From Candidatus Pacearchaeota archaeon (GTDB lineage Archaea > Nanobdellota > Nanobdellia > Pacearchaeales > GW2011-AR1): a stretch of DNA of 64,000 bases. Every line of letters begins with the position of its first letter. The first letter of the stretch is position 1. Positions 1 through 64,000 of the stretch are shown piece by piece. The notes under the pieces are model-generated. The model saw only the letters and a list, made by a program, of their open reading frames with translations. It had not been told where the DNA came from and did not search any database. The DNA lies in contig CAXNIJ010000002.1 in assembly GCA_964202455.1 (NCBI GenBank), forward strand, positions 5,667-69,666. Direction: 5' to 3'. The translations under genes were made by a program, and so were the position numbers.

Positions 1-1079
1 ACAGATGAAGCTGGAGCATATAATGGTGTAAAAATAAAATTAGCTTTCTTAGTAATAATATTTATGGATTTTAACTTAACTGAAATATCCATTATATTAT
101 CGTCATTGATGTCAATAGACTTCTCATCTCCAACATTAAATACAAAAGTTTGCGGTTCACTCTTTATAGTCACAGTAGCAGTAGTGTCTGTAATTGAAAG
201 AACTGAAAAAGTATGGTTTATTGTTCCAAAACTAAATCTAACTGTAAAGTCTGCTCCCAACTCATAAGCAACTGCAGTTTTCAATTCTCCCAAAGTAGGT
301 GACGCGCCGCCGCCGCTTCCACCACCACCTCCGCTAGAACTACTAGAACTGCTACTTGAACAATCACTACAAGTAATAGTGTTACCAGAAGAAATCGTAG
401 TAGATGCAACCCCATTTGCTCCAGTTAAAGAAGCAGTAAGAGTATATCTACAATTTCCACTACCCATTGTTACAGTCCAAGCACTAGGAGTCCACTTTTG
501 CTGATCAAGTAATCCAGTAGTAGATCTTGTAGAACTCTGTATACCTATACTACATGCTCCAGAATCAACTACAAAGGTAAGTGTGGCATCAATATTACCT
601 CCAGCAGTAACTTCTGGTGTGACTGTAAAAGTATTTCCTGAAGTAGTACTAGAAACTGAATTCGTAACTCCGATACTAGCATCAATTATATTTTCTTTAA
701 CATTATTATCTGCGACCCATGTATCTGCTTGATTATCTAGTGTGATACGAGAAAATCCATTATTTCCGGACTTTGTTGCTCTTAAACCTGTGAAGGTCAC
801 TTCCGTAGTTTGTCCTGGACTTACACTAGATCCAGAATTTTTTAGATAATTTGTTTGCTCAAGCCAACTACTTGAATCTGGATAAAGTCTAACTTCATTT
901 ACGCTTCCAGAAGAATCTCCAACATTCTCAATTTGAGCCGTACAAGAAAACACGTCATTAATAACTGCCTCTGATGGAGTGCAAGAAAAAGTACTAATTG
1001 AAAAATCTGCAGCCCCAACAGCTAAATTTATACTCATAAAGACTACAAATGCAGAAAAAATCACAAATTGTTTTTTCAT
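1..1079 (-). CDS. Secreted S/T-rich surface protein, partial (runs off window start)
   Basis: Not in the ORF track. The ATG at 1079 overlaps the upstream gene's TGA (ATGA). Translates MKKQFVIFSAFVVFMSINLAVGAADFSISTFSC..., with a signal peptide, beta-rich segments and an SSSSSSSSGGGGG linker; no stop before position 1. Confidence 0.8.
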   Translation of the reverse strand, partial: MKKQFVIFSAFVVFMSINLAVGAADFSISTFSCTPSEAVINDVFSCTAQIENVGDSSGSVNEVRLYPDSSSWLEQTNYLKNSGSSVSPGQTTEVTFTGLRATKSGNNGFSRITLDNQADTWVADNNVKENIIDASIGVTNSVSSTTSGNTFTVTPEVTAGGNIDATLTFVVDSGACSIGIQSSTRSTTGLLDQQKWTPSAWTVTMGSGNCRYTLTASLTGANGVASTTISSGNTITCSDCSSSSSSSSSGGGGGSGGGASPTLGELKTAVAYELGADFTVRFSFGTINHTFSVLSITDTTATVTIKSEPQTFVFNVGDEKSIDINDDNIMDISVKLKSINIITKKANFIFTPLYAPASS

Positions 1080-4000
1080 GTTCTATACCTGAATGCAGCA
1101 AGGGCACTCCCAAAATTATTTTCTGAATCCCAACACCATATACCCATACCATAATCTTGATTTGTTGGCCAACCAGTTGTATTGAAGGTATAAGTATGGC
1201 TGGTCGAACCAGTTGTAAGGTAAGTTCCTGATCCCCATGTTGAAGTAGTTCCATTATAGGTGGAACGGTAATTATTTCCTAGATATTCATTATAATATCT
1301 TGTTCCATTATAACTATATAACGTAGTATTGCAGGCGCCCTTAGCTTGTGGAGTAGGAACAGTTGAATTACTCGAATTTGAAGACGTTGAATTCCATCCA
1401 CCACAATACCAACTATATGCATTCTGATAATTAGCCAAACTTAAAGAACATTGAGCACTTAAGGAAGTAGTTATACTAAAAGTAAGATTTGTAGCATTAT
1501 AAGTTGCATTGTTGAGAGGAGATATTACTGTTACGTTTGGAACAACAAAAGACTTCACTTTTGTGCTTCCTCCAGTAATTGTAGCAGTTCCAGAACTTCC
1601 GCTAACAACTGCTTTTAATGCGTAATCTCCCTTTGTCCATCCTCCAGAAGGGGCTTTAATAGTTATAACACTACCTGCTGCTGCAGTTGATCTTCCATCT
1701 CCACTTACAACCGCCCAATTAGAACTACTAGGCGTAGTATAAGATCTACAAGTTTCACTATAACAATTTGATGATGTTGAAGAATATTGAATACTGGAAA
1801 TATTAAGAGCAACACCGCTATAACTACTATCTCTAGCAAATAATTTAATAGTCATATTTTCTGTAGTATTAAAATAATATTTCCAATTACCATTAGTATC
1901 TTGGCTAGTGAAATATCCATTATACGCATCTTTTCCTTCAAAATAGATTCCACTCCAATCTTGTAATGTGGAAGTGGCATCTGTCGTCTTTGCCCAATCT
2001 GCTTGTAGATAATTATATCCTACTTTCCATCCAGTACTAGGGGGCCAGATAGTTACATTCTGTAATCCAGTAATATTACACTGTCCAGAAACGTTAGACC
2101 AACAATTCCCAACACTAAATATATACTCTTGCTTAACACTGCTATATTGAGTTGTTGAATCAGATCTTAATTGATAAATTTTAGTTAAGTTACCGGTGGT
2201 CGAAGATCCAGTAGTAGATCTAGAAATATTAACTGGAACAGTTAGATTTGCTGTAGAACCTTTACTTGTTCCACCTATAACGCTGCCCCAGGCTATTTGG
2301 AAAGGAATGGTTCTAAAAGATAACCAACCGACATTAGATTCTTCCGTAACATTATTCTTTACTAAAACATTCAAATAATGATATCCTCCCCAACTTCCTG
2401 CTCCCCAAGAACCAGAATTAGGACAGAAGACTGCGCCAATAGTCGCATTGAAAGTTGAATTTGTAAAATTAGTATAACTAATCACACTGTTACTTCCCCC
2501 ATTATAACTTGTCTCACTCACACTTGCAATAGAATAATTGTGCCCTCTAAGTAATGAAGAAGAACTCCAGTCAGGATCATAAACATTAATTGTAGCATTG
2601 ATACACTGATCAGTGTCTAAACTGTATGTACTAGAACTCATTTGAACTCTAAATGGCTGAACATTAAACCAAAGCCAGCTATTCGAAGTTTCACTCTGTG
2701 CATTTTTAAGCGTAACTTCTCCCCAATAATATCCGCTAGGCCAAGTTCCATTAGAAAATGAAATATTTAATAATCCACTTCCATTAACTCCTAAAGTCGG
2801 AATACTCAAACTAGTTGGATAAGAATATTCTAATTGTTTCTGTGCAGTCTGATCCCATAAACGTAATGTCGCAGCAGTTACAGTAGTATTAACATAATCT
2901 GTAGTATTATAACGAATCAGATTATTTGAGAAATAATATCCAGACTTATAACTCTTGACACTAGTAATATTAAAGTAAGCTGGTTGATTACCGCGAATAC
3001 TATACTTGTATGTAGATCCATTTCTATCTACTGGCTGAGTTTCTGTATAAAATGCGATTGTATTAAACCATGCAGATCCAGTATCCGATCCATTAATATC
3101 TAAAACCACTGAATAATATCCGGTATTCCAACTACCTTTAGTACTATTAATCCAGATAATATAATTACTTTGATTTAGAGATGCACTCCAATACCATGGA
3201 CTAGATTCATTAACGCGAATACTAGTTGCGGTATAATCGCTAGAATTTAATTCTTTACATGGCCAACTTCTACAGTCTTGAATCTTCTTTACGCTAATAG
3301 AAATATTATTGCTCATATTTCCAACTCCAATACTTTGTCCACGTTGAGCATTATAATTATAATCTCCAGCTTTAGAAACTTTTACATAGAGAGAGATATT
3401 TTCTTTAGAATTGAAATAGCTCTTATAACTGCATCCGAATGTTGTGCACTCAATAGGCATCCCATAAACATCAAAGAGTTTAACTCCAAACCAAGCATAT
3501 CCATAATCACTATCTCCGGAAGTCGTAGTTGCTTGCATAACTACTCTATAATTTCCACTCTTCCAAGAACCGTCAGTATTAAAAGAGGATGGAAGACTTA
3601 TAGTTCCAGATCCAGAAGTAATCGTGGATGAATTTAAAGCTGAAGCATTATAATCTGAAGAAACTGGTGGCCAAACCCATTCTCCATCTCTTCCCATATA
3701 CTCAATCTTCTTCACTGTAACAGTTCCGCCTAAACCTCCAGTACCTCCACCACCCCACCAATTCCCTCCAGCTTCATAAATTTGAACATTTAGAGTAATA
3801 TTACTGCCTGGATTATTTTGCCAAGTTGAAGCATATCCATAAATATAAAATGAACGAGCCTCAAATTGAGAAGTTGCAACACCGCTAGTTCCATCGGTAC
3901 CAGCTATAGAAAAAGAAACACTATTTAGTCCACCGTCCCATTTAGTCAATGGTTGTATGGTGCAACTATATGTACCTGAACTATCGCTAGCTTGACAAAC

Positions 4001-6076
4001 AGAACTAGTAGTATTGATATTTTGCAAAACTCCAGATTCAGTATTACGGACTGCTAAAACTAACAATGTGGCATTAGTGACTGCTTGTTTTGTCGTAGTA
4101 TCTACAGTACATGCACTACCTAATCCGCCAGCACTAGAATTACCTGCGCTATTATTTAGTGCAGTGGCTCGACCTGTAGGGTTACTTGCCTGTAATATCT
4201 TAATCTCGAAATAAATAGAGTCTGTTTTCTTAAATTGCTTGGTATAATAATTGCCGCTTGTAACTGATCCAGGAGTATCTTTAGCAGAACTACAAATTTC
4301 AAATGGGTTAATAATAAACCTTGAAGTCGTACCAAAAGTTTTATTATTTCCAAATAAAGTTATAGAATACATTCCTCCAGTTTTAGGAGCATCAATTTTT
4401 AAACGTTGTGAAGTCACATTCCATGCCCATTCATTAACAGTATTACTTGAATTCACTACGCTCCAATTTGCAACTTGAGTATAATTTAGTTCAGTACCAT
4501 TCATGTAAGTAATGCTAAAGAGTTCACTATCACTTATATTGAAGAAAGAAGAAGAATTGTAATTAGTAAAAGTAAGATAAACATAATCATTGGCTCCAAA
4601 AAGTTCCTTAATTGTACCTTCCATATCTGTAGATTGTACAGACATTACTCCAGAGATAACATTCAGAACTTGACCCTTAGTTTGAGTGCTTCCAGAAAAA
4701 GACAATGAAGTATAAAGAGTGTACTTACCTGGCAAAGAAGAAGCATTGATATAAAATTCATAACATCCCGCTTTAGCACAAGTAGAATTCCAAGAAACAT
4801 TACGACTATCAACTAAATTATTTAGTCCATCTTTTAAACTAACACTAAAGAAAGTTTCATTAATTCCGGGAATGACTGAACCATTAGTTCTATACGTCGG
4901 ATAAACTTCAAAATATAATGTCTTATTTGGAAAAGCGCTAAAGTCATATTCGAACCCTGAAGAAGTTGAGCGTTTATTAATTGAAAGAACCCAATCTTTA
5001 ACTTCAAAAACTGCATAACTTGTAATGACGGATCCTCCTTCTTTCTGTAAAGAAATTATGGCTCGATATGCCCCATAACTAAAAGTAAGTGCATCAAAAG
5101 TAAATGTAAAAGTATTTGTGAATGAATTATTACTGTTTAAAGAAGTTGAGTTAATAGTCTTAACTACGTTTCCCGAAGAATCCACAATATAACCTGAAAA
5201 ATTATAAACATCTGAAGTAAATGAAGTATTAACAACATTAACTTCAACGCTGCCCTGTTCAGCTATGGCAAATACATTCTTAACTGATTTTCCCAGTTCA
5301 TCTTTCATATATATCGCATAGTTATAAGGAACAACGTAAAATGAACCGAAAGACTTAAAGTTACCCAGTTCAACAATATATTTTCCTGAAGTAGATTGAG
5401 CACTAACACTTACTGTACATTTTCCATTACTTCCAGTTGTACAACTAAAATTACTTCCAATTTGAGAAAGAGTGGAATTTCGTACGCTACCATTGATAGT
5501 TACATTACTCACATATAATGTATTGTCTCCAACAACTCTAACTGCTTCGACTTGAATAACTACTGTATCTCCAGAAGTATATGTTGCCTTTTCAGTACTT
5601 ATTCGTAAACTATCAACACTTTGATTCACCACTTGAAATTCAACACTAGAAACCCATCGGGTACTATTAGGATCCGTATAAGCTGCAGTCAAATAATAAT
5701 ATCCTGTTGAAAGTGGGGCATTTACTAAAACGCTGCTAGACGAATAAGAACTTCTTGAATAAAAATATCCGCTAGAATCTGTGACCATCGAATAATTCGC
5801 ATAAAAAGTGCCGTTCTTATTGACGATAGTGACATTCACATTTTGACTAGTTGCAATAACATTGGAACTCACAAGAGTCCCATTAGAAGAATAATTTGAC
5901 TGAATTATTTTTCCCTTGAGGGTAATATTCTCATTAGTAAAAAAAACTCCGTCTGGTAAAGAAATTGAAACATCTGCAAAATAACCATTTGCACTAACTG
6001 ATGAAATAAGAGATAAAATAGTAATTAAATTAAAAAATGACAATCCGACGAGAAAACTCAATTTTTTCAAATTCAT
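1076..6076 (-). CDS. Very large secreted/surface glycoprotein (1666 aa, Ig-like/MG2-like repeats)
   Basis: N-terminal signal peptide; S/T/N/G/Y/W-rich; very many N-x-S/T sequons; 'ISTEKATYTSGDTVVI' resembles the MG2/Ig-domain motif. Confidence 0.8.
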   Translation of the reverse strand: MNLKKLSFLVGLSFFNLITILSLISSVSANGYFADVSISLPDGVFFTNENITLKGKIIQSNYSSNGTLVSSNVIATSQNVNVTIVNKNGTFYANYSMVTDSSGYFYSRSSYSSSSVLVNAPLSTGYYYLTAAYTDPNSTRWVSSVEFQVVNQSVDSLRISTEKATYTSGDTVVIQVEAVRVVGDNTLYVSNVTINGSVRNSTLSQIGSNFSCTTGSNGKCTVSVSAQSTSGKYIVELGNFKSFGSFYVVPYNYAIYMKDELGKSVKNVFAIAEQGSVEVNVVNTSFTSDVYNFSGYIVDSSGNVVKTINSTSLNSNNSFTNTFTFTFDALTFSYGAYRAIISLQKEGGSVITSYAVFEVKDWVLSINKRSTSSGFEYDFSAFPNKTLYFEVYPTYRTNGSVIPGINETFFSVSLKDGLNNLVDSRNVSWNSTCAKAGCYEFYINASSLPGKYTLYTSLSFSGSTQTKGQVLNVISGVMSVQSTDMEGTIKELFGANDYVYLTFTNYNSSSFFNISDSELFSITYMNGTELNYTQVANWSVVNSSNTVNEWAWNVTSQRLKIDAPKTGGMYSITLFGNNKTFGTTSRFIINPFEICSSAKDTPGSVTSGNYYTKQFKKTDSIYFEIKILQASNPTGRATALNNSAGNSSAGGLGSACTVDTTTKQAVTNATLLVLAVRNTESGVLQNINTTSSVCQASDSSGTYSCTIQPLTKWDGGLNSVSFSIAGTDGTSGVATSQFEARSFYIYGYASTWQNNPGSNITLNVQIYEAGGNWWGGGGTGGLGGTVTVKKIEYMGRDGEWVWPPVSSDYNASALNSSTITSGSGTISLPSSFNTDGSWKSGNYRVVMQATTTSGDSDYGYAWFGVKLFDVYGMPIECTTFGCSYKSYFNSKENISLYVKVSKAGDYNYNAQRGQSIGVGNMSNNISISVKKIQDCRSWPCKELNSSDYTATSIRVNESSPWYWSASLNQSNYIIWINSTKGSWNTGYYSVVLDINGSDTGSAWFNTIAFYTETQPVDRNGSTYKYSIRGNQPAYFNITSVKSYKSGYYFSNNLIRYNTTDYVNTTVTAATLRLWDQTAQKQLEYSYPTSLSIPTLGVNGSGLLNISFSNGTWPSGYYWGEVTLKNAQSETSNSWLWFNVQPFRVQMSSSTYSLDTDQCINATINVYDPDWSSSSLLRGHNYSIASVSETSYNGGSNSVISYTNFTNSTFNATIGAVFCPNSGSWGAGSWGGYHYLNVLVKNNVTEESNVGWLSFRTIPFQIAWGSVIGGTSKGSTANLTVPVNISRSTTGSSTTGNLTKIYQLRSDSTTQYSSVKQEYIFSVGNCWSNVSGQCNITGLQNVTIWPPSTGWKVGYNYLQADWAKTTDATSTLQDWSGIYFEGKDAYNGYFTSQDTNGNWKYYFNTTENMTIKLFARDSSYSGVALNISSIQYSSTSSNCYSETCRSYTTPSSSNWAVVSGDGRSTAAAGSVITIKAPSGGWTKGDYALKAVVSGSSGTATITGGSTKVKSFVVPNVTVISPLNNATYNATNLTFSITTSLSAQCSLSLANYQNAYSWYCGGWNSTSSNSSNSTVPTPQAKGACNTTLYSYNGTRYYNEYLGNNYRSTYNGTTSTWGSGTYLTTGSTSHTYTFNTTGWPTNQDYGMGIWCWDSENNFGSALAAFRYRT

Positions 6077-6264
6077 ACACCTTTTTTACTACTCCAACAA
6101 AATCTCTCAGATATATAAATCTTTTCTCACATCATTAAAAATATTATTTTTAAATTTTCGCAGATTATTTTTGTATTTTTAAAATATTATTTGCTAGTTT
6201 TATACAAATTTCTACAAAATGTTGCAGGCGCAACCTTTTTAAATCGCTTTTTTCTGCTTAGAGT

Positions 6265-6867
6265 ATGTTCTATCTTGTAGAAGTCGAAGATCATATTCGT
6301 GTAGAGCCAAGGCACTTTGGTCTTCCAACAAAAGAAGCAGTAGAAAGACAACTCAAAGAAAGTTATGTTAATAGTGTAACCAAGGAGCTCGGTTTTGTTA
6401 TCAATGTAGTTTCTGTAGACAGTGTTGAAGACGGAGTTATTATTCCAGGAGATGGAGCTCCATTTTATCGCTCATTATTTAAATTATTAATTTGGAAACC
6501 TGAATTACACGAATTAGTTCATGGTACAATAGTAGAAATTGCTAATTTCGGTGCATTTATTCAGATTGGTCCGGCTCAAGGAATGATTCATATTTCTCAG
6601 ACTATGGAAGATTATGTATCTGTTAGCAAAACAGGTACGCTCTCTGGAAAAATGAGTAAGCGAAGTATTTCAAAAGGAGACGAATGCATCGCGCGCATTG
6701 TCGCAATTAGTTATAAATCTGGAGAACCTAAAATAGGACTTACAATGCGTCAACCCGGCCTAGGAAAAATAGAATGGGCTAAAGAAGACAAGAGAAAGAG
6801 AGAAGGTGCAGCAAAAGCACTAGCAAAGAAAGGCGAGAAAAACGAAAAGAAAGGGGGCAAGAAATAA
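6265..6867 (+). CDS. rpoE1: RNA polymerase subunit E' (Rpo7)
   Basis: GVIIPGDGA motif, S1 domain FGAFIQIGP, KIGLTMRQPGLGK; canonical gene order. Confidence 0.97.
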   Translation: MFYLVEVEDHIRVEPRHFGLPTKEAVERQLKESYVNSVTKELGFVINVVSVDSVEDGVIIPGDGAPFYRSLFKLLIWKPELHELVHGTIVEIANFGAFIQIGPAQGMIHISQTMEDYVSVSKTGTLSGKMSKRSISKGDECIARIVAISYKSGEPKIGLTMRQPGLGKIEWAKEDKRKREGAAKALAKKGEKNEKKGGKK

Positions 6868-7058
6868 TGCCTCCGCACAAAGTCTGTAAGCAATGCAAAA
6901 CCATCATTGAACATGGAGCAAAATGTCCTGAATGTGGTTCAGATGAAATAGGAGAATCATTTAAAGGAAGAGTAGCGATTCTAGATCCAGAACAATCGGA
7001 AATTGCAAAGAATTTAAAATTAAATAAAAAAGGCGTTTATGCCGTGAGAACAGGATGA
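6867..7058 (+). CDS. spt4: Transcription elongation factor Spt4 (RpoE'')
   Basis: CxxC...CPxCGS zinc ribbon; ILDPEQSEIAK...GVYAVR; follows rpoE'. Confidence 0.95.
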   Translation: MPPHKVCKQCKTIIEHGAKCPECGSDEIGESFKGRVAILDPEQSEIAKNLKLNKKGVYAVRTG

Positions 7059-7330
7059 ATATCTTAAAACAGACCAATAACCCAATTTTGAAAAGAAAAG
7101 AAATAGAGGCAACAATGGAATCCTCAAGTAATCCTGGATTTCAAAAAGTAACACAACTTCTAGCAGAAGAACTAAAAGCCCCTGCAGAAACGATCGTACT
7201 AAGAGCAGTAAGGGGAAATTTTGGAACAAATCAATTTCTAATTGAAGCATTTATTTATGAAAATGTTCAAGATAAAGAAAGAATAGAACCTAAGAAGAAA
7301 GTAAAGAAAAAAGTTGAGGGGGCTGCATAA
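7055..7330 (+). CDS. rps24e: 30S ribosomal protein S24e
   Basis: NPILKRKEI...GNFG...IYE pattern and operon position. Confidence 0.9.
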
Positions 7331-7542
7331 TGAGTGAGAGAGGCGGAGGAACGCAAAAGGGTGGTGAAGGAAAGAAACCCCATATAAACAAACCAACAAG
7401 TGAGAAATACAAAATGTACACTATTGATGGAGATAAAATAAAACGTAGAGCGAACTGTCCAAGATGCGGTCCAGGAATTTTCTTAGCTAATCATAAAGGT
7501 AGATTAACTTGTGGTAAATGCAAATATACTGAATTTAAATAA
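7330..7542 (+). CDS. rps27ae: 30S ribosomal protein S27ae
   Basis: [26 protein letters not shown]. Confidence 0.96.
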
Positions 7543-7568
7543 TAAAATTTACGTATTCAAAGTTCCCT

Positions 7569-8255
7569 TTATTTTTCACTTGGTGATTCAACTTTATCTT
7601 CCTTATATTCAATATAAAAGTTACCTCTTCCAATAACTACTCCTTTTCCAAAGTCTTGTTCGACAATACATTCAAAAGAATATAATCTCTTTCCACTAAT
7701 TAATTCTTCAGGGTCGACCTTATTAATTCCATTGGAAGTATTAAATTTTACACGATTAATAGAATTTAATATTCCTTCTCTAAAATGTCTAGGTTTAAAA
7801 GTAAATACCCCTAAAGGTTTTCCCTTGTAAGAGTTACTTGAATTTTTATCAGAACAATCCAAACTTTGATTAAGTAAAATTGCATCAGTATAAGTGTCTC
7901 TGAATATCACTCTAAATTTCTTACCCCAACATTTATCTTCTGGAATAAATACTCCGACAACGGCCTCTGGGGGAATATTTTGAACAGTCATAAATGGTAA
8001 AAAATTTGAGAATTCTCCATAATCTCTTTTCCCATTTCTATTTTCATCCAAAAAATAGCCAATAGTTGCATAATCAATAATTAGTTTTCTTTCGAGATTA
8101 ATATCTTCATTTGGACGCAAAACAGAAGGAATATTTGTACTTGAACTAAAATCTCTTAGATTTAAAATTCCAGACTTACCTAGGTCTCCCAAGACAGTTG
8201 AAACTGTCAATGCTGCAAGGACAGTATTTTCTGCTAAACGTTTAACTAAACTCAT
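7569..8255 (-). CDS. Hypothetical exported protein
   Basis: 228-aa ORF with hydrophobic N-terminus, a DENRNGKRDYGE Ca-binding-like loop and its own upstream TATA-like box. Confidence 0.6.
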   Translation of the reverse strand: MSLVKRLAENTVLAALTVSTVLGDLGKSGILNLRDFSSSTNIPSVLRPNEDINLERKLIIDYATIGYFLDENRNGKRDYGEFSNFLPFMTVQNIPPEAVVGVFIPEDKCWGKKFRVIFRDTYTDAILLNQSLDCSDKNSSNSYKGKPLGVFTFKPRHFREGILNSINRVKFNTSNGINKVDPEELISGKRLYSFECIVEQDFGKGVVIGRGNFYIEYKEDKVESPSEK

Positions 8256-8310
8256 AATTTGAGCAATAAATGGGTCTTTAAGAGCCTTGCGGTAACACTC
8301 GTTTTTGGAT

Positions 8311-8362
8311 GCTGAGAGAACTCAGAGTTCTCGAAGCGTTCAGAAACAAGATGTTTCTGACG
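8311..8362. repeat. Dispersed tandem-hairpin repeat, type A
   Basis: Minus strand reads CGTCAGAAAC-ATCTT-GTTTCTGA-ACGCTTC-GAGAACTC-T-GAGTTCTC-TCAGC; related copies at 37083 and 47906. Confidence 0.8.
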
Positions 8363-8401
8363 AGCTGCGGAGTATGTCTACTCAAAATGTAATAAAAATT
8401 A

Positions 8402-8693
8402 ATCACCTCCCTATCTGATTCGGATATACTCTTCTGCCTTAACTAAGGACTTAGTGAAGAGTCTTGAAGAATCAGGAATTTTTTTATTCTTGAGTTCCAT
8501 CGTGAATTAAAAAATTCACGAGGAATCATACATTCATTCGGATAAACACTCGTGCCTTATACAAAGGTCTTGTGTTGAGTGTTTTGAAGAATAAATCTTA
8601 ACGCATACAATATCAAGTTTCAAACCCATAGAGAGGAGGCTTCACCAATCAAAAAGAGCGATGAAACGTCCTCTCCTGGGAAAAAGAGGTGAT
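8402..8693 (-). ncRNA. Candidate structured ncRNA (~290 nt) of unknown family, with a duplicated domain
   Basis: Paired termini ATCACCTC/GAGGTGAT, four internal stem-loop domains (two are covarying copies), no ORF, and a BRE/TATA at 8715-8730 spaced like the tRNA promoters in this window. Strand is not fully certain. Confidence 0.6.
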
Positions 8694-8714
8694 ACTTATA
8701 CTATATCTAGTGGC

Positions 8715-8730
8715 TATTTAAATCTTTCGG
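8715..8730 (-). promoter_or_regulatory. BRE-TATA promoter pointing into the 8402-8693 element
   Basis: Minus strand CCGAAAGA-TTTAAATA; scpA has its own separate TATA near 8780. Confidence 0.65.
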
Positions 8731-8808
8731 TCTGTTGTAACTATTAAATGAAAACATTTACTCTGAATAAATAAGAAGGCATATAAAGAACGGGAAATTC
8801 CACAATTA

Positions 8809-9774
8809 ATGGATGAAGAGGAGTTTTCTCAAGAAATTAATGAAAAAGAAAAACCGCCTGTACAAAAAATCGGACAAGAACAAATTCACGGCTTATTATT
8901 TAGTGATTCACTTAGCTGGCAATCAATAATTTACGATTTAATAAATACTGAACAACTTGATCCTTGGGACATTGACTTATCTATTTTATCACAAAAGTAT
9001 CTAGGAAAAATAAAGTTATTAGAAGAAGAAAACTTCTTTATTTCAAGTAAAGTTCTTCTTGCAGCCGCGCTTTTATTACGTTTGAAATCAGAAATTCTTC
9101 TTAATCAGGATATTCCTGGTCTTGACGCAATATTATATGGTCATAAAGAAGATAAAAAATATCATCAGGAGAGAATAGAACTTGATGGTGAAATTCCCGG
9201 CCTGATGGTACGTACTCCACTTCCTCGATACAAAAAAGTAACTCTGGAAGAATTAATGCATGCTCTAGGAAAAGCAATTAAAACTGAAAATAGGCGCATT
9301 AGAAGAATTGTCATAACCAAACAACAAGAATTTGAAACTTCGCTTTCTATGCCAAAAACTAAGGTCAATCTTAAAGACCAAATTACAAGTATTTATAGAA
9401 GATTAAAAGAAATTTTCTCAAAAAGAGACACTCGCTACCCTTTCTCAGAATTAGCTGGTAAAAGTACAGAGGAAAAAGTAGCCGTATTTGTCCCTCTTCT
9501 CCATCTAGACAATCAACAAAAAGTCTGGCTAGAACAAGATCAACATTTTGAAGAAATTTGGATTCTTCTCAAACATATTTATGAAAAACAAAATGCCGAA
9601 GAACTAGCCAGCATGAAAAAAGAAGCTGAATCTCAAGCAATTCTCGAGATGAAAGACTTCACTCCAGAAGAACTAGCTCGCGCAGAAAAAGTCGAAGAAG
9701 ATTTTAATGATCCCTTGGGTCAAAATACAAAAGAAAATTCACGTCTAGATAATTCCGATGAAGATGAAGAATAA
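8809..9774 (+). CDS. scpA: Segregation and condensation protein A (kleisin)
   Basis: LDPWDIDL, LLAAALLLRLKSE, VTLEELMHAL, FVPLLHL...LEQDQHFEEI. Confidence 0.92.
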   Translation: MDEEEFSQEINEKEKPPVQKIGQEQIHGLLFSDSLSWQSIIYDLINTEQLDPWDIDLSILSQKYLGKIKLLEEENFFISSKVLLAAALLLRLKSEILLNQDIPGLDAILYGHKEDKKYHQERIELDGEIPGLMVRTPLPRYKKVTLEELMHALGKAIKTENRRIRRIVITKQQEFETSLSMPKTKVNLKDQITSIYRRLKEIFSKRDTRYPFSELAGKSTEEKVAVFVPLLHLDNQQKVWLEQDQHFEEIWILLKHIYEKQNAEELASMKKEAESQAILEMKDFTPEELARAEKVEEDFNDPLGQNTKENSRLDNSDEDEE

Positions 9775-9776
9775 AC

Positions 9777-10997
9777 TTATTTTTTTAAAATCTTAATTAG
9801 CGCTTTCTCGCTCAACCCTTCTTCTTTACCCGTTTTCATATCTCTTAATTTAAATTTCTTATTGAGAATCTCATTCTCTCCGACAAAAACAACATAAGGA
9901 ATAGAATAATAGTTTGCATATTCTAGGGCTTTACCAACTTTCTCAAAGGAAAGAGTACAAGATATTTCGGCTTTTCTTAATTTCTGCGCTAGTTTAATAC
10001 TCTTAGCATTCTGTTCGATTGATAAAAGAAGAACTCGAGGTAAAGCAGGAGTTGAAATATTTGCCAGGTCAGCAACTCTATCAAGACCAAAAGAAATTCC
10101 AACTGCCGAAATATCGCGTCCTAAATATTTTCCAACACTTTTATCATATCTTCCGCCCGCAGCTATCGTGAACTTGCCTGGAGCACTCACTTCAAATATA
10201 TTTCCAGTATAGTAACTTAAACCTCTAATCATATTAAAATTAATTTTAATATCGAGGCCATAATGTGCACATTCTTTTTTTAAGTCTGCAAGTTCATTTG
10301 CGCCATCAAAAGAATTTTCAATAAAAAAAGATAAATTTTTTTCAAGAAGTTTAAATAATGTAAGAATTTGATTTGAATCTGCATATCTCTTAAGATTAAC
10401 TTTAACTTGATCTTCTCCAATTTTAGTCATTTTATCTAATTCTCGCATAACTTGCTTTACTTCTTTAATTTCAACACTTTCAATAATTGCTTGTAATAAC
10501 TTACGATTATTAACTAATATTTCTGCAGAGATGTTTAGTTCTTTAAGAATATCCATGACGCAAGCAAGTATCTCCGCGTCTGATTTAATTGATGAATCTC
10601 CAACGCAGTCAATATCGCATTGTGTAAATTGTCTATATCTTCCAGTACCGGTGGGTTCATCTCTAAAAACTGGCCCGATTTGATATCTCTTAAAAGGTAA
10701 TTTAATATTCGTATTCTGTTTAATAATTCGAGCGAGCTGAAACGTAAATTCGTATCGTAATCCTAAATTTCTTCCGGCACGATCTCTAAGTCGAAATCTA
10801 TCTGAAACAGCTTCATCTTCTTCTCCAGGTAATTCAGAACGCATCAGTTCATCAAATTCTATAACTGGCGTTTCTATAGGAACAAATCCATATCTTTGAA
10901 AGTGAGACTCAATAATTTTCTGCACCTTATTTCTTTTCAAAGAAACTGGGGGCAAGTAATCTGCAAATCCTTTAACTGTATCGACTTCTATTTTCAT
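9777..10997 (-). CDS. hisS: Histidyl-tRNA synthetase
   Basis: KGFADYLP, LRYEFT, FRDEP..GRYRQFTQCD, RGLSYYTG, AGGRYD, plus anticodon-binding domain. Confidence 0.97.
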   Translation of the reverse strand: MKIEVDTVKGFADYLPPVSLKRNKVQKIIESHFQRYGFVPIETPVIEFDELMRSELPGEEDEAVSDRFRLRDRAGRNLGLRYEFTFQLARIIKQNTNIKLPFKRYQIGPVFRDEPTGTGRYRQFTQCDIDCVGDSSIKSDAEILACVMDILKELNISAEILVNNRKLLQAIIESVEIKEVKQVMRELDKMTKIGEDQVKVNLKRYADSNQILTLFKLLEKNLSFFIENSFDGANELADLKKECAHYGLDIKINFNMIRGLSYYTGNIFEVSAPGKFTIAAGGRYDKSVGKYLGRDISAVGISFGLDRVADLANISTPALPRVLLLSIEQNAKSIKLAQKLRKAEISCTLSFEKVGKALEYANYYSIPYVVFVGENEILNKKFKLRDMKTGKEEGLSEKALIKILKK

Positions 10998-11068
10998 GAT
11001 TATTCTTTCTTACTATTACTACTAGTATATTTAACTGTTACGTTCACAAAAACCCTGTGTAAATTCTA

Positions 11069-11854
11069 ATGCTCAATTTAGACAATCTATTTAAATATCA
11101 TTTAATTAAAATAAGTATGAATCAAAAAAACGAAGGCTATCCAAAAACACTCTTAATAATATTCCTCATTCTTTTTGCAATTTCTTCAATAGGAGTTCAG
11201 TTCCAATTTGACTTTTTCCTAGAGCATATTCTTACAGTTTTAGTGCTCGCACTTCTAATTTTTACATATAAAAATTTCCGCCTCAGTAACATTTCATACA
11301 CGCTCATTTTCGCATTTATGCTTCTGCATATACTAGGCGCACATTACACCTATTCGCTAGTACCGTACAACGCTTGGAGTAAATCTCTTTTCGGATTTAG
11401 CATAGATGCATATTTTGGATTTACAAGAAATATGTATGATCGCTTAGTTCACTTTTCTTTCGGTCTATTTTTTGTTTATCCAGTTAGAGAATTTTTTATG
11501 CGTGTTGTCACAACAAGAGGAATCTGGGGATATTATCTTCCTTTAGATGTAATGGCTTCTTTTAGTGTCATCTATGAATTAATGGAATTTGGAGTTGCCG
11601 TAATGTTCAGTGGCGACGTGGCTGCAAACTATAATGGGGAACAAGGAGATAAATGGGATGCACATAAAGATATGTTTTTAGCAATTCTTGGAGGAATAGT
11701 TACTATGTTTGTAACTTTTTGCATCAATTGGAAGTACAAAAAGAACTTTGAAAAAGACTTAGAATCTAGTTTTTCAGTAAAAAACAAAACTCCTCTAGGG
11801 GAAGTTGAATTAAGAAAAATCATGAACAAAAAACCTCTAGGTAGAAAGGTTTAA
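11069..11854 (+). CDS. DUF2238/YjdF-family membrane protein (start may be 11117)
   Basis: LHILGAHYTYSLVP, RNMYDRLVHFSFG, YELMEF, QGDKWDAHKDM. Confidence 0.85.
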   Translation: MLNLDNLFKYHLIKISMNQKNEGYPKTLLIIFLILFAISSIGVQFQFDFFLEHILTVLVLALLIFTYKNFRLSNISYTLIFAFMLLHILGAHYTYSLVPYNAWSKSLFGFSIDAYFGFTRNMYDRLVHFSFGLFFVYPVREFFMRVVTTRGIWGYYLPLDVMASFSVIYELMEFGVAVMFSGDVAANYNGEQGDKWDAHKDMFLAILGGIVTMFVTFCINWKYKKNFEKDLESSFSVKNKTPLGEVELRKIMNKKPLGRKV

Positions 11855-11919
11855 AAAGCTGTTTTTGCAACTTTTAAAAAGAATCACCAACAATATTTTA
11901 TTGGTGAGGAAAACCCTTC

Positions 11920-12129
11920 ATGCATATTCATCAGCCTAAACATATCCGCCTAAAATCCGAAGAATCTAAGACTCTTTTAGAAAAATATCATGTTTCTGTT
12001 GCTCAAATTCCAAAAATAAAAATTACTGACGTGTGTGTTCCAGAAGGTTCACAAGTAGGGGATGTTTTAAAAATTGAAAGAAAGGAGGGAGACGTAGTAA
12101 ATGTTTACTTTCGCGTCGTGGCTGCATGA
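11920..12129 (+). CDS. rpoH: RNA polymerase subunit H (Rpo5)
   Basis: HIHQPKH...IPKIKITD...GDVLKIER...YFRVV; directly upstream of rpoB. Confidence 0.95.
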   Translation: MHIHQPKHIRLKSEESKTLLEKYHVSVAQIPKIKITDVCVPEGSQVGDVLKIERKEGDVVNVYFRVVAA

Positions 12130-15100
12130 GATCAAAAAGAAATATTCTAATTGAAAAATACCTCGAGCAACATTCTCTAGTAGAATCTAATGTCATTTCA
12201 TTCAACGACTTCATTCAGAACAGAATGCAGCAAATTGTTGGAGAATTAAATGAAACAATTAATGTAGAAGAAGTAGATATTAAACTAGGCAAAATAAGAA
12301 TGGAAAAGCCAAATATTATAGAATCAGATGGAAGTACTAATCCAGTTACTCCAGGTATAGCTCGTCTAAGAAATCTAACATATTCCGCGCCAGTTTATGT
12401 AGAACTAACTGTCAAATTTGGCGGACAAACAGATAGTTCCGAAGTAGAAGTTGGAAGAATTCCTGTGATGGTAAAAAGCGCAGCGTGTAACGTTTACGGA
12501 ATGTCAAGAGATCAGTTACGAGAGCATTATATGGATCCGTTAGACCCCGGCGGATATTTTATCATTAATGGTAACGAAAGAGTCATGGTCATGAGTGAAG
12601 ATTTGGCTGCAAACCAACCATTTATTGAAGAAGGCAGACTTGGATTAACACTTAGATTATTTTCACAAAGAGGATCTTATAGAATTCCAACAACTATCTC
12701 AGAAACCAACGAGGGGATATTGGAATTAACATTTAGTAGATTAAAGAATATTCCTGCAATAGTTGTATTAAAAGCTCTTGGAATGGTAAAAGAAGCCGAT
12801 ATTGCAAATAAAATTAATCACGAAAACGATTGCTTAATCGTAAATCTATATGAATATGCAAAAACTCAGAGTTCTGAAGATGCCATGATGGTTATTGCGG
12901 AGAAATCTGGAATTCAAGGAACAAAAAAAGAAATTCTAGACAGAGTAAAACAAAGACTCGATTCATTTTTCTTGCCTCATATTGGACTAGATAAAAATGC
13001 AAGAGTAGAAAAAGCCCATACCTTAAGTAGATTAATTAGTTTATATCTGAAAGCAAAAGAAAATCCTCAAATCAGAACGGACAAAGATCATTATGCAAGT
13101 AAACGTATTAAATTATCTGGAGATCTTATGTCTGATTTATTTAGAGTAAATCTGGGAATATTAATCCGAGACATTCAATATTCTTTACAAAAAGTTGCAA
13201 AGCGTAAAAAGTTTTATTCTATTAAAACAATTGCAAAATCTACATTATTTACACAAAGAATTGAAAGCGCTATCGCAACAGGAAGTTGGATTGGTGAGCG
13301 TTCTGGAGTTACACAAAATATGGACAAGACAAATTACCTAGCCATGCTTTCTCAACTTCAAAGAGTATCGAGTATGCTTCCAGGAGAACAAGAGAACTTC
13401 ATGGCAAGAACTCTTCATCCAACTCACTATGGGCGATTCTGTCCAACAGAAACTCCAGAAGGAGGAGAAATTGGACTCCGTAAGAATCTCGCATTATTAA
13501 GTAAAATTTCAACTGCTGCGAATTTCAATGAACAAACAGTCTTACAAATATTTTCTGGATTTGGTTTAAAGAAAGAATCTAGTGACACAGCAAATGATGT
13601 TTTCTTCAACGGAAGATTTTTAGGATATACGGAAGATGCAACTAAATTTGCCGAAGTTGTTAGAAGATCTCGTCGTGAAGGAAAACTTCCAAAGGAACTC
13701 AGCATTAGAGTAATGTCCCAAACAAGTCAGATTCTTATGTCAACTGAAATTGGAAGAGTTCTCAGACCTCTTGTTGTAATCGATAAAGGTATTTCTTTGC
13801 TTAAAGACGAACATCTAGTTCTTTTAACTTCTGGAAAACTAAAATGGGTGGATCTTATTAAAGAAGGCATTATTGAATATATAGACGCTGCAGAAGAAGA
13901 AAATGCTCTAGTTGCGCTTTATCCTGAAGAAGCAACTCAAAATCATACTCATACTGAAGTCCATCAAATAGATTTGTTCGGACTAATTACAAGCTTAGTT
14001 CCATTCGGAAATCACGACCAATCATCTCGTCTAAACCGAGGAAGTAAAACGCTTAAGCAAAGCCTGGGCATTTATGCAGCAAATTATTTAGTTAGACTTG
14101 ATACTGATGTCTCAGTTCTTCATTATCCTCAAAAACCTTTAGTGCGCAGTTTTATTTATGATACTTTAGAAGTTTATCCAGCTGGTCAAAATATTGTAGT
14201 CGCAATTATGCCATTTGAAGGGTATAATATGGAAGATGCCGTAGTTCTAAATAAAGGAAGTATAGATCGGGGAATGGGAAGAAGCACTTATTTTAGACCA
14301 TACTGTGTAACTGAATTACAATATGCGGGAGGCTTATCAGATGAAATCGTTGTACCTGATAAAGACGTTTCAGGCTACAGAACTGAAAACTCCTATAGAT
14401 TCCTTGAAGATGATGGAATAGCTTATCCTGAAGCAAGTATGAAGGAAGGAGAGGTAGTTATTGGAAAGACCACGCCTCCAAAATTCCTTAGTGAAGCAAA
14501 AGATATTAGTATTCAATCTAAAAAAGAAGCGAGTGCCGCAATCAGACAGGAAGAAAGAGGAGTAGTAGATGCAGTATTCGTTACAGTAAATGAAGAAGGA
14601 AATAAAATCGCTCAAGTACGTACAAGAGACTCAAGACTTCCAGAACCTGGAGACAAATTCTCTACACCTCACGGACAAAAAGGAGTCATTGGACTAATCG
14701 CAGATTCAGAAGACATTCCATTTACTTCTAGAGGAGTCAAACCTGATTTAATGTTTAATCCACACGGTATTCCAAGCAGAATGACTGTAGGTTATCTTAT
14801 AGAACTTCTCGCAGGAAAAACTGGAGCAATTACTGGAAAAATCGTGGACGGAACATCCTTTACAGGTTGTAGCGTTCAAGAGTTAGAAGATCAGTTAAGA
14901 GAATTAGGATTCAGTTATGACGGAAAAGAAACAATGTATAATGGAATAACTGGCAAGAAAATGGATGCTAAAATTTACATTGGAAATATGTATTATCTCA
15001 AACTCAAGCATATGGTCAAGAATAAAATGCATGCACGTGCTTCAGGAAAAGTAACGTTATTAACTAGACAACCAATAGAAGGAAGAGCTCGAGGAGGAGC

Positions 15101-15383
15101 ACTTAGACTAGGAGAAATGGAACAACAAGCTCTTGTAGGGCATGGAGCTTCACTATTATTAAAGGAAAGATATGATTCAGACAAAACAGTAGTTTATGTT
15201 TGTAAAGAATGTGGAAGTATGACTTACGAAGATATAATTCGTAACAAAATCTCCTGTAACTTATGTGGAAGCAATGAAGCAGAACTTTTAGAAATGTCCT
15301 ATGCATTCAAGCTCCTAGTAGATGAACTCCTCGGTCTAGGAATTCAAACTGACTTCGAATTAAAAAACAAATACGAACAATAA
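12126..15383 (+). CDS. rpoB: RNA polymerase subunit B (undivided)
   Basis: GGYFIINGNERV, CPTETPEG, GYNMEDA, GDKFSTPHGQKG, RLGEME, C-terminal Zn finger. Confidence 0.99.
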   Translation: MRSKRNILIEKYLEQHSLVESNVISFNDFIQNRMQQIVGELNETINVEEVDIKLGKIRMEKPNIIESDGSTNPVTPGIARLRNLTYSAPVYVELTVKFGGQTDSSEVEVGRIPVMVKSAACNVYGMSRDQLREHYMDPLDPGGYFIINGNERVMVMSEDLAANQPFIEEGRLGLTLRLFSQRGSYRIPTTISETNEGILELTFSRLKNIPAIVVLKALGMVKEADIANKINHENDCLIVNLYEYAKTQSSEDAMMVIAEKSGIQGTKKEILDRVKQRLDSFFLPHIGLDKNARVEKAHTLSRLISLYLKAKENPQIRTDKDHYASKRIKLSGDLMSDLFRVNLGILIRDIQYSLQKVAKRKKFYSIKTIAKSTLFTQRIESAIATGSWIGERSGVTQNMDKTNYLAMLSQLQRVSSMLPGEQENFMARTLHPTHYGRFCPTETPEGGEIGLRKNLALLSKISTAANFNEQTVLQIFSGFGLKKESSDTANDVFFNGRFLGYTEDATKFAEVVRRSRREGKLPKELSIRVMSQTSQILMSTEIGRVLRPLVVIDKGISLLKDEHLVLLTSGKLKWVDLIKEGIIEYIDAAEEENALVALYPEEATQNHTHTEVHQIDLFGLITSLVPFGNHDQSSRLNRGSKTLKQSLGIYAANYLVRLDTDVSVLHYPQKPLVRSFIYDTLEVYPAGQNIVVAIMPFEGYNMEDAVVLNKGSIDRGMGRSTYFRPYCVTELQYAGGLSDEIVVPDKDVSGYRTENSYRFLEDDGIAYPEASMKEGEVVIGKTTPPKFLSEAKDISIQSKKEASAAIRQEERGVVDAVFVTVNEEGNKIAQVRTRDSRLPEPGDKFSTPHGQKGVIGLIADSEDIPFTSRGVKPDLMFNPHGIPSRMTVGYLIELLAGKTGAITGKIVDGTSFTGCSVQELEDQLRELGFSYDGKETMYNGITGKKMDAKIYIGNMYYLKLKHMVKNKMHARASGKVTLLTRQPIEGRARGGALRLGEMEQQALVGHGASLLLKERYDSDKTVVYVCKECGSMTYEDIIRNKISCNLCGSNEAELLEMSYAFKLLVDELLGLGIQTDFELKNKYEQ

Positions 15384-15384
15384 A

Positions 15385-18300
15385 ATGAGAACAAATTATT
15401 TCAGAAAACAAGTGCGCGCATTAAAGTTTAGTTTACTCAGTCCTGAAAAGATTAAGAAATTAAGCACAGCAAAAATTGTAACTCCAGAACTTTACGATAT
15501 TGATGGATTTCCAGTTGATGGAGGTCTGATGGATTTACGTCTTGGAGCGATTGATCCGGGAGTACGTTGTAGAACCTGTGGAAAAAGAGTTAAAGAATGT
15601 ACCGGTCATCCTGGAAGTATTGAACTTGCTAGACCGGCATTCCATATAAAATATATTCCGTTGATTGAACTTTGTTTAAGAAGTTTCTGCTACAAGTGTG
15701 GCAGACTTACACTTAGCGAAGAAAAACAAAAAGATTACATTCCTAGTCAAAGAGCAAAAAAAGCCAGAGACTCAAAAAAGTGTCCTTTTTGTTCAGAAAA
15801 TCTTGAACGTGTTAGATTAGAAAAACCAAGCACTTTTATGATTGGAAAGAAAAGAATATCTTCTATTGAAGTTAGAGAAAGACTCCTATTAATTAAAGAC
15901 GATGAATTAAAAAAAATAGGAGTCAATCCTAAAACCTGTAGACCTGAGTGGGCAGTGCTTTCTCTTCTACTTGTTCCTTCAGTAACTGTACGTCCAAGTA
16001 TAACTTTAGATACTGGAGAAAGAAGCGAAGATGATCTTACTCACAAACTTTCAGATATTATTCGTTCAAATCAACGTCTATGGGAAAATTTAAACGCGGG
16101 AGCTCCAGAAGTAATTATAGAAGATCTTTGGGATCTTTTGCAATATCACATCACAACTTTCTTTGATAATAACATTTCTCGTATACCTCCAGCTAGGCAC
16201 AGGTCTGGTCAACCTCTTAAAACAATCACAGAAAGAATAAAAGGAAAAGAAGGAAGAATTAGACAAAACTTAGCAGGAAAGCGTGTAAATTATTCTGCAA
16301 GAACAGTAGTTTCTCCTGATCCTTTCATCAGGATCAACGAAGTTGGAGTTCCTTTCGAGATTGCAAAAATTATTACAATGGCTGAGACAGTTACAACCTT
16401 AAATATAGAAGCAATGAAAGACCTTATAAGAAAGGGAGAGAAATATCCTGGAGCAAATTATGTTATTAGAACTGATGGAAAACGTAAAAGAATAACTGAA
16501 GATCTTAAAGAGGAACTTTGTGCTGAAATAGTTCCAGGTTATAAAATTGAAAGACACATTCGAGATGGAGATGTAGTTTTATTCAATAGACACCCTAGCT
16601 TACATAAACAGAGTCTTATGGCCCATTATGTAAGAGTATTGCCAAATAGAACATTTAGATTGCATCCTGCAGCAGCAACTCCATACAATGCAGACTATGA
16701 CGGAGACGAAATGAATCTTCACAGTCCTCAAACTGAAGAGGCTCTAGCTGAAGCAAAAATTCTTCTAGATGTCAATGCAAATATTATTTCTTCAAAAAAT
16801 AATATGAACTTAGTTGGAACAATTGGAGATGCAGTTACTGGTGCATATCTTCTTGCAAAAGATACTCTAAAGAGAAGCGATGCAGATCAGTCATTATTTT
16901 CAGCAGGAATAATAAACTCTTCTAAAAATAGTGAACAAAAAGGACAAGATATTTTTGCTCAAGTTATGCCTAAAAATTCAGGAATAAAAATTCCATTAGA
17001 ATTAACGGGAAGTAGTTCATTTGGAGTAGAAGACAGCGAAATGATCAAAGAATTAGATAAAGAATTTGGAAGAGAAGTAGCTGTAGATTCACTAATGAAG
17101 GCATTTATTCTTGGCGCAGTTTATCTTTCAAGAAGAGGATATACTTTATCGGTGCAAGACTTAAATGTTTCAGACAAAGTTAAAAAAATAACTGATGAAA
17201 TAGTAATCCAAGCAGAAGTTAAAACTCAAGAAATAATTAAAGAATTTAGAGAAGGTAGATTAAATTCTCTTCCAGGTAAAACATTAGAAGAAACAAGAGA
17301 AATAAAAATCGCACAGATACTTAATGAAGTTAGATCTGAAATAGGTAAAGTTGTACAAGCAAACTTTCCGGTAGATGGTAATGTGAATAAAATGATTAGC
17401 GCAAAGGCAGCTGGAAGTATGTTGAATATAACTCAAATTGGATGTTGCGTAGGGCAACAATCTTTATGGAATAAGCGTATTAGTTTCGGATATACAGAAA
17501 GAACATTATCATTTTTCAAAGCAGGAGATATTGGACCAGAAGCAAGAGGATTTGTCAAATCCTCTTTCTTTGAAGGACTAAAACCAAGTGAATTCTTCTT
17601 CGGAGCAATTACTGGAAGAGACTCTTTAATGGACTTAGCATTGAGAACTCCAAAATCTGGATACTTGTATAGGAGACTAGTTAGTGCATTACAAGATTTA
17701 AAAATTGCTTACGATGGCACTGTTCGTGACGCTTCGGAAAATATCGTTCAATTTGTTTACGGAGACGACGGAAAAGATGTTGCAAGACTACATTTGAAAG
17801 AAAATAAAGTTTCTCCTGGAGAAGCAGTTGGAGTCATAACTGCGCAAAGTTTCGGAGAAGCTTCAACACAAATGGTTCTCAACGTATTCCACTTCGCAGG
17901 AGTTGCTCAAATGCAGATCACACAAGGATTGCCAAGAATTATAGAAATTCTAGATGCTAGAAAACAACCATCTACTCCTCTTATGGAAATTACATTAGAT
18001 AAGGAGAATAATAATGAAAAAGATGCAAAAACAATAGCAGAAAAAATTAAAGAAATAAAACTCAAAGAAATTATCTCAGAAATTAAAATAGATTTTGCAA
18101 ATAAGAAAATTGAAATTCAATTAGACCTAAAAGCAATTAAGAGTGTCCACACTAATGCTCAGAAGATCTTAGAAAGATTGCAAGAAAAAGGATTTAGTGT
18201 AAAAGGCAATGATACAAAAATAAGTATCTATGTCCCAGATTTAGATTATAAGGCTATTTACAAATTAAAAGAAAAGATGAAAGAAACAATAGTCTCTGGA

Positions 18301-18849
18301 GTAAAAAATGTAACTCAAGTAGTTATTGCAAATAGAGGAAAGGATTATATAATTATAACTTCTGGATCTAATTTGGAAGAGATTATCCTAGTGAAAGGAG
18401 TAGATAAAGACAAAGTTAAATCGAATGATATTCACGACACTGCTGCAGTTCTTGGAATTGAAGCAGCAAGACAAGCAATCATCAATGAAATAAAAGATGT
18501 ACTTCAATCACAGGGTCTGGATATTAATGAACGACACTCTAAACTTATCGCAGACGCAATGACTTCATCCGGAGTTGTAAAAGGGGTAACAAGAATGGGA
18601 ATTATTTCAGAAAAAGCAAGTATTCTTGCAAGGGCAACTTTCGAAACACCAGATAAGCAATTCATTAACGCAACAATACAGGGTGGTCGCGATGAATTAA
18701 GTTCTGTAATTGAAAATATCTTACTCAATCAAGCAATTCCAGTTGGAACCGGTCTTCCAGGTCTTCTAGTGAAAATTACCGGTCCACTTGTAAATAAAGA
18801 TCTAGAAAAAGAGAAGGCAAATGCTAAAAAAAAGAAGTCTACAGAGTAA
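15385..18849 (+). CDS. rpoA: RNA polymerase subunit A (A' and A'' fused)
   Basis: NADYDGDEMN active site, then TPKSGYLYRRL (end of A') continuing in frame into PGEAVGVITAQSFGEASTQM and ENILLNQAIPVGTG (A''). Confidence 0.98.
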   Translation: MRTNYFRKQVRALKFSLLSPEKIKKLSTAKIVTPELYDIDGFPVDGGLMDLRLGAIDPGVRCRTCGKRVKECTGHPGSIELARPAFHIKYIPLIELCLRSFCYKCGRLTLSEEKQKDYIPSQRAKKARDSKKCPFCSENLERVRLEKPSTFMIGKKRISSIEVRERLLLIKDDELKKIGVNPKTCRPEWAVLSLLLVPSVTVRPSITLDTGERSEDDLTHKLSDIIRSNQRLWENLNAGAPEVIIEDLWDLLQYHITTFFDNNISRIPPARHRSGQPLKTITERIKGKEGRIRQNLAGKRVNYSARTVVSPDPFIRINEVGVPFEIAKIITMAETVTTLNIEAMKDLIRKGEKYPGANYVIRTDGKRKRITEDLKEELCAEIVPGYKIERHIRDGDVVLFNRHPSLHKQSLMAHYVRVLPNRTFRLHPAAATPYNADYDGDEMNLHSPQTEEALAEAKILLDVNANIISSKNNMNLVGTIGDAVTGAYLLAKDTLKRSDADQSLFSAGIINSSKNSEQKGQDIFAQVMPKNSGIKIPLELTGSSSFGVEDSEMIKELDKEFGREVAVDSLMKAFILGAVYLSRRGYTLSVQDLNVSDKVKKITDEIVIQAEVKTQEIIKEFREGRLNSLPGKTLEETREIKIAQILNEVRSEIGKVVQANFPVDGNVNKMISAKAAGSMLNITQIGCCVGQQSLWNKRISFGYTERTLSFFKAGDIGPEARGFVKSSFFEGLKPSEFFFGAITGRDSLMDLALRTPKSGYLYRRLVSALQDLKIAYDGTVRDASENIVQFVYGDDGKDVARLHLKENKVSPGEAVGVITAQSFGEASTQMVLNVFHFAGVAQMQITQGLPRIIEILDARKQPSTPLMEITLDKENNNEKDAKTIAEKIKEIKLKEIISEIKIDFANKKIEIQLDLKAIKSVHTNAQKILERLQEKGFSVKGNDTKISIYVPDLDYKAIYKLKEKMKETIVSGVKNVTQVVIANRGKDYIIITSGSNLEEIILVKGVDKDKVKSNDIHDTAAVLGIEAARQAIINEIKDVLQSQGLDINERHSKLIADAMTSSGVVKGVTRMGIISEKASILARATFETPDKQFINATIQGGRDELSSVIENILLNQAIPVGTGLPGLLVKITGPLVNKDLEKEKANAKKKKSTE

Positions 18850-18921
18850 TTACCGTCGGAAAAACGATAGATAGATTTATAAACTTACTCAAAGAAAAAA
18901 GAATAGGGAAAAAGAAAGCTC

Positions 18922-19335
18922 ATGACAACATTTGATTTGCAAACAATTCGATATATTAATCTTCTAGATAGTATTTCTCGCGTTAAAACTAGAAGGTGTT
19001 TTCTTTATAATAATATGGTCGTATTCGCAGTACCTAAAGAACTAATGGCAAAAGCTATTGGTCCTGGCGCAACACATGTTCATAACATTCAAGAAAAATT
19101 AGGAAAAAAAATACGTATAATTGAAGAAGCACAATCTATCAATAATGTTGAAAATTTTATCAAGGGAATTGTTTCTCCAGTCTTATTTCATTCTCTAGAA
19201 ATAAAAGAAAACACAATTGTTCTTACAGCTGGAAGTCAAAGCAAAGCTTCTCTAATAGGCCGTAATCGTCGACGTGAAGCAGAACTTCAGCAAATAATCA
19301 AAGATACTTTTGGAATGGATTTGAAGATTGTGTAG
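18922..19335 (+). CDS. nusA: Archaeal NusA (KH domains)
   Basis: KAIGPG...LGKKIRIIE, IGRNRRR; canonical position after rpoA. Confidence 0.92.
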   Translation: MTTFDLQTIRYINLLDSISRVKTRRCFLYNNMVVFAVPKELMAKAIGPGATHVHNIQEKLGKKIRIIEEAQSINNVENFIKGIVSPVLFHSLEIKENTIVLTAGSQSKASLIGRNRRREAELQQIIKDTFGMDLKIV

Positions 19336-19375
19336 AAAAGTTTAATCATTTACAAACCCATCTCAGTATAGAAAA

Positions 19376-19681
19376 TTATATTAAATTTCTCCAATAACCA
19401 AATTCATAACTTTCAAGAAAGTCTACATCCAAAAAGATAGTTCTAAGACTAAGATTTAAGAGATATTTACGAAGTGAACAAATAGTTTTTTTAGAAGATT
19501 CTTCATACCGAGCATAAATCACTTTGTAAACTTGACCTCTCGTAGTATTGAGTTGTGAACATAGATTATCTGTCCGACTATTATTTGAACTAATGCTTAC
19601 AGTTTTATTCATATATGGTCTTACTTTATCCGTTATATTTACTGGAGACCTTAGACCTAAATGACCGAATGGAATTTGCAT
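19376..19681 (-). CDS. Hypothetical protein
   Basis: 101-aa ORF with an upstream TATA-like box, flanked by 19-nt direct repeats. Confidence 0.45.
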   Translation of the reverse strand: MQIPFGHLGLRSPVNITDKVRPYMNKTVSISSNNSRTDNLCSQLNTTRGQVYKVIYARYEESSKKTICSLRKYLLNLSLRTIFLDVDFLESYEFGYWRNLI

Positions 19682-19747
19682 ATAAATCTTATTTTATTAA
19701 AGTTTAAAAATACCTCTAGGAGGTAGTTTAATCATTTGCAAACTTCT

Positions 19748-19975
19748 CTAAAAATCACGTCTATCAAATCGATCTTCATATTCACGTACCATTTTAGTAG
19801 CTTGTTGATGACCATGATAAAGTCTTTCAAAAATAAGATTCACATCGTTAATTCCATATCTTATCATAATATACTTACCAGTTGCTTCAGAAAGAGGATC
19901 GACAAGCTGACGATCTTCAAAAGATAAACTTTCATGCGCTTCAAAAGTCTCGATTACATATCTTCTCAAATACAT
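19748..19975 (-). CDS. Hypothetical protein, possibly 5'-truncated
   Basis: 75-aa ORF; the frame stays open about 30 codons upstream without a start codon. Confidence 0.4.
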   Translation of the reverse strand: MYLRRYVIETFEAHESLSFEDRQLVDPLSEATGKYIMIRYGINDVNLIFERLYHGHQQATKMVREYEDRFDRRDF

Positions 19976-20200
19976 ACGATCGCTCAGTGAAAGATGAACA
20001 TCGAAATAATCTTCAACAATCTCTCTTACCTGCTTAATTGTTTTTGAACGGTTTCTGTAAAGAAAAGAACCTCTTTAAAATATGGCCTTTGAACTTTCGC
20101 GATCAAGATTATTTCCCATATAATTTTGAAGTAATGAGATTTATAAAACTTGACTTAACAAAAAAGAAGGGTTTAAAAACCACTTTTCTCTCCATTGAAT

Positions 20201-20623
20201 ATGGGTTTAATGAATGCACGTATGTTCTTGAAAAGGCAAAAAAAGTTCAGATGGAGTCAGCGAGCCTACAAAAAAAGAATGTTGGGACTACGTGAAAAAG
20301 TAGACCCTCTTGAAGGTTCTTCTCAGGCAAAAGGTATTGTTATTTCTAAATTTCAAAAAGAAGCTCGTCAGCCAAACTCGGCTATGAGAAAATGCTGCAA
20401 AGTACAGCTTATTAAAAATAGTATTCAAGTTGGTGCTTTTATTCCGCGCAATTTAGCACAAAGATTTATAGATGAACACGACGAAGTCATTATCGAAAGA
20501 ATCGGCGGTCGTATGGGTCGTTCCAAAGGAGATATTCCAGGAATTCGTTTCCAAGTAATTAAAGTAAATGAACAGCCTCTACATCTTCTCGTTAAGGGCA
20601 AGATAGAGAAGGGACGTAGATAA
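20201..20623 (+). CDS. rps12: 30S ribosomal protein S12 (uS12)
   Basis: DPLEG..QAKGIV..K...[20 protein letters not shown]; ATG at 20201 preferred over TTG at 20195. Confidence 0.98.
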
Positions 20624-20624
20624 A

Positions 20625-21239
20625 ATGACTGAACAAAAAACCGAAGAATCCTTCAAAATCTTTGACATCTATAGCACAAATGAAGTAATTGTAAAAGATC
20701 CTGCATTAAAACCTTATTTGAACATAGGTTCAAAATTACTTTTAAAATCATACGGAAGAAGAAAAGATAAATTTGCAGTTGGAAAAATTCCAATAATAGA
20801 ACGTATTGCAAATAGATTAGCCGTTCCAGGTCATGTTGGTAAAAAGCATAAAATAATTACTAGTTGGAGTTCAGGTAAATATAATAGAAATATGAAAACT
20901 ATGCTACAGACACTCGAAATTATTCAAAAGAAAACAACAAAAAATCCTATCCAAGTTTTAGTCGAAGCAATAGAAAATTGTTCTCCAAGAGATGAAATAA
21001 CCGTTATAGAATCAGGTGGTGCACGTTATCCTCAAGCGGTTGATTGTAGTCCGTTAAGAAGAATTAATTTAGCAATTCGCTGGATGATTCAAGGTTCTTA
21101 TGGAAAAGCTTTCGGAAAGAAAACAAAAATGGCGGATGCATTAGCCAATGAAATCATGAACGCAGCAAAAGGAACAATGGATAGTTTCGCCATGGGTAAA
21201 AAGAACGAAGCCGAAAAGCAAGCAGACGCTGCAAGATAA
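20625..21239 (+). CDS. rps7: 30S ribosomal protein S7 (uS7)
   Basis: NPIQVLVEAIENCSPR, GGARYPQAVDCSPLRR, KKNEAEKQADAAR. Confidence 0.98.
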   Translation: MTEQKTEESFKIFDIYSTNEVIVKDPALKPYLNIGSKLLLKSYGRRKDKFAVGKIPIIERIANRLAVPGHVGKKHKIITSWSSGKYNRNMKTMLQTLEIIQKKTTKNPIQVLVEAIENCSPRDEITVIESGGARYPQAVDCSPLRRINLAIRWMIQGSYGKAFGKKTKMADALANEIMNAAKGTMDSFAMGKKNEAEKQADAAR

Positions 21240-21271
21240 TTTTATATACCCTATTATATCGCACACCTAAT

Positions 21272-21796
21272 ATGATTCTTCCTTATTATGTACAAAAAAG
21301 AATTGAAATTGTTAAATCTCTTGAAAATGTAGAGTTTCCTTCTCCTGATTCATTGATAAATTTTGTTTGTGAAATAAGCGACAAAGAAAGAGAAGAGATA
21401 TTTACTAAAGAAAAAGGCGGAAGAACAGAAGAAATATTTAGCATTCGACAAGCAATACAGTACTTATTGAGAAAAAAATTCAAATTAGAATATTCTTTAA
21501 TAGGAAGACTAACACATAAACACCATGCTACAGCTAAGTATGCAATGGAGGGACTGGAAGAAATGCTTAATACATATGGAAAGCATATTCAGCCCATAGA
21601 TTTGCGTGAACGCCTAGCAAGCTATTTTAAAGAGAATCCTGAAGAGGGGCCTCGTCAATCTCCTTTTCATCTTCAAATACAGTTAGAAATCAAGCTCTCC
21701 CTTACTAAGGCACAAACGTATTATCTTGTATTTAATCACAAAGACCGTAAGACTTCGGAAGTGAGAGAATCAAGAACTATATCTATAAATTTGTAA
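21272..21796 (+). CDS. HTH protein resembling the DnaA C-terminal (domain IV) fold
   Basis: RQAIQYLLRKKFKLEYSLIGRLTHKHHATAKYA resembles the RQIAMYL...SL..IG....DHTTV.HA consensus. Confidence 0.55.
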   Translation: MILPYYVQKRIEIVKSLENVEFPSPDSLINFVCEISDKEREEIFTKEKGGRTEEIFSIRQAIQYLLRKKFKLEYSLIGRLTHKHHATAKYAMEGLEEMLNTYGKHIQPIDLRERLASYFKENPEEGPRQSPFHLQIQLEIKLSLTKAQTYYLVFNHKDRKTSEVRESRTISINL

Positions 21797-21837
21797 TCAT
21801 AAAAACGATACGCCCCTCTAGCTTAAACCTCCAGGAT

Positions 21838-21885
21838 GTCAAGAACATACGTCCTTGACGGCACTCAAGAATCAGAGATTCTTAA
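21838..21885. repeat. Dispersed tandem-hairpin repeat, type B
   Basis: GTCAAG..CTTGAC-GGCAC-TCAAGAATC..GATTCTTAA; related copies at 47958-48050 and 62009-62056. Confidence 0.7.
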
Positions 21886-21926
21886 TAAGTGGAGTTTGAT
21901 ATGGCGCTCGTTACATAAAAGAAATT

Positions 21927-22394
21927 TTAATAAGTATTATTAAAATTAAGAAGATAAATCCAAACAGGATTACTAATAATTCCAAAGATTATCGATGAAA
22001 TAACTGCTTGTTTCTGTTCTAAAGTCTGTCTAAATAGAAGTGCATAAGAAGCCATTCCAGCTACAACAAACACAGTCATACCTATTATCGATATTTTAAG
22101 ATAATAATTGGAAACCTGACCTGCAATAGCTAAAGCCAATATATCGATTACTATACCTATAATGGTAATATAAATAATTCTAGATACTTTTCCAATTTTA
22201 TTTCTTTGTTCAAATTTCTTAAAAGAAAATAACAAAGCATAAACAATAACTAAGTTTATCAAGAAATTTATAATAAGAAATAGTACCAAATAGAGTAATG
22301 AATAAGAAGTACTTGCATCTGGAGCAATGAGATCTGCATTCACAAATGGGGCAAGCATAAGAATAACAAACAATAATAAACTCTTCAGTTTCAT
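21927..22394 (-). CDS. Membrane protein
   Basis: Signal peptide followed by about four hydrophobic helices. Confidence 0.7.
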   Translation of the reverse strand: MKLKSLLLFVILMLAPFVNADLIAPDASTSYSLLYLVLFLIINFLINLVIVYALLFSFKKFEQRNKIGKVSRIIYITIIGIVIDILALAIAGQVSNYYLKISIIGMTVFVVAGMASYALLFRQTLEQKQAVISSIIFGIISNPVWIYLLNFNNTY

Positions 22395-22416
22395 ATACTA
22401 ATAAGAAACTAGGAGT

Positions 22417-23355
22417 TTAAAAATGCTTGGAATATCCCGATATGAGTTCAGAAAAACATCCAAGTGTACTATTCCAAGAAACTCGAGTACAAAGAGACAA
22501 TCCTCTAGGTATCTCTTTTGAAAGTCCAAACTCACTTGCTGCTCCCAATAAGCAAGCCTTCGAATCATTGCAAACGAAAAGAATTTCACTTAGTTTATAA
22601 TTTGATCTTCTAGCAGCCAAAACACCAAATCCCTTTTCACAATCAAGCTTATACTTTACATCTAAAGTATTACATTTCTTTAACCCTTCAGACAAAGAAA
22701 CATTCTGCTCCGTAACTCGTATCCCTACATACCAAAAACATTCTCGCATAAATTCGTTTTCTTCACAAATACTAAAAGTTTCATTTGTAGAATTTCTCGA
22801 TAGATGCATACGAGGACTAAACTCTTCCATAAAAACTCCAGATAGGCATGCGCTCCGATACGCAACATTATTCTCTAGTTTACAGACGCTTAGTGCTTCA
22901 TTCAGGTTATAATTGAAGAAAACCTCAAGTCCGTGTCCCAGTCCATGAAAACACTGAAGTCGTAAAGCTGAACTTTTAAGACTTTGAATACACAGATCGC
23001 TAACGTTAATATCTTCAAAGTCCGCACCTAAGAAAAGCCCATGAATAAATCCTGTTCTGCATAATTCAATAACTTCACTTGCTTCATGCATCGATTTTTT
23101 AATTCCAAATTTACCTGAAGAAATTTCTCCAAGTCTATGTAAAAGAAAATGACATTCATCACTCGTCAAATTTCCTTGTTCATAAGCGTCTTTAATAAAT
23201 TCTAAAGTGAGTTTAATTCCTTTCTGATCTAAAATAACAGTAACTGTTGCATCTTCTAATGAAGAACTATCTTCTTCATAAGCCATCACAAAACTAGAAA
23301 CAAAAATAATAATGACTAACATAGATAAACTTATTTTAAAAGAAAATGGATACAT
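22417..23355 (-). CDS. Exported Cys/His-repeat protein
   Basis: Signal peptide; repeated C-H-x3-H-x-x-G, CxxGxxHG and CFHGLGHG units. Confidence 0.7.
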   Translation of the reverse strand: MYPFSFKISLSMLVIIIFVSSFVMAYEEDSSSLEDATVTVILDQKGIKLTLEFIKDAYEQGNLTSDECHFLLHRLGEISSGKFGIKKSMHEASEVIELCRTGFIHGLFLGADFEDINVSDLCIQSLKSSALRLQCFHGLGHGLEVFFNYNLNEALSVCKLENNVAYRSACLSGVFMEEFSPRMHLSRNSTNETFSICEENEFMRECFWYVGIRVTEQNVSLSEGLKKCNTLDVKYKLDCEKGFGVLAARRSNYKLSEILFVCNDSKACLLGAASEFGLSKEIPRGLSLCTRVSWNSTLGCFSELISGYSKHF

Positions 23356-23399
23356 AGAATCTGATAAAAATCAAGATATTTTAATCTTTGCAATTTCTA

Positions 23400-25814
23400 T
23401 CATCTAAAATAATACTTTAAGAAACCATTATCTCCAACTACATTACCTGTAATTACTCCGCCAGTCACAGGAGGTGGTGAAGTAGATGAAGCAGGTTCTG
23501 ATGGCGGTGGAGAAGATGAAGGTGGTGGACTAGTCTGTGTTTGAGTTCCTGCTGGAGGTTGCTGGAACTGTCCCTGAGGTGGCTGTTGCTGAGGCGGTTG
23601 AGTTCCTGCTGGAGGTTGCTGGAACTGTTGTCCTGAAGGAGGCATCTGACCTTGAGGAGGACATACTTGCCCTGGTGGACAGAAAGATTGTCCAGGTGGT
23701 TGTTGATTTCTAAACTGATCTGGTTGTTGCTTAAATTGATCCTGTTGCTCACGCATACGTTGCTCGTTTTCCTTTCTCATCTGATCTCCTTGTTCTCTCT
23801 GTTGTTGCCCTTGTTGATCCATAACTTTCCTACAAGATTCAGCGGTAAGAGCATTTGCTTGTCTACATTGTTCAGGAAAATTGCCTGGTTGTCCTACTTG
23901 ATTAAATTGTTGATTATTTTTAAATTGGTCTGGTTGTTGTCTTTGTTGATCATCATTAAAACATCTACAAGGATTTGATCTATCTATACTGCTAAACCCA
24001 CAATCCCATCTACCGCCCTTATTCATACATTCCTTAGCAAAATTCTCCTCATAATCTTTTTGCTTCTTAAATTGATCTTGTCTACCTTGCATCATAATTT
24101 TCTCACATGTCTCTTTAGTCGTTGCACCTACTTTAGTACATTCATTCGGCCAGTTTCCTCCTCCTTGATTTGATCCACCAAAAGAACCTCCAGACTTAAA
24201 GTCACCATTAAAACTTCCAAAATTATCTGAACCAAACTGTCCTGAAAATTCTTTCCCTGCATCCTGAACATGATTCGACATCTCATCAAAACACTTTAGA
24301 CGCTCTTCTTTGTCCTTAACATCTGAACAACTCTTTCCAAAAGCAAATCCTTGTCCAGGTTTTCCTTGGCCACCTTTAGACTGCATAATTTCTTGGCATT
24401 TTCTAGAGTCACTAGGATTTTCTCCAGTCAATCCAGCATCCTTACATTCTTGAGGCGCCTTTTGAACAAACATCAACTTACCGCATTCCTTATGATCTTT
24501 AACTCCAGCATCCATGCACTCTTTGGGAGCATTTTGTTTAAACATAATCTCTTCGCATAATTTTCTAGCGTCGCGTTCATTAGTAATTTTCTGCTTATTT
24601 AATTCTGCTTTACATTCTTCAGGAGCGTGTGTTCGAATCATAATTGGGGCGCATTCTTCTGGAGTCTTTGCTCCAGCTTTTACGCATTCTTCTGGCATGA
24701 ATCTACCAAACTGTTCTTTACTCATCTCCTCTTGTACTTCGGCAAAAGTATCCTGCAAATATTCAGGAAGTAAATCTTCCATTCCACGTGTAGCATCATC
24801 CATTTTCTCACATGCGGATTGATCCTTCTTATTTTGACAAGCATCAGCAAGGGGAGCTACAATTTTACATCGAAGTGAAAAATCCTTGACATTAATATCA
24901 TCGCATTTGCAATTCTTCCCTTGAGTTTCCATACATTGAATCATAACGTCTTTGAATTTCTTAACATCTTCTTTTTGAGAATCAGTCAATTTCTTATCCT
25001 GTTTTTGTCTCCACTCGGGAGCATCCTTATCAAGTTTACAGATAGTAGCATACTGAGCAGGATCGAGTTTTGCCAACTCATTACAAAGGGTATTAATCTT
25101 ATCTGCAACTTCAACTGCTTTAGCATTAAGCTCTGCCTGCTTAACAACCCCCTCTACAAGTTCCTTTCTATCTACTTGAGGAACTTTATCTTCCACTTCT
25201 TTTATAGTATTTCTAATCGCTGCAGAATCTCTCTGAATCTTCTCTTTTTTTTCAGGATCAGCTTCCTTTTCTATTTTGGAGGCATATCCCTTATATTTTT
25301 CGAGTGCTTTCTTAGCAGATTTAAAATCTCCACTTTCAACCGCAGATTTAACTTCAGCAATTTTCTGCTTCGCATTTTCATCATCAGATCTAAATGGTGC
25401 TCTAGCATACTCTTCCCAAAAATAAAAGAAACTTCCCGGAGTAAGACCGGTACTTCTATCCAGTTTCTCATCTTTATATTCTTCTGGAATAGCAGAGGTA
25501 GAAATAGTTTCTTTTTTAACTTCAGTCTTAGTTTCTGTATTTACATCTGATTTAGTAGTAGTAGTTGAGGAAGATGGAGTCATCGTAGAAGTCTTCGTAT
25601 CTGTCACAGTTTTCACATCAGTTGCCGCAGAAGAAGTTGTTGTTTGAGAGCTCGCGGTCGAGGATTTCTCCACTATAGCAGTTGTACTAGTATCTGTAGC
25701 AACGGTCGCACCTGCCTCGCTTTCAACAGCAATAGCAAAACTAAAAGATAAAATCAATAAAAACAAAACAAAAAAACTTCCACCAATTCTTTTCATAATA
25801 CAAAATAATAACAA
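23400..25814 (-). CDS. Large exported protein (DUF5667-like helical domain, Cys repeats, Q/P-rich tail)
   Basis: Signal peptide, T/S-rich linker, GLTPGSFFYF motif, repeated APxECxxAG units, Q/P tail with a 31-nt exact duplication (23541/23598). Confidence 0.8.
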   Translation of the reverse strand: MLLFCIMKRIGGSFFVLFLLILSFSFAIAVESEAGATVATDTSTTAIVEKSSTASSQTTTSSAATDVKTVTDTKTSTMTPSSSTTTTKSDVNTETKTEVKKETISTSAIPEEYKDEKLDRSTGLTPGSFFYFWEEYARAPFRSDDENAKQKIAEVKSAVESGDFKSAKKALEKYKGYASKIEKEADPEKKEKIQRDSAAIRNTIKEVEDKVPQVDRKELVEGVVKQAELNAKAVEVADKINTLCNELAKLDPAQYATICKLDKDAPEWRQKQDKKLTDSQKEDVKKFKDVMIQCMETQGKNCKCDDINVKDFSLRCKIVAPLADACQNKKDQSACEKMDDATRGMEDLLPEYLQDTFAEVQEEMSKEQFGRFMPEECVKAGAKTPEECAPIMIRTHAPEECKAELNKQKITNERDARKLCEEIMFKQNAPKECMDAGVKDHKECGKLMFVQKAPQECKDAGLTGENPSDSRKCQEIMQSKGGQGKPGQGFAFGKSCSDVKDKEERLKCFDEMSNHVQDAGKEFSGQFGSDNFGSFNGDFKSGGSFGGSNQGGGNWPNECTKVGATTKETCEKIMMQGRQDQFKKQKDYEENFAKECMNKGGRWDCGFSSIDRSNPCRCFNDDQQRQQPDQFKNNQQFNQVGQPGNFPEQCRQANALTAESCRKVMDQQGQQQREQGDQMRKENEQRMREQQDQFKQQPDQFRNQQPPGQSFCPPGQVCPPQGQMPPSGQQFQQPPAGTQPPQQQPPQGQFQQPPAGTQTQTSPPPSSSPPPSEPASSTSPPPVTGGVITGNVVGDNGFLKYYFR

Positions 25815-25879
25815 GAGATATATAAATCTTCCTAAAAATTTTTACAAAGACTTAAAAAACTCCATTTCCTAAAAGAAAG

Positions 25880-26662
25880 ATGGCTGAAAGAGTAAAATGT
25901 GAAATCTGTAATACTGAATTCAAAAATGCAGATGGCTTAACCCAACATCAAAATGCCAAACATTCTAACAACTCCTTATCTCATACACCTCATAAGTCAC
26001 ATTCGCCACAAATTCCATCTTCGATAGATTCTCTTTCATATTCTGGAAAAAAAACTTACTTAATAATTTTAGGAATATTTCTAGCAATAGCTCTTATTTG
26101 GTTTTTCAAATCTTCTCCTCAAATAGAAACAACAGTTAACATGACAATAGCAATGGGCACAGGCAGACCAACTTTAGGCAATCCTGATGCAAAGGTAACA
26201 ATGGTAGAATTTTCAGACTTTCAATGTCCCTATTGTGCAAAATTTGCAGAAGAAATTTATCCTCTACTTAAAAAAGAATATATAGACGCAGGAAAAGTAA
26301 AACTTATTTTTAGAAACTATCCAATTTTCCAAGCCCATCCTAACGCCATGTCTGCGGCAGAAGCATCACTTTGCGTCTATCAACAAGGAGGTAAGGATTC
26401 ATACTTCCCATATCACGAAAAATTATTTGCAAATTCAGAATCTCTAACTTCAGAAAATCTGAAATCTTGGGCAAATGATGCGGGATTTAATATTTCAACT
26501 TGCCTAGATAGTCACACTTTTCGAACAGAAGTTCTAAAAGATATGGATGATGGAAATCTCATAGGCGTAAAGGGAACTCCTTCATTTGCAATTAACGGCA
26601 AATTCATTGAAGGCATCTTACCTTATTCTGAATTAAAAAAGCTTCTTGATAAACTTGCATAA
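25880..26662 (+). CDS. DsbA-family thioredoxin with an N-terminal C2H2 zinc finger and TM anchor
   Basis: CEICNTEF...LTQHQNAKH, TM helix, EFSDFQCPYC, GVKGTPSF. Confidence 0.92.
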   Translation: MAERVKCEICNTEFKNADGLTQHQNAKHSNNSLSHTPHKSHSPQIPSSIDSLSYSGKKTYLIILGIFLAIALIWFFKSSPQIETTVNMTIAMGTGRPTLGNPDAKVTMVEFSDFQCPYCAKFAEEIYPLLKKEYIDAGKVKLIFRNYPIFQAHPNAMSAAEASLCVYQQGGKDSYFPYHEKLFANSESLTSENLKSWANDAGFNISTCLDSHTFRTEVLKDMDDGNLIGVKGTPSFAINGKFIEGILPYSELKKLLDKLA

Positions 26663-26688
26663 AATATCTATTGAAATAGCTGTAAACT

Positions 26689-27084
26689 TTACACACCATA
26701 TGATCTTAATGAAAGAGAAACAATTCTCAAAGTAAAAATAAATTTATCTAATATGGGGGCAGGACTCTTCCATGCAAAATAAAAGCTTTTCTTTATTTCA
26801 AAAGAATCGAGGGGAGAATTCATTTCTTTTCCATATCTTTCTGCATGATTTAAATAATCTTTTCCATCTCTTAAATTTCCTCCGGCAAGGCATGTAAGTG
26901 CTTCATCGTACCATAATTCACGAGCCTTATCAGTTCCAATCAAGAGAAGTTTCTCAAGCTCTTCTCGAGGAATAAAATTTTTTAAAGAGGGTAAAATCGC
27001 CCTAACTGTATCTATATCTCCACCAAGAGCGCAATTTCTAGCAAAAAAATATCTTTTTTCCAAAACTTCTTGATTATTTTCCAT
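26689..27084 (-). CDS. Hypothetical helical protein
   Basis: 131-aa ORF with a duplicated A..C..GG motif and a TATA-like box upstream. Confidence 0.55.
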   Translation of the reverse strand: MENNQEVLEKRYFFARNCALGGDIDTVRAILPSLKNFIPREELEKLLLIGTDKARELWYDEALTCLAGGNLRDGKDYLNHAERYGKEMNSPLDSFEIKKSFYFAWKSPAPILDKFIFTLRIVSLSLRSYGV

Positions 27085-27125
27085 AAAAAAGGATAATAAA
27101 TTTCTTATTTAAATGTAATGCGGTT

Positions 27126-27953
27126 CTAATGTATCGGTTGCTCTTGCTTAGACAAACTATCTAGTGGATTTTTAACTTTCCTTAATTGATCTCCTGAAAT
27201 ATGAGTATAAATTTGTGTAGTGCTAAGTGAACTATGTCCCAGTAATGCTTGAATCATTCTTATATCCGTCCCTTGTTCAAGCAAATGTGTAGCAAAACTA
27301 TGTCTCAAAGTATGCGGAGTAATTTTTTTCGTAATTCCCGTCCTTTTTCTTATGCCCATTATAATTTTCTGCACATTTCTAGTAGTCAATGGTTTTTCCT
27401 TAGAAAAAAGATAAACATAATTTCTATCTTTCAAATATCCCTCAATATCTTTACCTAGTCCTTCAGAAAGAACGAACATTCTATCTTTGGCGCCCTTACC
27501 TCTTCTAACCCATCCAGTATTTTCTCTAAAATTCATATCCTGAACTTTCAAATTAACTAATTCAGAAACTCTTAAGCCAGAAGAATATAAAAGAGAAACC
27601 ATTAATCGAGATTTCTCACTATCTGTATTTCCAATTACCATTTTCATTTCTTCTTGACTTAAAACTTCCGGCAATTTCTTATCTTTCTTAGGCATTTTGA
27701 TCTGAGCAAAATCTTTTTTCAAAATTTCCACATAAAAGAATTTTAGCGCGGCGGCTGCAAGCATAATCGTGTTTTTTGATTTAGTTTCAAACAATTCAGA
27801 TAAATATAGTTTAGCATCATCAATATTCAAGCTCTCTGCTTCTTTACCAGATTTCTTTAAAAATTTTTCAACAAAAAAACTATAATTCCTCACAGTCAAT
27901 GGAGAAAGTCCTCGCAAACGTAATTCACTTTTAAGTTGATTTAATGATTCCAT
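27126..27953 (-). CDS. xerA: XerA/XerD-type tyrosine recombinase
   Basis: LLYSSGLRVSE, GKGAKDR, TPHTLRHSFATH, LLGHSSLSTTQIYTH; all catalytic residues present. Confidence 0.93.
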   Translation of the reverse strand: MESLNQLKSELRLRGLSPLTVRNYSFFVEKFLKKSGKEAESLNIDDAKLYLSELFETKSKNTIMLAAAALKFFYVEILKKDFAQIKMPKKDKKLPEVLSQEEMKMVIGNTDSEKSRLMVSLLYSSGLRVSELVNLKVQDMNFRENTGWVRRGKGAKDRMFVLSEGLGKDIEGYLKDRNYVYLFSKEKPLTTRNVQKIIMGIRKRTGITKKITPHTLRHSFATHLLEQGTDIRMIQALLGHSSLSTTQIYTHISGDQLRKVKNPLDSLSKQEQPIH

Positions 27954-28040
27954 CTTTTTTATCTAATTGAAATAAAACGAACTTGTATTTAAAGCTTCAG
28001 GTTTCCCAAGCTATTTATACTCTCAAAGTCTATAAAACTT

Positions 28041-28304
28041 ATGAATAATAAAGGTTTTTTCAAAATACTCTTATCGACCACAATAACCCTTCTCATTCTT
28101 AGTGCTTTATTTTTTTATATTATTTCAAATCCAAAAGAGAGTCTACAAATAAGCGGACAAGCGGCGAAAGCAATCGTCGATAGTACTGTGGAAACTTTCA
28201 AAAAAACCAATTCTTCAAACGTCTCAATTTCTAGTCTTTCTAAACCAATGCCTGAGAAAAAAGAAAACAGCGTTTCTATAGTTGGAAGAGCAATACAGGA
28301 ATAA
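28041..28304 (+). CDS. Small membrane-anchored protein
   Basis: MNNKG followed by a hydrophobic helix (class III signal-like). Confidence 0.55.
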   Translation: MNNKGFFKILLSTTITLLILSALFFYIISNPKESLQISGQAAKAIVDSTVETFKKTNSSNVSISSLSKPMPEKKENSVSIVGRAIQE

Positions 28305-28352
28305 GTCCAAAATCGCCACAAACCTTTTATACTCCTTATTCTGCAAAGAACT

Positions 28353-28511
28353 ATGGATGAAAAAAAGATGTTGAAAATGGCCTTAATTGCAGGAGCTTCT
28401 GAAGCTATGAAATATAAAAATGAGCATCCTTCTGCATCTACCGAAGAAGTCATTCGACATGTAAGCGCGAACTCATCAGAAGTAGTAAGTAAAATTAACA
28501 CAGTGCAATAA
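28353..28511 (+). CDS. Small hypothetical protein (52 aa)
   Basis: Below the ORF-track cutoff: MDEKKMLKMALIAGASEAMKYKNEHPSASTEEVIRHVS...; TATA box about 28 nt upstream. Confidence 0.6.
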   Translation: MDEKKMLKMALIAGASEAMKYKNEHPSASTEEVIRHVSANSSEVVSKINTVQ

Positions 28512-28614
28512 TTCTTAGTATATAATCTCTGAATTTATCATCTAGAACAATTAGCAAAGCTAATTAACTTGTCACTGGAAATGTTTAAAAGCCCTTCCTC
28601 TTTCATTGCACTAT

Positions 28615-28746
28615 GCGGGGGTGCCTGAGCGGTTAAAAGGGCAGGACTTAAGAAGTCACTCGTTCGTTAGAACGAATATAGATCAGGAAATCGTTAGGAA
28701 ATCCTGTGGCTTAGTGCCTACGGAGGTTCGAATCCTCCCTCCCGCA
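28615..28746 (+). tRNA. tRNA-Leu(UAA) with a 48-nt intron at 37/38 (28653-28700)
   Basis: GCGGGGG/CTCCCGC acceptor stem, CAGGA-CT-TAA-G[intron]A-TCCTG, long variable arm, GGAGG-TTCGAAT-CCTCC. Confidence 0.93.
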
Positions 28747-28751
28747 TTATA

Positions 28752-29483
28752 CTATTGAGGCATCTTGATGCGCATATTTTCAAGTATTTGTATATATCCA
28801 TCGGGTTGACAAACCATCGTCTGTCCTGAATCTTTAAACTCTAGCACATGTTCAACGAGTTTTTTAGCAACAAGAGAAGGTTGAGCTAAAACTGCATGAC
28901 TCTTCATTATTTCTAGACCGTTCATATTTCTCAACGAATCTTCTATCCTTCTAAAGGAGAGTGTATCGCAAGTAGGAATACAGTAATGATTTGCTCGTAT
29001 TCTTTGATTCCTTAAAGCAAAGTTTTGAGTATATTCTCTTAAAGCATGTTTTGCCTCTGCATAAGGAATAAGTTCAGGACATTCACTAGCTGATCTGTAT
29101 GACCATTGACTTCCAAACGTCACAACAAGTGGATGAGTACTCTTCATCAGGGATTCTTCAAGAATACTCAAAGCTATTTGTACATACGTAATATTTCTAT
29201 CAAGATGTTTTTTATAGACTTCGGGTGTTTGTTTTTCAACTTTTCTCGGATAAGCGTAGCCTGCAATACACCAAAGAGAATCAATAACTGGATTACATTC
29301 TTTAATAGTTAAAAAGATATTATGTAATTTCTCTTCATCAGCCACATCGCATGAGAAATGAGGTGAATTCTCCAGTCCGTTTAATGATCTACTAACAGTC
29401 GTTATCTTCGCTGCTCTATTTAAAAGCTCTTCCGAAACGTATTTTCCTAAACTACTCGTTCCACCAATGATTAAGGCGTTCAT
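28752..29483 (-). CDS. Short-chain dehydrogenase/reductase
   Basis: IIGGTSSLG Rossmann motif and YAEAK (YxxxK). Confidence 0.88.
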   Translation of the reverse strand: MNALIIGGTSSLGKYVSEELLNRAAKITTVSRSLNGLENSPHFSCDVADEEKLHNIFLTIKECNPVIDSLWCIAGYAYPRKVEKQTPEVYKKHLDRNITYVQIALSILEESLMKSTHPLVVTFGSQWSYRSASECPELIPYAEAKHALREYTQNFALRNQRIRANHYCIPTCDTLSFRRIEDSLRNMNGLEIMKSHAVLAQPSLVAKKLVEHVLEFKDSGQTMVCQPDGYIQILENMRIKMPQ

Positions 29484-30280
29484 TTTGTTGCCGTTAACAC
29501 CTTCATCGGCCAGTTAAGCACATATTGACTGAGAGAATTTTTAGTTACCCCTAGAATTTTCTTACATCCTTCTAATGTAGCTTGATACTTTTTAGTTTCA
29601 TCTCCTGGTAAGAAAGTCATAGCATGAAGTTTATAGATGAATCTTCCCAAATCAAGCGGAGATTGAAATACCCACTCTTGAGGTAAAGATTCTATGTTCA
29701 CATAATGCTCTTTAAATCCAGCAAGCTTACAAAGCGTTTGAGCAAAAGCATCAGAGAGAAATTTAACTTCATGCCCTGTATTGCAATATTGAGCTACTTG
29801 AGAATCAAAGTGCTCTGCAAGCTTTGATCCTTGAAAGACGTCACATATTACGGCAGTTCCTCCAGATTTCAAAGAGCCATAAATGCGTTTCATTGCTTCT
29901 GTTTGATTTGAACAATGGTGAAATGCTCCAAAAGACCAGACTTTATCATATGAACCTTTTCTTAGAGGTATCTCCTCTGCTCCCGAAGTAAGTACTTCAA
30001 GTTGTGAAACGTTAACTCTGTTTTTTAGGTTAGATAGTTGGTATTGTGAGGGATCAGTTACAGTGTACTTTCCTTCCCCACCAACGGCATATACTATTGA
30101 CTGACAGAAATACCCATTTCCTTCACCAATACCTAGAATATTATCCCCAGACTTTGGACGAAGGTGTTTGAACATAGATTGTATATCCATTGCTCTTGCT
30201 AAAGGGTATTCTTTCAATGCTTCTTCATAGAGTTTAGCTCTTTCTCTACTGAATTCTGCTTCTTTCGCTTGGTATGCCAT
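29480..30280 (-). CDS. Class I SAM-dependent methyltransferase
   Basis: ILGIGEGNG, YDKVWSFGAFHH, LKSGG; second ATG (MAYQAKE) chosen from promoter spacing. Confidence 0.85.
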   Translation of the reverse strand: MAYQAKEAEFSRERAKLYEEALKEYPLARAMDIQSMFKHLRPKSGDNILGIGEGNGYFCQSIVYAVGGEGKYTVTDPSQYQLSNLKNRVNVSQLEVLTSGAEEIPLRKGSYDKVWSFGAFHHCSNQTEAMKRIYGSLKSGGTAVICDVFQGSKLAEHFDSQVAQYCNTGHEVKFLSDAFAQTLCKLAGFKEHYVNIESLPQEWVFQSPLDLGRFIYKLHAMTFLPGDETKKYQATLEGCKKILGVTKNSLSQYVLNWPMKVLTATK

Positions 30281-30311
30281 ACAGAGGCGGCAACAATGTC
30301 TCATTTAAACA

Positions 30312-30336
30312 TAAGCCGTCGCTTTACAACGGCTTA
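30312..30336. promoter_or_regulatory. Candidate operator between divergent TATA boxes
   Basis: Perfect 8-bp inverted repeat TAAGCCGT-N9-ACGGCTTA. Confidence 0.5.
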
Positions 30337-30371
30337 GAAAGGTTTATATTCTCAAAAAATCAAAGAGAACT

Positions 30372-31097
30372 ATGCAAGAAATACTTAAAGAATTTGGACT
30401 TTCTGACAACGAAGCAACTGTCTACATAGCGCTATTAAAGATAGGAAATAGCACCGCTAATCGAGTAGCTGAAATAACGGGATTAAAAAGAAGCACAACC
30501 TACGACAATCTGAATCTTCTGATATCCAAAGGTATTGTTTCTACAATAATCAAAGGAACCACACATTACTACGAACCAGCTGATCCAGATAAATTGATTT
30601 ATCTCTTGGATGAGAAGAAGTCTAGAATACAACAAATTATCCCCAAGCTAAAGAATCTGAAAGAGAGTATAAAAGAAAAAACTGGCGTAACATACTTTGA
30701 AGGTAAGAAAGGAGTGCTTACAGTACTTAATGATATTCTCTATCAAAAGAAAGAATTATGGTTTTATGGTTCCAGAAAGAAGGCATCTATAGTATTAGAA
30801 CATTATCCAGATGATTTTATCTTAAAAAGAGCTCAACATAAGGTATTTTTAAGAGCAGTTCTTGCGGAAGAAGATAGAGGACATCAAGCATATAAAGAAA
30901 AAGAAATAATAAAGTTATCAGATGTACGATTTTCTAAAGAGCTTAAAGATATAACTTCAAACGTGTTCATCTATGGAAATCGTGTGGCGTTTATGAGCTC
31001 TGGGCAGAATCCTGTTGGAATTATTATTATAAATTCGGAGATATTAGAACAGCAGAAAAAGATATTTGAGATTCTTTGGAAGATCTCAAAAAAGTAA
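30372..31097 (+). CDS. TrmB-family transcriptional regulator
   Basis: GLSDNEATVYIALL...RSTTYDNL HTH, YFEGKKG, IYGNRVAF. Confidence 0.92.
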   Translation: MQEILKEFGLSDNEATVYIALLKIGNSTANRVAEITGLKRSTTYDNLNLLISKGIVSTIIKGTTHYYEPADPDKLIYLLDEKKSRIQQIIPKLKNLKESIKEKTGVTYFEGKKGVLTVLNDILYQKKELWFYGSRKKASIVLEHYPDDFILKRAQHKVFLRAVLAEEDRGHQAYKEKEIIKLSDVRFSKELKDITSNVFIYGNRVAFMSSGQNPVGIIIINSEILEQQKKIFEILWKISKK

Positions 31098-31414
31098 CTT
31101 TTCTTCTTTTTAGCCCCTTGCGCAGCAAGATAGAATATGTCTGTGGGCTATTTCACATTTTTGAAGGTAAAATAGCGACGATGAAGCACTCAAAAAAGGC
31201 AGATTATCGCAGGGCTAGAATTACAGATTTTATTATCTTACCTAAAGAGTCAGTAGCGCCCAAAAGGAGTATATGGGGGCTGACTCTTCTGCCTTTTTCC
31301 CTCAATTTACCGACGAGAATCTGAAAAAGTAGTGGAAAAATCGCAGGCGAATTTCACGCATTTTCACCACGCACCCCTCAAAAAGAATAAAAACTACCTC
31401 CAATCATATACTCT

Positions 31415-31741
31415 ATGTATGGGAACAAAATTATTGAAAAAGTAGAGGTGGAGAAGTTTCTTGCGTTAATAGCAAAGTATCTACCGCATCAAATAGAATG
31501 CACGCGGCATACTTTTTTTAGACTCAATGAAAAACAAAGACAGATTTATACTGAAAAAGAAATTTGTCGTATCATTATTCAAGAAAGACCATTTCTAGTA
31601 GGTTTACAATCCAATGGTAACCATGCGGTTTTTTACAAATACCAAGGCAAAATCCTCAAAATTCTTGTAGCTCTCGAGACTAGAAAGATTAATATAGTAA
31701 CTTTCTATTTTATCAACGAGTGGCAGGTACCCAAACTATGA
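31415..31741 (+). CDS. Putative RelE-like/DUF4258-type toxin
   Basis: TRHTFFRL...IVTFY pattern; overlaps a DUF2283-like partner. Confidence 0.6.
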   Translation: MYGNKIIEKVEVEKFLALIAKYLPHQIECTRHTFFRLNEKQRQIYTEKEICRIIIQERPFLVGLQSNGNHAVFYKYQGKILKILVALETRKINIVTFYFINEWQVPKL

Positions 31742-32112
31742 AGAATGAAGAACGACATTTAGAAGGCAAAGGAGTAATGGATTATGATTATGTAAATGAT
31801 ATTCTATTCTTTAAAATAGATGATCGCGAGTATGACAGGTCATTAGAGTTTAATAATATGGTGATAGATATTGATAAAGAAGATTTTGTTGTAGGTTTGC
31901 AAATATTAGATGCTTCTCAATTCTTGAATATTTCAAAGGCTAATCTTAAAATAAACAAATGGCAATTTAAATCAAGAATTACCCCCGAGTCTATTGAGAT
32001 TAGGCTTACATGCCAAGTGAATATTAGAAATAAGATTAGAGAGCTTAATCCAATCATTGTTCAGCAAAATACAGAACAATTACCTAATTCTCAGATGATT
32101 TCTGCTGCTTAA
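31738..32112 (+). CDS. DUF2283-like putative antitoxin
   Basis: YDYVNDILFF...IDIDKEDFVVGLQILDAS; ATG overlaps the toxin stop (ATGA). Confidence 0.75.
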   Translation: MKNEERHLEGKGVMDYDYVNDILFFKIDDREYDRSLEFNNMVIDIDKEDFVVGLQILDASQFLNISKANLKINKWQFKSRITPESIEIRLTCQVNIRNKIRELNPIIVQQNTEQLPNSQMISAA

Positions 32113-32250
32113 ACCTATTTAATCCATTTTCCTCGAAAAAGCCCATCAGGCACAGAGAAAGAATATGTCTGTGGGCAAATTTCACTCTTTCGAAGAATTC
32201 AAAGAAGAGAAAGCCAAAAATACTCTAAAAATCGATGGGCAACTTTACCA

Positions 32251-32695
32251 TTAATTCACTATAATCTCTTCTTGCATCATCTGTTCTTGCAACTGCTGCG
32301 TCAATTCAGAAATATAAGTCATCTGCCGATGCAAATCCTTAACCTCTTCCTGTAAAATATCATTCTGCTTCTTTGTAGCAACCAAATCTTTCTCAATCTC
32401 AGTCCGAGTCACATCCATCAGCATGTCTTCTTCATTAATGGTGTCTTTCATACCTAAGAGTTCAGAATAATAATGGATCTTCTCACTCTTTTTCCAACCG
32501 AAACGATATTTCAACGCAGACTCGGATTTATAGCGTGGCAACCAATAACAGGAGGAACAATGTCTGAAGTCATACATCGTTAATTCACAATACTTCTGCC
32601 GCGCAGGACTCTCAGCATCTCCTAGAACTCTTTTAGCCAATCGTTTCAAATAGCGGTTCACCACAGGTGGACTGATGGGAAAGATGTACTTTTTG
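32251..32695 (-). pseudogene. Tyrosine integrase, C-terminal half only
   Basis: YIFPISPPVVNRYL...YDFRH...RFGW...HYY; the first catalytic Arg and the N-terminal domain are absent. Confidence 0.8.
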
Positions 32696-32855
32696 GAGAG
32701 AAAATGTTTGTTGACCTAGCTAAAAAGTCAAAGCTGGATGAGTTGCATGGTACAATAATAACTTCTTCATTAGAAGAATTTAAGAAATCAATTTAGTAAT
32801 AATCCATACATCGCTTATTTATTCACATGAAGATGCCAAAAGTGTCCAGATGCTT

Positions 32856-32866
32856 CCTCCCGCATT
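32856..32866 (+). repeat. 11-nt copy of the tRNA-Leu 3' end (possible att remnant)
   Basis: CCTCCCGCATT is identical to 28738-28748 and lies just beyond the integrase fragment. Confidence 0.4.
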
Positions 32867-32932
32867 TTACCTTTAACAATAATCAATCTTGAAATCAATC
32901 ACATTTTTAAGTTCAATTAACAATAAAGATAT

Positions 32933-33976
32933 ATGAAAAATAAAAAAAAAGTAGTTGTAATTGGAGGAGGATTTGCAGGATCAACAATTGCAAGAAAATT
33001 AGAAGGTGATTTTGATGTAACTCTTATAGACAATAAAGAATATTTTGAATTCACTCCAAGCATTTTAAGAGTAATTGTAGAACCAAAACACTTAAAAAAA
33101 ATTCAAGTATTACATAAAGATTATCTAAAAAAATCAAAAATAATTTTGGGAGAAGTAAAGAGTATTAATTTAAAGGAAGTTTTAGTTAATAAGAAAAAAA
33201 TACCGTTTGATTATCTTGCCCTATGTTCCGGTTCAAGGTATTCGTCTCCTATTAAAGCAAATCACGCAATTATTCCTTCGAGAGCAAAAACACTTTTTCA
33301 AGCATCTAAAAATCTAGAAAAGGCAACTAAAATTTTAATAATTGGGGGAGGTTTAGTAGGGATAGAACTTGCAGGAGAAATCTGTGAAAAATATCCAGAT
33401 AAGCTTATAACTCTTGTTCACGCTTCTCCAGAGATACTAGAAAGACACAATAAAAAAACACGAAAATATGTGATAAATTATTTAGTAAACAAAAAAGTTC
33501 AAGTAAGAACAAATCAGCGCATAGTTAAATGGAGCAAAAACTCATACTTCACAGATAAGGGGGAAAAAATACAAGCAGATATGGCCTTCTTCTGTACAGG
33601 GATTATTCCAAATACGGAATATCTTAAAGAAAATACTCTTAAAATACCTTCGATTAATGAAAATAAAATAGAAGTAAATTCTTTTCTTCAAGTATCAAAA
33701 TATCAAAATATCTTTTCTGCAGGAGATGTAAATAATATTCCTGTAGAAAAAACGGCGCAAAACGCAGAGCAACAAGCAAATATTATTTATAAAAACATTA
33801 GATCACTTGAAAAAAATAAACCTTTAATAGAATATCATAATAGAAAAAATCCAGTAGTGATTAGTCTTGGAAAAAGAAAAGGAGTTTTAGAATATAATAA
33901 TATAGTCATTACTGGATTTATTCCAAGCATATTAAAATGGTTCATCGAAAAGAAAGAAATGTCAAAATATAAATAA
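32933..33976 (+). CDS. FAD-dependent pyridine nucleotide oxidoreductase (NDH-2/AIF-like)
   Basis: GGGFAG, GGGLVGIELAGE, IFSAGD. Confidence 0.9.
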   Translation: MKNKKKVVVIGGGFAGSTIARKLEGDFDVTLIDNKEYFEFTPSILRVIVEPKHLKKIQVLHKDYLKKSKIILGEVKSINLKEVLVNKKKIPFDYLALCSGSRYSSPIKANHAIIPSRAKTLFQASKNLEKATKILIIGGGLVGIELAGEICEKYPDKLITLVHASPEILERHNKKTRKYVINYLVNKKVQVRTNQRIVKWSKNSYFTDKGEKIQADMAFFCTGIIPNTEYLKENTLKIPSINENKIEVNSFLQVSKYQNIFSAGDVNNIPVEKTAQNAEQQANIIYKNIRSLEKNKPLIEYHNRKNPVVISLGKRKGVLEYNNIVITGFIPSILKWFIEKKEMSKYK

Positions 33977-34744
33977 CTATAAATTAAACAACTTTGTAGG
34001 TTCTTCACCTAATGAAACATGGACTTCGGCTCTGAAATCTTTTCTTTCCTTAAGTAAAGAATTAAAAGTCTTTAATGCAAGTTCTGGAGTGTTGTTTGTT
34101 CTGCTTAAATGAGACAATATAACGTGAAGAAGATTTGGAGATGCACATTCTAAAACACAAAGTCCAGCTTGAAGATTAGATAAGTGCCCCAGATCACTAG
34201 AAATCAACTTCTTCAAAAAATAGGGATATGGTCCTTTCTCAAGCATCTTCTCATCATGATTTGACTCTAAGAAGAGAAAGTCAGAATCAGAAATATGCTT
34301 TTTAATATTTTTACAGGCATATCCTGCATCAGTAATTACTGCTACTCGCTTTTTATCAACAACTGTATATGACACAGGTTCAGCAGCGCCATGAGATTTT
34401 GAAAAAGATTCAATAAATAACTTACCTATTTTCAATTCGTCTCCAGAGCGAATAGCTTTCAATAGTTTCTCATCAGAGCAAATAAATCCATTTTGAAGAG
34501 TTTTTTTTGTGGCATAAACTGGAATTCCTAGTTGCCTAGCTAATACATCTGCTCCTCTAATGTGATCAATATGTTCATGAGTAATAAATAACGCTTTAAC
34601 TTTCTTAGAATCAAGTCCCAACATTCTCATCCTCTGAATAATTTGCTTAGCACTTATCCCTGCATCAATAAGAACTGCTTCTTTAGAATTTCCAATGTAA
34701 AAACAATTACCACTTGATCCGGAAGCCAAAGCTGTAACTTCCAT
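33977..34744 (-). CDS. Metallo-beta-lactamase-fold hydrolase (YycJ/WalJ-like)
   Basis: LASGSSGN, THEHIDH, ESNHD, GHLSN, HLSRTNN. Confidence 0.9.
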   Translation of the reverse strand: MEVTALASGSSGNCFYIGNSKEAVLIDAGISAKQIIQRMRMLGLDSKKVKALFITHEHIDHIRGADVLARQLGIPVYATKKTLQNGFICSDEKLLKAIRSGDELKIGKLFIESFSKSHGAAEPVSYTVVDKKRVAVITDAGYACKNIKKHISDSDFLFLESNHDEKMLEKGPYPYFLKKLISSDLGHLSNLQAGLCVLECASPNLLHVILSHLSRTNNTPELALKTFNSLLKERKDFRAEVHVSLGEEPTKLFNL

Positions 34745-34745
34745 A

Positions 34746-35252
34746 TTATATCGGACAAGCATTTAAGCTTTTTTTCTTTAAATATTGTTGATGATATTCT
34801 TCCGCATCATAAAAATTTTTAGCCTGTGAAATCTCTGTAACAATTTTCTTCCCTATCTTTTTCTCTTGTAATTTTTTAGATTTCTCAGCAATCTCCTTTT
34901 GTTCACTATTTAGATAAAATATTACGGAACGATATTGTGTCCCTATATCTGCGCCTTGTTTATTTATCTGAGTGGGGTCGTGCAATTCCCAAAAAATTTC
35001 AAGCAATTTATTATAAGAAACTTTCTCTGGATTATAGATTACTTTAACAGTCTCGGCATGTCCAGTAGAGCCAGCACAGACTTTCTCATAAGTTGGACCA
35101 CTAACCTCTCCTCCAGAATAACCAACACTAGTAGAAACTACTCCTTTAATTTGTGAAAATGTCAGTTCAACACTCCAAAAACATCCAGCGGCAAATCTTG
35201 CCTCCTCTACCTTAGTCATCTTCACCACTTTCATAAATGCGAATAGAAACAA
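34746..35252 (-). CDS. msrA: Peptide methionine sulfoxide reductase A (start probably 35219)
   Basis: FAAGCFW, TGHAE, HDPT...QGADIGTQYRS, AEEYHQQY. Confidence 0.96.
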   Translation of the reverse strand: MFLFAFMKVVKMTKVEEARFAAGCFWSVELTFSQIKGVVSTSVGYSGGEVSGPTYEKVCAGSTGHAETVKVIYNPEKVSYNKLLEIFWELHDPTQINKQGADIGTQYRSVIFYLNSEQKEIAEKSKKLQEKKIGKKIVTEISQAKNFYDAEEYHQQYLKKKSLNACPI

Positions 35253-35396
35253 GCTAATTTAAATCTTCGCACACTTAAAAAATAAATATCTAGAAACTCT
35301 CCCAGGTTTGTACTAAGATTATCAATCTTTTTAAGTATATATACCTTCCGTTTTCCGTCAGCAAAGATTTAAAAGCTTTTCTTAAGAAAAAAAGAC

Positions 35397-35726
35397 ATGA
35401 AAGGAATGTATTTCTGTAAAGAATGTGGAAAAATACTCGAATTAGAAAAAGAAACAAATATAGGAAAATGTAGCTGCGGCTTTACAACTACTTTACCAGA
35501 AATAAATTTCTCAAATCATATAGAAAAAGAAGAATTAGGATCAGGTATTTTAGAAGAAGACTCTTCTTCAGGAGGATTTCCTCATATATGCAAAAAATGC
35601 AGCCATGGTGAATGTGATGTTGCAGACCTCAATCCCCCCTATAGCGATGAATCCAATATATATCTCTATAGATGTAAAAAATGTAAATTCGTAGAAAGAC
35701 AAGCGGATGGTACTGGCAATTCTTAA
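35397..35726 (+). CDS. TFS/RpoM-like transcript cleavage factor
   Basis: Two Zn ribbons; the C-terminal one carries an SDE acidic hairpin. Confidence 0.8.
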   Translation: MKGMYFCKECGKILELEKETNIGKCSCGFTTTLPEINFSNHIEKEELGSGILEEDSSSGGFPHICKKCSHGECDVADLNPPYSDESNIYLYRCKKCKFVERQADGTGNS

Positions 35727-35732
35727 TATATA

Positions 35733-35880
35733 TTGCACAATGTATCCTGAATTAAGCAGGTTTCACCTCACGGTTGGCTCTTGGCCAATTGCCCACCCTT
35801 CAGCATCGTGCAACTCCTTTATACCTTCACTTTCTTTCATAAAGGAAATGTCGAAGAAACGATAAAATCAATCATCTCTT
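35733..35880 (-). ncRNA. Candidate small structured RNA
   Basis: 10-bp closing stem with internal hairpins including a GNRA loop; BRE/TATA at about 35903-35918; only tiny ORFs. Confidence 0.4.
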
Positions 35881-36004
35881 CAAAACTTAGAGACATAGCA
35901 AGTATTTATACCTTTCTCAATTAGCCTCTAATTAAGATAAAATAGGTCGTGCCATATACCTCACAAACCCGCAGATTTATTAATCTATATTTCGATATTC
36001 TTTA

Positions 36005-36793
36005 ATGTTCACACAAAAGAGGAATCTCGCGCTTGTACTAAGTGGTGGAAGCGCACGAGGTCTAGCTCACATTGGAATACTTGAAATTCTTGAAGAACAC
36101 CACGTGCCCATTGATACAATTGTAGGAACTAGCATGGGCGCAATTATTGGTGGTCTCTACGCCGCAGGCACTTTAAAAGAATTCAAACAAGACATATTAA
36201 AAATATCCCATAGTAAACTCATGTCTCTCTTTCTTTCACACAAAATTAGAGGGGGCAATACAACTACTGCAGAAATTGAGAGCTTTCTAAAAAAATATAC
36301 AAAAAATAAAAAGATTGAAAAGCTAGATTTATCTTTCACAGCGGTTGCAACAGATTTAAACACAGGCAAAGAAGTATTTATTGACCAAGGAAGTCTTATC
36401 AAAGCCTTGCTAGGGAGCATTTCTATTCCCGGAATTTTCCCACCGGTAAAATACCAAAAAAAACTTTTAGTTGATGGGGGAGTAGTTGATCCTCTCCCTC
36501 AACATTACGGAGAATTGATTGCAAAGAAAGTCATTGCTATAAATGCAATGCCCGCTCATTATAAATACAAAAAAACTAGCGATGTTTTCGATGTTATTTC
36601 TGAAGCAGTTGGAATTATGACAAGTGAACTAATTGCGCTAAAATCTAGAGAAAGTGTAGAATCGGTATTTATTCAGTTAGACACTGAAAACATAGATTCT
36701 TTTGACTTCTCTCGCGCTCAAGAGATAATAGAAAAAGGTAGAAAAGCGGCGCAACAAAATATAGATAAAATTATTAAATTAGTACAAGTATAA
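36005..36793 (+). CDS. Patatin-like phospholipase
   Basis: LSGGSARG, GTSMG, VDGG. Confidence 0.93.
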   Translation: MFTQKRNLALVLSGGSARGLAHIGILEILEEHHVPIDTIVGTSMGAIIGGLYAAGTLKEFKQDILKISHSKLMSLFLSHKIRGGNTTTAEIESFLKKYTKNKKIEKLDLSFTAVATDLNTGKEVFIDQGSLIKALLGSISIPGIFPPVKYQKKLLVDGGVVDPLPQHYGELIAKKVIAINAMPAHYKYKKTSDVFDVISEAVGIMTSELIALKSRESVESVFIQLDTENIDSFDFSRAQEIIEKGRKAAQQNIDKIIKLVQV

Positions 36794-36822
36794 CTTTAAT
36801 CTTTTTTTTAGTGCAATTATTA

Positions 36823-36975
36823 TCAATCATTGTCTTTTTTTATTGGTTCTCTGTTTAATGGTGGCCTTTCTGCTATAACTCTTAGACTTATTGCAATATC
36901 TAGTAAATTTGCTTCGATATTCTTAGAAGATTCAGCAATTCTAGATATCTTTTCAGTTATTTCTTTTTCATCCAT
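36823..36975 (-). CDS. Small hypothetical protein (50 aa)
   Basis: MDEKEITEKISRIAES...; TATA-like box upstream. Confidence 0.35.
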   Translation of the reverse strand: MDEKEITEKISRIAESSKNIEANLLDIAISLRVIAERPPLNREPIKKDND

Positions 36976-37082
36976 TTTAAATTAAGATTATCTTCTTTTT
37001 TATACCTTATCTATAATTAATTAAGTTAAAAAAAATAATTCGATTCTTCTAGACCCTCAGACGAGAAATACTTGAGTGAATA

Positions 37083-37170
37083 CGTCAGAAACTCCGTTTC
37101 TGAGCGCCTCGAAAACCGAAGGTTTTCTCAGCTTCGCGAAAGTCGCCACGGAGCAAAGCTCTGTGAGCGC
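37083..37170. repeat. Tandem-hairpin repeat type A plus extra hairpins
   Basis: CGTCAGAAAC-TCC-GTTTCTGA-GCGCCTC-GAAAACC-GAA-GGTTTTC-TCAGC, then CACGGAGC-AAA-GCTCTGTG. Confidence 0.8.
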
Positions 37171-37741
37171 TTCGATTCCTCACGCCCAGACGAGACTTCT
37201 ACTAACGCATAGGGGAATTGAAATCTTTTTACAAAAGATAATAACTCCTAATCATATTGCCAGAAGGATTTAAAAGTCTGAAGATACATATGAAGTCATG
37301 GGAAAGAAGCTCGAGGGGTTCGGAGGATGGTTACTATTCTATGTTATTGTTTTAATATTGAATATTTTTTTCCTTATTTCTGAATTATCTCCTTCATGGA
37401 ATATTCAAAGTCCTCAATTTTACGACTTTATGATTATTTCAATAGATGGAATTATGTTAATATTTAGTGTTGACGTTCTTTGGGTGACTTTGAAAAAGCG
37501 TAAGGAAGCGATTCATTTGAATAAGCTTCTATTATGGCTCAGATTCTGTATTCCTCTAATTTTTATAATCTACTTTCGTCATGTAGGAATAAATGAAGAT
37601 AAAATGAACGATTTGATTGGACAGGCATTTGCTATGTTTTTAGGTGCGAGCATATGGTCAAGTTATTGGGATAAATCTGTACGAGTTAAAAATACCTTCA
37701 GACATTAAGATTCTCCGTTCGATTCCTCACGCCCAGACGAG
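37171..37741. mobile_element. One-gene insertion at the tRNA-Ser 3' end bounded by 24-bp direct repeats
   Basis: TTCGATTCCTCACGCCCAGACGAG occurs at both 37171-37194 and 37718-37741. Confidence 0.7.
37298..37708 (+). CDS. DUF2569-like membrane protein
   Basis: GFGGWL N-terminus, four TM helices, IW..YW.KSVRVKNTF C-terminus. Confidence 0.75.
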   Translation: MGKKLEGFGGWLLFYVIVLILNIFFLISELSPSWNIQSPQFYDFMIISIDGIMLIFSVDVLWVTLKKRKEAIHLNKLLLWLRFCIPLIFIIYFRHVGINEDKMNDLIGQAFAMFLGASIWSSYWDKSVRVKNTFRH

Positions 37742-37811
37742 GAATCGAACCTCGAAATCCTTGCGGAAACCGGTTTTCGAGACCGGCGCAGTACCATTGT
37801 GCCATCTGGGC
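37730..37811 (-). tRNA. tRNA-Ser(CGA)
   Basis: GCCCAGA/TCTGGGC acceptor stem, CCGGT-CT-CGA-AA-ACCGG, long variable arm, CGAGG-TTCGATT-CCTCG. Confidence 0.95.
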
Positions 37812-37891
37812 TTCTTCCCAGAAAGAAATTAGTCTCTTTAAGCTTTTTCATGCATCGAAGATTTTAAATAGTTGAATAACTTTTAGTACAC

Positions 37892-38368
37892 ATGAAAGAG
37901 ATTGTTGGAATTCGCACGTTAGCTCTACTGCGAATTACTCTGGGACTAATTTTTCTCTGGGCATTCTTTGATAAATTATTTGGTTTAGGATTTGCAACAA
38001 CTCCAGATAAATCTTGGCTTAATGGAAATTCTCCAACTTTTGGATTCTTATCAAAAGCAGTGCATGGGCCGCTCGTAGATTTCTATCATGCTTTAGCTCC
38101 AAGTCAATTAGTTGCATGGTTATTTATGCTTGGACTTTTAGGCATAGGCATATCTTGCACTTTCGGAATTGCAACACGTCTAGGATGCATATCTGGCGCA
38201 ATTATGTCTTTCTTTATGTGGACAGCACTATTACCCCCAGCAAACCATCCATTTTTAGATGAACATATAGTTTACATCTTTGCGTTTATTGCAATAGCAT
38301 TCTCAAAGTCAAGAATTTGGGCTATCTCAGAAACAAAGCTACTAAAAAAATACGATACCCTTAAATAA
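37892..38368 (+). CDS. DoxX-family membrane protein
   Basis: LRITLGLIFLWAFFDKLFGLG, NHPFLDEH. Confidence 0.85.
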   Translation: MKEIVGIRTLALLRITLGLIFLWAFFDKLFGLGFATTPDKSWLNGNSPTFGFLSKAVHGPLVDFYHALAPSQLVAWLFMLGLLGIGISCTFGIATRLGCISGAIMSFFMWTALLPPANHPFLDEHIVYIFAFIAIAFSKSRIWAISETKLLKKYDTLK

Positions 38369-38398
38369 GTTTATTAACTCTTTTTATTTATCAAAAAA

Positions 38399-38965
38399 AT
38401 GAAATCAATTTTCATCATAGAACACCTCGAACCAGAGATTGGAGAATGGACTTTAATAGAATATAAACACATTTCTAAAATTGTAGGAAAAGAAAACCTC
38501 TGGTTCACAAATGTTGCAAAGAACGGAGATCAAACTACACTCTCTCCCTATGGTAAAGTCAGCACAGAATCCATAAAACACATCAAACTAGTAAATGCTT
38601 GCATCCTCGACCCCGAAGCCCCACTACTTTTAACACCTAAAAATTCAAGTAAATTTCAATATTTTATTTTCGGAGGAATTTTAGGAGACAATCCTCCAAG
38701 AAAAAGAACTAAAGAAGAACTTACGCAATTTCTCAAAAATCTTCCTACATTCAACATCGGCGCAATGCAAATGAGCACAGACAACGCAGTCTACACAGTC
38801 AAAAAAATAGTAGATGGCACTCCGTTCGAAAAGATTCCATTCAAAGATGAAATAGAAATAGAAATTAATGACGTAGAATCAACTATACTACCCTATCGCT
38901 ACGCTCTAGTCAAAAACAAACCACTTATGAGTCCAGAACTTTTAGAGTATTTGAAAAGCCATTAA
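38399..38965 (+). CDS. SFM1-like SPOUT methyltransferase
   Basis: IIEHLE, LDPEA, FGGILGDNPPRKRT, QMSTDNAV, LPYRY. Confidence 0.88.
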   Translation: MKSIFIIEHLEPEIGEWTLIEYKHISKIVGKENLWFTNVAKNGDQTTLSPYGKVSTESIKHIKLVNACILDPEAPLLLTPKNSSKFQYFIFGGILGDNPPRKRTKEELTQFLKNLPTFNIGAMQMSTDNAVYTVKKIVDGTPFEKIPFKDEIEIEINDVESTILPYRYALVKNKPLMSPELLEYLKSH

Positions 38966-38998
38966 AGTGACCATCTCTTTTTTTTGAAAGAAGAAAAA

Positions 38999-39631
38999 CT
39001 ATTTGATGAGTCTTTTTTTATCCCCAATAATTTCTATAGCTTCTCCATCCCTCAAATTTTCTACAGAATAGTTAACTTTCTTTCTGAATTCTCCTATTTC
39101 AGCCCTTAGTTTATCTTTATAATGAGGAAATAATACAAAATTAGTAAAATTTAGTCCTCTCAGATTATGAAGCTTAATAAAATTTTCATCTGCTTCGCTC
39201 CCCCATCCTGCAAGTTCTATGCTCTGAGAAAGAATAATGCTCCCAGCACTTACTCCAACATATAATTTGCCATTCAGAAGATGTTTCCTTATAATTTTAT
39301 CAAATCCCGTTTTTCTGATTCTGTCTAAAATGTAAAATGTATTTCCTCCACACATATAAATTACATCGAAATCGCAATGATTTTTGGCATTTATTGCTTG
39401 AGTAATATCTAGATAATTAATATTTGACCGAGATATTCCTATCTTTCCCAACTCTTCCCCAACCATCTTAACATATTTCTTATGACTTGCTTTTCTAGCA
39501 CTATGTACGACGATAACTTTCTTCTCTTTAGGATTACCATCGAGTAAACTTCTAAATTCTCTTCTTAAGCCTGGGGTACTAAGACCATTTGAAGTCAGGA
39601 AAATTCGCATCACTCTTATGACAAGTAACAA
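38999..39631 (-). CDS. Peptidase E (S51)-like protein
   Basis: LTSNG, GGNTFY, GVSAGS, PHY. Confidence 0.88.
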   Translation of the reverse strand: MLLVIRVMRIFLTSNGLSTPGLRREFRSLLDGNPKEKKVIVVHSARKASHKKYVKMVGEELGKIGISRSNINYLDITQAINAKNHCDFDVIYMCGGNTFYILDRIRKTGFDKIIRKHLLNGKLYVGVSAGSIILSQSIELAGWGSEADENFIKLHNLRGLNFTNFVLFPHYKDKLRAEIGEFRKKVNYSVENLRDGEAIEIIGDKKRLIK

Positions 39632-39644
39632 TATTATTTAAATC

Positions 39645-40784
39645 TTAAGCTCTGCTAGCTTCAGGATAAATCTTACGATACTTCTCAAGTAGTTCGAGAA
39701 AAGTTCCTTCTTTAATTGCCTTACGTGCCTCTCTCATCAATGCTTGTAAAAAATATAAATTATGGTAACTTGCCAAACGTAGTCCGACTGGCTCTTCCTC
39801 AACGAGTAAAGAACGCAAATATGCCTTAGTATATTTTTTACAAACAAAACAATCACATTCTGGATCAAGAAAATTTGAATCATCTTTATATTTAACACTT
39901 CTCATGCTAATTCTTCCCTTAGAAGTATATAGTGTCCCATGTCTTGCAGATTTGGTAGGAAAACGAGAATCGAACATATCGACTCCAAGAGATATCGCCT
40001 CAAGTAATTCAAGAGGATGTCCTGCACCCATTAAATAAACTGGTTTTCCTTCCGGCAATATCTTCTTAACAACTTCAATCATTTCATACTCTTCTTTTTT
40101 AGGTTCTCCTAGTGCTAATCCACCTATAGAGTATCCATTAAAATCTAGAGCGAGTAAATCTCTAGCAGATTTTTCTCTTAAATCTGCATGTATTCCTCCC
40201 TGAATTATTCCAAATAGAATTTGTTTTTTATTTAGAGATAAATCTCTCTGTAAATTCAAATGATGCTCTTTGCATCTTCCAGCCCACATAGTAGTCTTTC
40301 TCACAGCTTCTGCAATTGATTCCTTAGATTCTTCAATTAGAGGCATACTGTCTAGACACATAGCAACATCACTCCCTAAACCAAGTTGAATTTCCATATC
40401 TTTTTCAGGAGTTACAAATAATTTCTCCCCATTATAAGGATTTCTAAAATTAACTCCCTCTTCACTAGAACCTAAATAAAGACTTGGAGAATTCATCTGA
40501 AATCCTCCAGAATCGGTAAATGTTTTTCCTGAATATGACATGAATTTTGCAATGCCTCCTTTTCTTTCAATTACATCTACTCCAGGTCGTAATGAAAGTA
40601 TAAATGCATTTGATATAATAACTTCTGCTTTCATGCTATCTAAATCCTCACTAGAAATATGCTTATTTACCGCCTTAGTTGCCACAGGCATAAAAAACGG
40701 AGTCTGGATTTCTCCAGATTTAGTTATTAAAATTCCGGTTCTAGCTTTAGTTTTATTACATTTCGTAATAATATCAAATACCAT
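39645..40784 (-). CDS. tgt: Bacterial-type tRNA-guanine transglycosylase
   Basis: TPFFMPVAT, DSGGFQ, GIIQGG, YLMGAG, GVDMFD, CxCxxC...H Zn site; 379 aa with no PUA domain. Confidence 0.93.
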   Translation of the reverse strand: MVFDIITKCNKTKARTGILITKSGEIQTPFFMPVATKAVNKHISSEDLDSMKAEVIISNAFILSLRPGVDVIERKGGIAKFMSYSGKTFTDSGGFQMNSPSLYLGSSEEGVNFRNPYNGEKLFVTPEKDMEIQLGLGSDVAMCLDSMPLIEESKESIAEAVRKTTMWAGRCKEHHLNLQRDLSLNKKQILFGIIQGGIHADLREKSARDLLALDFNGYSIGGLALGEPKKEEYEMIEVVKKILPEGKPVYLMGAGHPLELLEAISLGVDMFDSRFPTKSARHGTLYTSKGRISMRSVKYKDDSNFLDPECDCFVCKKYTKAYLRSLLVEEEPVGLRLASYHNLYFLQALMREARKAIKEGTFLELLEKYRKIYPEASRA

Positions 40785-40859
40785 ATCACTTCACAAAAAA
40801 GAACCTATAAAAAACCTACTACGCTCATCTTTTTAAGGTCATAGGCCTCTGCCTAAAGT

Positions 40860-41735
40860 ATGGATCGCGCGCTCGTTGATGAACTGCACTGTAAAAAAAT
40901 TATTGACAAACGACATGTTCTTTGGTGGCAACTAGGTTTTGAAGGCAGACGTCTCTATACGCAAGAAGAATTTGAGCAAAATCTTACAACAATTACCTAC
41001 AATTGCTATACCTGGGATGTTTCAACACGACTAGCAGGGGAAGAACTTCGCTCATTTCAAGTCTGGCCTCATACTAACGTTCCTTTCTTTATTAAAAAAG
41101 CAACATTTGACGGTCTTCAAATCGACTGTTTCTTCTCCATTAAACCTCTTTCACACGAAGCACCGTTTAATAATTTTAAAAAAACTGTAGAAAATTTACA
41201 TCAAGGAACGGACTTTCCCTTAGGCAAGTATTTAGGCACGCATATCCGTGGAGCGGTTCTCGATCTTACACCAGAATTTCTCTTTTGGACTCCATTCACT
41301 CTAGGAAGCAGACCCCTGTATTACGATTCTACTGCCTTCCGATTCGACACCCAAGAAATTGCCCTTCTTTGTCCTGTCCATCCAACAAAGTTCTATAAAA
41401 ATATTGTAGAAAAGACATGGTCAAAGCATGGCTTGCCACAACGCAAACCTCTAACTCTTGATCTTTTTCAATACGATCTCCGGCTTGTCCCTTATTATGA
41501 ATTTAATACTTCAAAAAATCAAGTCATGGTTTACCCTGCGAAAGTACATTCTGATCGCCTTGACCTTCCAGTCTTTGTGAGGGGAAATCCTAAAAGTGGA
41601 AAGCCTGAGATATTGGGTACAGGTATGATATATTTTGATGATGAATATCATAAAAATACTTTACACTATTGGCCATTGGGACATCACTTCAATGCAGCAA
41701 AGCGTTCACTCATTGAGCGCCTAGGTAAAGCTTAA
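40860..41735 (+). CDS. Hypothetical protein
   Basis: 291-aa ORF; no motif recognised. Confidence 0.6.
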   Translation: MDRALVDELHCKKIIDKRHVLWWQLGFEGRRLYTQEEFEQNLTTITYNCYTWDVSTRLAGEELRSFQVWPHTNVPFFIKKATFDGLQIDCFFSIKPLSHEAPFNNFKKTVENLHQGTDFPLGKYLGTHIRGAVLDLTPEFLFWTPFTLGSRPLYYDSTAFRFDTQEIALLCPVHPTKFYKNIVEKTWSKHGLPQRKPLTLDLFQYDLRLVPYYEFNTSKNQVMVYPAKVHSDRLDLPVFVRGNPKSGKPEILGTGMIYFDDEYHKNTLHYWPLGHHFNAAKRSLIERLGKA

Positions 41736-41813
41736 GAGACTATACACATCCGCATTTCCGGCGCTATAAAAATCCATCCAGATATTTAAATAGAGATCAA
41801 AAATAAAACTTTC

Positions 41814-42488
41814 ATGGAAAACAATATAGAAATCAAAAAAAATAGACTGAATTCAGTTTATATTGTAATAGATACCTCGTTTATTCTAAAAGGAATTCTT
41901 CAAGGATATACTTTAGATTCTAGAGCGCTTCTAGAAAGATGTAGACATATTAAAAATATCTCTGGAAGATCTTTGCGTTTTCCTCAAGGAGTTAAAACAG
42001 AAATGCTTGGAGCCATTGGCGAATGTTATCGAAATGAGAATGTGCGAGAAGTTCTTAGAATATTTCATGATACTAGACACTTTCCAGCAATACCAAATAT
42101 GGAGGAGCTACACTATTTTGATTTTTTTAAAAATAAAGTAGAAGAAATCGGAAAAAGATTAAATAATGGTCGTGATAAAAAAGACCTCTCTCCAATAGAC
42201 ATTAATCTCGGAGCTTATTCTATTCTTAAAACATTAAAAGGCGAAGTTATTCTTGGAACTCAAGATGAACTTCTAATAAATTCTACTTGGAGAGTACATG
42301 ACATTGCAAGCAGAGTATTTGAGGAAAGAAAACTTTCAAGCAGAAAATTATATTTAGTCAGAACATGTCAAGATTTAGAAAATGCATTAGAAAATATTAG
42401 AGCTATAAGAAATGAAAGAAGATTAATATCTGAAGATTATAAATTAGAGAAATATTCTTTCGGCTTCTCAAACTGTTCTCCATCGTAA
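41814..42488 (+). CDS. PIN-domain-like protein
   Basis: VIDTSFI, V..E, LSPIDI, LGTQDELL acidic pattern. Confidence 0.65.
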   Translation: MENNIEIKKNRLNSVYIVIDTSFILKGILQGYTLDSRALLERCRHIKNISGRSLRFPQGVKTEMLGAIGECYRNENVREVLRIFHDTRHFPAIPNMEELHYFDFFKNKVEEIGKRLNNGRDKKDLSPIDINLGAYSILKTLKGEVILGTQDELLINSTWRVHDIASRVFEERKLSSRKLYLVRTCQDLENALENIRAIRNERRLISEDYKLEKYSFGFSNCSPS

Positions 42489-42532
42489 ACTTCTCTAAAC
42501 ATTTAAATGCCTATAAAGATACATAAAATTAT

Positions 42533-42605
42533 GGGGCCATAGTCCAGCCTAGTAGGATTCCAGCATGGGGTGTTGGCGGCCTGGGTGCGAATCCCAGTGG
42601 CCCCA
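42533..42605 (+). tRNA. tRNA-Pro(GGG)
   Basis: GGGGCCA/TGGCCCC acceptor stem, CCAGC-AT-GGG-GT-GTTGG, T-arm CTGGG-TGCGAAT-CCCAG. Confidence 0.9.
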
Positions 42606-42644
42606 GTTATTTTTCAACATAGAAATATCTAAAAAGGATGATGG

Positions 42645-43259
42645 TTGAGAAAAACTATGACTCAAGAAAAATCTGTGATATTAATGATTGTCGATATTAG
42701 TGGATACACTAAATTCATGCTTGCAAATAAAACAAGTCTCATACATGCACAACAGATCATCAGTAGTCTGATGCAGGCAATCATAAAAGAGATCAACCTC
42801 CCCATGAAAATCGCAAAGTTTGAAGGCGATGCAATCTTCATCTACGCTCTTAAAGACAAGAATGCAAAAACTTGGACGCTACATAAACAACAGATCAATC
42901 AAAAACTTCCTTTCTTTTTCCATAGATTTAAAGAAAAGCTAGAAGAAATGAAAAAAACAATTAACTGCCCTTGTGGGGCCTGTTCAAATGTCCAAGGACT
43001 TAAACTCAAAGTTATTGTCCATAGTGGGGTAGCGCTTTTCTATAAGCTTGCAAATTTCTCTGAACTCGCAGGTATTGATGTTATTATTCTCCATCGTCTT
43101 CTTAAAAATTCGATTAATCGTCATGAATATATTCTTATTACTGAAGCAGCACATCTGGATATTACTCTTCAGGGAGAAAAACCCTTGCGAGGTAGCGAAT
43201 ATTATGACGATGTAGGAAAGATTAACGCCTATGTTTATTTACCAAAAGTTCTAGAATAA
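42645..43259 (+). CDS. DUF2652 nucleotide-cyclase-fold protein
   Basis: IVDISGYTKFM, KFEGDA, CPCGAC, LKVIVHSG, GIDVIILHRLLKNSI. Confidence 0.85.
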   Translation: MRKTMTQEKSVILMIVDISGYTKFMLANKTSLIHAQQIISSLMQAIIKEINLPMKIAKFEGDAIFIYALKDKNAKTWTLHKQQINQKLPFFFHRFKEKLEEMKKTINCPCGACSNVQGLKLKVIVHSGVALFYKLANFSELAGIDVIILHRLLKNSINRHEYILITEAAHLDITLQGEKPLRGSEYYDDVGKINAYVYLPKVLE

Positions 43260-43263
43260 AATA

Positions 43264-44022
43264 TTATCTCTTCGCATCATTCCAAAGTTCGTAAAAAAAC
43301 TTGCGATAATGCTCTGCCGTCTCTTTTGAAGTAATAGTAAAAACACGAGGTGTCGGTTCCCAAATAAATGTTGCAACAGTATCTTTAAAGATAGAAATAC
43401 TTGCGGGAAAGGGATGTTTGCTAACACGAAATTCGTAGCCTTGAGTTCGCGGAGCTCTAAGCTTTCGAGCATTGAGAAGATCTTTTTGAGAACAAAGGAT
43501 TTTTGCACGAGCACCTTGCTTTGCACGCAGATGATGAAACTTATCAAGTAAAAGTAAGAAGGATTTATGCCTCAATGCTTCAGGAGAAAACGCAAATCCG
43601 AGATATTCCTCTTTCTTCGTCAAATCTCTCATCATCTCAAGATACAGTGTTTTCAAACCCTCGAAACCGTGATAGACTCGAACCTGATGCTCAGATTGTC
43701 TAGACTGCTGTTTATCAAGGAGCTGAGGTAAAATATTTTTGAAAGCATTTTTCTGTTCCTTCAGATTCTGCTCACGCGTCTGAAGATAATCAAAGATCTT
43801 CTTAGGAGAAAGCGCCTGAAAATATCTCACACCGTCTCTAATTAAATCACTGACAAGCCCTTTTTCTTTGAGGCGCTCAAGAATCTCATAAACTTTCGAT
43901 CGCGATACTTTAGAGCTAATAATAATCGGTCCCGAAGATACCGTCCCCAATTCCAAAAGAGCAAAATAAACGCGCAACTCTCCTTTGGTAAATCCTATTT
44001 CTTCCAAAACTTGTGTATCCAT
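43264..44022 (-). CDS. TrmB-family transcriptional regulator
   Basis: IGFTKGELRVYFALLELG...RSKVYEILERL, VYHGFEG. Confidence 0.92.
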   Translation of the reverse strand: MDTQVLEEIGFTKGELRVYFALLELGTVSSGPIIISSKVSRSKVYEILERLKEKGLVSDLIRDGVRYFQALSPKKIFDYLQTREQNLKEQKNAFKNILPQLLDKQQSRQSEHQVRVYHGFEGLKTLYLEMMRDLTKKEEYLGFAFSPEALRHKSFLLLLDKFHHLRAKQGARAKILCSQKDLLNARKLRAPRTQGYEFRVSKHPFPASISIFKDTVATFIWEPTPRVFTITSKETAEHYRKFFYELWNDAKR

Positions 44023-44115
44023 ACAATTTCTTTCACTTTATCTTATATAAATCTGTTGCTTATTCACCACTAGAGGAGGAACAGCATTCATATAGATACA
44101 GAAAAGAAAAAGACT

Positions 44116-44808
44116 ATGCAAGAAAATACATGTTTTTTTAATCAAGAAATACTTAACGGTGATCTTATTACAAATCGTCTCTATAGAGAGGAACAAGGGG
44201 CTTTTCTCATTGAATCATTTCTCAAAGAAGATGCACTCGTCTCTTTACAAAAAGAAGTTCATTCGAAAAGAGATCTTTTAAAACAAGCAAAGCCAGTGTA
44301 TGGGGGAGCAGAACAAAGATTTAATATGCGCTACTGGGGAACTTATGAAACAGGAACGAACGATGACGAGGATTTCCCTTTAGTAAGTCAATTCGCACGA
44401 ACCTACGATGAATTAATACAACCTTTCGTAAATAAAGTACAACTTTCTCAACAGCACGTTTCATCCATAGGAGTACATATTTATGAAAAAAATAATAAGC
44501 AAGGATTAGGGTCGCACAGAGATCACTCAAATGTCCAACTAGTAAGTTGTTTTGTTCTCCAAGGATATGCTCCATTTTATATTGGAAAAAATCATACTTT
44601 AGCAGATAAAATAATCTTTAAGCCAAGAAGAGGAAGTCTATTGCTTATGCGCGGACCACGCAATGAAAGAGAAAGAGAGTATACCAATAATAAAAATCCA
44701 AACTATGATTCATCCTTAGACCTTCGCCCAATTCATTGTGTTGGCCCTGTTGAACAAGAACGCACAGTAATTATCTTACGGCATATTCTGGAGAAAACGC
44801 ATGCTTAA
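44116..44808 (+). CDS. 2OG-Fe(II) oxygenase-like protein (AlkB-like fold)
   Basis: HRD...IHCV...ERTVIILR gives the HxD-H-R signature. Confidence 0.72.
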   Translation: MQENTCFFNQEILNGDLITNRLYREEQGAFLIESFLKEDALVSLQKEVHSKRDLLKQAKPVYGGAEQRFNMRYWGTYETGTNDDEDFPLVSQFARTYDELIQPFVNKVQLSQQHVSSIGVHIYEKNNKQGLGSHRDHSNVQLVSCFVLQGYAPFYIGKNHTLADKIIFKPRRGSLLLMRGPRNEREREYTNNKNPNYDSSLDLRPIHCVGPVEQERTVIILRHILEKTHA

Positions 44809-45406
44809 GGAGATCACCACTGATCTAGAGATAAGTACAATTCATGAAGTTGCAGAAGAAGGTATACTCTATAGAGGATTTATCGCTCCAGAAAAACTCA
44901 TCGCGATAGATAACGCGCTCCAAGAAAAATTTTGCTTTCATCATCTTACAACTATAGATGGAAAAGTAGGGGCAGCAATGGAGAGATACAGTGACTACAC
45001 TGTGTGTATTGCACATACAGTACCGGTTAAATCCATAGAGCGAGAAATATGGAGAATTACTTATGCACTCTCACAACCTGCAAAACCCTGGTGTGCTTCA
45101 CTGGTTTCTTTTGAAGCATTAGATGGAATGACAAGTCATAAAGAATACAGTTATAATCGTGATCTCGTAGGAACACTCGTTCTCAAAGGGTCGCTTCTCT
45201 TCGGAACAGCCAAAGTACGAGAGGAAACATATAATGCAGAGAATATCGTACGCGCAAATGCAGGAGATTTGATAGCGCTCAAAGCGCCAAGTGAGTTCAG
45301 CGAAGTACGGCCCTACTTTTGCATGTTTGCTCCAGAACAATGTGATGCAGTTCGTCTTTGGATGAGGAGTCCTGATGAGTGCCGGTATCGTAAAGAGAAA
45401 CCATGA
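44801..45406 (+). CDS. Divergent paralog of the preceding oxygenase
   Basis: SHKEYS, LVLKG, GDLIALK and RPYFC align to the neighbour, but the distal His is absent. Confidence 0.55.
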   Translation: MLKEITTDLEISTIHEVAEEGILYRGFIAPEKLIAIDNALQEKFCFHHLTTIDGKVGAAMERYSDYTVCIAHTVPVKSIEREIWRITYALSQPAKPWCASLVSFEALDGMTSHKEYSYNRDLVGTLVLKGSLLFGTAKVREETYNAENIVRANAGDLIALKAPSEFSEVRPYFCMFAPEQCDAVRLWMRSPDECRYRKEKP

Positions 45407-45969
45407 ATCAAGCTAAAATAGAAGACTGCATAAAAGAACTCTTGCAAGCACTCGGAGAAGATCCAGAGCGAGAAGGTCTTAAGGAAACACCGCAAAGAGT
45501 TGCAAAGATGTATCAAGAACTCCTTTGCGGCACGCACGAAGACCCAAAAAAACATCTACAAACGTATTTCAACGAACTGCAAAGCGGAGATTTCGTGCTT
45601 GTTTCACATATTGAATTCTCTTCGCTCTGTGAGCATCATCTTCTTCCGTTTCGAGGTAATGTACATATCTCATATATTCCTCAAGGAGGTAAAATTCTTG
45701 GTCTGAGTAAATTCGGACGCATTGTAGAAATATTCTCACGTCGTCTGCAAGTACAAGAGCGTTTAACTTCGCAAATAGCTAAACTTATTATGCAAGAGAC
45801 ACAACCAAAAGGAGTCTACGTCATCGTAGAAGCAGAACATCTCTGTATGGCAATGCGAGGAGTAAAAAAGCAAGGTGTAAAAACAACAACAAGTGTAGCT
45901 CTGGGTGCATTCGAAAAAGAAGATTTTCTTAAAACAAAAGTATTGCATCTCATTCACCATGAATCCTAA
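45403..45969 (+). CDS. folE: GTP cyclohydrolase I (bacterial FolE type)
   Basis: REGLKETPQRVAKMY, SLCEHHLLPF, GLSK, RRLQVQERLT, HLCMAMRGV. Confidence 0.97.
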   Translation: MNQAKIEDCIKELLQALGEDPEREGLKETPQRVAKMYQELLCGTHEDPKKHLQTYFNELQSGDFVLVSHIEFSSLCEHHLLPFRGNVHISYIPQGGKILGLSKFGRIVEIFSRRLQVQERLTSQIAKLIMQETQPKGVYVIVEAEHLCMAMRGVKKQGVKTTTSVALGAFEKEDFLKTKVLHLIHHES

Positions 45970-46807
45970 TAATCTCCTCTATGAAAAAAAGACTCTGATC
46001 ATGGGCATTCTCAATTGTAATACTGATTCATTTGTTCCTCAAAGTCGTTACGATACCTTGCAAGGAGCAATCACAAAAGCAGAGCAAATGATCAAAGAAG
46101 GAGCAGACATTATTGACATAGGTGCAGAATCAACAAGGCCTGGTGCAAAACCACTCTCAGAGAAAGAAGAACTTCAAAGATTGATTCCAGTAGTACGTGA
46201 ACTCTCAAAACGAGGCATGTTCTGTTCTATTGATACGTACAAATCTCGCGTTGCACAAGAAACACTAGAAGAGGGAGCAAGAATGATTAATGATGTAAGT
46301 GGAGGAAAGTATGATCCAGAAATGTTCCCTATAGCTGCAAAATATCAAGTACCTCTAATAATTATGCAGAATCCTCTTCGTCCTAGAGAGTTCCCACACG
46401 TTCAAGGAAATCATCCCTATAAAGACGTTGTAAGTGAAGTAAGAGAAGATCTCAAATGTCTTGCCAACACTGCGCTAGAACATGGAATAACGCATAATAA
46501 TATTATACTCGATCCAGGAATAGGATTTAGAAAGAGTCTCGAAAACAACCTCTTACTTATTAAAGAAATCTCCAAGATAAAAGACTTAGGCTATCGTGTT
46601 CTCCTAGGGGTATCAAACAAGCACTTTATCGGAAAAATTCTCGAAAAAGAAGAACCTCATGATCGTATCTATGGCACACTTGCAATTACTGCGCTTGCCG
46701 CGCAGCAACGTATTGACATTGTTCGTGTGCATGATATAGCTCAAAACGCACAAGTTGCAAAAATGGTCGATGCATTATACAGAAAAAAAATAAAAAGAAA
46801 AAAATAA
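45959..46807 (+). CDS. folP: Dihydropteroate synthase
   Basis: IMGILN..DSF, DIGAESTRPGA, SIDT, INDVSG, DPGIGF, SNK, VRVHD; ATG at 45959. Confidence 0.96.
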   Translation: MNPNNLLYEKKTLIMGILNCNTDSFVPQSRYDTLQGAITKAEQMIKEGADIIDIGAESTRPGAKPLSEKEELQRLIPVVRELSKRGMFCSIDTYKSRVAQETLEEGARMINDVSGGKYDPEMFPIAAKYQVPLIIMQNPLRPREFPHVQGNHPYKDVVSEVREDLKCLANTALEHGITHNNIILDPGIGFRKSLENNLLLIKEISKIKDLGYRVLLGVSNKHFIGKILEKEEPHDRIYGTLAITALAAQQRIDIVRVHDIAQNAQVAKMVDALYRKKIKRKK

Positions 46808-46824
46808 ATTTGTTCTAATTATTT

Positions 46825-46986
46825 TTATTTAATCAATTCTTTAATTCGTTCAGCAACGCCTTGTGTTTCTCTCTCCAAATTCTTCTTATATTCCTCTAGC
46901 ATATTTATCTTTTCTTCGCGAGTAAAAAATATTCTAGAATTAGCCGAAGCGCAAACATCTGAACAAGATTCTAATTCATAATTCAT
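46825..46986 (-). CDS. Small coiled-coil protein (DUF5320-like)
   Basis: RIFFTREEKINMLEEYKKNLERETQGVAERIKEL; GGAGGTGA upstream; divergent from padR. Confidence 0.6.
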   Translation of the reverse strand: MNYELESCSDVCASANSRIFFTREEKINMLEEYKKNLERETQGVAERIKELIK

Positions 46987-47034
46987 ATTTCATATTTCAA
47001 GTCACCTCCTTTCAGTTTTTGTTTTCGTACGAAC

Positions 47035-47052
47035 ATATCGGGCATACGATAT
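47035..47052. promoter_or_regulatory. Candidate PadR operator
   Basis: ATATCG-N6-CGATAT palindrome between divergent genes, with a second ATATCGGG half-site near 47076. Confidence 0.45.
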
Positions 47053-47082
47053 ATATGAAAGAGGTATATTTAAATATATCGG

Positions 47083-47406
47083 GTGCCCTATCTATCTATG
47101 AATAAATCTCCAAAAGAAAAATATTGTTGTGATATGAGGGGAATGCTCTCATTTCTTATTCTTTTCTTGCTTTCAAAAAAAGCAATGCACGGTCAGGAAA
47201 TTGCGGATGAACTAGAAAAGCGTAAAGGTGACAGACCCTCTCCAGGCACAATTTATCCAGCATTAAAAGACTTGAAAGAAAAGAACCTTATTGAAGAAAA
47301 TAAAGAGGGGAAAAATATAATTTATCATTTAACTTCAACAGGTAAAAAAGCCCTATCTATTGCAAAAGCAAAATTCTGCAAAACATTTACTGACGTTATA
47401 AAATGA
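47083..47406 (+). CDS. PadR-family regulator (start probably 47098)
   Basis: [10 protein letters not shown]...MHGQEI...[10 protein letters not shown]...YHLTSTG. Confidence 0.92.
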
Positions 47407-47795
47407 AACATCAAAATTCAATAGAAGAAGAATACAAAAAGAAACTCACTCCAGAACAATATAAAATTCTCCGTCAAAGAGGGACAGAAAAAGCATTCAC
47501 TGGAAAATATTACAATACAAAAGATAAAGGAACATACAATTGTACTGCATGTGGGGCAGAGTTATTTTCTTCAGATAAAAAATTTGACTCTGGAACTGGT
47601 TGGCCTAGTTTTTCAGACATAGTTAAATCAGAAGCGGTAAAACTCAATAATGATGAAAGTCTAGAAATGCAGAGAATTGAAGTTACTTGCGCTAATTGCG
47701 GTAGTCATCTAGGGCATGTGTTTGATGACGGCCCAACTCAGACAAAAAAACGTTATTGTATCAACTCTGCGTGCTTATTACTAAAGAAAAGTTAG
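47403..47795 (+). CDS. msrB: Peptide methionine sulfoxide reductase B
   Basis: [35 protein letters not shown]. Confidence 0.97.
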
Positions 47796-47905
47796 TTCGC
47801 TTCGCTCACTACTCCAGTAGATAAGCCGGACATAGTACTCTGTCAAACTTAGGAAATCATAATTTACTTATGAATCAAAAGCACGATGCGCTACCTCAAC
47901 TTAAA

Positions 47906-48050
47906 CGTCAGAAACTTTCAGTTTCTGATCACTTCGAAACTCAAAGAGTTTCTTAGTCTCAAAGACAAAATTCTTTGATGACACTCAAGACATTAAGAAT
48001 ACTCTTTTTTTCTCATTCTTGATTGCGCTCAAGAATAAAAGATTCTTGAC
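47906..48050. repeat. Array of about five tandem hairpins (type A joined to type B)
   Basis: TCAGAAAC/GTTTCTGA, GAAACTC/GAGTTTC, TCAAAGA/TCTTTGA, TCAAGAAT/ATTCTTGA. Confidence 0.75.
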
Positions 48051-48063
48051 GATTGGAAATTCT

Positions 48064-48795
48064 TTATGAGCTGGAGTTTTCGTTAAGTTCCTTGACATCA
48101 TAAACTCGCAATTTATTCATAATTTCAACTAGTTCACTTATATCTTCAAGTTCGTAGTCAGCCCCACTTTTCCCTTTCTCTTTTGGAGTTTTACCAATTC
48201 TTCTTTCACCATATCTTGCATAACAAGTCCTTAAACCTAATTTCTTTGCAGTGTTTACATCTCTTTCAACTCTATCTCCAACCATCATTGCTTCATTTGG
48301 TTTTACTCCAAGTTCGCGTAAAGCTGCATTAAAAGGGGCGGCAGTGGTCTTCTGCTTTCTAACATCTGCAGCAGTAACTACTACATCGAAAAAATCATCT
48401 ATGTTTAACATTACAAGACGCATATGGGCTTGTAAAATTGGAGCATCGCTAACAATAGCAAGTTTATAGTTTTTCTTTAAAGCTAGTAGTGTAGGAACTA
48501 CTCTAGGATACAATTTCAAATAATGTTCTCTTGCTTTCCTATAAGCAACTATGCCGTGTGCAATATATTTATATTCTATTTTTCCTCCTAGAGCATTAAA
48601 GAATTTCTCAAATATATGCTGTTGTTCAATTCCATGTATCTCATATAAATCGAACAAAATTTTCAAAGCGTCCTCTCGTTCCATATTTAAACCTGAAGAA
48701 AGCATTGCATCAATTGCTGCCTCACAGCATCTTATCTTCATAGTCATAAAATCTACCAAAGTATTATCTAAATCAAATAAAATAGCTTTAATCAT
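48064..48795 (-). CDS. HAD-superfamily hydrolase
   Basis: FDLDNTL, IVSD, K, MVGDRVERD. Confidence 0.92.
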   Translation of the reverse strand: MIKAILFDLDNTLVDFMTMKIRCCEAAIDAMLSSGLNMEREDALKILFDLYEIHGIEQQHIFEKFFNALGGKIEYKYIAHGIVAYRKAREHYLKLYPRVVPTLLALKKNYKLAIVSDAPILQAHMRLVMLNIDDFFDVVVTAADVRKQKTTAAPFNAALRELGVKPNEAMMVGDRVERDVNTAKKLGLRTCYARYGERRIGKTPKEKGKSGADYELEDISELVEIMNKLRVYDVKELNENSSS

Positions 48796-48878
48796 TATCT
48801 CTTTTCCAATGTTTACCTTAAATATATTTGCATCTTTAAAAATGAAACCTTTAAATAAACCTTTTACTTAAAAAATAT

Positions 48879-49274
48879 ATGGGTTTGTTTCATAAAGGAG
48901 GTGGAGATATAATAGATTTTCCAATGCTTCAAAAAAGAGGAATTATAAAGAAAGAAGAAATTCCTCCAATCAATAATGCAAAAATAGATCCTCACACCGG
49001 ATTTATAGAGTTCCTAGAGCCGTCCAATATAACCTCTAACGATTTACAAGTGCCTTCTCCTTCTTCTAATTCTTCACAAACAACAGATTTACTAAGTTTT
49101 TTAGATTCGAGCGCCTCAATTTCCGCATCTTCTCCATCATCTTTTCAATCAACTCAAAAAGATTCTTTAGAAATGCAATCTCTTAAGATAAAAATAGATG
49201 ATTTGGAATTTAAATTAGAAAGTTTACTAGAAAAAATTTCTCTTTTAGAAATTAAATTCTCAGGTAATTCTTAA
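48879..49274 (+). CDS. Hypothetical protein with a C-terminal coiled coil
   Basis: 131-aa ORF with an upstream promoter. Confidence 0.6.
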   Translation: MGLFHKGGGDIIDFPMLQKRGIIKKEEIPPINNAKIDPHTGFIEFLEPSNITSNDLQVPSPSSNSSQTTDLLSFLDSSASISASSPSSFQSTQKDSLEMQSLKIKIDDLEFKLESLLEKISLLEIKFSGNS

Positions 49275-49285
49275 TAAAAAAAACG

Positions 49286-50299
49286 ATGCCAGATAACAAT
49301 TTGTTTCTTCGAATTTCAGAGCGAAGAATTACTCAAATAATAAAACAACAAGCAGTTCTCTTTGTAACAATTTTATTCATCATAATAGTTCTTCTCCTTA
49401 CCATCATGGTTTATTCTTCAATAGTTGAAAAATCTTTTGAAAGGAAAAAAACACTAAAGAAAAATTCACACTACTTTCTCCAGAGGTCACTTTGCTCAAC
49501 GCAGAAGATTTTCAGAAAAGCAGAAGTCTTACCATCTCGCTTATGCAGGCCTTAAAACACAATTAATTCCAATATTAAAAAATAACGTCTCAGGTTTCTA
49601 CGACCTTTATTATGAAGACCTTCAAACAGGTGCTTAAATGGGCTACAACGAAAAGGAGAAATTTATTCCCAGAATTCTTTTTAAGGTACCTCTAGTCATG
49701 AAGGTACTAAAAAAGTGGAGATGGAAGAGCTCTCGCTCGACCAAGAAATTGTGCTCAATGAAAAAGACCTAGACGCATTCTCAAACGCCCTCTATTTAAA
49801 AGGTGCAGAACACAAAACAACCCTCAAAGAACTTCTAAAAATGATGATCGAACAATCAGATAATACTTCCGTAAGAGTCCTAGCGAGTAGACATACTACT
49901 TACGAAGACTATCTTAAAATAATGGCAACACTTGGTCTCCCACTTCCAGAAAATAACATTACTATGGTAACTCCAAAAGAGTATATTAATTTATTTAGAT
50001 CATTATATATTTCAAGTTATTTGAGAAGACAGTTTTCAGAGTATGTACTTGTCCTTCTTCTCAACACTGAATTCACATCTCAAATACCAGCGAGATTACC
50101 AAAAGATATCAAAGTAGCCCACAAAGTTGGAATTGACAGAAGTGAAGACGAAAAAGCATTTCATGACTGCGGAATAGTCTATCTTCCAGGAAAAGGCTAC
50201 TTACTAGGTGTTATGAGTAAAGATAGTACGCAAGAAGAATCTGTCAGAGTTATAAGCGATATTTCAAGAATAATCTATAAGTATAGAACAAAAAAATAA
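49286..50299 (+). pseudogene. Class A beta-lactamase-like serine hydrolase, pseudogene
   Basis: Fragments across frames: TM anchor, YYEDLQTGA*MGYNE (in-frame TAA at 49635), PRILFKVP where SxxK is expected, then SDN, AHKVG and HDCGIV. Confidence 0.8.
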
Positions 50300-50301
50300 T
50301 T

Positions 50302-51303
50302 TTATTTTTTACAAAGAGCCAAACACCAGGTCTTTTGTTCATTAACATAAAATTTTGTATTTTTAAAATAAATCTTAATAGCTTTACGAAAATCTTTTTC
50401 ATTATATCTTTGGGAAACAGCAACTAGTATTCTATCTCCCTTATTAAAATGTATAGAACGCTCACCAAAAATGAGTTTCTTATCTTGTTTAATAACATAG
50501 CTTATCTCTACTCGAGAATTATCATAACTTACATTGAGTTCAATTTCTTCCTTTTTAAATCCTATTTGAATTAGCACTAGACTCAAGAAGCGATTAACCA
50601 ACTCAGATTTATAAGATTGAACAATTTCTTCAGGCTTTGCAGTAGTAAGTGCAATGCCCATCAATAAATAATCCTCGCTACTTTCCATAGCTTCAACTAT
50701 TTCATACATAACTTCATGAATTTCAAAATTACTAATTGTGCTTCCTAAAAACAAAAGAAAATTCTGTCTAAATTCTTTATCTCTAAGTAATGATGCAACA
50801 TTTTCAAGATTATTAAAATCTGATATGTTCCATTTAAACTGTACAACTTCTCCTTTATTTAATTTACTAATTTTTTCAATGGCTTTTGCAACCATAAAAC
50901 CACTAATATCTATGGGGCAATATCTGAGTTTAGCTCTCTTATCTAGAGCTTCCAAAACAGGAACAGCTTTCTTACCATCGCCACAACCAATATCAATTAC
51001 ATTGACTCCTCCACCATTCAAAACTTGGTTGACAATTTCAGGCATCAATTTTTTAAGCATCTCTATTTCCGTCTCAAACATCGCTTTTTTATAATCGGGA
51101 GAATTTTCTAAATTCAAATACGCTTGAGATTGTTCGGGTGTAAGATACCATAATTTAGAATCGGAAATATCCCAGATACGCGTATTTCCATGAAGAGAAT
51201 ATCCTCTTTTTATCAATTCCTTGAAGATTAAATCGTTGACTTGCATAAAACTACTAGATTTGGGCCTTTTTATTCCTTGCGATTCATTCTTTTCACTACG
51301 CAA
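50302..51303 (-). CDS. EgtD-like (histidine N-alpha) SAM methyltransferase
   Basis: KLWY, IDIGCGDGKK, PIDIS, FLGSTISNF. Confidence 0.82.
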   Translation of the reverse strand: MRSEKNESQGIKRPKSSSFMQVNDLIFKELIKRGYSLHGNTRIWDISDSKLWYLTPEQSQAYLNLENSPDYKKAMFETEIEMLKKLMPEIVNQVLNGGGVNVIDIGCGDGKKAVPVLEALDKRAKLRYCPIDISGFMVAKAIEKISKLNKGEVVQFKWNISDFNNLENVASLLRDKEFRQNFLLFLGSTISNFEIHEVMYEIVEAMESSEDYLLMGIALTTAKPEEIVQSYKSELVNRFLSLVLIQIGFKKEEIELNVSYDNSRVEISYVIKQDKKLIFGERSIHFNKGDRILVAVSQRYNEKDFRKAIKIYFKNTKFYVNEQKTWCLALCKK

Positions 51304-51354
51304 TTACAGAACATATAGCAACATTTAAAAGCGATTTTTTACTGAGAAGAGTAT

Positions 51355-51427
51355 GCCCTTGTAGTCTAGCAGTCAAGGACGAGGCCCTTTCGCGGCCTAA
51401 ACCCGGGTGCGAATCCCGGCAGGGGCA
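51355..51427 (+). tRNA. tRNA-Glu(UUC)
   Basis: GCCCTTG/CAGGGGC acceptor stem, AGGCC-CT-TTC-GC-GGCCT, CCGGG-TGCGAAT-CCCGG. Confidence 0.92.
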
Positions 51428-51572
51428 GAAATATAAAATGTCCAAATTCGAGGGACGCAAAAATCCCTTGAATTAGATGGCAAAATCTCGTCAAAGAGGT
51501 TTATCTAATTCTTGAGGAGTTATACCCAATGTTATCCCAGAGCGATTTAAATATCGGAATATTAGGATAAAC

Positions 51573-52223
51573 ATGAAAATAGACCCCTACAACCATAAAA
51601 TAAAATATTGTAATTGGAAAGAGAAGAGCAAAAACGGAATTTCAGAGATAGGCAAAGAAAATTCCGACATTATTCTGCAATATCTTGGTGATATGGAAAA
51701 AGGAATAAATATTGCTCAATCAAGTGTTAAAGGCTCACGGAGCTATATACGGCTCAATTCCTTAAAAGATAGAATGACTCTCTTTGCTAAAAAGTTCCTT
51801 GAACTTTATGATCTTGCTAAAATAACAGATATAACTGAAGAGCAGCTTATGAGCTTTTTTTCAGATATGAAGAGTGGAGAGATAAAAAAGAAAGATGGAA
51901 AAACCTATATTTCAGTAGATACGTATGCAAAGATTTTCAAAGCATTCTGGCACTGGTGGATAAAGACCAATAAAAAGAAAGGAATTGATGTCAGAGAAAT
52001 AACTCAAGACTTAGATACAAAACAAGATAAGCCAAAATGGGTATATTTGACTGAAGAACAGGTTAAAACTCTAGCCGATGGAGCAAAATATGAATACAAA
52101 GTTTTGATATGGTTTTTATTTGATACTGGAATACGAGCACCGACAGAGTTGATCAATATTAGAGTTGCAGATTTGTATAATAATTGTAAGGAAATTCATG
52201 TAAGAGAAGAAAACGCACAATGA
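51573..52223 (+). pseudogene. Tyrosine integrase, N-terminal half only
   Basis: Core-binding domain and FLFDTGIRAPTEL (first Arg); ends before the K, HxxR and Y catalytic motifs. Confidence 0.82.
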
Positions 52224-52441
52224 AATGAGGAGCAATAGTACAAAGAGCTTTTCCGTCTTGATGAGAACGCATGAGGGGCTGAGAAAGTCGAGTCAAACAA
52301 AAAGATTGCTGAAAATGAGTAGTTCTATTGGCAAATGCGTGCAAGAAGCAAGGCGGGCAGTAAGAAATAAGAGTTTTGAGGTGAGAATTGAGATTTCTGA
52401 GGAGGGCGAGAGGTTTTTCTTTTTTCGCTGAGCAAGAAATA

Positions 52442-53137
52442 TTAGGATGAAGGATCTGCTATATGCAGAACAGATACAACTTTTTTAGTCTCTGTTAAAT
52501 CATATGATAGCACCCCTATATCTGAGACAAGGGATATGAGAAGCTCCCAAGTCACAAAATCAATCTTCTTTCCCACTTGAAAAAAGTAGTTTTTCCCTTT
52601 ATAACTTATGCTTTTATCTTTAGGATTATTCGGAAAGTATACTCCATTATTATGAAGAGTGTTGCGAACTAACTTAAAGAACTCTATTAAGTCAAAATGT
52701 GTTTGCAAACCTGTTCTTTTTAATAAAGCGCAACAGATATTATCAAAATTGTCGGCACCTTGATTGCAAACACTCGAATCAACCGATTTAAGAATCAATC
52801 TCATAGAGCTCTCCAGAGAAGAAAAGATAAATTGTAATAAACCCAGTTTTAAGAACATATCAAATTCACCTAAGTATTTTCTTATGTCCTCTTCAGAAAT
52901 ATTTGTGGCATTATTTCTCCACCAGTCTATCCTAGATAAATCTGTGTGTAAGTAGTTTAAACCTAATTGACAACTATTCATTACATTTATGCACTTAGAG
53001 AACAAGCAGATTCTTGTATCTTCTTTTTGATTCCATTGAGGATGTTTTTTAATTAAAACATCTTTCTTTGACATATAGTCATTCTTAATTTTTATGAGAC
53101 TATCAATAGGTTCTACCATCTTATATTCTATCATCAC
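52442..53137 (-). CDS. Hypothetical helical protein, possibly HEPN-like
   Basis: FSSLESSMR...VRNTLHNNG. Confidence 0.55.
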   Translation of the reverse strand: MMIEYKMVEPIDSLIKIKNDYMSKKDVLIKKHPQWNQKEDTRICLFSKCINVMNSCQLGLNYLHTDLSRIDWWRNNATNISEEDIRKYLGEFDMFLKLGLLQFIFSSLESSMRLILKSVDSSVCNQGADNFDNICCALLKRTGLQTHFDLIEFFKLVRNTLHNNGVYFPNNPKDKSISYKGKNYFFQVGKKIDFVTWELLISLVSDIGVLSYDLTETKKVVSVLHIADPSS

Positions 53138-53238
53138 AAGAATATAAAGTCACCTCTTTTTCTCTTTGGGTTCGCGATTATGATAGATTAAAAGTATCAA
53201 ATAAATAGGGTTTTAAAGTGTCGTCACTATCTTTTTTT

Positions 53239-54363
53239 ATGGAGAAGGCAATTAAACCCTCAAAAAGAAGCAGTTGGCTGGGCTGGTTGATTTTTTTCTT
53301 AGTCATTTTAATTTGGTCAGGAGTTTTTAATAATCAAAAATCAATATCTGAAGAAACGTTAACTAAAATTAAAAATAATGTGGTATATGTTAAATACGAT
53401 TTTACTGGTAAGAGTCAAGATGGAAGCTACTTTGAAAATGGGGCAAGCGGTTCAGGGATTATTTTAAATTCAAACTCTTCAACTGTACAAATTTACACTA
53501 ATCGGCATGTTATTGATTGTGGTTACACCAATAATTGTTATCAGAGAATAAGTGAGAGAATCAAAGTAAGAACCCAAGATGGTATTATGCATGATATTCA
53601 AAGAGTATATATCGCACCGCATAATTTGGATCTTGCAATGTTAGAGTTCTCAGCAGATAATGTTCATAATAGATATAGCTCTTCTCTCATAAGAGGAAAT
53701 GACGTCTCTATTGGAGAGCGAGTTATTGCAATAGGATACCCTGGACTGCAAGGAATAGACAATGTTCTACAGTTTTCGATTAGTGAAGGAAAAATAATCA
53801 ATATACAAGAGTTCTTAACACGAGATGGTTTTTCGTTCAATGCAATTCTCTCTGATGCGTATGCCAACTTTGGTAGTAGTGGTGGAGGTTTGTTTGATAG
53901 TTATGGAAACCTGCTAGGCATTACTACATGGAAGACGGGCACTCAAGATAATATCGCAATAAGCGCAAATTCTTTGAATATCTTGAATGGACTCTCCGTT
54001 TCAACTAGTGACGATAGTCAAAAGTGGACTATCTGTGAAAATCACAGCTATGTAGTAACTCATAATGATCGTAATTTTTGTACTCAATACTGTAGCAGAG
54101 CTGAGATTTTAGGAGAAGACAGCGCATGTCACAACGTATGTACAGACTTCTATTGCAAGTCAGACAAAATAAGTGGAGATGATACGCGATGTAATAATGG
54201 ATACATTTACGGTTCTGACGGATACTGTCATGCACCTTGTGGCTCAAAGTTAACCTATTGTCCAAGTACGGATAGTGTTTGCTTCATGAATAATTGCGCA
54301 AGTAATTGTAGAACTTCGGGGAAGTATCTTTTTGATGATGGAACGTGTCGATTTTGGCAGTAA
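53239..54363 (+). CDS. Membrane-anchored trypsin-like serine protease with a Cys-rich C-terminus
   Basis: TM helix; triad TNRHV / LDLA / GSSGGG; many C-terminal Cys. Confidence 0.9.
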   Translation: MEKAIKPSKRSSWLGWLIFFLVILIWSGVFNNQKSISEETLTKIKNNVVYVKYDFTGKSQDGSYFENGASGSGIILNSNSSTVQIYTNRHVIDCGYTNNCYQRISERIKVRTQDGIMHDIQRVYIAPHNLDLAMLEFSADNVHNRYSSSLIRGNDVSIGERVIAIGYPGLQGIDNVLQFSISEGKIINIQEFLTRDGFSFNAILSDAYANFGSSGGGLFDSYGNLLGITTWKTGTQDNIAISANSLNILNGLSVSTSDDSQKWTICENHSYVVTHNDRNFCTQYCSRAEILGEDSACHNVCTDFYCKSDKISGDDTRCNNGYIYGSDGYCHAPCGSKLTYCPSTDSVCFMNNCASNCRTSGKYLFDDGTCRFWQ

Positions 54364-54392
54364 AAAATAAATCACCTCTTTTTCCCCTGAGT

Positions 54393-54614
54393 TTACTCTT
54401 TCTTTTTTTCTTTCAGTCCTTCCAAGATTGCTTCGTAATACGAGACGGGCTTGATGGTGGCGATAGTGACTCTGCTGATGAGCCACTTTCCGTCTTCACT
54501 TAAAGAAACGCTGCTGCTGATGGCTGGCTGTTCATTGAACTGCCGTATCTTCACAGCACTCAGTCCTGTATCAGTCGCTTTCTCGGGTTGGTTGGTGTTT
54601 AGTTTTTGTGACAT
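54393..54614 (-). CDS. Small hypothetical protein (73 aa)
   Basis: GGAGGT SD precedes the ATG at 54614 (MSQKLNT...SEDGKWLISRVTIATIKPVSYY); the longer track ORF is probably overextended. Confidence 0.65.
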   Translation of the reverse strand: MSQKLNTNQPEKATDTGLSAVKIRQFNEQPAISSSVSLSEDGKWLISRVTIATIKPVSYYEAILEGLKEKKKE

Positions 54615-54767
54615 GGTGGTTACCTCCATTATCATGAATGCAATGAATAAGATGAAAGGGGCAAGGAGCACCGACACGCCACAACAAAAGAGGTGCGAGT
54701 TGCATATAATTCTCGGGGTGTTTCTCACGCAAAAGACGCGTATATCCTCCGTCGATAAAATGACAAA

Positions 54768-55061
54768 ATGTTTCCAGAAATGAAACAACGATTCCAATAT
54801 GATGCTGCGATGGGACTTTACCTTACTTCTAGAGAGAAAGTGCCTACGTTACGGGCGGCTTGCGTCGGTAGGCTCGAGGGCAGGTCGCAGTTCTATGGCG
54901 GGTTCGATCTCGGTAGCGACGACGGGCGCTTGGTCGGGGTAGCGCCGGAGGCGCTGAACGCGCCCGGCAAAGCAATTACACGCCCAAATTTAGAGCAGGC
55001 ACTGTTTGTTGTAAATGAGCAACTCTATCGAGGCAAGTTTGAGCTTCGTGCAAAAGAATAA
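54768..55061 (+). pseudogene. 3' fragment of a DGR target gene containing the variable region (about 54851-54940)
   Basis: Abruptly GC-rich, A-poor segment encoding LRAACVGRLEGRSQFYGGFDLGSDDGRLVGVAPEA, followed by a hairpin; convergent with the RT. Confidence 0.72.
54941..54955 (+). other. DGR cis-acting hairpin
   Basis: AGCGCC-GGA-GGCGCT immediately after the putative variable region. Confidence 0.7.
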
Positions 55062-56413
55062 AGCTGTTTATTTTTCTCTCTATTATTCTGAGCTATCTTT
55101 TCTTTAAATCGTACATAGGATCTTACACATTCAATTTCATTAAAAGTGAATTTGGAAGATATTCTCGCTTTCAGAGCACTCAATGATTCACTGTCGTCTT
55201 TTATATTGGGCAATATTGCCATAATCTTATTGTGTGGAAGAACTTTCCAAACTGCCAGTTGTCCATGTTCTATGAGATTAGAAAAGTGACTCCATACGGT
55301 TCCCTCTTTAATTCCTCTTTCTTTCGCTATCTCTGCTATAGCTAATCCTTTTTTTACAAGAAGCAACGTTTTTTGAACACTAAACTCAATTTTGCTGGCA
55401 TACACCTTTCTATAAAAGTTTCGCATCTTTTTAGAGCGTATGATTTGGCTCTTATCTTTTATGGGAAATTTTTTGTTGAATCTTCTAAGAAGGTCTCTCC
55501 TATAAGAGTAAGTGTTTGCATGTTTTGCGTACGCCATCCATCCCTCAATATGTTCCACAACTTTCTCTCTGCTTATCTGCTCTTCACGATAAAGCCCTTG
55601 CTCTCTTTTCAATTTTTTCTCAAACTTGCGTAGATTGCTCTTCCTCACAAGACGATGGTTAGGAAACATCCTAAACCCTAAAAATGGAACACCTTGTCTA
55701 AGATCATAAACTTTTGATTTGTCTGGGTGCAATAAAAGACTGAGATACTCTTGTAGGAATATATTGATGAGTTGCTTATATTTTTCTAACTGTTCTCTTG
55801 AATTTGAGAGTATAACGAAATCATCAACATACCTGATGTAGTAACGCGCTTTTAAGATGTGTTTGACGTACTGGTCAAGCTCATTGAGATAGACATTTGC
55901 GAAAAACTGTGAGGTGTGGTTGCCAAGAGGCATACCCTTTGGTCGCTCGCCCCCCCCCCCCGAGCGACCTTCGGGCAGATTAGAAAGAATCTGCTGAATC
56001 AACCACATAACTTTTTTATCATGAATTTTTCCCGCTAATACCTCCAATAAAATGTTATGATTCACTTCTTCGAAATAATGGCGAATGTCCGCTTTAAGCA
56101 CATAACAAGCACCGTATCCATTTCGAGACACTTTTCGTTTAAAATAATCAAATCGTTCTACTGCTCTTAAAGCTCCTTTTCCTACTTGATTAGCATGGGA
56201 ATCATAAATAAATGATTTTTGAAAAAGATGTCCAATAATATTTACCAATGCATGATGGATAACCCTATCACGAAACCTCGATTTTGAGATCTTACGAGTT
56301 TTTGGATCACGTATTATAAATGATTTCAGGGGTTTCGGTTTATACGTTTGGGAAAGTAACTCATCACGAAGTTGTAGAAGATTCTCTTGTAAATTCTTTT
56401 CAATATCAAGAAC
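55025..56413 (-). CDS. DGR-type reverse transcriptase, 5'-truncated, with a C-terminal HTH_40-like domain
   Basis: The frame extends upstream of the track ORF (YKPKPLKSFIIRDPKTRKISKSRFRDRVIHHAL) to a stop at 56414. Motifs: LKADIRHYF, GMPLGNHTSQFFAN, YIRYVDDF, FLGF. Confidence 0.9.
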   Translation of the reverse strand, partial: VLDIEKNLQENLLQLRDELLSQTYKPKPLKSFIIRDPKTRKISKSRFRDRVIHHALVNIIGHLFQKSFIYDSHANQVGKGALRAVERFDYFKRKVSRNGYGACYVLKADIRHYFEEVNHNILLEVLAGKIHDKKVMWLIQQILSNLPEGRSGGGGERPKGMPLGNHTSQFFANVYLNELDQYVKHILKARYYIRYVDDFVILSNSREQLEKYKQLINIFLQEYLSLLLHPDKSKVYDLRQGVPFLGFRMFPNHRLVRKSNLRKFEKKLKREQGLYREEQISREKVVEHIEGWMAYAKHANTYSYRRDLLRRFNKKFPIKDKSQIIRSKKMRNFYRKVYASKIEFSVQKTLLLVKKGLAIAEIAKERGIKEGTVWSHFSNLIEHGQLAVWKVLPHNKIMAILPNIKDDSESLSALKARISSKFTFNEIECVRSYVRFKEKIAQNNREKNKQLYSFARSSNLPR

Positions 56414-56750
56414 TTATCAACGACAACTTTCTTGAATTTTATATTTGCCCACGCCCTGAGTGATTCTGTATAGGTTACTTTTCCAAAACTTTCCAAAGTA
56501 TCTTTTGAAGGAGTTATGTTTTTCCAGACCATTCAAAATAATAATATGGATATTATTTAAGGAATCGGGGAAAATTCTTTACAAGTTCTGGTTACTTTTC
56601 TGGTACAGTTTCTTTACCATTTCGTTCACCTATGTATTTATAAATGCAGTCTCTAAGTTCGCTTAATCTTCTATCGTTGAGAATGATATGAATCATACAA
56701 CACAGCAATCGCATAAAAACAATTAAAAAGGTACCTTAATTTCTGAAGTT

Positions 56751-57275
56751 ATGAGTCTAAAAACAAATAAACCTATTATAGGAATTATAGGTGGTCATCA
56801 GAATAATACAAATGACCTAGCATTAAGATTGGCAGAAATAACTGGTGGTGAGCTGGCTAAGAGGGGACTTGCAATTGCATGCGGAGGAGAGGATGGAATA
56901 ATGACTGCAGTATGTAAGGGAGCAAAAAAATATGGTGGGACGACCATTGCAATTACGAAGAGCAATAAAAAAGAAGATGCAAATGAATACATAGATTATG
57001 TTATTCCTACTTCATTAGATTTGGCATTTATGAATGTTTTAGCGTGGTCTTCTGATGCAATAATCGCATTTGATGGGCGCTATGGTACTATGTGTGAGAT
57101 AGGATTAAGTTTAGACATAGGAAAACCTTTGGTACTTATAGGAAAACATGAGCTAATTAATACAGATAAAATAAAAGCAGAAAACTTTCTACATTTAAAA
57201 GAATATTCTGAAGAAAATATTCAAGAAGGGATAAAGTTCATTCTGAGGAATATAACTAAAAATGCCGTACTCTAG
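56751..57275 (+). CDS. SLOG/LOG-family protein (TIGR00725-like)
   Basis: IGIIGG, ACGG..GIM.AVCKGAK..GG.TI, G.YGTMCEI. Confidence 0.85.
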   Translation: MSLKTNKPIIGIIGGHQNNTNDLALRLAEITGGELAKRGLAIACGGEDGIMTAVCKGAKKYGGTTIAITKSNKKEDANEYIDYVIPTSLDLAFMNVLAWSSDAIIAFDGRYGTMCEIGLSLDIGKPLVLIGKHELINTDKIKAENFLHLKEYSEENIQEGIKFILRNITKNAVL

Positions 57276-57825
57276 TCCAATATTTGATGAGAAAGTAGAA
57301 GAAGTCTTAAAGTTTTTACGACCAAGAAATCTTCTAGATATTGGAGCAGGAGCTGGGAAATATGGTGAGATTGTAAAAAAGTTTGATAAGGGAATTAAGA
57401 CTGTAGCTTTAGAAATAGAGAAAGACTATATCAAAAAATTTGAACTAAAGAAGATTTATGATGAAGTATGGAATATTCCTGCAAATGAACTTATGAAGCC
57501 TAACTATTACGAAAAAGAATTTGACGTAATCTTGATGGGTGATGTTATTGAACATATGAAAAAATCAGAAGGTATCGATTTGATTAACTTTTTAATTTAT
57601 AGATCAAAATGGATTATTATAAAATTTCCGCATAAATACCTTCAGAATTCTGTTGAAGGATATAATTCAGAAGCACACATATCCGTATGGTCTGATAAGG
57701 ATTTTGAAAATTTTGAAAGAACAAAACTTTACAAGGATAGTGATATACATATGATAATACTTAAGGGATATTTGAAAGATACAAATTCGCTAACAGATGT
57801 GATGGGAATGATGGAATCCAAATGA
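57262..57825 (+). CDS. Class I SAM methyltransferase
   Basis: LDIGAGAGKYG, GDVIEHM, EAHISVW. Confidence 0.85.
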   Translation: MPYSSPIFDEKVEEVLKFLRPRNLLDIGAGAGKYGEIVKKFDKGIKTVALEIEKDYIKKFELKKIYDEVWNIPANELMKPNYYEKEFDVILMGDVIEHMKKSEGIDLINFLIYRSKWIIIKFPHKYLQNSVEGYNSEAHISVWSDKDFENFERTKLYKDSDIHMIILKGYLKDTNSLTDVMGMMESK

Positions 57826-59582
57826 AAGGCAGATTAAGGATAGGTGCTTGTATAATGGTTCATAACATGGCTCCATTTATCAAAGCATGTGTAGAGTCCT
57901 TGCAATGGGTAGATGGAATATTTGTTTATGATGATCATTCTGATGATAAAAGCTTAGAAGTTGCAATTAAGCAGTCAAAAATACCTCTAAAATATGAAAT
58001 ATCTAAAAAATCAAGTGTAGCATTTAATATAGGTGAGATGAAGACTAGGAACTACATTATAAAAAGAGCTTTTGAGACATTAGATGTAGATGTTTTGATA
58101 ATTGCAGATGCTGATGAATTACTCTCTTCTGCACTAAAAAAAGAGATTATTAATTCATTTAAAGATCCTAAAGTAGATAGTGCAGTTTTTTCAACATGGC
58201 ACCTTTATGATGATCAAAGATATTTGCATTTCTGGGAAACAAAAATAGATAATATAGATTTTGTTGATCCCCATACACGAATAATAAGAAGAGGTAAGAC
58301 ATTTACATCATTATTTAAGAATGGCAGCCATCCAATTATTAAGACTAATGGTAAAACTAAGTACCTGCAAGGACCATATCATTTTCATTTAAAATATCAT
58401 AAGAAAAGTACCTTGCCGAACTATTCAATTAACTTTCTACCTAAAATAATAACTGAAAAAGAAGCTAAGCCATATATTAGAGTTATTCCATTTGATTTAC
58501 CTAAGAATGTCAAATCAGCACTAGAATTAGTTAAATGGGATTCTTTGCCAATCTATGAAGAAACGCCACATTATGAGGAAAAAAGAGTTAAATTATCAAA
58601 TCCAGATTTGGCATTGATACATCCAAAATATTACTTAGAGAATAAACTTGAACGAGGGAAGGATATATTATTGTTCTATGAAAAACAAAAATGGGACTAT
58701 GTGGAAAACTATTCAAGGAGAAGTGTCTCTGGATTCTATGCTTGGTATCTTCTCTTAGTTAAAGCTTTAAAAAATGAGGGTTATAGGGTTCATGAAAATG
58801 ATTATGAACTCGCATCGGCAAATCCCAATTATCCAATAGGTATAGTTGGGACTCCCCACATTATCTCAAATTGGAAGCTATCAAATCCAGCAATTATTGG
58901 TCCAAGCATGTATGACAATCCTGCACAAAACCCTCAATTAATGAAAGATAGAAGATTCAGATATTATATCCTAACTTGTGACTGGCTTAAAAAAGTCTTT
59001 GAAAAAACCTATAAGGGTAAATGTATTTTATGGCATGCCGGAATTTCAACTGATGAATGGAAAGATACTAAAAATGAGAAAAAAGAAATAGACATACTCA
59101 TATACAATAAAATAAGATGGGGTAAAGAAAGTATTCCTTCTTTGGTATTGGATCCTATAAAGAGATATTTGATTAGTAAGAGACTGAAATATTATGAATT
59201 AAAGTATGGCGATGTTACTCATGAAGAGTATCGAGAGCTATTAAAGAAAAGCAAAGCAATGATATTTCTCTGTGAGCATGAAACTCAGGGCATGGCCTAT
59301 CAGGAAGCACTAGCATCAAATGTCCCCCTAATTGCATGGGATCACGGTTGGTGGAGTGACCCAGTTTGGCAAGCATATTCAGAAAAGCCAATACCTGCAA
59401 CTTCAGTGCCGATGTTTTCCAATAAATGTGGGGAGAAATTTAAAATGGCATCAGAATTTCCAGCAGTCTTTGAGAAGTTCTGGAAAAATCTCAGTAATTA
59501 TAAACCCCGAGATTATGTTAAAAAAGAGTTATCTTTAAAAGAATCTGCAAAATTATACGTAAAACATTATTTTCAAATATAA
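57822..59582 (+). CDS. Two-domain glycosyltransferase (GT2-like fused to GT-B-like)
   Basis: YDDHSDD and ADADE in the N-half; HETQGMAYQEALASNVP in the C-half. Confidence 0.85.
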   Translation: MKGRLRIGACIMVHNMAPFIKACVESLQWVDGIFVYDDHSDDKSLEVAIKQSKIPLKYEISKKSSVAFNIGEMKTRNYIIKRAFETLDVDVLIIADADELLSSALKKEIINSFKDPKVDSAVFSTWHLYDDQRYLHFWETKIDNIDFVDPHTRIIRRGKTFTSLFKNGSHPIIKTNGKTKYLQGPYHFHLKYHKKSTLPNYSINFLPKIITEKEAKPYIRVIPFDLPKNVKSALELVKWDSLPIYEETPHYEEKRVKLSNPDLALIHPKYYLENKLERGKDILLFYEKQKWDYVENYSRRSVSGFYAWYLLLVKALKNEGYRVHENDYELASANPNYPIGIVGTPHIISNWKLSNPAIIGPSMYDNPAQNPQLMKDRRFRYYILTCDWLKKVFEKTYKGKCILWHAGISTDEWKDTKNEKKEIDILIYNKIRWGKESIPSLVLDPIKRYLISKRLKYYELKYGDVTHEEYRELLKKSKAMIFLCEHETQGMAYQEALASNVPLIAWDHGWWSDPVWQAYSEKPIPATSVPMFSNKCGEKFKMASEFPAVFEKFWKNLSNYKPRDYVKKELSLKESAKLYVKHYFQI

Positions 59583-59586
59583 TAAT

Positions 59587-60603
59587 ATGAAAGATTACAA
59601 AAACGCATGGTTCATAAACTTTAATGGAATAGGTAATGGGATAATTATTGCACCCCTCCTTAAATGCTTTGAAGAAAGCTTACCAAAATTAAAGTACTAT
59701 CATACTGAAAATAAGGTCTTATCTGACAAATGGTTTGTTAAGCGTGCAAAATTAACTAATCTTTTGGGATTTAGTCCTGCTAAATGGAGAAGATTTGAAA
59801 AGAAATATTGGAATGAAATAACAGATTTTATAAGAAAAAAAGAAATCAGTCTAATAATAAACCTTCGTAATGAAGGTCCTAAATATGATAGAGAATACTA
59901 TATCCTAAAAGAGGTGCTAAATAAGGAAAATGTAGTGTTTTGGGATTTAAACTTTAAAGTTATTGAAAAAAGAAAAAAGCAGCAGAATTTGACAAAGGAT
60001 ATTTTACTGATGTTGAGTAGAAATGGTATAAATATGAAATCTTACAATTCGGAATGGCTTTCAAGTAATAATAAGCGAAAAAACCTAGGATTGGGGATAA
60101 TTGCTAGTCAGAATAATAAGAAATGGCCTATGGAGAAATGGATTGAATTATCAAAAAGATTAGTTTCTGAAAGTAATGAAAAGATAATTTTGTTTGCTGG
60201 AACTTCAAAAGAGGATTTAAAAAAAGCAAGAGAAATTAGGAGAACAATCGATTTAGATAAGTGTGAGATTATATTCAAAAAACCTCTGTCCCACGTAGCA
60301 AAAGAACTGGGAAAACTAAGATGTTTTGTTAGCAACGATACTGGATTACTACACATGTCTAATGCTGCCGAAACACCCACTATCGGAATTTATATTTCTA
60401 CTGATCCAGAAGTATGGTCTCCTCACAATAAAACAAGATTCTCTTTTTGTACCAACAGTTTTATGAAAAAATGCCCTGCGCGTAAAAAACACTGCGGGAA
60501 TTGCCAGCACTATTATGACGCTTGTACGGCAGTAGTAAAGTACGGGGATAACATCTCGCCTGAACAAGTTTTTAATTCCATAGAAAAAATGCTTAGAAAA
60601 TAA
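59587..60603 (+). CDS. GT9 (heptosyltransferase-like) glycosyltransferase
   Basis: GIGNGI, KKWPMEKW, VSNDTGLLHMS, C-terminal Cys cluster. Confidence 0.88.
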   Translation: MKDYKNAWFINFNGIGNGIIIAPLLKCFEESLPKLKYYHTENKVLSDKWFVKRAKLTNLLGFSPAKWRRFEKKYWNEITDFIRKKEISLIINLRNEGPKYDREYYILKEVLNKENVVFWDLNFKVIEKRKKQQNLTKDILLMLSRNGINMKSYNSEWLSSNNKRKNLGLGIIASQNNKKWPMEKWIELSKRLVSESNEKIILFAGTSKEDLKKAREIRRTIDLDKCEIIFKKPLSHVAKELGKLRCFVSNDTGLLHMSNAAETPTIGIYISTDPEVWSPHNKTRFSFCTNSFMKKCPARKKHCGNCQHYYDACTAVVKYGDNISPEQVFNSIEKMLRK

Positions 60604-60681
60604 GATAGATTATATCTAAGTTTATCGTTTATCTTCTATTAGAACAACGCGTATAAAAGTTAGTCTCATTTTCCTCTGAGT

Positions 60682-60936
60682 TTACACCCCCAACTCCAAA
60701 TTAACCTTCACACCTTTAATATTTCTCCGAATAACACCATTGGGCAGAAGCCGTACAAGATTGAGTTTTTTGAGACGAGTGACATAGGTACTAATCGTAG
60801 CCACTGATTTGTTCAGTTCTTTTGCAATCTTTGTCGTGTTTCGCGTCCCATCGGCAAGAAGAAGAATCTCCAATGCGATGGTGCTTTTAAGCACTGCCCC
60901 GATATTGCGCACATCTTTTCTATCAGAAACACTCAA
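60682..60936 (-). pseudogene. ArsR-like winged-helix fragment
   Basis: LEILLL...TTKIAKELNKSVATISTYVTRLKKLNLV; the frame is open about 16 codons upstream with no ATG. Confidence 0.55.
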
Positions 60937-61078
60937 GATGGATTCTTCTATTTCTCCACTTTCTTCAATATATCTCTTTTTATGATCTTAAATATCAAAC
61001 AAATATTTTAACATCTCAAATTAATAAATAAAACTCTTCTCCATAGAAGGTTTTTAAATACAAAAAACAAGTAATTTT

Positions 61079-61993
61079 ATGGAAAATATACATGTCTTAC
61101 TCTTCTACAAATATGTCCCTATAAAAAAACCTGCTTTATTTAGTAAAAAACATCTAACCGATTGTAAGAAAATAGGATTATATGGAAGAATTCTAGTAGC
61201 AGAAGAAGGAATTAACGGTTCAGTTGCTGGAACAAAAGAACAGACCGAAGAGTACAAAAAAATCCTTAGTTCAAACTCATTATTCTCAGACATAATTTTC
61301 AAAGAAGATTTAGCAATAAGTATTCCTTTCAAAAAAATGATTATTAAAGTAAAAAAAGAAATTGTGAACTTTGGACAAGAAGTAGATCTTTCTTACACAG
61401 GAAAGAATCTCACACCTAAAGAGTTTTTAGAATTATATGAAAAAAGAGGCGAAGAAATAGGGAAAGATGTGATTATTCTTGATGCACGAAACGAATATGA
61501 ATCGCGTGTAGGTAAATTTAAAGGAGCAATTACTCCAGATATAAAAACTTTTAGAGAGTTTCCTAAAATTGTTAATGAGTTAAAAGATAAAAAAGATAAA
61601 AAAATTGTGATGTATTGTACTGGAGGCATTCGTTGTGAAAAGGCTTCTGCGTATTTGAGACAGCAAGGATTTGAAGATGTCTCACAACTCAGGGGAGGCA
61701 TTCTCACATTCGGCAAAAGTTTTCCCAATACTATTTGGGAAGGCAAATGCTTTGTCTTCGACAAGCGCCTTACATCTACAATGAACACCGAAGAAAAGCC
61801 ACTCACTTCTTGCGAAATATGTAAAATACCTTGTGATTTATACAAAAACTGCGCAGAAGTTAATTGCGATAAATTCTGCACGGTCTGCATTGAATGTGAA
61901 AAGAATTATGGTGGATGTTGCTCTGAGAAATGCTTTGAAGAATTTATGATAGAAAGAAATGAAAAAAGATTAAAGGTTGAAGTTACTTCTTAA
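61079..61993 (+). CDS. trhO: Rhodanese-domain tRNA U34 hydroxylase (UPF0176)
   Basis: LFYKY, GRILVAEEGINGS, LDARNEYE, YCTGGIRCEKAS, GKCFVFDKR. Confidence 0.9.
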   Translation: MENIHVLLFYKYVPIKKPALFSKKHLTDCKKIGLYGRILVAEEGINGSVAGTKEQTEEYKKILSSNSLFSDIIFKEDLAISIPFKKMIIKVKKEIVNFGQEVDLSYTGKNLTPKEFLELYEKRGEEIGKDVIILDARNEYESRVGKFKGAITPDIKTFREFPKIVNELKDKKDKKIVMYCTGGIRCEKASAYLRQQGFEDVSQLRGGILTFGKSFPNTIWEGKCFVFDKRLTSTMNTEEKPLTSCEICKIPCDLYKNCAEVNCDKFCTVCIECEKNYGGCCSEKCFEEFMIERNEKRLKVEVTS

Positions 61994-62008
61994 GAGAAGT
62001 TTAGGTTC

Positions 62009-62056
62009 ATCAAAAACTAAGTTTTTGAGTGCCGTCAAGAATTTTTGATTCTTAAG
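62009..62056. repeat. Tandem-hairpin repeat type B
   Basis: TCAAAAAC-TAA-GTTTTTGA-GTGCC-GTCAAGAAT..ATTCTTAA (reverse orientation of the 21838 copy). Confidence 0.7.
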
Positions 62057-62295
62057 GTTTGCAAACTTTTCTTAATTATATCGAGGAACTTGACATTAAA
62101 TAGTTTGGAGAAAGGTTTTTAAACACTTCATGATATTTGTTTTAAAGGTGGTCAGCCTCAGACTGTTTCTGAAGAAAGCTCTATGAATGAAATCATCCAT
62201 CATCAAGAAAGAAATATCGAGAAGATAAGTGGAGCTGAAATTATACGCACAAACTCTGGATTTCAAAAAAAGGACAATTCTTTCTTGCCAGCGAT

Positions 62296-62922
62296 GTGTA
62301 TGTGGGAGAGCATCATCAAGCAGGATTTTTGGTTGCAGATAATAAGCCTCACGAGAGACCCTACTGGATAGGTTCAGATATTATGAGGACAACGTCCCAT
62401 GAAGTTGATAAAGAGATTCGTAATAGATCTCTCAAAGAAGAAAACCGATATCGGCATGATACTGTTCAAGGAATGGCACTCTTGAGATATTTTGCGGTGC
62501 CCGAAGTCATTATGGAAATCTTCCATAAAGATAATTTTCTAGGAATACCTCTTCTCAAAAAAATATGCGAAGAGAATGTAGTTCCCGATGAATTTGAAGA
62601 ACTTGATGTGCGTGCACCCCATCGGAATCCTATCAGTGAATATTGCACAAGTCAATTATTTAATAACTCTGAACTTGAAGCAACTCTAAATGAAATTATT
62701 CTACCTTTAAAAGAAAGAACAGGAAGAGAATATCAATTTTTTCCATATGTGACATATTTTCCAACACCTCAGTATTTCTATCACATTGAAATTTTACGTT
62801 CAAGTGTACAGACAGTTGTGAAACGTTTTGATGAATTAGTTGAAATATTTAAATTAAAAAAGATCTACCCTCACATTGTAAAGAACCCAGCCCCTACACT
62901 TCCAGATGTTCATTCATCATGA
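62296..62922 (+). CDS. Hypothetical protein (may join 62183-62371 by frameshift)
   Basis: 208-aa ORF overlapped by a short upstream ORF in another frame. Confidence 0.45.
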   Translation: MYVGEHHQAGFLVADNKPHERPYWIGSDIMRTTSHEVDKEIRNRSLKEENRYRHDTVQGMALLRYFAVPEVIMEIFHKDNFLGIPLLKKICEENVVPDEFEELDVRAPHRNPISEYCTSQLFNNSELEATLNEIILPLKERTGREYQFFPYVTYFPTPQYFYHIEILRSSVQTVVKRFDELVEIFKLKKIYPHIVKNPAPTLPDVHSS

Positions 62923-63929
62923 TGATATGGAATTTTATGAGCCATAAAATTATTGTAATAATCTATATATCTTCTGCATCGAGTAATATTCTGTTCGGCT
63001 AATGTAGCATACTTTTCTTTATTAAATCCAAAATATGATTCATTGAAATAATCGGTAAGATAGCGCGCGGCAAGTTCAAGAGTAATGAGCCCCATGGCGT
63101 TTTTTATTCCAGATATGCAATACTGAAAGGGTGCGGTAGAACTGTATCCTTTAACTGCCTCTTCAAAAATCTCAGGCATAAATTCCGATGTAGCTGGCTT
63201 TCTCCTACACCAACTTCGTAAAGCATCTCCAATATCTATAAGGGGTGAAGCTTCCATCATGGTATCTAAATCTAGCAATGCAGTTGCAGAATTATTTTTA
63301 AAGAGAAAGTTAAGAAGCTTTGGATCTCCATGAATTACTATCTTCTCATGATTTCTTGGCAGATAATATTGAGGTAATTTTTTTGATAATAAATCCACTT
63401 CTTTTCCAACTAATAATAGTTTATCTCCATATTCTAGTCTTACAGCAGTTTTCACAAGGTCATCCAATATTTTTGGAGTATTATGATATCCTGCAAGTGT
63501 AAAAGAAGGTTTAAAAGAAGATTTTGCCATAAGACTATGAAACTTTCCAAGCATTGCTCCCGCTTCATATGCAATTTCGGGAGAGGGAGTTATAACTTCA
63601 TCATGTTGGATATATTCAAAAGTTCTCCATAATCCATCGCTTTCTTTTAAAAAGGAGTTTCCTGTAGAGCTATGTAATAAAACTGGAACAAAAACTCCAT
63701 TGGTACGCAGATATCTTTGTACTTCACAATAATCTCCAATAACTTTTTCATTCCATAAAGAAGAAAGCCTTTGAAAAACAAATATTCCTTTTTCAGTTTC
63801 AACTTTATAAGAATCATTAATTAGCCCATTCTCTATTTTCTCATATCTAATAAAATTCCCAATATCAAATTTGTCAACTAGATAAGATAAACGTTGAGAG
63901 ATTTTTATTTCCATGTATTGAATAGACAT
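62910..63929 (-). CDS. APH/choline-kinase-family phosphotransferase (N-acetylhexosamine kinase-like)
   Basis: GLINDSY, IHGDPKLLNFLF, LLDLDT, DIGDALRS, ELAARYLTDY. Confidence 0.85.
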   Translation of the reverse strand: MSIQYMEIKISQRLSYLVDKFDIGNFIRYEKIENGLINDSYKVETEKGIFVFQRLSSLWNEKVIGDYCEVQRYLRTNGVFVPVLLHSSTGNSFLKESDGLWRTFEYIQHDEVITPSPEIAYEAGAMLGKFHSLMAKSSFKPSFTLAGYHNTPKILDDLVKTAVRLEYGDKLLLVGKEVDLLSKKLPQYYLPRNHEKIVIHGDPKLLNFLFKNNSATALLDLDTMMEASPLIDIGDALRSWCRRKPATSEFMPEIFEEAVKGYSSTAPFQYCISGIKNAMGLITLELAARYLTDYFNESYFGFNKEKYATLAEQNITRCRRYIDYYNNFMAHKIPYHHDE

Positions 63930-64000
63930 TTTATGCTATATAAGTATTTTTAATAATATTATAATACTATTATAGAAATATTTATAAATGGATCTTTTTT

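Follow-up and report, generated by a model that had tools for sequence, protein, structure and literature searches.

A probable new RNA family of the Nanoarchaeia, encoded beside scpA, with an anti-Shine-Dalgarno-like 5' tail and an accessory domain duplicated in one Pacearchaeota genome

In a window of 64,000 nucleotides from a Candidatus Pacearchaeota archaeon (the whole stretch of DNA analysed here), a gap of 553 nt at positions 8256-8808 contains no open reading frame (ORF) of 60 aa or more. It is flanked by a gene for a 228-aa protein without a Pfam match (7569-8255, minus strand) and by scpA (8809-9774, plus strand; PF02616), and it raises the question what is encoded between these two genes. 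A first-pass annotation had described the region, rightly, as ORF-free, and had proposed that it specifies a novel RNA. We found that the locus very probably holds a genuine gene for an RNA whose family is new and widely conserved. Our preferred explanation, to which we give a probability of roughly 0.35 with the seed mechanism included, is that the locus encodes an independently transcribed non-coding RNA of ~300 nt, an enlarged member of a family of the Nanoarchaeia (DPANN) whose 5' end would serve as a base-pairing seed.

Strand, promoter and identity of the RNA gene

The predicted RNA runs on the minus strand from 8693 to ~8394. The evidence on strand from G-U pairs had appeared mixed, and this is resolved by the long hairpin of the RNA, in which 48 of 297 cells (summed from the per-pair table) are G-U or U-G when read on the minus sense and A-C on the plus sense. 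Together with the orientation of the BRE/TATA promoter these minus-specific pairs identify the minus strand as the transcribed one. The promoter, which had also been noticed before, consists of a BRE (CCGAAAG) and a TATA box (TTTAAATA) at 8715-8730 on the minus strand, and its consensus (aA.CGAAAg.TTTAaAtA) recurs at 150 distinct loci of relatives. The end of the TATA box lies 21 nt from the A of AUCACC at 8693, and by this spacing we place the presumed RNA start at 8693. Several leaderless ATG starts of this genome share the spacing of 21 nt; CGAAAG-N-TTTAAATA promoters with an ATG ~21 nt later stand before several genes, a pattern which suggests that many mRNAs of the organism are leaderless. 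Between the promoter of the RNA and scpA, a few nt before the BRE is reached on the minus strand, we found a GTTACAAC motif (8734-8741, minus strand) that also precedes the BRE at many loci of relatives, below the thresholds used for the 150-locus consensus. The RNA and scpA do not overlap, and their promoters are ~75 nt apart.

Read in the direction of transcription, the RNA (all features on the minus strand) starts with a tail of 13 nt (AUCACCUCUUUUU, 8681-8693) and a long hairpin, P2, of 23 bp with a U-rich loop (8625-8680), followed by GGGUUU (8622-8627), a first copy of an accessory domain (8527-8599), a hairpin between the domain copies (8492-8527; supported by folding and by inverted repeat I6), a second copy of the domain (8409-8479) and a Shine-Dalgarno-like strand (GGGAGGUGAU, 8402-8411). 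With the 5' tail this last strand forms a helix, P1, by which the whole RNA is closed and which measures 11 bp in the minimum free energy structure. It corresponds to the terminal helix of the first-pass annotation, in which ATCACCTC (8402-8409) pairs with GAGGTGAT (8686-8693); we recovered it as inverted repeat I8 with 100% complementarity. P1 shows no covariation since its 5' strand, the tail, is invariant, and the evidence for it is retained complementarity. Directly after P1 lies a U5 run (8394-8398), the likely site at which transcription stops, and U-rich stretches also follow the 3' strand of P1 in relatives. The hairpins that had been drawn at 8491-8528 and 8625-8680 are both present, on folding and as inverted repeats. 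The minimum free energy was -99.5 kcal/mol for the minus strand (z -6.98) and -90 kcal/mol for the plus strand (z -5.86), and in both cases none of 100 dinucleotide shuffles did as well. A single matching contig of 151 nt was found in metatranscriptome data, in a run that contained 0.03 of the sampled words; it covers 8622-8751 and thus includes the promoter. Since it spans the promoter and stems from a relative (<90% alike), this contig is uninformative on transcription, ends and strand.

We also observed a copy of a dispersed multi-hairpin repeat at 8305-8362 (minus sense), between the end of the RNA and the 228-aa gene. With blastn, ~12 additional copies, all of them partial and 75-88% identical over 27-64 nt, were found on contigs C1, C2, C3, C4 and C5 of this genome; most of these copies begin with a common CACGATGCGCTACC-like flank and show three successive covarying hairpins.

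The RNA could not be assigned to a known family. At the gathering threshold, the 4227 models of Rfam 15 reported four tRNAs in the window and nothing else. On 8150-8850, a cutoff of E <=10 gave three chance-level matches, the best of which (SscA, with 17 bits where the threshold is 60) fell on the promoter, and on the loci of 20 relatives a cutoff of E <=0.1 gave one tRNA only. No family thus came near its gathering threshold, in line with the earlier description of the RNA as unclassified. That description had also set aside SRP RNA and RNase P RNA, correctly so: in the assembly (G000; 950 kb in 12 contigs, 89% complete) the genes for the SRP RNA (C1:82896-83156, 75.3 bits), the RNase P RNA (C8:32370-32760, 70.3 bits) and the 5S rRNA (C3:6427-6541, 64.3 bits) lie elsewhere, so we rejected all three identities; the 16S and 23S rRNAs are likewise encoded away from the locus. 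A Y RNA was rejected because no TROVE (PF05731) match was found in this genome at its 89% completeness. A K-turn or L7Ae-binding RNA had been suggested by a GGA/GAA tandem-GA loop, which exists on the plus strand only; the RNA lies on the minus strand, where the loops contain no G-A pairs and no tandem G-A, and the suggestion falls. In the published full texts searched we found no description of this RNA family. Most likely the family is previously undescribed, and the principle of action that we consider likeliest for it, that of base-pairing small RNAs, is of a known kind.

Some observations on other RNA genes are added here. The Rfam search reported a tRNA of 132 nt at 28615-28746 (plus strand, 45.5 bits) that was not reported by ARAGORN and probably contains an intron. 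In the rRNA operon (G000:C8:35888-41743) the 23S match measures 3575 nt against 2987 model positions and may hold insertions or an intron, and the 16S-23S spacer of 836 nt contains a tRNA-like sequence. The RNase P RNA lies ~3 kb downstream of this operon on the same strand.

The conserved core and its genomic neighbourhood

When the locus was compared with 60 relatives by blastn, only 8622-8694 was widely conserved, with one matching place per genome even in other families. The conserved unit consists of the promoter, the 13-nt tail, the long hairpin with a CCCAG...CNAGGG base, and GGGUUU. The core RNA measures ~75 nt; the top of its hairpin is variable and the CCCAG/CNAGGG base is kept, and the tail is near-invariant in 152 distinct module sequences and in other orders. 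The hairpin at 8625-8680, taken for a side hairpin by the first-pass annotation, is therefore, together with the 5' tail, the conserved heart of the RNA. A covariance model of the core (R1) matches 8620-8695 (C2:14286-14361) with 97.4 bits. With the structure specified by hand on 13 well-aligned rows, 99% of the 297 cells of the core hairpin were paired and six pairs had changed on both sides, against 43-59% paired in controls in which the partner was slid by one to three columns. In the raw MAFFT alignment of 27 core sequences distant rows were misaligned, and the structure that RNAalifold derived from it was meaningless and was set aside.

The core was found in 143 of 151 genomes of the order, among them 66 of the 68 of high quality, and in 81 of 84 genera, mostly as a single copy (range one to three copies per genome). 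The homologs with covariation that had been looked for are thus present, and both the core hairpin and the accessory domain covary across them, as the first-pass annotation had supposed of the stems. In a phylum-wide sample R1, which was built from one genus and is less sensitive across such a sample, detected 74 of 151 genomes, and those outside the family were all labelled as the same class. In other orders the hairpin is shorter, in some cases with a UUCG loop, and the tail, the CCCAG/CNAGGG base and GGGUUUA are retained; the base of the helix carries an A-A mismatch or a bulged A, these orders included. An exact core pattern, searched against one genome per prokaryotic species, occurred in at least 119 stretches, and among the 80 listed nearly all were titled Pacearchaeota, Woesearchaeota, Nanoarchaeota or Nanoarchaeia.

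Several further occurrences of the core were observed. This genome carries a second full core (C1:75631-75699, plus strand, 79.9 bits) with its own TATA box; a long ORF, OB-fold-like by eye at its N-terminus, follows after 111 nt. A short tail-like fragment (ATCACCTCTTTTTCCCC) occurs at ~54373 of the window (C2:60039). Two genomes of another family contain, as second copies, variant cores that start with GUCACCUC and are not located beside scpA (L189 and L193); a gene for a TrmB-like regulator lies upstream on the same strand, abutting the core in L189 and 302 nt away in L193. In relative G007 a complete core (L036, C7, ~40.6 kb) and a remnant (L008, C7:36455-36530) lie 4.1 kb apart on the same strand, and the remnant comprises the 3' end of the core, the domain and AAAGAGGTGAT; this arrangement looks like that of a gene split by an insertion or duplication. 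Five IMG/VR contigs that are filed as viral (L196-L200) carry the core RNA with 24.8-42.7 bits. Two proposals concerning the core were tried and rejected: a small ORF in the tail, the frame of which is lost where the U run varies in length, and a triple helix between the pyrimidine tail and the purine-rich strand of P2, which shows no covariation and for which some homologues have no purine-rich strand.

The divergent upstream gene of the core encodes ScpA in 54 of 76 loci (blastp), the other 22 having another or a truncated neighbour, and PF02616 confirmed ScpA at seven of nine further loci, of which four belong to the loci from other families and orders. On the downstream side we found no such conservation: the downstream ORFs form clusters of at most three among 66, and among the 60 loci with enough sequence the next ORF of at least 100 aa is convergent in 33, co-directional in 26 and absent in one, sometimes lying within 0-50 nt of GGGUUU. 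This unconserved downstream side indicates an independent small-RNA gene and not a leader. A cis-acting 5' leader (riboswitch-like or an attenuator) of the 228-aa gene at 7569-8255 had to be considered, as the RNA is upstream of and co-directional with that gene, the extra core copies in this genus lie 30-110 nt upstream of ORFs, and P1 hides a Shine-Dalgarno-like sequence. However, besides having no conserved co-directional downstream gene, the RNA has a U5 run after P1, ~140 nt (a copy of the dispersed repeat included) separate P1 from the ATG at 8255, and most relatives have no start codon at Shine-Dalgarno spacing after P1; nor did any conserved ORF follow the Shine-Dalgarno-like strand in the relatives' loci that were compared. 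We consider such a leader very unlikely and rejected it.

Even less probable is that the conservation acts on the DNA, for instance on a palindromic mobile repeat or on a control or loading site for scpA. The locus is rich in palindromes, tightly linked to scpA and close to the conserved GTTACAAC motif, and in one relative it shows a 4-kb interruption with a partial duplicate. Against this, the stems have undergone compensatory substitutions with fixed loops, the G-U pairs are strand-specific, a canonical promoter stands at fixed spacing, and one to three copies per genome do not make a dispersed family; for the copy number and the compensatory changes, a dispersed palindromic repeat or MITE was rejected.

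The accessory domain and its duplication

In the first-pass annotation the RNA was characterized by two copies of one domain. Both copies are present where they had been located, as inverted repeats I1 (8415-8434/8456-8475) and I2 (8532-8551/8577-8596), which form a conserved direct repeat 120 nt apart, and a covariance model of the domain (R2) matches copy 1 with 81.5 bits (C2:14193-14265) and copy 2 with 70.8 bits (C2:14075-14145). On the RNA strand the domain is a rod of three stacked helices: P3a of 7 bp, P3b of 6-7 bp and P3c, CCUU/AAGG with a variable loop. P3a and P3b are separated by an internal loop of 6x6 (UUCAAA / (U)UAUCC), P3b and P3c by an asymmetric loop (...AAG(U) / CA). In 13 copies, 92.9% of the 182 cells of P3a and P3b were paired, with eight of 14 pairs changed on both sides and 36 covarying cells, a score that was reached by none of 500 shuffles. 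The CCTT and AAGG stretches, earlier suspected to form a pseudoknot or switch, turned out to be the conserved innermost hairpin P3c, for which compensatory variants (CCCU/AGGG, CCGC/GCGG, CCG/CGG and CCCA/UGGG) were observed. The ACTAA/TTAGT and ACAA/TTGT hairpins that had been drawn in the domain are not conserved.

Among the 151 family genomes, R2 found the domain in 20 including this one, which amounts to 19 of 150 genera (~13%) besides its own. This genome has two copies of the domain, every other R2-positive genome of the family has one, and the tandem arrangement occurs in only one of 26 distinct RNAs that combine core and domain, namely the present one. The earlier term 'novel tandem-domain RNA' thus holds for an unclassified and structured RNA, but the tandem domain does not define the family. 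In a wider collection, six of 80 loci matched R2 at E <1e-9, and one more weakly (E 0.046). At all loci where both parts could be placed, core and domain share one strand with the domain on the 3' side, and the distance from the start of the core to the end of the domain is 136-248 nt elsewhere and 279 nt here. The hairpin at 8492-8527 has no counterpart in the relatives' RNAs that were compared. A complement to the tail of at least 7 nt, (A)AGAGGUGAU, follows the domain within 30 nt in 19 of 26 distinct RNAs, against one of 26 control windows. A scan of viral contigs with a domain pattern gave at least 117 matches, essentially all of them due to chance; of 85 viral loci scored with a covariance model (80 from the domain pattern and five from the core pattern) one matched weakly (27.4 bits).

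Located just 3' of the RNA in seven loci of other genera (L166, L167, L177, L012, L014, L015 and L008), a second conserved small hairpin was observed. It has a covarying stem of 4 bp (CCGG, CUGG/CCAG, CUUA/UAAG, CUCG/CGAG) and an 8-nt loop, UCUA(A/G)A(A/U/G)U, and is followed by CACGA. It often lies within an outer stem that ends in a U run, and may be a 3' extension of the RNA or a separate small RNA.

The domain shares with the archaeal H/ACA guides the layout of a hairpin with a lower stem, a symmetric internal loop that could act as a 6x6 pocket, and an upper stem; the sequence of its loop is invariant, and in many cases the lower stem is followed by an ANA triplet (AUA or AGA). Moreover, Nop10 is encoded in the genome (31.6 bits), which implies that some H/ACA guide must exist here, and none is annotated. 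However, the domain has no K-turn or K-loop, there being no G-A pairs in the minus-sense loops, and it has no consistent ACA: some RNAs have AUA, AGA or ACA and others no ANA at all. No full bipartite pocket match was found in the 16S, 23S and 5S rRNAs (the scan covered rRNAs and not tRNAs), and the one relaxed match, at position 1634 of the 23S rRNA, has 9 bp with two G-U pairs and three unpaired nt, at a chance expectation of 0.13. Furthermore, an rRNA target would be universal, and the domain occurs in only 19 of 150 genera sampled. That the domain is a pseudouridylation guide is therefore most improbable. We consider it a candidate for a new protein- or ligand-binding RNA motif.

The 5' tail and possible functions of the RNA

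The first 8 nt of the tail are identical to the core of the 3' end of the 16S rRNA (GGAUCACCUCCU), and the 3' strand of P1 equals the consensus Shine-Dalgarno sequence. In this genome 10 of 40 occurrences of GAGGUGA precede ORF starts at Shine-Dalgarno spacing; a 5-mer Shine-Dalgarno sequence was found for 84 of 672 genes, against 44 in controls, and its use is weak overall. When the full 13-nt tail was compared with the genome, no gene showed an extended match, and the only perfect matches are the antisense of the RNA genes themselves. Between the tail and scpA mRNA the median energy was -10.7 kcal/mol, against -10.25 kcal/mol for reversed-sequence controls. Of the 46 best tail sites, 19 fall within +49, where the 5' end of scpA is rich in purines, a clustering that is probably compositional. 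Antisense matches of the conserved loops and the tail to the 16S, 23S, 5S, SRP and RNase P RNAs did not go beyond one site with two mismatches. An Sm-like protein (LSM domain) is encoded at C11:3489-3683 (73.6 bits).

In bacteria, Hfq-dependent small RNAs of the 5'-seed type (e.g. RybB) have a conserved and single-stranded 5' end; a U-rich stretch and a stable hairpin come next, and the 3' end is again rich in U. The layout of the core, with a conserved single-stranded 5' end, a U run, a stable hairpin and a U-rich end, is what leads us to a seed-type reading. According to our proposal, RNAs of this family would act like these bacterial RNAs, by base pairing between the 5' tail and GAGGUGA sites that resemble Shine-Dalgarno sequences; the U run beside the hairpin may be an Sm/Lsm site. 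In the enlarged form the (A)AGAGGUGAU strand 3' of the domain would pair with the tail and create a three-way junction, so that P1 would mask the tail in cis, and a protein or ligand bound by the accessory domains would determine if the tail, or the Shine-Dalgarno-like 3' strand, is free. This base-pairing, masked-tail mechanism, built by analogy, is put forward tentatively, and we rate it as doubtful. We counted against it, besides the weak Shine-Dalgarno use, the lack of an extended target or of rRNA complementarity, the control-like pairing with scpA mRNA and the lack of covariation in P1 described above, that the synteny with scpA and the invariant CCCAG/CNAGGG base with its A-A mismatch are left unexplained, and that internal U5 runs (in the tail and in the loop of P2) resemble archaeal terminators. 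A role as a sponge or scaffold, the function suggested earlier, is possible.

The deep synteny with scpA and the conserved base of the helix point to a protein partner, and a role of the RNA in a protein-bound housekeeping RNP, itself doubtful, is nearly as likely as a base-pairing role. The tail and the helix base would then be the recognition site of a protein, with a partner that might be linked to SMC-ScpA or chromosome biology, or to the small ribosomal subunit; the RNA might for instance be bound by a factor that recognizes the 3' end of the 16S rRNA as well, or P1 might imitate the Shine-Dalgarno/anti-Shine-Dalgarno duplex, with the accessory domains as further protein sites. In line with this, sequence is invariant in the tail and in the CCCAG/CNAGGG base, its A-A mismatch or bulged A included, while the remaining hairpin drifts, nearly every genome of the order has the RNA, as a single copy, ScpA is the divergent neighbour in the majority of loci, and the search for mRNA targets, in the genome and in scpA, returned none that was convincing. 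On the other hand, the synteny may reflect a shared bidirectional control region and not a shared function, the 22 loci with another or a truncated neighbour do not fit, and a link between such an RNA and ScpA was not found in the literature searched.

A further possibility, less likely than these and on the whole unlikely, is that the RNA has a housekeeping function throughout the class as a mimic of the 16S rRNA 3' end (and, with the Shine-Dalgarno-like strand, of the Shine-Dalgarno/anti-Shine-Dalgarno duplex) and acts directly on translation initiation or the small subunit, or is functionally coupled to SMC-ScpA; the accessory domain would then be a true sensor, of a protein or a metabolite, that opens P1. 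Trans-acting small RNAs under riboswitch control, in which a structured sensor is fused to a base-pairing or sequestering RNA, occur in Firmicutes (EutX/Rli55 and SreA). The likeness to these is one of idea only, a sensor domain joined to a base-pairing RNA, with the gating by the domain being our inference, and the present RNA shows no similarity to any Rfam riboswitch.

Compared with small RNAs of the RybB type, the present RNA has a similar layout, its own promoter and a gene that is not tied to a downstream gene. It differs from them in being archaeal and without sequence relation, in having the anti-Shine-Dalgarno of the 16S rRNA as its putative seed, and in the addition of a 3' three-helix domain (twice here), a strand that would mask the seed and synteny with scpA. 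Within the archaea, sRNA162 of Methanosarcina mazei is reported to mask a ribosome binding site to which it base-pairs, and to act with its 5' end on the mRNA of a neighbouring gene as well (PMC3510493). Both are archaeal small RNAs; on informal comparison no similarity in sequence or structure is apparent. sRNA162 overlaps its cis target, unlike the present RNA and scpA, and is restricted to a genus, whereas the present family spans a class (PMC3510493).

The present family is unusual in the combination of a putative seed identical to the anti-Shine-Dalgarno, class-wide retention, synteny with scpA, a covarying accessory domain that is duplicated in this genome, and a closing helix that would mask the seed. 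Its retention in 66 of 68 high-quality genomes, its class-wide occurrence, the strong promoter, the near-invariant anti-Shine-Dalgarno tail and the fixed position beside scpA suggest that the RNA likely does something central. To our knowledge almost no regulatory RNAs have been characterized in the DPANN archaea, whose genomes are tiny. These organisms are difficult to culture, and the RNA offers a concrete starting point for tests of post-transcriptional control, or of an RNP, in them; two covariance models (R1 and R2) are ready for the annotation of such genomes. The accessory domain, which is compact and strongly covarying and has invariant internal loops, is well suited to structure probing. 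If it should indeed be a sensor that opens P1, the RNA would be a ligand-gated trans-acting RNA in archaea, present here with a tandem sensor.
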